In this document: piece by piece, positions 1 to 24,000 of the stretch
Layout of the letters: every line of letters starts with the position of its first letter
Numbering within the stretch: position 1 is the stretch's first letter
Assembly (NCBI GenBank): GCA_030603365.1
Contig: JAUVXV010000004.1
Location: forward strand, 144,210-168,209
Direction of reading: 5' to 3'
DNA length: 24,000 bases
From: Candidatus Heimdallarchaeota archaeon
GTDB taxonomy: Archaea; Asgardarchaeota; Heimdallarchaeia; Heimdallarchaeales; Heimdallarchaeaceae
Position numbers and translations under genes: made by a program
The notes under the pieces: generated by a model
Databases searched by the model: none
What the model saw: only the letters and a program-made list of their open reading frames with translations
Told to the model about the DNA's origin: nothing

Positions 1-62
1 GGAGCTTCCATTCGGTTACATAAACCGATAGGTCGCAGGTTCGAGTCCTGCGGGTGGCGCCA
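1..62 (+). tRNA. 3' portion of a tRNA gene (5' part lies outside the window); identity undetermined
   Basis: Canonical T-arm gcagg-ttcgagt-cctgc (35-51), 7-nt acceptor 3' strand gggtggc (52-58), discriminator g, encoded CCA (60-62). Upstream sequence 11-29 forms a hairpin (ttcggtt/aaccgat) that does not fit a standard 7-nt anticodon loop, so an intron or a long variable arm is possible. Confidence 0.7.
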
Positions 63-80
63 TAATTCTTCTCTCTGTTT

Positions 81-1373
81 TCAGCTATTTGCTATCGATT
101 TTAAAGCTTGAAGGAATATTTTTACTTCTTCGAGAGTGTTATAATGAACCAAACTAATTCGGTTAATATTTGGTTTGTTATATACATCTTGAGCATAGGA
201 ATAATAATTACCTGCACGGGCAGCTATCCCTCCTTCTTTCCACAAACGAGCTACAATCACATCCTCAGGTACGTTAGCTACTTCGAAAGAAAATGTTGGA
301 TCTCTCTCACTCAATCTCTTTAGATCAGTTAGACCGTAAACTTTCACCTTGGGCATATCTAGTAAACCAGGTATATCATCAAATCCAGCAAGTATTGCTC
401 TAGAAAATTCCATTTCATATTTTTCTATTGCATCCATTGCAATCTTTAGAGAGCGTTTATTTTCATCATATTCGGTATATTTTCCTTCGTAGTTGGTTTG
501 AACTTCACCAGATATCCAATGAAAATGCTCAATTACACCTTTGATAGCTGCAAACATTGCTTGATTTCTAGTTCCCCATTCAAACTTCCCAGGAGGATCA
601 TTAGTTGAAGGCTTCACTTTGAAGGGTTTAAGAGCATCTAGATGTTCCTTTTTACCATAAAGATAACTTCCATGAGAACTAAAAAGTTTGTAACCTGAAA
701 ATACTAGAAAATCACAATCTAAAGCTTGAACATCGGTTTGACCATGTGCAATGTGATGCACAGCATCTACTATGAAGTAAGCTCCAACTTCTTTTGCCAT
801 TTTTCCAATTTCTTCTAACGGTGTTTTTGTTCCAAGCATGTTCGAAGCAGATGTTACTGTTACAACCTTTGTGTTAGAATCTATTATTTCTTGTAGATGT
901 TTCATATCAAGAGTGCCTTCTTCCATGTTCAACTTCGCATATCGAATTTGTTGGATTCTTCCACGTTCTTCCAATTCAACCCAAGGGCTTATGTTTGTAT
1001 AGTGCTCATAATCGGTAGTTACAACATTTTCGGAACCCGAAAGCTCTTTTCCGATAGCATAACTTAAGTTAAAGAACAAAGATGTCGCTGATTCACCTGA
1101 AACGATGGTTGACGGAGAAGGAGCATTTAGAAAATCAGCTACTGCTTCTCTCCCTTCCTGAATAACAACTTCAGCTTGTTTAGATTCGTCAAAGATAGCA
1201 CCTACATTTGCACTACAATTTATACGGGCTTCAGCTTCAGCTTCTGCTGCTTTATCTACAACAAGCGTTGCTGTACCATTATCAAAAAAAGCACGTTTTC
1301 GACCATTGAAATCAGTAACTGCTCTAGGAAAGGCAGCCCTAATCTGATCTATTAATTCTTGATTGAACATCAT
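81..1373 (-). CDS. Class-V aminotransferase / cysteine desulfurase-like PLP-dependent enzyme
   Basis: 430-aa ORF. It has the fold-type I PLP signature DAVHH...FLVFSGYKLFSSHGSYLYGKK, equivalent to the SGHK PLP-lysine motif of the SufS/CsdA/NifS-like family, and the length is typical. Confidence 0.8.
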   Translation of the reverse strand: MMFNQELIDQIRAAFPRAVTDFNGRKRAFFDNGTATLVVDKAAEAEAEARINCSANVGAIFDESKQAEVVIQEGREAVADFLNAPSPSTIVSGESATSLFFNLSYAIGKELSGSENVVTTDYEHYTNISPWVELEERGRIQQIRYAKLNMEEGTLDMKHLQEIIDSNTKVVTVTSASNMLGTKTPLEEIGKMAKEVGAYFIVDAVHHIAHGQTDVQALDCDFLVFSGYKLFSSHGSYLYGKKEHLDALKPFKVKPSTNDPPGKFEWGTRNQAMFAAIKGVIEHFHWISGEVQTNYEGKYTEYDENKRSLKIAMDAIEKYEMEFSRAILAGFDDIPGLLDMPKVKVYGLTDLKRLSERDPTFSFEVANVPEDVIVARLWKEGGIAARAGNYYSYAQDVYNKPNINRISLVHYNTLEEVKIFLQALKSIANS

Positions 1374-1399
1374 ATGATAGTTTTTGAATCATAATTAGA

Positions 1400-2248
1400 T
1401 TAAAAGTTTCTGACATAATCACTTAATTGTCCTAAAAACTCTAATCTTTCATCTGGTTTGATATCTCCTCTGGATAAATCAAGTATTACTCTATGAATTC
1501 CATTTTCTTTATATTCATTAATCAGCAGTTCTAAATCTGTATCTCTATAAACATCAACATGAACTGATAAATAGAAATCTCTATCTTTTAGCCTATTTTG
1601 ATAAGGCTCAATTATTTGTTTGATTTCCTGCCCACTTGCGCCTGCTGGATGTAATCCATCACCATATTCTATTGCTGTTTCTACCATATAGTCAGACGTC
1701 CCTGCCACAATTAAGGGTAATTCAGAAAGCTCAGGTCTTAATGGTTTAAAGCTTACATTTTGAAACTGATAATATTCTCCTTCAAATGAAGTTTCACCAT
1801 TCCATAAGGCTCTAATGATTTGAAGACTCTCACGAAGTTTGCTACCACGTTTCTTGAAATTTTCTCCAAGAAAACCAAATTCAGTTTCATTCCACCCAGC
1901 ACCGAATGTCATCACAATTCTTCCATCAGTTAAGTAATCTAAAGTGGCTAGTTGTTTAGCTACGATGATGGGATTTCTTATTGGAAGAACAAGAGTAGAT
2001 ACTCCAAACTTAATTTTCTTGGTATGTCCTGCAAGAAAAGCTATCGTTGTTAAAGGTTCAGCAATATTATTGTAGAGTGCGGTAGTTGTGTCACCATAAA
2101 TCGTTAATCCTTTCTCATCAGATTGCATGATATGATCAACCATCCAAAGAGATTCAAAACCTGCTTGTTCTGCTACTCTTGCGGTTTCAATCAAAAAATC
2201 TCTTTTTAAGTTAGCATCAAAATTTTCTAATGTATATCCAAATTTCAT
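1400..2248 (-). CDS. Luciferase-like monooxygenase (LLM) class flavin/F420-dependent oxidoreductase
   Basis: 282-aa ORF. The N-terminus MKFGYTL...AEQAGFESLWMVDHI is typical of the LLM TIM-barrel family. Cofactor and substrate cannot be inferred. Confidence 0.75.
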   Translation of the reverse strand: MKFGYTLENFDANLKRDFLIETARVAEQAGFESLWMVDHIMQSDEKGLTIYGDTTTALYNNIAEPLTTIAFLAGHTKKIKFGVSTLVLPIRNPIIVAKQLATLDYLTDGRIVMTFGAGWNETEFGFLGENFKKRGSKLRESLQIIRALWNGETSFEGEYYQFQNVSFKPLRPELSELPLIVAGTSDYMVETAIEYGDGLHPAGASGQEIKQIIEPYQNRLKDRDFYLSVHVDVYRDTDLELLINEYKENGIHRVILDLSRGDIKPDERLEFLGQLSDYVRNF

Positions 2249-2452
2249 TTCAAGTCACTTAATCCATTATCTTAAGATGTTTTTACATCTAGATGAGATT
2301 ACCTTTATTTCTCAACTCTTTCAAGTTTGAAAATTACAGGCCTTATTCCATCTGGACAAGCTTTGTAAATTATATTTTCAATGAACAGAGGATATTGTAC
2401 TTAGACAGTTATAAACCAAACGTTCAAATTTGATTTCTTCTTGTTATAGTTA

Positions 2453-3478
2453 ATGAGCATAAAAGAAGTCGATGTTCTTTGTATTTGGCAACCGAATGAC
2501 AAATTAAAAGAATATTTGGAACAAGGATTAAGCGAATATCCTCAGGTTAAACTCATCTATCCTCCAGATACACAACCGGAAACTTTCCTTAAATTAGCAC
2601 CAGAGGTAGATATTATTATGGGATGGAGACCAACATTAGAATTACTTCAAACTGCAAAGAATCTGAAGTTATTCATTAATCCTGGGGCAGGAGTGCAGCA
2701 TCTTATTCCTATTTTTCAGGAAGCCACAAAGGAGAAATCTATAATCCTTGTTAATGGACATGGTAATGCTTATTTTACAGCTCAACATACTGTTGCTCTT
2801 CTCCTATCATTGATGAATAAAGTCATTCTTCATCATAATTGGATGGTTGAAGGACTCTGGCGAAGAGGAGATTCTTTCGCTACTTCTATTCCACTTCGTA
2901 GTAAAACAGTAGGTTTGCTAGGTTATGGTGCTGTTAATAGAAGAGTTCACAAATTTCTTTCTGGTTTTGATATTGAATTTGCTATACTTAGGCAAGATTG
3001 GAAGAAACAAAATGAACCCCTTTGTACATCTGTAACAAAGTACGCCTTTGGTGAATTACATAGGTTTTTGGAAGAAATAGATGTATTGATTATAGCTGTA
3101 CCTTTAACCTCTAAAACTGAGGGACTAATCGGAAGAAATGAACTAAAACTCCTTGGAAAAAACAGTTTCCTTGTTAACGTTGGAAGAGGATCTGTTATTG
3201 ATGAGGCAAGCTTATACCAAGCTTTGAAAGAGAAAGAGATTGCTGGAGCAGCAATAGATGTATGGTATAATTATCAACCTGATGAATACGAACAAGGAAA
3301 GAAATTCCCATCCAGTCAGCCGTTTTATTCTCTAGATAATGTTGTTCTATCCCCACACAGAGGTGCTTCTCCTATGGGAAATCTAAAAAGATGGGATGAG
3401 CAGATAGAAAATATTAGCCGTTTTGCAAGAGGGGAAAAAGAGTTTATTAACATGGTTAATTTGGAGGAAGGCTACTAG
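2453..3478 (+). CDS. D-isomer-specific 2-hydroxyacid dehydrogenase family protein (NAD-binding)
   Basis: 341-aa ORF with a Rossmann motif VGLLGYGAVNRRV, NVGRGSVIDE, and the catalytic-region LSPHRGAS typical of the PGDH/GyaR/LdhA-like family. Confidence 0.85.
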   Translation: MSIKEVDVLCIWQPNDKLKEYLEQGLSEYPQVKLIYPPDTQPETFLKLAPEVDIIMGWRPTLELLQTAKNLKLFINPGAGVQHLIPIFQEATKEKSIILVNGHGNAYFTAQHTVALLLSLMNKVILHHNWMVEGLWRRGDSFATSIPLRSKTVGLLGYGAVNRRVHKFLSGFDIEFAILRQDWKKQNEPLCTSVTKYAFGELHRFLEEIDVLIIAVPLTSKTEGLIGRNELKLLGKNSFLVNVGRGSVIDEASLYQALKEKEIAGAAIDVWYNYQPDEYEQGKKFPSSQPFYSLDNVVLSPHRGASPMGNLKRWDEQIENISRFARGEKEFINMVNLEEGY

Positions 3479-4073
3479 AATTTTTCCAAGTAGTATATTT
3501 CTTATTAAAGATTTTAACAAAAGGAAAAGCAAGCGAATAAATAAACAACTCAAAGAGGAAAGATCCTTTTTCAGGGGGTAAACCCTTTAATCTACTCTCA
3601 AATGCATCTAAGGTGTTTCCTAAGAGATTTCCCATTGTAATCATTTCAATAAAAAGCTGAATATCTTTAGCTTTTTCTTCTCCATAAAATTCCAGAACCT
3701 TTTGCCATGCTTCAGTTGTATTTTTTCCTTCAGCTTCTGCATAATACTGAGCATAAGCTAAAGCTACAACTTCTTCAGGATCACAGGAACTGAAATCATT
3801 AATCATTATTTGCTCTATTTCTTCTTCACTGCATCCTATATCAAGTGCTGATTTAGTGTGACCCCACTCACAATATCTACAACCATTAACAGCTGTTACT
3901 GTTAGAATTATGCGTTTTTCAAATTGTGGACTAATACGACCTGCTTTCTTTGTTTCTCGAATCAAAGGTGTTTTTTTTATCATTCGAAATATATCTTGAA
4001 AGAAACTTTTGAATGTGTATGATCTTTTTTTGAAATATTGAGTACCATACATTGAGAGAAATTTGAAACACAA
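3456..4073 (-). CDS. Carboxymuconolactone decarboxylase (CMD)/AhpD-like family protein
   Basis: Carries the CMD/AhpD signature VNGCRYCEWGHTKSAL (CxxC...H). The true start may be an internal Met. The 3' end overlaps the convergent dehydrogenase gene by 23 nt. Confidence 0.65.
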   Translation of the reverse strand: MCFKFLSMYGTQYFKKRSYTFKSFFQDIFRMIKKTPLIRETKKAGRISPQFEKRIILTVTAVNGCRYCEWGHTKSALDIGCSEEEIEQIMINDFSSCDPEEVVALAYAQYYAEAEGKNTTEAWQKVLEFYGEEKAKDIQLFIEMITMGNLLGNTLDAFESRLKGLPPEKGSFLFELFIYSLAFPFVKIFNKKYTTWKNSSSLPPN

Positions 4074-4120
4074 GATAAAAACATCGCTATTTAGTAAAAA
4101 TCATTCAATAATCAGAACTG

Positions 4121-4146
4121 AAATGAAAAAGAAAAGAAAAAAGAGT
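4121..4146 (-). terminator. Possible oligo-T archaeal transcription termination tract after the ABC operon
   Basis: The plus-strand purine/A-run aaatgaaaaagaaaagaaaaaagag reads as a T-rich tract on the minus strand immediately downstream of the last ATPase stop codon (4148-4150). Archaeal RNAP terminates at oligo-T runs. Confidence 0.3.
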
Positions 4147-4147
4147 G

Positions 4148-5188
4148 TTAAATTTCTGGAAAATGGCAAGCAATATAGTGATTAGGTTCTACTTCCTCAA
4201 GATCAGGAGTTACTTTAGAACAGATTTCTTGTACTTTGTAACATCTTGGATGGAATGGACATCCTGAGGGAGGATTAATTGGACTTGGAACGTCTCCTTC
4301 CAGAATAATACGATCCATTTTCAGACGAGGATCTGTACGGGGAATAGCTGAAAGCAGTGAAACCGAATATGGGTGTCCTGTCTTTCGGAATAATTCACCT
4401 GTTGGAGACATTTCCATTATTTTTCCAAGATACATTACTGCTACCCTATCTGAAACATGTTTGATAACACTGAGATCATGTGCAATAAACATGAAAGTTA
4501 GATCGAAATCTCCCTGCAAGTCGTGTAATAGGTTCAGGATTTGTGCCTGTACTGAAACATCTAGAGCAGATACGGGTTCATCTAACAAAATAACTTCAGG
4601 ATGAATAGCTAATGCTCTTGCAATTCCTAATCTCTGTCTTTGCCCACCACTAAATTCGTGAGGATATCTTAAAGCATGATAATCTTCTAATCCTACTTTA
4701 GCAAGCATTTCGAGAACCCTAGCTTCCTTTTCTTCATATAACATGTCTGGAAAATGTATGTCAAAGGGTTCTTTGATTAGATCAAGAACCATTCTTCTTG
4801 GATTCAAACTGGAATAGGGATCTTGGAATACCATCTGAAGCTGTCTTTTAACTGTAAGTTCTTCTTCCCTAGTCATAGGTTGAAAAATATCTATTCCTTT
4901 GAAATAAACTGATCCTTCAGTTGGTTTTTCAAGCTTAACTGTAACTTTTGCAGTTGTACTTTTTCCACAACCTGATTCTCCTACAAGACCAAGAGTTTCA
5001 CCTTTATTGAGGAAAAGGTTTACTCCATCTACAGCTTTTATGTGAGCTACAACTCGAGAAAATAAGATAGATTGTTGGCTAACTGGGAACCATTTTTTCA
5101 TGTTATCAATAGTAATAATTGGTTGAGTCTTTGCATCCCAGCTGGAGAATAGATCAATAGTCTCATATTCTTCAAATGTTGATGCCAT
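4148..5188 (-). CDS. Oligopeptide/dipeptide-type ABC transporter ATP-binding protein (OppF/DppF-like)
   Basis: Walker A GESGCGKST, ABC signature FSGGQRQR, Walker B ILLDEPVSALD, and a C-terminal oligopeptide-ATPase extension with CPFHPRC...C...CH. Confidence 0.92.
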   Translation of the reverse strand: MASTFEEYETIDLFSSWDAKTQPIITIDNMKKWFPVSQQSILFSRVVAHIKAVDGVNLFLNKGETLGLVGESGCGKSTTAKVTVKLEKPTEGSVYFKGIDIFQPMTREEELTVKRQLQMVFQDPYSSLNPRRMVLDLIKEPFDIHFPDMLYEEKEARVLEMLAKVGLEDYHALRYPHEFSGGQRQRLGIARALAIHPEVILLDEPVSALDVSVQAQILNLLHDLQGDFDLTFMFIAHDLSVIKHVSDRVAVMYLGKIMEMSPTGELFRKTGHPYSVSLLSAIPRTDPRLKMDRIILEGDVPSPINPPSGCPFHPRCYKVQEICSKVTPDLEEVEPNHYIACHFPEI

Positions 5189-5189
5189 T

Positions 5190-6221
5190 TTAGACTTCCT
5201 CCTTTATCATTGTTCGCTCACGCATAGTTTCTTCACCTATATGAAGGTCTAATTCTTCAAAGTGATGACATGCAACTCTACGGCTCCTGCCAAAATTATG
5301 CTCAGGGGGACGAATACGAGAACAAATTTCGGTGGCATACTTGCATCTAGGATGGAATCTGCAACCTTTTGGTGGATTGATAAGTCTTGGAACGTTACCT
5401 GGAATTGTTACCAATCGTGTTTTATCTTTCTCTAAACTTGGAATACTCTCGAAAAGTGCGTATGTATAAGGATGTGCTGGATTAAGAAATATGTCTTCAG
5501 TATATCCTGATTCAACAACTCGACCTCCGTAGAATATGTGCACTCTTTTTGTAATTTCAGCTACTACTCCAAGATTGTGTGTAATGAGCATCATACCTAA
5601 TCCTAGCTTCTGTTGCATCTCCTTAATAATTTCAAGAACTTGTGCTTGAATTGTTACGTCCAAAGCAGTGGTGGGTTCATCAGCAATTAGTAAACTTGGT
5701 TGCAGAGCTAGTGCTCTTGCTATGAGTATTCTTTGCCTCATACCCCCACTGAATTGATGTGGGTAATCAGTTATACGGGTTTCAGGTTCAGAAATTCCAA
5801 CTTGATCTAGCGATTCAATAGCTAGCTCTAATGCTTCTTTCTTACTACATTTCCTATGGAGAGCAATAACTTCTGTCATCTGATCAGCAATCCTGAAGAT
5901 AGGATTTAAGCTTGTCATAGGGTCTTGGAAAATCATAGCTATCTCTTTTCCTCTAATTCTTCGCATCTGAAGATCTGGTAATTCAAGTAGATTTACTCCT
6001 TTGTAGATTATTTCCCCTGAAATTGTTTTTCCATTTTTAGGTAGAATTCTGAGTGTTGAATGTGCTGTCACAGTCTTGCCACAGCCAGATTCCCCTACAA
6101 TTCCAACAGGTTCTCCTTTCATAACATCAAAGGATACTCCATCTAAGGCCTCTACTATACCAGATTCGGTGTAGAAATAGGTATATACATCATTAAGTTC
6201 TAATATTGGTTTTTCGGTCAC
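5190..6221 (-). CDS. Oligopeptide/dipeptide-type ABC transporter ATP-binding protein (OppD/DppD-like)
   Basis: Walker A GESGCGKTV, signature FSGGMRQR, Walker B LIADEPTTALD, and a C-terminal CRFHPRC...C...CH extension. It lies 1 nt upstream of the next ATPase gene. Confidence 0.92.
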   Translation of the reverse strand: MTEKPILELNDVYTYFYTESGIVEALDGVSFDVMKGEPVGIVGESGCGKTVTAHSTLRILPKNGKTISGEIIYKGVNLLELPDLQMRRIRGKEIAMIFQDPMTSLNPIFRIADQMTEVIALHRKCSKKEALELAIESLDQVGISEPETRITDYPHQFSGGMRQRILIARALALQPSLLIADEPTTALDVTIQAQVLEIIKEMQQKLGLGMMLITHNLGVVAEITKRVHIFYGGRVVESGYTEDIFLNPAHPYTYALFESIPSLEKDKTRLVTIPGNVPRLINPPKGCRFHPRCKYATEICSRIRPPEHNFGRSRRVACHHFEELDLHIGEETMRERTMIKEEV

Positions 6222-6227
6222 TTTGTA

Positions 6228-7490
6228 TCACTCTCTCAATCTTGGATCTAAAGCATCCCTTAATGCATCTCCTAGTAAGTTAAACGCCAATACTACGAAG
6301 AATATAGCGAAACCAGGAAGCAAAGCTAACTCTGGATTCGTTTTCAATACTGTTTGTGCATCATTAACCATCTGTCCCCAAGAGATTGTCGTTGGACTTC
6401 CTAAACCAAGGAAAGTCAATCCTGCTTCTGCAAGGATTCCTCCTGCGATAGAGATTGTTGCTATAACAATAATTGGTGCTAAGATATTAGGCAGAATATG
6501 AACTAAGATAATTCGCCTATTACTCGCCCCCAATACTCTTGCTGCATTAACGTAATCTAAATTGTAAATTTGCCGCGTGTTCGCACTTACTAGCCTACAT
6601 AATCCCGCCCAACCGAATACACCAAGTACTACGATGATAACGATCGATTGCGGAATTTGTCTCAAGAAAACTAATCTTCCTCTTCTAATGAAGGAAACAG
6701 CTAGAATTGCAATCACAAGAAATGGTAATGCAAGAAACATATCTGTTAATCTCATGATTATTTCTTCTGTCCAACCTCTGTAATATCCTGCTAAAGCACC
6801 TAATGTAACTCCAATCAATACTGCGAGTATTGATGAGAATACTCCAACAGTTAGAGATACTTCACTTCCTGCTAATAATCTTGAGAATTCATCTCTTCCT
6901 AGTACGTCAGTTCCTCCAGGATATTTTAAGTTAGGATTAGCGAGGGAACCTCCTCCATTCCAAGCATCGAATAAGGGTTCAGTCATTACAGGACTGAAAG
7001 GCATTATTATTGGATAAACTATTGCTAAGATAGTAATTCCAATTACAAGTACGCCAGATAATATCGCCACTTTGTTTTTACTATATCTTCTCCAAACTAG
7101 TGACCATTGGGATGGACTTCTTTCCCTTAGAGTTCCATCTTTTGCAATGATAACTTCTTTCTTAGATGTTGTTCTTTTGTAATATCCCCATGCGAATTTG
7201 GCGCCAACCCAGATTAGGGCCAATACTACTACGAAAATGAAGTACATATACCAACCTGTTGCTGATCCAAAGCCGACATTCTTTACTGAGACCCCAAAAA
7301 GTGGTACAATAACTCCAACTACTAATACAATACCTAAAAACTCTACAATATAATTTAGATAGTAATGTTTCCAAAGTATTGCTAGTTTGCCAACCCAAGA
7401 CATTGATTTAGGTAATCTGTTTTCTACTAGATATTCGTCTAATCTTTCAGCGAAAGATAATTTTGTTGTTTCTGCTGCTACTCTTTGCAT
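6228..7490 (-). CDS. Opp/Dpp-type ABC transporter permease (OppC/DppC-like) with an extra N-terminal membrane segment of about 125 aa
   Basis: The C-terminal roughly 295 aa has the typical OppC layout (WRRYSKNKVAILSG... and the EAA-loop region YVNAARVLGASNRRII). The N-terminal roughly 125 aa adds hydrophobic helices not needed for a canonical OppC. Confidence 0.88.
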   Translation of the reverse strand: MQRVAAETTKLSFAERLDEYLVENRLPKSMSWVGKLAILWKHYYLNYIVEFLGIVLVVGVIVPLFGVSVKNVGFGSATGWYMYFIFVVVLALIWVGAKFAWGYYKRTTSKKEVIIAKDGTLRERSPSQWSLVWRRYSKNKVAILSGVLVIGITILAIVYPIIMPFSPVMTEPLFDAWNGGGSLANPNLKYPGGTDVLGRDEFSRLLAGSEVSLTVGVFSSILAVLIGVTLGALAGYYRGWTEEIIMRLTDMFLALPFLVIAILAVSFIRRGRLVFLRQIPQSIVIIVVLGVFGWAGLCRLVSANTRQIYNLDYVNAARVLGASNRRIILVHILPNILAPIIVIATISIAGGILAEAGLTFLGLGSPTTISWGQMVNDAQTVLKTNPELALLPGFAIFFVVLAFNLLGDALRDALDPRLRE

Positions 7491-7505
7491 TTTTCATCCA
7501 CCTTA

Positions 7506-10118
7506 TCATAGTTCTATTCGAGGGTCTACTGCCACATAAACAATATCTGTTATCAGATTTCCTAGTAATATTAATATTGTAAGCAATGCTGTCGTTCCCA
7601 GTATCATTGGAAAGTCTAATAGGATCACCGCGCTTACATACTTGAATCCTAATCCTGGCCACGTAAAGAGTGTTTCAGTGATTGGAGCTCCTGCAAGTGC
7701 TGTAGCTAGAAATAGTCCAATGTAAGTAACAACTGGAATTAAAACATTCCTGAAAGCATGTCTCCAAGTAATGGATCTTTCTGAAAGTCCATTTGCTCTA
7801 GCTGATAAAATATAATCTTGTCGAAGAACCTCAAGCATTGTTGATCTAACCAATCTGGTATATAATGCAATAGATGCAAATGTTAATGCAATGATTGGTA
7901 AGACCATATGGAGCATTGAATCTAACAATCTTTCCGACACATTCGCCCACCACGTAGACATATTCCCTGACCAGAATAAACTCCAATTCGTATCACTGAA
8001 TACTGGCATGGGTGCTGGTACACGATGAGCTTTTGCAGCTGGGAACCAGCCCAGACCATATCCACTAAATATGTAAATCAATAATAATCCAAACACAAAA
8101 ATTGGCATTGAAAGACCTAATAGTGCAAATGCACTAGCTGCTGAATCAATCCATGAATTTTGATTTTTTGCTGCTAAAATTCCTAGAGGAATTGCTATTA
8201 AGAGGGCAAACACAAATGATGCCAATTGAAGTTTTAGTGTTTCCCAAACTAATCCTCCAATCATGTCATTAATAGATTGACCAGATTGGAAGCTAGTTCC
8301 CATATCTCCGTGAAGCAGGTTGTAAAACCAAACTACAAATTGTACATAGATTGGTTGATCTAAGCCTAATTTCCGCGTCAGATTTAATCTATCTGCTTCC
8401 GTTACTCTTTGTTTTCCTAGAAGAAGTAAAGTTACTGGGTCTCCCATTCCACTAACCATTACAAATGTCATAACACATATCGCTATGAACAGAGGAATGA
8501 GGGTCAGCAATCTTCTTGTAATATATGTTGTTAATCTTAAAGTAGCAACATTCTTAATCCATTTAATTACACCAGTCTCACCTACTCTTCTAGTCATTGT
8601 TGAATCTGAGGGTTTTTGCCAGTCAACGGGTAAGAAAATACCTGTGAGCATCACAAAGATTCCTATCACAAACAAATAGAAACCTGGTTCAATAGTTCCT
8701 GTAAGAGCTATGTTGAAGAAAGCAGGATTCGAATCATTAGGATTAAAGGTTATCGGGCTGAAGGTTATCGCATCTTGTCCAGAAATAATCGCTTCATATC
8801 TTCCAGCAGCAATTATCATCGATCTATTCATCGCTAGAATTGCGGCTACAAGCGATGTAAGCAAGAGAATACCACCGGCTATATCGGCAATTATACCTCT
8901 TGATTTTAACTCTCCACTTTGGAATACTTGTCCTAAAACAATCGCCATAAGAGCAAAGAGAATAGTAAACCAAACAGCAGCTGCTAAGATTATTATGCTA
9001 CTAGGTGTTTCTGCTTGTAAAAATCTTGCTTGTGTTATGTTATCTGCGCTGTCATAGGTTATGAGTCTATAATCAACACTAAAACTATATATTTCAACAA
9101 GGTTTCCAAAACTATCTTTATTGTAACGTGGTCTCACACTATAAACTTCTAAACCTGTTCCTGATTCAGCCACATATGCATATCCATCTATAACAAACAA
9201 TGCAACTGACTCTGCAGAAGTGTTATATGAACCTGCACTTTGTAAAACAACTGGGTTAATAATTGAAACAATGTGTAACCCATAGCTTGAATCAGTAATA
9301 TAGGCGTGTTCATTATCTATATCTATCCCTTTAACATCTCCTGAAACATCATATTGATTCCCGAATATTGGGACTTCTGGATTTGTCAAGTTAACAGATT
9401 GCAATCCGAAGTTTGCACCTACAATATATGCATAATCACCTTGAACATCAACATCATACACAGGATTACCTGCTTCATATGTTCCAATTAAAGTTGGATC
9501 GGTTGGATCACTCACATTCAAGACATGTAATCCTACTGTTGAATCTACAACATATGCAACGTCCTCTTGAACTACTACGCTATTTACATCACCAGAAATA
9601 CTGTATGTGCCTTCTTGAGATGGTGTTGCTGGAGTACTTACATCAAGTATTTGTAATCCTATTGTTGAATCTACAACATAAGCATAGTCGTTTAAAACAT
9701 ATACATTGTTCGCACCGCCAGCGATGCTATAAGTTCCTAAACTTGTTGGTGTTGTTGGATCTGTTACATCTACAGTTTGTAACCCTGTATTGGTATCAGC
9801 AATGTAAGCAACATTATCTGCAACAAATATACCATTGGAACTACCCGTTATACTGTAAATTCCAATAATGTCTATTGTCTGTGCATCAGTTACATTTACA
9901 ATAACTAATCCTGAATCAGAATTCAAAACATATGCAAAGCCACCATCATAATAAACTGCTGTTAAATTACCTACAATGATTTGTGTATTTTCAAGTACAA
10001 TGGGTTCTGGTTCTGCAGAAGTTGAATCAAAATCAAGACCATACAAAGGTACAAAAGCTGCGATAAAAATAAGAGCAAAACCAACAATTTTAAGAGAAAT
10101 TGCTACACTTTTATCCAT
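7506..10118 (-). CDS. Fusion protein: signal-anchor + seven LVIVD-repeat beta-propeller + extra TM segments + OppB/DppB-type ABC permease
   Basis: 870-aa ORF. Residues 1-27 form a hydrophobic anchor. Residues 50-330 hold seven GL[VQH][IVT][VL][NDS]V-type LVIVD repeats at exactly 42-aa spacing. Residues 372-500 are hydrophobic helices. From about residue 528 (ITRRLLTLIPLF...) to the end is a canonical OppB permease, including SARANGLSERSI (EAA loop). Confidence 0.88.
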   Translation of the reverse strand: MDKSVAISLKIVGFALIFIAAFVPLYGLDFDSTSAEPEPIVLENTQIIVGNLTAVYYDGGFAYVLNSDSGLVIVNVTDAQTIDIIGIYSITGSSNGIFVADNVAYIADTNTGLQTVDVTDPTTPTSLGTYSIAGGANNVYVLNDYAYVVDSTIGLQILDVSTPATPSQEGTYSISGDVNSVVVQEDVAYVVDSTVGLHVLNVSDPTDPTLIGTYEAGNPVYDVDVQGDYAYIVGANFGLQSVNLTNPEVPIFGNQYDVSGDVKGIDIDNEHAYITDSSYGLHIVSIINPVVLQSAGSYNTSAESVALFVIDGYAYVAESGTGLEVYSVRPRYNKDSFGNLVEIYSFSVDYRLITYDSADNITQARFLQAETPSSIIILAAAVWFTILFALMAIVLGQVFQSGELKSRGIIADIAGGILLLTSLVAAILAMNRSMIIAAGRYEAIISGQDAITFSPITFNPNDSNPAFFNIALTGTIEPGFYLFVIGIFVMLTGIFLPVDWQKPSDSTMTRRVGETGVIKWIKNVATLRLTTYITRRLLTLIPLFIAICVMTFVMVSGMGDPVTLLLLGKQRVTEADRLNLTRKLGLDQPIYVQFVVWFYNLLHGDMGTSFQSGQSINDMIGGLVWETLKLQLASFVFALLIAIPLGILAAKNQNSWIDSAASAFALLGLSMPIFVFGLLLIYIFSGYGLGWFPAAKAHRVPAPMPVFSDTNWSLFWSGNMSTWWANVSERLLDSMLHMVLPIIALTFASIALYTRLVRSTMLEVLRQDYILSARANGLSERSITWRHAFRNVLIPVVTYIGLFLATALAGAPITETLFTWPGLGFKYVSAVILLDFPMILGTTALLTILILLGNLITDIVYVAVDPRIEL
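9129..9971 (-). repeat. Intragenic tandem repeat: 7 x 126-nt (42-aa) LVIVD blades
   Basis: The GL-x-hydrophobic-x-V motif falls at residues 70, 112, 154, 196, 238, 280 and 322. At the DNA level, tcctactgttgaatctacaacata (9531) and tcctattgttgaatctacaacata (9657) are exactly 126 nt apart with one mismatch. Confidence 0.85.
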
Positions 10119-10467
10119 AATTTATCACTCGAGTGGAATGAATAGAATCATCTATTCTTTTATAGAAAGACTGTTGAAGTTTTTATAAATGTTGCCTAGT
10201 GTTATAAGATATAAAGAAAATGTATAGAATCTGTATTTGAGTCGGAAAATATCGAAAGTATCAACCAAATTTATTTTTCATACTGATTCTACGCTTTTTA
10301 GAGTGTTCTTTACAAGTATATCTTAATAATTAGAATGAAAAATGTCTATCTAATCTAATAGGTAATATTATAGCAATCTGTGTTAGATAAACAACAATTA
10401 AGCTTGGTAACAAAAAATATTTAAAGCAACCTTGAAAGAAAAAGATGACATTAGCCTATCGGTAATA

Positions 10468-10545
10468 GGGGCAGTGATCTAGCCTGGCTATGATACCTCC
10501 TTGACGTGGAGGAAGTCGCAAGTTCGAATCTTGCCTGCCCCACCA
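10468..10545 (+). tRNA. tRNA-Val (anticodon GAC), CCA encoded
   Basis: Hand-folded cloverleaf: acceptor ggggcag/ctgcccc, anticodon stem cctcc/ggagg with loop ttGACgt, variable aagtc, T-arm gcaag-ttcgaat-cttgc, discriminator a, then CCA (10543-10545). A T-rich tract follows at 10546-10557. Confidence 0.9.
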
Positions 10546-10555
10546 TTCTTGATTT

Positions 10556-11470
10556 TTAACGAAACAGATTCTCAACACTTAGGTATCTCTGACCAGTATC
10601 AGCCAGTATGGTCACGATAGTTTTATCTTTACTACTAGGACGTTGAGCAATTTTCTCTGCAGCTACACTTACTGCTCCCGAACTAATTCCTACCAAAATC
10701 CCCTCTGTTTTTGCTATACGCCTACACATGTTAAATGCTTCTTCTTGTTTTACAAGGAAAATTTCATCAATTATCTCTTTGTCAAGTGTTTCTGGTATAA
10801 AACCTGGAGCTGTTCCCATCATTTTATGAGGATTGAAAATCCCCTTAGAAATATAGGGTGATTCGTGAGGTTCAACCGCTATAAGTTTTACAGAGGGATT
10901 TTTTTCTTTGAGGTATCTTCCAGCTCCACAAATAGTACCTCCTGTTCCTAAACCTGCAATAAGAATATCTATTTTTCCTTCTGTATCCTGCCAAATTTCG
11001 GGACCAGTAGTAAGATAATGTGCTTTTGGATTTGATTGACTCACATGCTGTCCTACATAGAAAAAATCTGGGTTTTCTTCTAATATTTCTTTTAGTTTCT
11101 TACGCGATCCTTCTGTACCTAACTCAGCAGGGGTTAGGATTAGTTGTGCTCCCAATGCACTTAAAATCTGACGCCGTTCAATACTTTGTATTTCAGACAT
11201 AACTAAAATTGCTTTATAATTCCTGATACAAGAAATAAATGCCACTGCCATTCCAGTGTTCCCACTTGTACATTCAATAACAGTATCACCTGGTTTCAAC
11301 CTACCTTCCTTTTCAGCATCTATAAAAATTTGAAGAACGGGTCTATCTTTTATGCTTAATGGGTTCATAAATTCGCATTTCCCATATATAGTGCTACTTG
11401 GAAAGGTTCTCTTCATTCTTAGAAGAGGCGTATTTCCAATAAGTTCTGATATATCTTCAATAATTCCCAT
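10556..11470 (-). CDS. cysK: Cysteine synthase / O-acetylserine sulfhydrylase (fold-type II PLP enzyme)
   Basis: 304-aa ORF with PLP-lysine motif NPLSIKDR, the TSGNTG asparagine loop and the GTGGT glycine loop typical of the CysK/CysM family. A CysM or CBS-like assignment cannot be excluded. Confidence 0.85.
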   Translation of the reverse strand: MGIIEDISELIGNTPLLRMKRTFPSSTIYGKCEFMNPLSIKDRPVLQIFIDAEKEGRLKPGDTVIECTSGNTGMAVAFISCIRNYKAILVMSEIQSIERRQILSALGAQLILTPAELGTEGSRKKLKEILEENPDFFYVGQHVSQSNPKAHYLTTGPEIWQDTEGKIDILIAGLGTGGTICGAGRYLKEKNPSVKLIAVEPHESPYISKGIFNPHKMMGTAPGFIPETLDKEIIDEIFLVKQEEAFNMCRRIAKTEGILVGISSGAVSVAAEKIAQRPSSKDKTIVTILADTGQRYLSVENLFR

Positions 11471-11515
11471 TTTTTACTCACCATTTAATTCATATCTTGA
11501 CTTTTAGATTCATGA

Positions 11516-12352
11516 CTAAAAGACATCCAAATCATTTCCCGAAATAATTTTTCCATCATATCTTTCCTTTATTTCATCAAGAAGTTGATTTTGGGATATG
11601 CCCCAAAAGAGTTGATGATATAAGATTAATAGTTCAGGTCCTGCTCTTGAAGCTATCTCCGCTAACTCATGAGTTGATGTGTGTACGTTTTTATGATATT
11701 CTTGCCATTCTTTGGGTCTTTTTCGCAACCCATTAACAGAGTATACTTCGTGAATCAGAATATCGCATCCCTTCGCTTGTTTCTCAAGCTCTTCTGAAGG
11801 TGCTGTATCTCCAGAAATCACAATTGTTTTATCAGGAGTATAAAATTTGAAACCATATGCTGTCCAGGAACCATGATTAACAGGAAAAGCTTCCACTCTT
11901 AGATGAATATCAGAATAGATGAGACCTGGGCTAATTTCGTGAATATTAACTTGAGTTCCTTCATGATTTATAGGTTCTAAACCTTCAATTCTTTCTCTTA
12001 TGTCTTCTTTGAATGCTTCAACAATGTGTTCTGTTAGGTGTTTCAACCCTTCAGGGCCATATACCTCAAGTGATTTTTTTCTACCCAAAACCCATGGAGT
12101 AAAGATTAAATCAGGATATCCGATTGTGTGATCTGAGTGAAGATGAGTTAAAAATGCAGTTTCTATTTTTACAGGATCAATACTTGCAGCTTTAACACGC
12201 CTTATTACACCGGGACCAAAATCGACAAGATATGGTCTTTCACTAACAATTATTGCGATTGACGAACCAGATCTTTCAGGAAATGCATTGGGAGTTCCTG
12301 TTCCCAAGAGAATGATTTTCGTTTTATTGATATTCATTTCAGATTCATTCAT
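11516..12352 (-). CDS. MBL-fold metallo-hydrolase (RNase Z/BN-like architecture)
   Basis: 278-aa ORF with N-terminal ILLGTGTP, metallo-beta-lactamase motif LTHLHSDHTIG (HxHxDH) and downstream His/Asp ligands (ISGDT, LIHEV). Confidence 0.8.
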   Translation of the reverse strand: MNESEMNINKTKIILLGTGTPNAFPERSGSSIAIIVSERPYLVDFGPGVIRRVKAASIDPVKIETAFLTHLHSDHTIGYPDLIFTPWVLGRKKSLEVYGPEGLKHLTEHIVEAFKEDIRERIEGLEPINHEGTQVNIHEISPGLIYSDIHLRVEAFPVNHGSWTAYGFKFYTPDKTIVISGDTAPSEELEKQAKGCDILIHEVYSVNGLRKRPKEWQEYHKNVHTSTHELAEIASRAGPELLILYHQLFWGISQNQLLDEIKERYDGKIISGNDLDVF

Positions 12353-12395
12353 TAAATGGTATGTATCTTTAAAACTTAAATAGAAATCGACTGTA

Positions 12396-13367
12396 ATGTA
12401 CTTGAAAAGTATGAATTTATTACAAGAAATCTTAATTGCTGAGAAAAGAGTTAGAAAACATATAGATAAAACACCTCTAATACATTCTCCTTATCTTAGT
12501 GAACAAGGAAATTGTAATGTTTATTTGAAATCTGAAAACCTTCAAAAAACTGGTTCATTCAAGATAAGAGGAGCTTTCAATGCAATACTTTCTCTTTATG
12601 AGGAACAAAATATAACTGATTTTGTAACTTCTTCTTCTGGAAATCATGGTAATGCTTTTGCACACGTTATACAAGAGTTAAATCTTAATGGACTAATATT
12701 TCTGCCAGAAAATGCATCTCAGGCAAAAACTGATACTTTGAAGGAATGTAGTTCAGAAATTAGATTTTATGGAACTGATTGTGTAGAAACTGAAGTCTTT
12801 GCTAGAAATTTTGCTTTAGAACAGAGTTTGCCATTTATTTCTCCTTACAACGATGTGAATATTATTGCGGGACAAGGAACTATAGGAGTTGAACTTGAAG
12901 AAGATTTAGCACAAATAGATTGTGTTTTCGTTCCAATAGGTGGTGGAGGTTTGATCTCAGGAATAGCTTGCTATATGAAAAACAAGCGAGATGCTATTCA
13001 CATAATTGGATGTCAGCCACAAAATTCCCCAGTGATGTATGAATCAATTAAAGCGGGAACTATTATTGAGATGAAATCTGAACCCACTCTATCTGATGGC
13101 ACAGCTGGAGGAATCGAACCCAATTCAATAACATTTGATTTTTGTAAAAAATATGTAGACGATTATGAACTGGTTACAGAAGATGAAATTAAAAATGCAA
13201 TAAGATTGGTTATGACTGAGCACAATATGATAATTGAAGGAGCTGGAGCTTTAAGTATAGCTGCTTTTCTGAAGAAGAAAGATGAATTCATTGAAAAGAC
13301 TGTGGTTTTAGTTATTAGTGGTTCAAAGATTAACCCCAAAGAATTCAACGAGATTATAAGCAAGTAA
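12396..13367 (+). CDS. Threonine/serine dehydratase family PLP enzyme (short form, no ACT regulatory domain)
   Basis: 323-aa ORF with PLP-lysine motif TGSFKIRGA, SSGNHG and the glycine loop PIGGGGLISG. The length matches the catabolic threonine dehydratase / serine racemase-like subgroup. Confidence 0.85.
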   Translation: MYLKSMNLLQEILIAEKRVRKHIDKTPLIHSPYLSEQGNCNVYLKSENLQKTGSFKIRGAFNAILSLYEEQNITDFVTSSSGNHGNAFAHVIQELNLNGLIFLPENASQAKTDTLKECSSEIRFYGTDCVETEVFARNFALEQSLPFISPYNDVNIIAGQGTIGVELEEDLAQIDCVFVPIGGGGLISGIACYMKNKRDAIHIIGCQPQNSPVMYESIKAGTIIEMKSEPTLSDGTAGGIEPNSITFDFCKKYVDDYELVTEDEIKNAIRLVMTEHNMIIEGAGALSIAAFLKKKDEFIEKTVVLVISGSKINPKEFNEIISK

Positions 13368-13379
13368 TGATGTTTTTAG

Positions 13380-13877
13380 TTAATATTCAGTTAATGTGCC
13401 GATTCTTAAATTATCATCATTCTCAAACAAATCTAGTTCTATAATGGAGTTCATCTTTTCTCTACCTAATAGTTGGGTAATCATATAATAATCAGATGGA
13501 ATAATATTCTCTTTTTCGACAGATATTTCTTCTTTAGTAAACCATCGTAATTCTCCTTCGGCAGTTTCTTTCAATATATCTGAATCTGCTATAGTTAAAC
13601 AAAGAATAATTAAGAATTGTTTATGTGTTTTAGCAGTTATCCCGTCTTTCAATTTCTCATTCAAAATAGCTTTTATCCCCTTCCATTTAACAGATAAGCC
13701 TGTTTCCTCTTGTATTTCTCTAAGAAGTGCTTCTCTAATTCCTTCATCAAAGTTCATTTTTCCTCCAACTAAAGCCCATTTTTGTTGATAGTCTCCCCTT
13801 TTTCTTTTGATAAGTAACCACTTATTATTGCGTTCAATCCCTCCTATAACTATGTTAAGAATTCGTTTTTGTTCCAT
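13380..13877 (-). CDS. Nudix hydrolase
   Basis: A complete Nudix box, GKMNFDEGIREALLREIQEETGL, matches Gx5Ex7REUxEExGU. Confidence 0.88.
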   Translation of the reverse strand: MEQKRILNIVIGGIERNNKWLLIKRKRGDYQQKWALVGGKMNFDEGIREALLREIQEETGLSVKWKGIKAILNEKLKDGITAKTHKQFLIILCLTIADSDILKETAEGELRWFTKEEISVEKENIIPSDYYMITQLLGREKMNSIIELDLFENDDNLRIGTLTEY

Positions 13878-13987
13878 TATTAAGTTCTAAAACATTATAA
13901 TTCTAAACTTTTACTCTAGTATTTTAAAAATCTTTAAAGTCATAACATTCTTAAACATTCAAAGTTCATGCTCTTTAGCGAAGCCCA
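13878..13987. promoter_or_regulatory. Divergent promoter region (Nudix gene leftward, five-gene operon rightward) with several TATA-like boxes
   Basis: 110-nt AT-rich intergenic spacer containing ttttaaaaat (13923-13932), ctttaaag (13932-13939) and cttaaacatt (about 13950-13959). No transcription start can be assigned from sequence alone. Confidence 0.35.
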
Positions 13988-14590
13988 ATGACTAACTTCA
14001 TTCAGAATTTCAGACGTTCAATTCGTAGGAAACTAGGCTACCCAGAAGTTTCTATCCTTGTTTTAGGAGATAATAATCCTGCTACTAGGAATCGGGCTCT
14101 ACTAACTAAATCAGAAACATCTCTTAATGAGTTTATCATTGATAACTCTTTAGTAGAACTGCCTTATGCTTTGAACTTTAAATTCAAACATAATCTATTT
14201 GTTCCATTTGAAGGCTTACTGTATTTCATTGATTCAACAAAAGAAGAAATGATAAAACATGAAAGAAATTTCCTTTGGGAGAAAATCGTCTGGAATGCTG
14301 AAACTCAGAATTTACCTATTGCTCTCTGCGCATATAACTCAAATTTACAAGGAGCATTATCCAGAGGGGAATTAATAGAAAATCTTTCTTTGATTCGATT
14401 AACAGATAGACTCTGGAATCTCTTTGAGACACCAGAAGTGCCATCTATAATTGAAGCACTAAAGTGGCTGAAAAAGGTAATTCATATAGGCTATGTTAAG
14501 TCATGGGAAGAAAAAGAAAAATTATTATTAAAAATTAAACCTGTAGAAATTCAGATCACTACAGAAGAAGAAAATGATCTAGATGTATAA
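13988..14590 (+). CDS. Arf/Arl/Sar-family-like small GTPase fold protein with all nucleotide-binding motifs degenerate (candidate pseudo-GTPase)
   Basis: By-eye alignment to eukaryotic Arf1, recalled from memory. ILVLGDNNPATRN aligns with ILMVGLDAAGKTT (P-loop lost). GLLYFIDSTKEE aligns with GLIFVVDSNDRE. IALCAYNSNLQGALSRGELIENLSL aligns with [25 protein letters not shown] (NKxD becomes YNSN). EALKWLKK aligns with EGLDWLSN. No DxxGQ equivalent is present. Confidence 0.6.
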   Translation: MTNFIQNFRRSIRRKLGYPEVSILVLGDNNPATRNRALLTKSETSLNEFIIDNSLVELPYALNFKFKHNLFVPFEGLLYFIDSTKEEMIKHERNFLWEKIVWNAETQNLPIALCAYNSNLQGALSRGELIENLSLIRLTDRLWNLFETPEVPSIIEALKWLKKVIHIGYVKSWEEKEKLLLKIKPVEIQITTEEENDLDV

Positions 14591-14607
14591 TAAAAGAGGT
14601 ACCTCTA

Positions 14608-16158
14608 ATGACACTCTCAATACAGAATTTAATGAAAGACGGGTATGAAGGATTTTCCGTTAGATCGATTTTAATGAATCCTGAATTCCGAGACAGAGTT
14701 TTAAAAGATGTTAGCGTAAGAGGAAACGAAGTAGGTAAGAACCTTGTGATGGATAAACTCGCAGTTGGTGGAAAGGTTCTACTTACAGGTCCAACCGGTG
14801 AAGCTAAAACACTGTTTGCTAGAGTACTACTTGACCATTTAGTCAGAGAAATCAACAATTTCAAATACCACATAGCTGATTGTCCATTTTTAGAAGATGC
14901 TGGATATATCATTGATATTATAGAAAACTTTCCTGCAAATCCTTTTGCTGGTATTCGTGTTATGCAATCCCTATGTCCTTATTGTAGGAATAACATTGAA
15001 ACTATTCTATCAAAAGATGGAAACGTTGTTCAACTAGATAACACCAACAGTGTTCTAGAAATTTCTCCAAAGGAAATAGTAAGTAGATTAGGAAAACTGG
15101 AAGCAGGTAAAACAACTGTTCGTAGATCACAACTAGACCCAAGAACTGATCCTGAAAGTCTTTATATGTTATTGGCTGGAGTTGAAAACTTAGAAGAATT
15201 ATTCGGAAAAGATACTTCAACAACATTTGCAGCTACTTCACATAAAGTAGGAGTTCTATCTCACGGATTCATTGTAGTTAACGAAATCCAAAGACTCCCA
15301 CTTAGTCTGCTAGAATCCCTCATGGGTTTTCTTGAAGAACCAATGGGTATCAAGTATAACATTCAAGGAGAACCAGTTTATATCGATGGTGCAGTTCTTT
15401 TCACTTCAAATGCTCCTTTAACAGTTTTTGGAGAAGAAAGTCAACCTATTATCAATCGTATTCCTGAAGTTCTTTGGCCCGCACGTTCAGTAGAAAGCAG
15501 AGAACAAATCCTCAAAGATATGTTCGATGAACAATTAGTTCTAACAAGAAAGAAAATTACTGCTAATCCTTCAATTATTCAATTGCATGAACTTGGAAAA
15601 GAAGCAACTGACTATGTAAGCAGACTAGCACTGGATTTCTTGGCTTTCTTGGGAAACAATTCACTTCCTGAATCACTTAAGACCAAAGGATTACGTTCTG
15701 AAAGTAGATTGGCTCGTAATGATTTTTACTCAGGTCTTGATGAAGTTCACGACCCACAAAGGAACCCACATATTGACCTTCGTACTATGAATAACATCAT
15801 TGGAGAAACTGTGTTGTTCCAAATAAGAGAAGGCAAAGATTCAGATATAAACGTTATAACACTGGAAAAAATACGAAACACTATGGGTGCATATGATGTT
15901 CCTGCTTCAATGATAAATGATGCTTTACAACAATTAAAAATCGTTTTACGAACAGCCATTAAGGAAGCTGAAGTCTCAATCAATGTTAAAGATATATCAG
16001 AAGACATTTCAAAAATGAAAGCTTTAAGTGATGCTGAAATGTCAGAACTCATTGTAAAGTTTGAAGGTCTTGATAGATTCAAAGAGAATATTCGTAACAA
16101 AATAGTGGAAAAACTCCAATTATCATATGAACAGTTACTAAAGGTAGATTATATCTAA
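14608..16158 (+). CDS. ChlI/BchI-MoxR-clade AAA+ ATPase-like protein with variant Walker A/B motifs and a Cys/His insertion
   Basis: Walker A-like GPTGEAKT (14788-14811), Walker B-like FIVVNE (15268-15285, Asn in place of Asp), sensor-1-like LFTSN and Arg-finger-like IINRIPE. The order and spacing resemble Mg-chelatase subunit I. HIADC...CPYC sits after Walker A, where ChlI-like proteins carry an insertion. A GAGGT ribosome-binding site lies 7 nt upstream of the ATG. Confidence 0.75.
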   Translation: MTLSIQNLMKDGYEGFSVRSILMNPEFRDRVLKDVSVRGNEVGKNLVMDKLAVGGKVLLTGPTGEAKTLFARVLLDHLVREINNFKYHIADCPFLEDAGYIIDIIENFPANPFAGIRVMQSLCPYCRNNIETILSKDGNVVQLDNTNSVLEISPKEIVSRLGKLEAGKTTVRRSQLDPRTDPESLYMLLAGVENLEELFGKDTSTTFAATSHKVGVLSHGFIVVNEIQRLPLSLLESLMGFLEEPMGIKYNIQGEPVYIDGAVLFTSNAPLTVFGEESQPIINRIPEVLWPARSVESREQILKDMFDEQLVLTRKKITANPSIIQLHELGKEATDYVSRLALDFLAFLGNNSLPESLKTKGLRSESRLARNDFYSGLDEVHDPQRNPHIDLRTMNNIIGETVLFQIREGKDSDINVITLEKIRNTMGAYDVPASMINDALQQLKIVLRTAIKEAEVSINVKDISEDISKMKALSDAEMSELIVKFEGLDRFKENIRNKIVEKLQLSYEQLLKVDYI

Positions 16159-16192
16159 GGTGATCTTACTTTAACTTTGCAGAGTTGATAAA

Positions 16193-17578
16193 ATGCCCCA
16201 TCGAATAAATTTCGTAACTGAAGCAGAATTTGCTGATCCATTGCAACACTACAGTAACCAAGAGTTTGTTCTTGAGTTTGAAGATGCTGCTCAAGTGTTA
16301 AAATTATGGCGAAATCCACATTTGGGTAGAAGTTCTCGTGAAGGTGCAGTTTTATCCATTGCTTCTAAAAATGCTGTTGCAGTAGAAAACATAATACAGA
16401 AAATTATGAATACATACTTGACTGCTGCTGAAGAAGAACGACTAGTTAATGAAATTAAACTCCTTCGTTTTATTGGTGAACGCGTACTTCCAGATGTTTT
16501 GGAAAGAGTAAATCGTAACGAACTTCAAACAGTAGAAGATATTCTAAAGTATATTCAGGAACTTCTGAAGGAAATAAAACATGAAGGGTCTGTTGACCTT
16601 CAACGTTTAGCAGAAAAACTCAATCAACTGAAGGATATTGTAGATATTGAAATTACTGATGCTTTTGGAAGGAAAAAGAGAATCTCACGAGAAAGTGTCA
16701 TGGACCTTCTAGGGAAAATCCTCGGTAGATATTTAGTGAAACAAATATCTGTTGCACCAATTGATGAAGTTCAAAAGCGCCCTAGAGGCACAATTAGATT
16801 AAAAGAAACTTATCGTAGAGCGATATTAAGTTCTCAATCTGTTCCTCCTACTAAAGTGAAACAAGAAGATATAATGAGAGTTAAGAAAGATCGTCGATCT
16901 TTAGTGTATCTAATTGTTGATATGAGCCAATCTATGCGGAAAAGTGTTTTTGAAGGAGGGATGTCTCGTTTAGATGGGGCACTTCTTACTAGTCTCAGTT
17001 TATACTACTATTTCAAGACACTCAACAGAAGAAAAAGGAAAAGCTATGATATGTTCAAACTTGCTGTTGTTCCTATTAGAAAGAATCCTACAGTTATAGA
17101 TGGTGATAACAACATGGAGCAACTTCTACTCACAGCTGAAGCACGTGGAAAAACATATATGGTTCAAAGCGTTCTCGCTGCGATTGAGCATGCAAAAAGT
17201 CAATATATAGAGAAAGATATTGACGTTCAGTTCACAATTGTAACAGATGGAATGCCTAATGTGCCTTCTTATCCCTTCAAGCACCGCACAAATAAAGAAC
17301 TCAAGAAGTATTTCGATGAGATTGATACTAAAACTAGACCAAATACTATAGAATGCTTACTACAACTTAACGGAATCTTTTCAAGTTTAAAGAATGACCG
17401 GTCAAGAAACTGGAATGTGTCTTATTTCTTAATGGGGCCAGATTCACTAAGAAACAAGGAAATCTATATACATACCAAAAGAATGCTGAAAGGAATCACA
17501 AGGCCTATATTAGTAGACCCAGCCCAAGTTAGGAATCTTGGAGAACAGATACTAAGGGAGAGTATTTTATATGCTTAA
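16193..17578 (+). CDS. von Willebrand factor A (vWA) domain protein with an intact MIDAS motif and a helical N-terminal domain of about 230 aa
   Basis: The MIDAS motif DxSxS is DMSQS (16919-16933), preceded by the hydrophobic strand LVYLIV. A downstream Thr (GKTYM) and TDG (17243-17251) complete the MIDAS set. The position after an AAA+ gene mirrors ChlI-ChlD and MoxR-vWA pairs. Confidence 0.8.
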   Translation: MPHRINFVTEAEFADPLQHYSNQEFVLEFEDAAQVLKLWRNPHLGRSSREGAVLSIASKNAVAVENIIQKIMNTYLTAAEEERLVNEIKLLRFIGERVLPDVLERVNRNELQTVEDILKYIQELLKEIKHEGSVDLQRLAEKLNQLKDIVDIEITDAFGRKKRISRESVMDLLGKILGRYLVKQISVAPIDEVQKRPRGTIRLKETYRRAILSSQSVPPTKVKQEDIMRVKKDRRSLVYLIVDMSQSMRKSVFEGGMSRLDGALLTSLSLYYYFKTLNRRKRKSYDMFKLAVVPIRKNPTVIDGDNNMEQLLLTAEARGKTYMVQSVLAAIEHAKSQYIEKDIDVQFTIVTDGMPNVPSYPFKHRTNKELKKYFDEIDTKTRPNTIECLLQLNGIFSSLKNDRSRNWNVSYFLMGPDSLRNKEIYIHTKRMLKGITRPILVDPAQVRNLGEQILRESILYA

Positions 17579-19145
17579 AGAAGAACTTGCGGAGATAATT
17601 GTTGTTTATCAAAATGCTCGTGAGGATTTCAAAACTCTTGTAGGAGAAACTCCTGAAAATTATAGAGTTCTTATTTTTCTTGACCCTGAAATGCATGTTT
17701 CTGTTAATCGAGTGGTAGAGGTCACAGGAACTCCTCAAGCTATACTAACTTCTGAGCAGATAACAAATCTTAGATCTGCAAGGATAAGTGAATTTCTTCC
17801 TACTGGAAAAGAAACTGTCTATAATTCTCTTCCTACACTAATTTATCTATCAGTACCCTCCTACGAACTAACAATGGAGGAAGAACTGACCTTAAGAGTG
17901 ATGCTTATTCATGCTTTTGCTCATGCTCTTATGAATGAGAAAACTGAATCAAATTCAGCGAGAGTTTTGGCTCAACTATATCAATTGGATGTTATACTCA
18001 AGGAACTAATGAGTAACAATGTTTTCCAGTTGAATAAAGTATCAAAAGACAAACATGTTTGGGCTTGGCAGTATTTCCAAGATTTAATTGGTGTAATAAG
18101 ATTATTTACAGAAGCAGGTGTGGACGATTTCTATACTCCTCCTGAAGAAGCAAGAAAGTATACTCTGTTCAATAACTTTTCAATTGAAGCAATAAATCTC
18201 ATAGGAGAACGAGCAAAAACTGCAAGAAAGAAACATCTTCACGATATTATAGATGAAGGATTTGCTCATTATATACAACAAAAAGCAATAGAATACTTGT
18301 TAAAGAAAGATGAATACAAGCTTCCAAAAAGACATGAAGATAGATCCATAATATATCCAAATGGATTAAAAGCATTTTTAGCTCCTCCAGTAGGAGTTTT
18401 CAGTCAAGTAGCTATTAACAAACTTCTTACTAAATATAAAGATGAAAAGGAGATGTTTTCTAAATTATTCTCCTACAAATCTGATATAGAGTTTCTTGAA
18501 GAATTTACTTGGGATGAAATAAAGGATTTATTGGCAGTTAACAAAAATGCTCATTCAGAATATGTTGTAGATCATTGGCACTCATCAATAAGTAGATGGT
18601 CAGATATATGGTCTGTCTATGCTTATGGATGGAGGCAGATAGAAGAATACGTAAGTAAAGTTTTCAGAAGAAAATATTCTACTTTTGGTCAACTTCTTGA
18701 TGAAAATCCAAGTATTTCTTTTAAAGGATATGTTAAAGTGGATAACAAGAAAGTATATGTTTTTGAGGCTAATGATTATGGTATTGGAATAGATCAATTA
18801 GTCATTCTTCACAATCATATGTCTCTTTATAGAGATGATTTCAAAACAATTCTTCCTGCTTTTGCTGATGTGATTGTCTTTAAGAAAGTTGGAGGAATTC
18901 ATGTTGCTACTTTATTTGCAGTCCACAAGGCCAAGTATAAATCTCTCTCGCCATATAACTTACCAGTTATAACCAGGGCAGTTCAAGTGACAAAAAGAAA
19001 GGATGCATATAAGTTTGATTTAGACGAGGAAAAGGAAGCAAAATTCGAAATTAGAAATATTGACTATACACATCTCAGAAAGTTGACTCAACCTCAACGA
19101 GGTGCTATTAGTTATCTAATAAAGGAGGGGTTGTTTGAATTATGA
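17571..19145 (+). CDS. Large hypothetical protein with a zincin-like motif pair (HAFAH ... DEGFAHY); possibly an inactive gluzincin-like fold
   Basis: 524-aa ORF whose start overlaps the upstream stop by 8 nt. MLIHAFAHALMNE (HAxxH at 17910-17924) and IIDEGFAHYIQ (18252-18272) resemble the HExxH and (N)EGFAxY motifs of MA-clan gluzincins, but the catalytic Glu is Ala and the spacing is about 115 aa. Confidence 0.45.
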   Translation: MLKEELAEIIVVYQNAREDFKTLVGETPENYRVLIFLDPEMHVSVNRVVEVTGTPQAILTSEQITNLRSARISEFLPTGKETVYNSLPTLIYLSVPSYELTMEEELTLRVMLIHAFAHALMNEKTESNSARVLAQLYQLDVILKELMSNNVFQLNKVSKDKHVWAWQYFQDLIGVIRLFTEAGVDDFYTPPEEARKYTLFNNFSIEAINLIGERAKTARKKHLHDIIDEGFAHYIQQKAIEYLLKKDEYKLPKRHEDRSIIYPNGLKAFLAPPVGVFSQVAINKLLTKYKDEKEMFSKLFSYKSDIEFLEEFTWDEIKDLLAVNKNAHSEYVVDHWHSSISRWSDIWSVYAYGWRQIEEYVSKVFRRKYSTFGQLLDENPSISFKGYVKVDNKKVYVFEANDYGIGIDQLVILHNHMSLYRDDFKTILPAFADVIVFKKVGGIHVATLFAVHKAKYKSLSPYNLPVITRAVQVTKRKDAYKFDLDEEKEAKFEIRNIDYTHLRKLTQPQRGAISYLIKEGLFEL

Positions 19146-19915
19146 GTTTCCTAGATTTCTTACGCGGATTAACAATAGGAAGAAAACTAAAAAGTGAAGA
19201 TCCATTAGATCGTGCATATTTCTCTCTTTTCATACGAAGAAGAGGAAAAGCTAAGGATATTAAAAGAATTTACCCTTTGATTGAGGATTCGGATTGGAAT
19301 GTGAGAAATGCAGCAGCAGCTACCATTATAGAATTAGCTTCTAAATATCCAGAAATCAAAAAGAATGTTCTTAATCACCTTCATAATCTAATTGAAAATA
19401 GCTCTTTGGCAATTAAACTTTCTACTTTGGAAGTTTTAGGTCATCTGAAAGATTATGGTTCAAAACCTTACTTAGTTAAGATTTTGGAAGAAAGTGATTA
19501 TGATCTTCAATATGCAGCTATACGCGCAATTGGTTATTTAGATGATGTTGATGTTCTTAATCCACTTAAAAACGTAGTTTATGCAAGAGATTATATCACA
19601 AGAAGAGCAGCAATACTCTCCGTTGTCAGAATTGCAAATTCAGTTAAAGAGGAAGAACAAGTCGGAAAATTAACCGATCATATGCATATTGTAATGGAAT
19701 CTTACCTTGAATTAGAAGAGTTAGGGGAGACTATTTGTAAGATAATGGATTTTGCAGAAGTAGATAAACTACCTGAAATGAAAGGATATTCAGAATCAGA
19801 AATTGTTAAATTGGAAGGATTAATTGAGCAAAAAGATTATAGCGTTGAACTCTACCAGAATTTCGCTAGATTGATTTTTCCTGTATATTTCCCACTTGAT
19901 GAGGAGGAAAACTAG
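19142..19915 (+). CDS. HEAT-repeat (PBS-lyase HEAT-like) protein
   Basis: 257-aa ORF with an ATGA start/stop overlap with the upstream gene and AGGAGGGG upstream. Repeated helical units have the D-x-x-VR-x-x-A-x-x-x-L/G pattern: DWNVRNAAAATIIELA, AIKLSTLEVLGHLKD, DLQYAAIRAIGYLDD, ITRRAAILSVVRIAN. Confidence 0.7.
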   Translation: MSFLDFLRGLTIGRKLKSEDPLDRAYFSLFIRRRGKAKDIKRIYPLIEDSDWNVRNAAAATIIELASKYPEIKKNVLNHLHNLIENSSLAIKLSTLEVLGHLKDYGSKPYLVKILEESDYDLQYAAIRAIGYLDDVDVLNPLKNVVYARDYITRRAAILSVVRIANSVKEEEQVGKLTDHMHIVMESYLELEELGETICKIMDFAEVDKLPEMKGYSESEIVKLEGLIEQKDYSVELYQNFARLIFPVYFPLDEEEN

Positions 19916-20235
19916 AACCTTCTCCTTCTAAATTTGTCTGTGCAGAAATCCACAAACTCTTTTCCTATTTCATTCAAGTCTTTTTCTTGTTTCCATTTCT
20001 TTTCAGTATGTTCTTGTATTTCTAGACCACAAAGATGAAAACATGTTGATATTAAGGCAAATCCCATCATTCTTTCTCTAAGGTTGTCAGAATCTATCAG
20101 TTTCAAAGCTCTCTTTTGGTGGGGATTTATCACTTCAGATTCTTCGTAAAAAACTTGATCTGTCTCTGTGGTAACAATCATTATTATTATAGAATCGTTA
20201 TTTGAGTATATAAAACTACAATAAACGGTAAGCAA
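19912..20235 (-). CDS. Hypothetical protein (no recognisable motif; the start is probably an internal Met)
   Basis: This is the only long ORF in the interval. Its 3' end overlaps the convergent HEAT gene by 4 nt. It has a basic C-terminus (KFRRRRF), and I recognise no family. Confidence 0.3.
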   Translation of the reverse strand: MLTVYCSFIYSNNDSIIIMIVTTETDQVFYEESEVINPHQKRALKLIDSDNLRERMMGFALISTCFHLCGLEIQEHTEKKWKQEKDLNEIGKEFVDFCTDKFRRRRF

Positions 20236-20258
20236 GGCTAGAAAATTTTTGTATTACT

Positions 20259-20468
20259 CTACCTGACTACTTTTCTTTCTTTCATTTGGTCAATTGAGTA
20301 GAAAACACAGATACGTTTCATATCTTTATCTTCATGAGGTAAAGAGTACCAAGCACGAACTCTTCCATGGGGAGCTTCAATACTTCTGTAAAGTTTTTCT
20401 AAGTAACTCATAATATTTTGATCTTCTAATTCGTCTTTCGGAATGTCGAAGTAATTTATGAATTCCAT
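20259..20468 (-). CDS. Small hypothetical protein (69 aa)
   Basis: An ORF in otherwise uncovered sequence, co-directional with and 23 nt upstream of the 107-aa ORF. I recognise no family. Confidence 0.3.
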   Translation of the reverse strand: MEFINYFDIPKDELEDQNIMSYLEKLYRSIEAPHGRVRAWYSLPHEDKDMKRICVFYSIDQMKERKVVR

Positions 20469-20605
20469 ATAATGTTAATTGTCAAATATCTTTTTTAAAG
20501 AGTGTATTACATAGCTGTTACATTTAGAAAGAGAAATATCTACTTTATATTGTGAAATCTTTCTTCAAAATAAACATCCTTTTTAATTTGAAATAGATAG
20601 GAAAG

Positions 20606-22588
20606 ATGATAATGACACTAGACATTGAGACTCCCTTAAAACCTAGAGGGGATCAACCAAAGGCAATAGAAAAACTAGTTGATGGAATAAAGAAAGGACA
20701 TCAAAAACAAACTCTCCTTGGAGTTACTGGATCTGGTAAAACTATGACCATGGCACGTGTTATTGATAAAATAAAGAAACCAACCTTGGTTATTGGTCCT
20801 AATAAAACCCTTGTTGCCCAGTTGTTTGGAGAATTTAAGACGCTTTTTCCATCAGCAAGTGTTAACTATTATGTTTCCTTTTATGATTATTATCAACCTG
20901 AAGCATACTTGCCTTCCAAAGATCTTTACATCGAAAAAGATGTAGATATCAATCGCGAAATTGAACGCTTACGACATACGGCTCTTGAAGCTTTGGCTAC
21001 CAGGGATGATGTAATTGTTTGTGCTTCAGTGTCTTGTATTTATGGAACAGGTCATCCCGATGTTTATCGTTCTAGACGTATAGCATTAAGTGTAGGAGAG
21101 AATCTTGATCGTCAAGATTTAATGTTAGAATTAGTGAAGAATCAGTATGAAAGAAATGATATCAGTCTTGAACGTAAAAATTTCAGGGTTAGAGGAGATT
21201 CCATAGATATTTTTCCGCTTTATGGTGATTATGTCTATCGTATTGAGTTCTTTGGAGACGAAATAGAACGTTTAACAGCTCGACATCCAGTCACTGGAGA
21301 GAAAATCAAAGAATATCCTCAAATGTCGATTTTTCCAGGTACACAATATCTTGCAAATGATGCTTTCTTCGAATCTGCTTTAGGCGATATTAAATTAGAA
21401 CTTGATATGCGTTTAGCTGAATTCCAAAAAGAGGGTAAAGTTGTAGAAAGCCATAGACTAAGACAGAAGACTCTTTATGATTTAGAACTTCTAAGAGAAA
21501 CAGGAGGCTGTTCTGGAATAGAAAATTATTCCCGTCACTTCGACAGAAGAAAACCAGGAGAAAAACCCTTTACTCTTCTTGATCACTTCCCAGATGATTT
21601 TCTATTAATTATAGATGAATCACATCTTACAATTCCCCAACTTCATGGTATGTATGGGGGAGATTTTTCAAGAAAAAAGAATCTAATTGATCATGGTTTC
21701 AGGCTTCCATCAGCAGCTGATAACAGACCTTTTAGATTTGAAGAAACCGAGAAATATATGAGAACTGTTGTTTTTACAAGTGCTACTCCTGGGCCATATG
21801 AACATAAGTTTTCTCAGCAAATTGTGGAACAGATAATTCGACCCACAGGACTTATTGATCCTAAAATAGATGTCAGACGTAATGAAGGGCAAATACTTGA
21901 TTTAGTTAGCGAAATAAATCAGAGAGTAGCTAAAGCGGAAAGGGTACTAGTTACTACACTAACAAAACAGAGCGCAGAAATGCTCTCTGATTACCTGCTA
22001 GAGATGAAAATAAAATCAATTTATCTACATCATGAAGTTGATACTCTTGATAGAATAGAGATATTGAAGGACCTTAGACTTGGAAAGTATGATGTAGTAG
22101 TTGGAATTAATTTATTGAGAGAAGGTTTAGATCTTCCTGAGGTAGCTTTAGTAGCTATACTTGATGCAGATAAAGAAGGATTTCTAAGATCGAGGAGATC
22201 ACTGATTCAACTTATGGGACGAGCAAGTAGAAATGTTCATGGGAGTGTCATTCTCTATGCTGATAAATTGACAGATTCCATGAAACAAGCGATTAGTGAA
22301 AATAATAGAAGACGAATTATTCAGCAAGAATATAACAATAAGCACGGCATAAAACCTACTACTATTCAAAAAGAAGTCAAATCAATCGTAGAACATTTGA
22401 TGCAAGTTACTCCAAAGGAAGAAGAGAAAATAGACGTTCCGGATGGTTTAGCAACTGAAGATATCTTCCTTATTATCGATGATTTAAAAGAAAGAATGGC
22501 AGAAGCAGCAGGAACACTAGACTTCGAAAAAGCTGCTATCTATAGAGATAAAATTAAAGAACTTGAAAAAATGGTGAGCTCTAAATGA
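20606..22588 (+). CDS. uvrB: Excinuclease ABC subunit B (UvrB)
   Basis: PRGDQPKAI, Walker A GVTGSGKT, YYVSFYDYYQPEAY (beta-hairpin region), DESH box, helicase motifs VGINLLREGLDLPEV and GRAARN-like GRASRN, and a C-terminal UVR motif FEKAAIYRDKIKELE. Confidence 0.97.
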   Translation: MIMTLDIETPLKPRGDQPKAIEKLVDGIKKGHQKQTLLGVTGSGKTMTMARVIDKIKKPTLVIGPNKTLVAQLFGEFKTLFPSASVNYYVSFYDYYQPEAYLPSKDLYIEKDVDINREIERLRHTALEALATRDDVIVCASVSCIYGTGHPDVYRSRRIALSVGENLDRQDLMLELVKNQYERNDISLERKNFRVRGDSIDIFPLYGDYVYRIEFFGDEIERLTARHPVTGEKIKEYPQMSIFPGTQYLANDAFFESALGDIKLELDMRLAEFQKEGKVVESHRLRQKTLYDLELLRETGGCSGIENYSRHFDRRKPGEKPFTLLDHFPDDFLLIIDESHLTIPQLHGMYGGDFSRKKNLIDHGFRLPSAADNRPFRFEETEKYMRTVVFTSATPGPYEHKFSQQIVEQIIRPTGLIDPKIDVRRNEGQILDLVSEINQRVAKAERVLVTTLTKQSAEMLSDYLLEMKIKSIYLHHEVDTLDRIEILKDLRLGKYDVVVGINLLREGLDLPEVALVAILDADKEGFLRSRRSLIQLMGRASRNVHGSVILYADKLTDSMKQAISENNRRRIIQQEYNNKHGIKPTTIQKEVKSIVEHLMQVTPKEEEKIDVPDGLATEDIFLIIDDLKERMAEAAGTLDFEKAAIYRDKIKELEKMVSSK

Positions 22589-24000
22589 GTCTTTTCTCTG
22601 ATCTTGAAGAGATACCGGACGACCCAGGAGTATATTTAATTAAAGATAAAGATGAAAAGGTAATTTACGTAGGTAAAGCCAAGAATTTGAAGAACAGAGT
22701 TAAACAACATTTCCAAACCACCTCTCTTCCAAAAGAAGACAAACTTCAAGAATTAGCTCATAGAGTTAATTGGTTTTTAGTAAGAAATGAATCAGAGGCA
22801 TTGATTTTAGAGAGGAAATTGATAAGACAACTATCTCCTAAACTTAATAGCATGCTAAAGGACGATAAGTCTAATTTACTTGTTAGAATAACTATGGAAG
22901 ATACATTCCCTCAGATACTTATTGTTAGAGAAACAGATTCACGTGTAAGTAAGAGTGTATACTTCGGTCCTTTTACTAATAACACGATGCTCAGACAGAC
23001 AGTTAAATTGGTTTTAAGGTTATTTCCAATATGTAACTGTGGTAAAAATTTTGAAAGAATCAGAGAAAAAGGTTCTACAATTCGATGTATGCGGGCAAGG
23101 TTGGGAAGATGTTTAGCTCCTTGGAAGAACGATATTACTTCAGAAGAATATCGAAAAACAGCCAAAAATGTAATTTCTTTTCTCAGGGGAGATGTAGCTC
23201 AACTATTAGATAATATTGAAAAAGAGATGTGGGTAGCTTCAAAGGATTCAAATTATGAAAAAGCAGCATCTTTACGAGACCTCACTCGAGCTGTACGTAC
23301 AATTTTGAATATTCAAGAAGATCTTAAATCTGTAAGAAAGAATGTAGATGTATTGGCTTATATTGAGGAAGAGGATGACATAGCTTTCTGCAAATTAGAA
23401 ATTAGAGCGTATCGCATACATAACATCATGAACGATGTTTTTCCAAAAGAGGACGGGAAGTTAAAGAAACTAGGTGAAGTGTTAGCATTTATTTATGGTC
23501 AAGAAAAACCAAAATTTTCAATTTTACTAGATAAGAATTTTACAAATCGTTTTAAAATAAATATTGAATTACCCATAAAATATCCTACAAACACTGTTTC
23601 AGAGCAATTGTGTAAGATAGCAGAAAAAAATGCTCGTAGTGAGATGCAGAAATATAAACGAGATGTTCAATATCTGAAAGAATCCGAAAATGTTCTAGAG
23701 GAAATGCAGAAACAATTTCAGCTATCAGACTTACCTGAAATCATTCACGGGTATGATATTTCTACTCTCGGAGGAGAACATTCTGTTGGTTCCTGTGTTG
23801 TTTTTCAGAATGGTAAACCTCAGAAGAAATTATATAGACGTTTTCGAATTAGAAAAACCTATTCTGAACCAAATGATTATGCAATGATGGAGGAAGTTAT
23901 TTCTAGAAGATATAAGTCTGAGGCTTTGAAAAATGATCCTTCACCTCAATTACTTATCATTGATGGTGGAAAAGGACAACTAAATATTGCTATTAAGGTA
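22585..24000 (+). CDS. uvrC: Excinuclease ABC subunit C (UvrC), 3'-truncated by the window end
   Basis: Not in the ORF track because it has no stop codon. The hand translation from the ATG at 22585 (ATGA overlap with the uvrB stop) stays open to 24000. It shows a GIY-YIG domain (PGVYLIKDKDEKVIYVGKAKNLKNRVKQH), a UVR motif (YEKAASLRDLTRAV) and a UvrC endonuclease region (GYDISTLGGEHSVGSCVVFQNGKPQKKLYRRFRI...LLIIDGGKGQL). Confidence 0.93.
   Translation, partial: MSLFSDLEEIPDDPGVYLIKDKDEKVIYVGKAKNLKNRVKQHFQTTSLPKEDKLQELAHRVNWFLVRNESEALILERKLIRQLSPKLNSMLKDDKSNLLVRITMEDTFPQILIVRETDSRVSKSVYFGPFTNNTMLRQTVKLVLRLFPICNCGKNFERIREKGSTIRCMRARLGRCLAPWKNDITSEEYRKTAKNVISFLRGDVAQLLDNIEKEMWVASKDSNYEKAASLRDLTRAVRTILNIQEDLKSVRKNVDVLAYIEEEDDIAFCKLEIRAYRIHNIMNDVFPKEDGKLKKLGEVLAFIYGQEKPKFSILLDKNFTNRFKINIELPIKYPTNTVSEQLCKIAEKNARSEMQKYKRDVQYLKESENVLEEMQKQFQLSDLPEIIHGYDISTLGGEHSVGSCVVFQNGKPQKKLYRRFRIRKTYSEPNDYAMMEEVISRRYKSEALKNDPSPQLLIIDGGKGQLNIAIKV

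Follow-up and report, generated by a model that had tools for sequence, protein, structure and literature searches.

The PrkA (YeaG), YeaH/YhbH (DUF444) and SpoVR (YcgB) genes occur in this order in Sphingobium and Mesorhizobium, and phages and an uncultured organism also have triads of the PrkA/SpoVR type. Among archaea, the canonical triad was reported in 2011 from haloarchaea only (PMC3102087). The yeaG, yeaH and ycgB genes are cofit in six bacteria, which indicates functional linkage of the bacterial triad (10.1101/072470). Purified B. anthracis PrkA exhibited negligible kinase and protease activity, and the biochemistry of the module is unsettled (PMC13001217).

The locus described here comprises five Heimdallarchaeia genes, g1 to g5, within the window (the whole 24,000-nucleotide stretch of DNA that was analyzed), and public records carry no annotation for the operon. 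With a probability of about 0.62, genes g2, g3 and g4 are a diverged relative of PrkA(YeaG)-YeaH/YhbH(DUF444)-SpoVR(YcgB) in the same order, extended by g5 and mostly also by g1. The initial annotation, made from the DNA letters alone, assigned the domains largely correctly and missed this closest named system: it placed the cluster in no named system and listed such a placement among the results that would speak against it, and the core triad proves to resemble PrkA-YeaH-SpoVR in both content and order.

Anatomy of the operon

Direct reading of the sequence yields the following features.

13878..13987, + strand: intergenic region upstream of g1, 110 nt, AT-rich
13988..14590, + strand: g1, putative Arf-family-derived pseudo-GTPase, 200 aa (Pfam Arf, PDB matches, ortholog motifs)
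14608..16158, + strand: g2, PrkA-type AAA+ ATPase lacking the kinase-like C-terminal domain of PrkA, 516 aa (homologs, profile search, hhalign)
16193..17578, + strand: g3, N-terminal helical domain (~1-215) and C-terminal vWA domain (~235-461), 461 aa (AF2, Foldseek, Pfam)
17571..19145, + strand: g4, SpoVR-like protein, 524 aa, with an alpha/beta N-domain, a helical region and a beta-rich C-terminal domain (AF2, motif alignment)
19142..19915, + strand: g5, HEAT-repeat protein, 257 aa (HEAT_2 7e-24)

The coordinates, junctions and Shine-Dalgarno-like sites all read as first annotated. A gap of 17 nt separates g1 from g2 (TAAAAGAGGTACCTCTA, with GAGGT inside) and one of 34 nt separates g2 from g3. 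The g3 and g4 genes share an 8-nt overlap, ATGCTTAA, at 17571-17578, and g4 and g5 overlap in an ATGA at 19142-19145, with AGGAGGGG just ahead. On the - strand, a convergent 107-aa ORF (19912-20235) overlaps the end of g5 by 4 nt. The five genes form one operon, and their spacing suggests a single transcript. The upstream intergenic region presumably harbors the promoter, shared with a divergent NUDIX gene; a bacterial-type (sigma-70) promoter and terminator scan, of a type that does not apply to archaea, gave nothing above shuffles.

Comparison of g2, g3 and g4 with PrkA, DUF444 and SpoVR

The g2 family numbers 106 homologs, and all matches with a source name are Asgard, mostly Heimdallarchaeia. 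A profile search run exhaustively over 1.84e9 proteins returned 22 matches, in which the only full-length proteins from outside the family (outgroups) carry AAA_PrkA/PrkA domains. The hhalign comparison of g2 with PrkA extends over 259 columns with a probability of 98.6% and P of 8.9e-16, against P of at least 0.024 for mismatched controls. By these profile comparisons, the closest relatives of g2 are the PrkA/YeaG AAA domains. The motifs that define the ATPase are listed below.

14788..14811, + strand: Walker A GPTGEAKT, residues 61-68, Ala replacing Gly ahead of Lys
14869..14985, + strand: insert located between the two Walker motifs, with H88, C92 (CPFLEDAGY) and C123-x-x-C126 (conservation in alignment A1)
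15268..15285, + strand: Walker B FIVVNE, Asn225 replacing Asp, Glu226 invariant in A1

Residues G61, E65 and K67 of the Walker A motif are invariant in A1, and PrkA exhibits Val-Glu at the positions aligned with N225-E226. The insert aligns with the PrkA insert 'egcPi-e-P ... l-P-c', its motifs recur in P0228, P0220 and P0224, and this Cys-rich segment probably binds Zn. The kinase-like C-terminal domain that defines PrkA proteins (PF06798) is missing. The original ChlI/MoxR-type assignment holds at the superclade level, where g2 orthologs give weak Pfam AAA_5/Sigma54/Mg_chelatase matches, but not for the specific relatives: there is no AAA_3 (MoxR) match in g2, and the Mg_chelatase matches (6/28 orthologs, E of at least 0.02) are not significant.

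The AF2 model of g3 (pLDDT 79.7) has a vWA fold, matching vWA domains in a Foldseek search of the PDB that include Rpn10, TFIIH p44, Rea1-MIDAS and NorD. Pfam VWA_2 is matched by 21/37 orthologs, and the MIDAS residues D243, S245, S247, T321 and D352 are invariant in sets of 22 and 37 orthologs, in agreement with the MIDAS-vWA call of the initial annotation.

16919..16933, + strand: MIDAS motif D243-M-S245-Q-S247, with T321 at 17153-17155 and D352 at 17246-17248

The best of the three reference families for g3 is DUF444 (hhalign P 3.9e-4, 178 columns), with a signal that lies mostly in the vWA core, a region common to all vWA proteins, and reaches ~80 residues upstream of it. At another locus (L061), a DUF444-like vWA protein is encoded after an AAA_PrkA-type ATPase (P0228) and bridges the two families, with P 9e-10 against g3 and 4e-7 against DUF444. 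These data suggest that g3 is weakly but specifically tied to DUF444/YeaH.

The g4 model (pLDDT 81.5, pTM 0.83) found no match in the PDB, zincin folds included; the PDB contains no SpoVR structure. In BFVD its single significant match was A0A3Q8HYQ4, a 617-aa viral protein (E 2.6e-4, with a low TM-score of 0.35); the SpoVR of Thermus phage phiLo is likewise 617 aa long, the tie between the two being one of length. Two motifs link g4 to SpoVR.

17910..17924, + strand: H114-A-F-A-H118 (H-x-x-x-H), in a helix after the strand 'TLIYLS'
18255..18269, + strand: E229-G-F-A-H233, aligned with SpoVR N-E283-G-W-A-x-x-x-H290 in an hhalign local alignment

The first motif aligns with SpoVR 'AHACYGH' and phage 'AHVLGH', and H114, H118 and E229 correspond to the invariant H122, H127 and E283 of SpoVR. 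Independent local alignments recovered the strand with the HxxxH helix (against phage SpoVR) and the E-G-[FW]-A helix (against bacterial SpoVR), and in a relaxed alignment all these motifs are colinear. SpoVR is the best of three references for g4, at an hhalign P of 0.02-0.03 that is not significant alone; the outgroup g4 homolog by itself gives P 0.6. Taken with the motifs, g4 is probably homologous to SpoVR.

The earlier description of g4 as an HAxxH zincin-like protein without the catalytic Glu is plausible in its metal site of two His plus Glu, as the three residues co-vary: 12/12 orthologs with H114/H118 also have E229, which is missing from 9/9 without H118. It fares less well in that one subclade has lost the H-x-x-x-H...E site and no zincin fold was matched. 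Like the gluzincin metallopeptidases (HExxH ... E), g4 has a His pair four residues apart in a helix that follows a β-strand, and a downstream Glu, here in E-G-F-A. Unlike them, it has Ala where the catalytic Glu would follow the first His, and its His pair and Glu lie ~110 residues apart.

In an hhalign 3x3 matrix (plus g1), the best matches fall on the diagonal: g2 with PrkA, g3 with DUF444 and g4 with SpoVR. Moreover, a distant array (L063) encodes an AAA+ protein, a g3 homolog (P 2e-17) and a g4 homolog (P 7e-9), ordered as here. Alternatively, g2 may be PrkA-like by descent while g3 and g4 have no relation to YeaH or SpoVR and the gene order is coincidental, the operon then encoding a stand-alone remodeller of the MoxR-vWA kind that folds g4 or g5, or loads it with metal, as its client. 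No g3 ortholog matches Pfam DUF444 and no g4 ortholog matches Pfam SpoVR, the best Pfam families of g3 are the generic VWA_2/VWA/VWA_CoxE, the g4-SpoVR P value is modest as noted above, and NorD and Rea1-MIDAS, two of the g3 fold neighbors, pair with AAA+ proteins of the MoxR-like and dynein-like kinds. This alternative is nevertheless considered unlikely in view of the diagonal pattern, the colinear SpoVR motifs with their co-varying H/H/E, the pairing at L061 of an AAA_PrkA-type ATPase with a DUF444-like protein that matches g3, and the SpoVR length of the sole BFVD match of g4.

Conservation of the operon and its additional subunits

The order g1-g2-g3-g4-g5 and the strand recur in ~50 independent Heimdallarchaeia loci, across which identity falls to 51% (g2), 44% (g3), 37% (g4) and 30% (g5). 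The flanking NUDIX/UvrB/PALP genes are retained in close relatives only and change elsewhere; because order and strand are kept while the flanks change, the grouping is far beyond chance. The single co-conserved unit that had been proposed is thus seen, with g2-g5 as a four-gene core that is universal across the loci of the class Heimdallarchaeia and g1 present in most lineages, not all. Positional orthologs of g5 occur in every locus, at hhalign P <= 1e-44 where tblastn found none, and in L001 the g4 homolog is followed by a gene whose 391-aa product matches HEAT_2 at 1e-4. In four loci of one subclade, an ORF for an unrelated Zn-ribbon or FKBP protein lies upstream instead of g1; in L039, g1 lies ~2 kb off on the opposite strand; and in Hodarchaeales and one 2.85-Mb contig, the g2 ortholog stands apart from g3/g4.

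AAA+ plus vWA pairs form the core of the predicted vWA-MoxR-VMAP ternary systems, and an anti-virus or conflict module of this kind was among the initial proposals. The AAA+/vWA pair itself, the carriage of PrkA/SpoVR triads by phages and the surroundings of the L063 array, whose neighbors are genes without any Pfam match, are compatible with such a role. It is very improbable, however, as PADLOC gave no meaningful match for any of the five proteins and Pfam no VMAP or effector domains, and as the cluster is single, sits in a housekeeping neighborhood (NUDIX, UvrB, PLP enzymes) that is fixed in related genomes, and has diverged at roughly the pace of these genes, a pattern that fits vertical descent better than a defence island.

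The g1 protein matches Pfam Arf at 25.9 bits (gathering cut-off 22.3 bits), and its family profile matches only Arf/Arl structures in the PDB (86 matches, best 1.5e-10), including the Asgard Arf-family GTPase (ArfR) entries 8ouk/8oul alongside eukaryotic Arf/Arl; the alignment is good over the C-terminal two-thirds only.

13988..14035, + strand: amphipathic N-terminal helix, residues 1-16, MTNFIQNFRRSIRRKL (hydrophobic moment)
14066..14089, + strand: degenerate P-loop position, GDNNPATR replacing GxxxxGK[ST]

Unlike in Arf/Arl, the G1/G3/G4 motifs (P-loop, DxxG, NKxD) occur in none of 17 g1 orthologs, and the gene sits within an AAA+/vWA operon. At the degenerate P-loop, L24 and G27 alone are conserved in alignment A3, and no ortholog has the Lys-Ser/Thr. 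The Arf-like pseudo-GTPase and HEAT calls of the initial annotation both stand, and g1 appears to be an Arf derivative that is no longer able to bind GTP. As in Arf, the N-terminal amphipathic helix precedes β-1 in the window's clade, the only one where it is strong; its hydrophobic moment of 0.86 is reached by 0.4% of shuffles.

Heimdallarchaeia are the archaea closest to eukaryotes, and this ancestry, the Arf-derived g1 with its helix, and a sub-threshold Adaptin_N match of g5 (1.6e-5; 24.1 bits, with the cut-off at 37 bits) could be taken to indicate a membrane-trafficking or coat-like assembly of an Arf/Sar-like subunit, a Sec23/24-like vWA 'trunk' and an adaptin-like α-solenoid, as had also been suggested. 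There is little to recommend this reading: g1 cannot act as a switch because no ortholog has GTP-binding motifs, some lineages have the operon without g1, the amphipathic helix is unconserved beyond one clade, g3 matches no Sec23/24 trunk in Pfam or among its top 50 fold matches, and a PrkA-type module accounts for the core. Least credible is a metal chelatase or insertase of the ChlI-ChlD/CobS-CobT kind, to which one JGI record ('Mg-chelata...' on a g3 ortholog) and the faint Mg_chelatase matches of g2 point, given that those matches lie far below threshold, the specific relatives of g2 are PrkA AAA domains, and a ChlH/CobN-type subunit is absent from the window and from all loci examined.

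Proposed working and relation to known systems

The five products may form a complex in which the AAA+ protein g2 would be a ring that uses ATP to remodel a target protein. The g3 vWA protein would be its adaptor, holding an acidic residue on the target or on g4 through the MIDAS metal. The g4 protein would bind metal and serve in sensing, in regulation or as a substrate, rather than being a peptidase; g5 would be the scaffold of the assembly, and g1 a nucleotide-independent regulatory or localising subunit that, by analogy to Arf, may sit on the membrane via its N-terminal helix in the window's clade. By analogy to the bacterial module, a role in stress, starvation or dormancy signalling is conceivable.

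The MoxR-vWA pairs (RavA-ViaA, NorQ-NorD, CbbQ-CbbO) and ChlI-ChlD/CobS-CobT resemble this operon in having an AAA+ gene beside a vWA-MIDAS gene, in the weak AAA_5/Sigma54/Mg_chelatase similarity of g2 and in the presence of NorD among the fold neighbors of g3. They differ in that g2 has a PrkA-type insert and neither an AAA_3 nor a significant Mg_chelatase match, and in that a client gene (NOR, Rubisco, ChlH/CobN) is absent here. Midasin (Rea1/Mdn1) also combines an AAA+ motor with a MIDAS domain, and Rea1-MIDAS and Mdn1 rank 9-10 among the g3 fold matches; unlike the operon, it unites six dynein-like AAA modules in a single giant chain, and the resemblance is one of working principle, with no specific sequence relationship.

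The PrkA-YeaH-SpoVR module and the Heimdallarchaeia operon are alike in encoding, in this order, an AAA+ protein, a MIDAS-vWA protein and a protein of ~500 aa that carries H...H and E-G-[FW]-A, and in having no known client; PrkA and g2 both exhibit a PrkA-type AAA+ domain, a family-specific insert and a Walker B motif without Asp. In contrast to PrkA, g2 has no PF06798 domain, g3 and g4 are too diverged from YeaH and SpoVR to match the respective Pfam models, and one g4 subclade has dropped the H/H/E site that is invariant in SpoVR. Unlike the bacterial triad, the operon has two extra partners, the HEAT-repeat protein always and the Arf-derived protein usually, which may be Heimdallarchaeia additions. 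The operon would thus add a variant to a known module whose mechanism is unsolved.

Architecture and conservation of the operon

Five co-directional genes on the + strand of the window constitute the operon:

g1, 13988-14590, + strand, ORF of 200 aa (Arf-like)
g2, 14608-16158, + strand, ORF of 516 aa (AAA+)
g3, 16193-17578, + strand, ORF of 461 aa (vWA)
g4, 17571-19145, + strand, ORF of 524 aa (SpoVR-like)
g5, 19142-19915, + strand, ORF of 257 aa (HEAT-repeat)

Direct reading of the junctions shows a 17-nt gap between g1 and g2 that contains GAGGT, a 34-nt gap between g2 and g3, an 8-nt overlap of g3 and g4 (ATGCTTAA), and an ATGA overlap of g4 and g5 with AGGAGGGG just before it. A 110-nt AT-rich spacer 5' of g1 is common to a divergent NUDIX gene. 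The organization described in the initial annotation, with its gaps, overlaps, AT-rich upstream region and convergent closing gene, was read in every detail, and its domain calls for the five proteins proved mostly correct overall. No transmembrane-like segments were found in any of the five proteins. A scan for sigma-70 promoters and intrinsic terminators, using bacterial-type models that are not applicable to archaea, returned nothing above shuffles.

A small ORF of 107 aa (19912-20235, - strand) runs towards g5, with a 4-nt overlap at the g5 stop. Pfam, NCBIfam and PADLOC gave no match to it. It occurs at the equivalent position, with 39-79% identity, in close relatives only; this positional conservation makes a genuine small gene probable. 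Two 117-aa antisense ORFs over g2 (14559-14912, which also covers the g1-g2 junction, and 15747-16100, both on the - strand) are most likely spurious, because their translations are low-complexity and Ser/Leu-rich and lie opposite the strongly conserved g2. Elsewhere in the window, an 870-aa ORF (7506-10118, - strand) within an oligopeptide ABC transporter operon combines an N-terminal LVIVD-repeat/beta-propeller region of ~500 aa with an Opp/Dpp-type ABC permease domain (BPD_transp_1); fusions of this kind are unusual in permeases. A tRNA-Val (anticodon GAC; 10468-10545, + strand) was found with ARAGORN and Rfam alike.

Database searches yielded 106 homologs of g2 of ~515 aa; all those with a named source are labelled Asgard, mostly Heimdallarchaeia. 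With one genome scanned per species, 54 loci were obtained, nearly all titled Heimdallarchaeota; among them are those of the complete Ca. Heimdallarchaeum endolithica and H. aukensis genomes. The public names of the orthologs of the five proteins are mostly "hypothetical protein", with a few "VWA domain-containing protein" or "MoxR-like ATPase". As judged by tblastn with the window proteins, the order g1-g2-g3-g4-g5 and its strand are kept in essentially all sufficiently long loci, a synteny that persists down to identities of 51% (g2), 44% (g3), 37% (g4) and 30% (g5), and only close relatives retain the NUDIX, PLP-enzyme and UvrB genes on its flanks. Where tblastn detects no g5, the positional ortholog fits the g5 profile with P ≤ 1e-44. 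In four loci, all from one subclade, the ORF in the upstream position codes for a Zn-ribbon or FKBP protein unrelated to g1, and in one further locus (L039) g1 lies ~2 kb off on the opposite strand. As g1 is missing from the operon or displaced in some loci, g2-g5 form the universal core and g1 is a frequent accessory. The postulated single co-conserved unit is thus borne out by the neighbourhood survey in order and strand, though not in the constancy of g1. Conservation throughout the class of archaea nearest to eukaryotes indicates that the cluster probably serves something basic in Heimdallarchaeia cells.

The most distant member (locus L001, 36% g2 identity) carries genes for g3 and g4 homologs and for a HEAT-containing 391-aa protein, all of them in divergent orientation to g2. 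In two Hodarchaeales-type MAGs (L003, 7365-9551, and L156, 5835-7990) the g2 ortholog (43-45% identity) does not adjoin g3/g4 at the locus; it comes after a 192-aa winged-helix (PadR/HTH_34-like) protein in a conserved KH / RIO1 / SRP54 / carbamoyltransferase neighbourhood. A 2.85-Mb ENA contig (L004) contains a g2 ortholog at 8001-9560 (52% identity) beside the gene for the DNA polymerase D large subunit, with g1, g3, g4 and g5 not found within 8 kb of it.

Proposed relationship of g2, g3 and g4 to PrkA, YeaH and SpoVR

The core of the cluster resembles PrkA(YeaG)-YeaH/YhbH(DUF444)-SpoVR(YcgB), a named stress module of bacteria, haloarchaea and some phages. Reference alignments of PrkA, DUF444/YeaH and SpoVR were assembled from E. 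coli, Cupriavidus, Mesorhizobium, Sphingobium, Bacillus, an uncultured organism, a jumbo phage and two Thermus phages, and hhalign was run on every pairing with the Heimdall profiles. Mismatched pairings all gave P of at least 0.024. The comparison was informative with these multi-sequence references only; single E. coli YeaG, YeaH and YcgB sequences were too weak to judge.

The g2 protein has a GPTGEAKT Walker A, a FIVVNE Walker B with invariant N225 and E226, FTSN at the sensor-1 position with invariant N268, several invariant arginines, and a conserved insert, H88/C92...C123-x-x-C126. Its Pfam matches (AAA_5, Sigma54, Mg_chelatase) are all weak. Among 28 g2 orthologs, AAA_PrkA (PF08298) is matched by one, below threshold, Mg_chelatase (PF01078) by six with E ≥ 0.02 only, and AAA_3 (PF07726, MoxR) by none. 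Hence, of the ChlI/MoxR-type AAA+ originally proposed, the AAA+ assignment and a weak Mg_chelatase similarity stand; the MoxR match and a significant PF01078 match do not. PDB sequences matched the AAA+ family profile only through a ClpX P-loop segment and a designed helical bundle, and were uninformative.

The g2 alignment, used as an HMMER profile in an exhaustive search of 1.84 billion representative proteins, retrieved only 22, mainly fragments of g2's own family. The full-length outsiders were P0227 and P0231 (canonical PrkA), P0228 (464 aa, AAA_PrkA 1.3e-11) and the unannotated P0220 and P0224. The CP-x-x-ED...CP-x-C insert of g2 is common to P0220, P0224 and P0228, and its Asn-Glu Walker B to P0224 and P0228. 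The g2 family aligns with a 10-member PrkA alignment over 259 columns (hhalign probability 98.6%, P 8.9e-16). The alignment spans the AAA+ domain, matches the CP-x-x-E and CP-x-C insert motifs and the Walker B, and has its last aligned residue shown at ~292 of g2. By sequence comparison, g2 contains a PrkA-type AAA+ domain with the characteristic insert between Walker A and B. The kinase-like C-terminal domain of PrkA (PF06798) has no match in the 28 orthologs, and g2 is 516 aa in size versus 600-740 aa for PrkA.

The MIDAS of g3 is complete and invariant (D243, S245, S247, T321, D352), VWA_2 is matched by 21 of 37 orthologs, and the AF2 model (pLDDT 79.7) comprises an all-helical N-domain and a vWA domain with Foldseek matches to many vWA structures (E down to 6e-6); its matches include Rpn10, TFIIH p44, INTS14, Rea1-MIDAS and NorD. 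The MIDAS-vWA assignment is therefore secure. The relation to Sec23/24 coats also raised for this protein is unsupported, as no Sec23-family match was found by Pfam in the 37 orthologs and no Sec23 trunk among the top 50 structures, and the N-domain is all-helical. DUF444 (PF04285) is matched by none of the 37 orthologs; in hhalign, DUF444 is the best reference for g3 (P 3.9e-4 over 178 columns, versus 0.38-0.59 for controls), and the alignment extends ~80 residues upstream of the vWA core.

For g4, single-sequence searches of Pfam, NCBIfam and the PDB were of no use, as they were for g3, and none of 21 orthologs matches Pfam, including SpoVR (PF04293, 0/21). The g4 model (pLDDT 81.5, pTM 0.83) has no significant match to solved structures (best E 0.73), since the PDB contains no SpoVR structure. 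Among predicted viral structures (BFVD), g4 significantly matches exactly one entry, unnamed and of 617 aa (E 2.6e-4, probability 1.00, TM 0.35). Thermus phage phiLo SpoVR is of equal length (617 aa), the only respect in which the two are established as identical. SpoVR is the best hhalign reference for g4 (P 0.02-0.03). Local alignment places DEGFAHYI of g4 opposite NEGWATFWHY of bacterial SpoVR, and ETVYNSLPTLIYLS...LIHAFAHALMNE opposite EIVFNLTPARAYLG...VAHVLGHSHMF of phiLo SpoVR with equal H-x-x-x-H spacing; a relaxed alignment is colinear through all these motifs. The invariant residues of SpoVR include H122, H127, E283 and H290. A metagenome scan with the SpoVR alignment recovered close relatives only (at least 64% identity) and added no diversity. 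We consider homology of g4 and SpoVR probable.

E229 of g4 accompanies H114/H118 in 12 of 12 orthologs, and in 9 of 9 others these residues are missing jointly. Being kept or lost as a unit, these residues probably form one functional site, putatively metal-binding. The initial description of a HAxxH zincin-like protein without the catalytic Glu survives in part: the motif is HAFAH rather than HExxH and the H, H, E metal-ligand pattern is retained and co-varies, while no zincin appears among the structure matches.

An AAA+, a vWA and a SpoVR-like gene are adjacent and co-directional in the window and ~50 loci; equating this order with PrkA-YeaH-SpoVR depends on the g3 and g4 assignments. Since the Pfam DUF444 and SpoVR models miss g3 and g4, the cluster might instead be a MoxR-vWA-like system in which these two proteins are unrelated to YeaH and SpoVR, an alternative that we regard as unlikely.

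Distant versions and the accessory proteins

A tight co-directional array in a Logan assembly (L063, SRR26786796, 101-10460) encodes proteins of 237, 510, 456, 505, 730, 509 and 324 aa, none of the seven with a Pfam match. P0220 is encoded in it, and g2, g3 and g4 have distant homologs in the products of 510, 456 and 505 aa, respectively. The g3 homolog matches over its full length (P 2e-17, 390 columns), as does the g4 homolog (P 7e-9, 407 columns), which reads VHAFTHV and has no match in the phage collection. The gene upstream of P0220 is not g1-like, nor are the small genes adjoining the AAA+ gene in L001, L003 and this array. Because the array carries g2, g3 and g4 homologs in succession, the AAA+/vWA/g4-like triad would, on these alignments, predate Heimdallarchaeia.

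In another locus (L061, 1140-4017) the P0228 gene overlaps the start of a 499-aa vWA gene. P0228 is without the kinase-like domain and has the Cys insert and Asn-Glu Walker B as in g2; the 499-aa protein has DUF444 as its best Pfam family and matches both DUF444 (P 4e-7) and g3 (P 9e-10). None of the downstream genes is g4-like or SpoVR-like. The pair may represent an evolutionary stage that links canonical PrkA systems with the Heimdall cluster. Three phages, Thermus phage MN1 (L153), Thermus phage phiLo (L154) and an uncultured 595-kb phage (L152), have their own diverged sets in a row: a hypothetical gene at the DUF444 position, SpoVR and a PrkA "serine kinase". The H-x-x-x-H spacing of phage SpoVR equals that of g4.

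The g1 protein scores 25.9 bits against Pfam Arf (PF00025; cut-off 22.3 bits). Its family profile matches 86 PDB sequences, among them Asgard Arf entries; all 60 of the matches listed are Arf/Arl-family, the best being Arl1 (1.5e-10). The G1 P-loop Lys-Ser/Thr (GxxxxGK[ST]), G3 DxxG and G4 NKxD motifs are absent from all 17 orthologs; in g1, GDNNPATR takes the place of the P-loop and AYNSN that of NKxD. This loss identifies g1, in agreement with the initial annotation, as a predicted Arf-derived pseudo-GTPase rather than a working Arf-family member. In the window's clade, residues 1-16 form a strongly amphipathic helix (moment 0.86, reached by 0.4% of shuffles) that is not seen in other clades. 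The HEAT-repeat call for g5 is well founded (HEAT_2 7e-24 with four matched stretches in tandem; HEAT 2.7e-7).

Assignment, proposed function and comparison with the bacterial module

Overall, the cluster fits best as a variant of the PrkA-YeaH-SpoVR module that is new, strongly diverged, specific to Heimdallarchaeia and devoid of the kinase-like domain. On this reading, the outlook that it belongs to no known system would give way. The proteins should not be filed in the PrkA, DUF444 or SpoVR Pfam families: for PrkA, one defining feature, the C-terminal domain, is missing from g2, and for DUF444 and SpoVR the hhalign signals stand against the absence of Pfam matches. A conflict or defence module of the vWA-MoxR-VMAP type is an unlikely reading: g1, g4 and g5 have no VMAP or effector Pfam match, PADLOC gives only weak generic matches (TRIP13, 3e-4, on the P-loop region, and HEAT-type matches on g5), and the context of the cluster is fixed and housekeeping. 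A metal chelatase is unsupported, as no ChlH/CobN-type large subunit is encoded in the window or the loci examined, an absence from the window already pointed out in the initial annotation.

In the PrkA-YeaH-SpoVR variant, g2 would act as an ATP-driven PrkA-type AAA+ ring with g3 as its MIDAS-bearing adaptor. The g4 protein would be a metal-binding SpoVR-like partner; as the catalytic Glu is missing, a role as sensor, regulator or substrate is likelier for it than one as peptidase. g5 may provide the HEAT scaffold of the assembly, and g1 a nucleotide-independent, Arf-derived subunit that may localize it. The assembly may function in stress or dormancy signalling, a testable frame that the link to the named module supplies. 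B. anthracis depends on PrkA to sporulate and to survive osmotic stress; the kinase and protease activities of purified PrkA are negligible (PMC13001217).

It is conceivable, if improbable, that an Arf-family protein has become, in Heimdallarchaeia, a nucleotide-free subunit that acts jointly with a HEAT solenoid to tether or regulate a PrkA-type AAA+/vWA remodelling machine, at the membrane via the amphipathic helix in the window's clade. If true, the Arf-plus-solenoid partnership of eukaryotic coat adaptors would have a precedent in prokaryotes, and operon linkage would for the first time have given an Asgard Arf-family protein a functional context. The cluster places an Arf-derived pseudo-GTPase of Asgard archaea within an operon; a preprint on Asgard Arf proteins does not mention gene neighbourhoods or operons.

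The canonical triad was described in 2011 as a haloarchaeal signature among archaea (PMC3102087), and our literature search found no paper tying Asgard archaea to PrkA or SpoVR; the module's archaeal range would thus widen beyond haloarchaea. For the bacterial field, the variant suggests that the kinase-like domain is dispensable and that the two His and the Glu of the SpoVR-like protein act as one site, behaviour that would point to metal binding as a conserved SpoVR feature. The bacterial gene order PrkA, YeaH, SpoVR (loci L069 and L070) is the same as that of g2, g3 and g4. In contrast to PrkA with its kinase-like C-domain, Heimdall g2 has none, and the HEAT protein and the Arf-derived pseudo-GTPase are gains of the Heimdall cluster relative to the bacterial module.

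Follow-up and report, generated by a model that had tools for sequence, protein, structure and literature searches.

The window, i.e. the whole 24,000-nucleotide stretch of DNA analyzed, comes from an Asgard archaeon of the Heimdallarchaeia and contains a block of five genes on the same strand. The first gene encodes a candidate Arf-derived pseudo-GTPase, hereafter ArfL. It is followed, in this order, by genes for an AAA+ ATPase, a vWA protein, an orphan protein of 524 aa (X524) and a HEAT-repeat protein. The successive junctions are spacers of 17 and 34 nt, then overlaps of 8 and 4 nt, and a NUDIX gene in divergent orientation is located 110 nt upstream of ArfL. The genes of the block, and the features of ArfL used below, are as follows:

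13988..14590, + strand: ArfL open reading frame, 200 aa, ATG start; candidate Arf-derived pseudo-GTPase, first gene of the block
13991..14035, + strand: basic amphipathic helix of ArfL, aa 2-16, TNFIQNFRRSIRRKL (helix 2-15 in the AF2 model)
14066..14095, + strand: degenerate G1/P-loop, GDNNPATRNR, equal in length to GLDAAGKTTI (hhalign mapping)
14132..14212, + strand: remnant of the interswitch/switch II region, aa 49-75, with the strand EFIIDNSL and a long ordered loop after it
14333..14344, + strand: degenerate G4, with YNSN at the position of NKxD (hhalign columns); C114, Y116 and N117 do not vary within the close family
14387..14410, + strand: signature of the family, SLIRLTDR, aa 134-141 (G144-R151 of Arf1)
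14608..16158, + strand: divergent AAA+ ATPase, 516 aa (alignment A4, Pfam scans of members)
16193..17578, + strand: vWA protein, 461 aa; the N-terminal half is helical, and the vWA domain, with intact MIDAS, is C-terminal
17571..19145, + strand: X524, orphan of 524 aa, overlapping the vWA gene by 8 nt; conserved and colinear in all loci
19142..19915, + strand: HEAT-repeat protein, 257 aa, last gene of the block (HEAT_2, E 7e-24), overlapping X524 by 4 nt

A preliminary description of this DNA had put the ArfL gene at the head of an operon and had located GDNNPATRN at 14066-14092 and YNSN at 14333-14344. The reading frame, its strand and its first place in a tight same-strand block were confirmed, and both motif positions are exact (G27-N35 and Y116-N119 of the protein). 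Sites found by a scan for sigma-70 promoters and terminators were no more numerous than in shuffled sequences, the sigma-70 model being inapplicable to archaea.

Partner proteins and gene order across genomes

The AAA+ protein has a Walker A motif GPTGEAKT (GPAGEGKS in distant members), an invariant Walker B motif VVNE, a sensor-1 FTSN and the arginine of INRIP, together with a conserved cysteine cluster (C92/C123xxC126). When the members of the alignment were compared one by one with Pfam, Sigma54_activat was matched by 22 of 27, AAA_5 by 18 of 27 (best E 2e-5) and Mg_chelatase by 5 of 27. For the AAA+ protein of the window all Pfam matches are below threshold (AAA_5 reaches 15.5 bits for a gathering score of 22), apart from a marginal match to Sigma54_activat. 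It is through these sub-threshold matches that the protein would be placed in the MoxR clade. Comparison of the AAA+ profile with PDB gave no solved sequence relative. The vWA protein has no NCBIfam match; in Pfam, VWA_2 is matched by 7 of its 11 orthologues and VWA_CoxE by 2 of 11. Its MIDAS motif (DxSxS...T...D) is complete, and D243, S245, S247, T321 and D352 are invariant. The identities first assigned to these two proteins thus hold.

X524 gave no match in Pfam, NCBIfam, PDB or PADLOC. We considered a transglutaminase-like peptidase, as in a MoxR-vWA-TGL triad, and found no support for it, as X524 has neither a family match nor an invariant Cys. The HEAT gene is colinear in every locus that extends that far. 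Three known types of system were also compared with the block and set aside. An association of Arf with adaptins or coats is not sustained by the HEAT protein, whose score for Adaptin_N (24 bits vs a gathering score of 37) is typical HEAT cross-talk. A COPII-like assembly (Sar1 with the vWA-like trunk of Sec23/24) would call for a Sec23_trunk domain, which was found in none of the 11 vWA orthologues at E<=0.1. A role in defence or conflict was rejected as well: the PADLOC matches amount to unspecific AAA and HEAT noise, and the paper on MoxR-vWA conflict systems names no such Arf or small-GTPase-fold partner.

Gene order was analyzed in 28 loci, obtained by scanning GTDB (one genome per species) with query alignment A1. 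The titles of these loci are Heimdallarchaeota or generic archaeal, except for one 'Thorarchaeota' and one 'Promethearchaeati'. The close family of ArfL comprises 41 clusters with 60-94% identity and lengths of 192-202 aa, except for the fragment P0041 (140 aa), and its sources, where named, are Heimdallarchaeaceae or Heimdallarchaeota. According to tblastn, the AAA+ gene comes next after ArfL in all close-family loci having any downstream DNA (26/26), on the same strand and at a spacing of 17-60 nt. The complete order ArfL-AAA+-vWA-X524-HEAT is visible in 22 of these 26 loci, 22 being the number that reach far enough. Four further pairs are provided by adjacent locus tags: HeimC2_27380/27390, OEZ01_12400/12405, ACXAD7_07245/07250 and INQ03_16655/16660. 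The coupling of ArfL to the AAA+ and vWA genes, noted at the outset in the window, is therefore conserved in both adjacency and order in the close-family loci.

The order is kept beyond the immediate relatives. It is found at L003 and L004, where ArfL has 60% identity and an ABC transporter occupies the upstream flank in place of NUDIX. More degenerate relatives of ArfL stand first in the same block in Kariarchaeaceae/LC_2 and in a third lineage: at L005 (Heimdallarchaeota LC_2) and at L009 (the third lineage) the upstream protein (170 aa and 179 aa respectively) matches the family profile with E 1e-59 and 9e-49, and the overall identity of these two ArfL homologues is only ~20-27%. Immediately after the block, L009 has a roadblock gene.

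This distribution bears on a reading in which ArfL is independent of the downstream genes, the adjacency being a synteny inherited among related genomes. In most of the close genomes UvrB/UvrC are found downstream of the block, a sign that local synteny is generally conserved there. A functional link of the block with UvrB/UvrC was itself rejected as synteny only, because UvrB is displaced in L036/L037 and absent from L005 and L009. The same displacement tells against an independent ArfL, which stayed in place in L036/L037 when UvrB moved. The ArfL family and the AAA+ block are unlinked in some lineages (L039, L040, L038, L041 and L008). Family members of types P0042, P0043 and P0045 sit apart from the AAA+ block; the AAA+ gene of L008 is solitary; and L041 has the four-gene block with no ArfL within 7 kb, the 1.35 kb without called genes that precedes its AAA+ gene having no match in Rfam. 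More distant Asgard AAA+ homologues (L006, L007 and L010) have no ArfL neighbour, and the spacer between ArfL and the AAA+ gene reaches 245 nt in L005. Inherited synteny nevertheless has to account for an order that persists in three lineages at ~20-27% ArfL identity with both flanks changed, and for the short same-strand spacing of the close family. On balance we regard independence of ArfL from its neighbours as rather improbable.

Arf ancestry and loss of the nucleotide-binding motifs

ArfL has no NCBIfam match, and its sole Pfam match is PF00025 (Arf), with E 7.9e-6 and 25.9 bits vs a gathering score of 22.3. This match spans aa 70-163 only. With phmmer against PDB, only Arf, Arl and Asgard ArfR chains appear among the 60 matches listed, the best of these being HodArfR1 (8ouk/8oul, E 8e-6). 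We then compared profiles with hhalign, using a 39-sequence family alignment (A2) and 20 canonical Arfs (A3): the probability is 99.1% with E 9.9e-19, and aa 15-169 of ArfL are aligned with 12-181 of Arf1. As this alignment covers the N-terminal half, which cannot be aligned in single-sequence searches, that half is homologous to Arf too. The AF2 model of ArfL (pLDDT 84.1, pTM 0.79) depends on alignment depth, since 24 close orthologues only gave a pLDDT of 45 and the value of 84.1 was obtained once 15 distant relatives had been added. It displays the alpha/beta fold of small GTPases, with one strand (beta2) apparently absent. Foldseek comparison of the model with PDB returned the Arf family in 50 of the best 50 matches (TM ~0.6-0.7), headed by HodArfR1-GDP (8oul_A, E 1.4e-9, 191 aligned columns, TM 0.63/0.67). 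The resemblance to Arf is well above chance, and ArfL is a protein of Arf ancestry and Arf fold. Some orthologues already bear the NCBI label 'ADP-ribosylation factor-like protein', so the Arf homology itself is not new.

The nucleotide-binding motifs are in a very different state. In the P-loop, hhalign maps Arf1 G24 to G27 of ArfL, the P-loop lysine K30 to T33 and the Mg ligand T31 to R34. About 15 residues of switch I and beta2 are deleted (hhalign gaps of 10 and 5), and between alpha1 and beta4 the AF2 model contains a single strand (49-56) and an ordered loop (57-75, pLDDT 86-95). At the place of G3, D52 aligns with Arf1 D67 of DxxGQ and is followed by N-S-L, with no Gly or Gln. In G4, N126-K127-Q128-D129 of Arf1 correspond to Y116-N117-S118-N119. 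The G5 region (C159-A160-T161 in Arf1) is cut down to E-T-P-E. Direct reading of the 200-aa sequence finds no GK[ST], D..G or [NT]K.D anywhere.

The preliminary description had aligned ArfL by eye with Arf over its whole length, and had proposed a retained fold with Arf affinity, a replaced G1, a missing DxxGQ and a replaced G4. The hhalign mapping agrees with that alignment (G27=G24, T33=K30, R34=T31, YNSN=NKQD), and the profile search and Foldseek on the AlphaFold model both match Arf. T33 and R34 occupy the Lys and Thr positions of G1, D52-N-S-L stands where DxxGQ would be in a protein devoid of D..G, and YNSN falls on the NKQD columns. Since G5 and switch I/beta2 are lost in addition, including the G2 Thr and the beta2-beta3 hairpin, the degeneracy is deeper than was first proposed. 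With beta2 missing, the Arf interswitch toggle cannot operate. A pseudoGTPase is a protein with a G-domain fold that has lost the residues required for binding or catalysis; in ArfL none of the five G motifs is left unaltered, and the protein most likely neither binds nor hydrolyses GTP.

The N-terminal amphipathic helix of the Arf family is predicted in ArfL. The N-terminal 15-mer has the maximum hydrophobic moment of the protein (muH 0.70) and a net charge of +5; 196 of 5000 shuffles gave a value as high. Model confidence is low for this helix (pLDDT 62-68), and L009-type relatives do not conserve it. In canonical Asgard ArfR the N-terminal helix serves membrane association (bioRxiv 10.1101/2024.02.28.582541). 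The ArfL helix matches it, which makes constitutive membrane targeting plausible, and by analogy with Arf and ArfR the helix could plausibly bind membranes.

Conservation, selection and the wider family

In an alignment of 24 orthologues, 57 columns are invariant, i.e. G27, T33, R34, N35, R36, C114, Y116 and N117 plus 49 others. To delimit the wider family, an exhaustive profile search was run on 1.84 billion cluster representatives and gave 107 matches. About 24 clusters (at 50% identity) are without G1 and G4 and mostly carry SLxR[LIV]xD[RSH]; the rest, starting at about E 1e-6, are canonical Arfs or fragments of them. As a regular expression (SL.R[LIV].D[RSH]), this signature is present in most matches devoid of a P-loop and in none of the 52 canonical ones. 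Residues W97, W102, S134, L135, R137 and D140 do not vary in the wide family, whose members share 18-27% identity; they are located on alpha3 and on the alpha4-beta6 segment, off the switch face. Where named, the distant members belong to Kariarchaeaceae, Heimdallarchaeota LC_2 or the 'Asgard group', and they have no Pfam match on record. Because the more degenerate Kariarchaeaceae-type members escape Pfam, surveys of Asgard small GTPases probably underestimate the size of the family.

Some of these distant members retain GK[TS] at the P-loop position (RVGKTS, RVGKTA), a remnant which fits descent from a genuine GTPase. It also lends something to the idea that ArfL is still a switch, in which T33, R34, N35 and R36 of the P-loop would bind a phosphate-bearing ligand (a non-GTP nucleotide, a phospholipid head group or a phosphoprotein) whose state would regulate the AAA+/vWA pair. 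The P-loop is unchanged in length, and an invariant polar and basic Thr-Arg-Asn-Arg could hold an anionic ligand. Guanine nucleotide binding does persist in some small GTPases that lack NKxD, IFT22 being one. ArfL, however, has lost far more than NKxD: substitutions affect both the Lys of the P-loop and the Ser/Thr position that coordinates Mg, switch I is deleted along with the G2 Thr, DxxG, G4 and G5 are absent, and neither beta2 nor a toggle is left. The full GxxxxGK[ST] occurs in none of the ~24 family clusters, those with the GK[TS] remnant included. A surviving ligand-dependent switch is in our opinion unlikely.

Selection was estimated by the method of Nei and Gojobori in four pairwise comparisons of orthologues. 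The dN/dS values are 0.05-0.08 for ArfL and 0.03-0.07 for the four partner genes, so that ArfL is under purifying selection as strong as theirs; divergence is faster in ArfL, X524 and HEAT than in the AAA+ and vWA genes. The invariance of the replaced motif residues and this purifying selection indicate a derived function and not an erosion: the degenerate motif state of ArfL is selected. That ArfL might be a decaying pseudogene, or a fast-evolving, functionless remnant of a canonical ArfR, accords with the loss of every G motif but is scarcely credible and is effectively refuted by the selection analysis, the 57 invariant columns (which include the substituted motif positions), a reading frame intact in >60 clusters and a confidently predicted fold.

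Comparison with known systems and proposed function

The best sequence and fold matches of ArfL are the Asgard ArfR proteins (HodArfR1, 8OUK/8OUL; GerdArfR1, 8OUM/8OUN) and eukaryotic Arf/Arl. All have ~180-200 aa and an N-terminal amphipathic helix without myristoylation signal. Arf and ArfL have in common the core formed by beta1, beta4-alpha3, beta5 and alpha4-beta6-alpha5, together with D82 (Arf1 D93) and W143 (Arf1 W153), and Asgard ArfR and ArfL come from the same archaeal class. According to the two published studies of Asgard Arfs, the G boxes of ArfR/AArf are conserved, GTP and GDP are bound and the interswitch toggles; these studies otherwise mention only unspecified 'divergent' or 'unannotated' sequences. 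In the portion searched of the tables that supplement the Asgard ArfR paper, there is no accession of the present family and no LIRLTD motif. Unlike ArfR, ArfL has none of G1-G5 and no switch I/beta2, it ends with an extra C-terminal helix (aa 173-180), and it is encoded in an operon with AAA+ and vWA genes.

Several pseudoGTPases are known in eukaryotes, e.g. CENP-M, the pG1 and pG2 domains of p190RhoGAP and the G-domain of the dynein light intermediate chain. Their G motifs are mutated and loss of binding is predicted, and they are retained by selection as structural or adaptor modules of larger complexes. They derive from Ras/Rho/Rab-like or other G-domain lineages. ArfL resembles those of the CENP-M type in its G-domain fold, its mutated G motifs and the purifying selection acting on it, and differs from them in being Arf-derived, prokaryotic and operon-encoded. 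CENP-M and the other eukaryotic pseudoGTPases are absent from the best 50 Foldseek matches of ArfL. A review of pseudoenzymes is available (PMC10211241). In the literature searched we found no archaeal pseudoGTPase, and no pseudoGTPase of prokaryotes that is Arf-derived and operon-encoded.

The second point of comparison is provided by the MoxR-type pairs (NorQ/NorD, CbbQ/CbbO, RavA/ViaA, CoxD/CoxE) and by midasin/Rea1, in which, as here, an AAA+ protein is found beside a vWA protein with intact MIDAS. The likeness extends to the matches of AAA+ members to AAA_5, Mg_chelatase and Sigma54_activat, and to those of some vWA proteins to VWA_CoxE. In MoxR/vWA systems the vWA protein generally serves the ATPase as an adaptor that takes up substrate in a metal-dependent way (PMC3495828, PMC9976466). 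The present block departs from these pairs in its highly divergent AAA+ protein, with an Asn-Glu Walker B and a Cys-cluster insert, and in three additional components, namely the pseudo-GTPase of Arf fold, X524 and the HEAT protein. No MoxR/vWA system with a subunit of small-GTPase fold was found in the literature searched.

Taken together, the loss of motifs, the strong conservation and the gene order indicate that ArfL is probably a fixed adaptor and not a switch. The explanation we favour, and consider reasonably probable, is that ArfL is a nucleotide-independent adaptor or subunit, of Arf fold, of an AAA+/vWA remodeller, possibly one that targets it to membranes. It would be a constitutive component of a machine made from the products of the four downstream genes: the AAA+ protein, which would be MoxR/chelatase-like; the vWA protein, a putative co-chaperone whose metal site would hold the client; X524; and the HEAT protein, which may serve as a scaffold. 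The likeliest role of ArfL would be to localise or to gate the ATP-driven remodeller, possibly at a membrane through the amphipathic helix. Binding to the partners may involve the conserved non-switch face, formed by W97 and W102 of alpha3 and by the SLIRLTDR segment. The physical association of ArfL with its partners is presumed, operon order alone being no proof of a complex.

No earlier description appears to exist of the degenerate motifs and their conservation, of the wider family or of the coupling of the five genes, and as far as the literature was searched ArfL would be the first Arf-derived pseudoGTPase of prokaryotes. In its strongest form, which we put forward as a long shot, the proposal is that Heimdallarchaeia possess an unrecognised archaeal complex, a five-protein AAA+/MIDAS/HEAT machine with a dedicated nucleotide-free subunit of Arf fold. 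If this were true, a small-GTPase fold would be the partner of an AAA+ protein of the clade ancestral to dynein and midasin. The arrangement would then parallel, and might even be akin to, arrangements known in eukaryotes, such as the pairing of Arf with HEAT-solenoid coats or the association of the dynein heavy chain with roadblock and a light intermediate chain that is Ras-like. Of note here is the roadblock gene behind the block at L009.

The five-gene system is compact and conserved, and therefore suited to co-expression and reconstitution. It lets one ask what an Arf fold does without its switch, and what an orphan AAA+/MIDAS/HEAT machine acts upon. Heimdallarchaeia are the archaeal class nearest to eukaryotes, and Asgard Arf GTPases are studied as forerunners of eukaryotic membrane trafficking, the published examples all having intact G boxes. 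In the reading proposed here, the Arf fold would already have been repurposed in Heimdallarchaeia, as a nucleotide-independent module tied to an ATP-driven AAA+/vWA machine.

The AAA+ partner of ArfL

In the AAA+ protein (window 14608-16158) encoded beside ArfL, the Arf-derived pseudo-GTPase candidate, the Walker B motif is invariantly Asn-Glu (VVNEIQRL) where Asp-Glu would be expected, and a conserved cysteine cluster (C92, C123xxC126) forms an insertion between Walker A and Walker B. Because of these two features, the sequence suggests a metal-binding insert and, possibly, an altered ATPase chemistry.

Variation at the borders of the block

Locus L041 carries the other four genes of the ArfL block. 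There, the 1.35 kb at 5645-7001, located 5' of the AAA+ block at the site occupied by ArfL in other lineages, lacks any called gene; its ORFs do not exceed 87 aa, and Rfam gives no match. In two loci from genomes labelled Hodarchaeota and 'Promethearchaeota', a conserved protein with no relation to the ArfL family precedes the AAA+ homologue in place of ArfL, and the vWA, X524 (524-aa orphan) and HEAT genes are not next to this homologue:
L006 7365-7943, 192-aa protein
L010 5835-6413, 192-aa protein

In a third lineage with the block, the gene immediately after HEAT encodes a roadblock protein; small GTPases are the usual partners of such proteins:
L009 13507-13908, Robl_LC7 (roadblock) gene

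Other genes of the window

Two further minus-strand reading frames lie in the window:
7506-10118, minus strand, 870-aa protein, LVIVD/beta-propeller repeats at aa ~55-280 and, fused to them, a BPD_transp_1 domain (Opp-type ABC permease) at aa 531-869
19912-20235, minus strand, 107-aa ORF with TTG start, between the HEAT gene and UvrB

The fusion is an unusual architecture among transporter membrane subunits; its L001 orthologue has only 585 aa. The 107-aa ORF has no family match, and a called gene of 86 aa occupies the same position in L001 and L002.

Neighbours of the ArfL family in distant lineages

In distant Heimdallarchaeia lineages, two kinds of gene repeatedly adjoin ArfL-family genes or the AAA+ block. 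One encodes a ParB/Srx-like protein of ~240-250 aa bearing the motif LDGHHRHxGL, the other a UEV/E2-variant-like protein of ~205-221 aa. Genes of these two types are located as follows:
L038 622-2758
L005 5640-6356 (Heimdallarchaeota LC_2)
L041 5028-5645, minus strand

In L038, both directly follow a P0045-type ArfL, i.e. a degenerate member located away from the AAA+ block. These surroundings may represent a second conserved neighbourhood of the degenerate Arf-like family.
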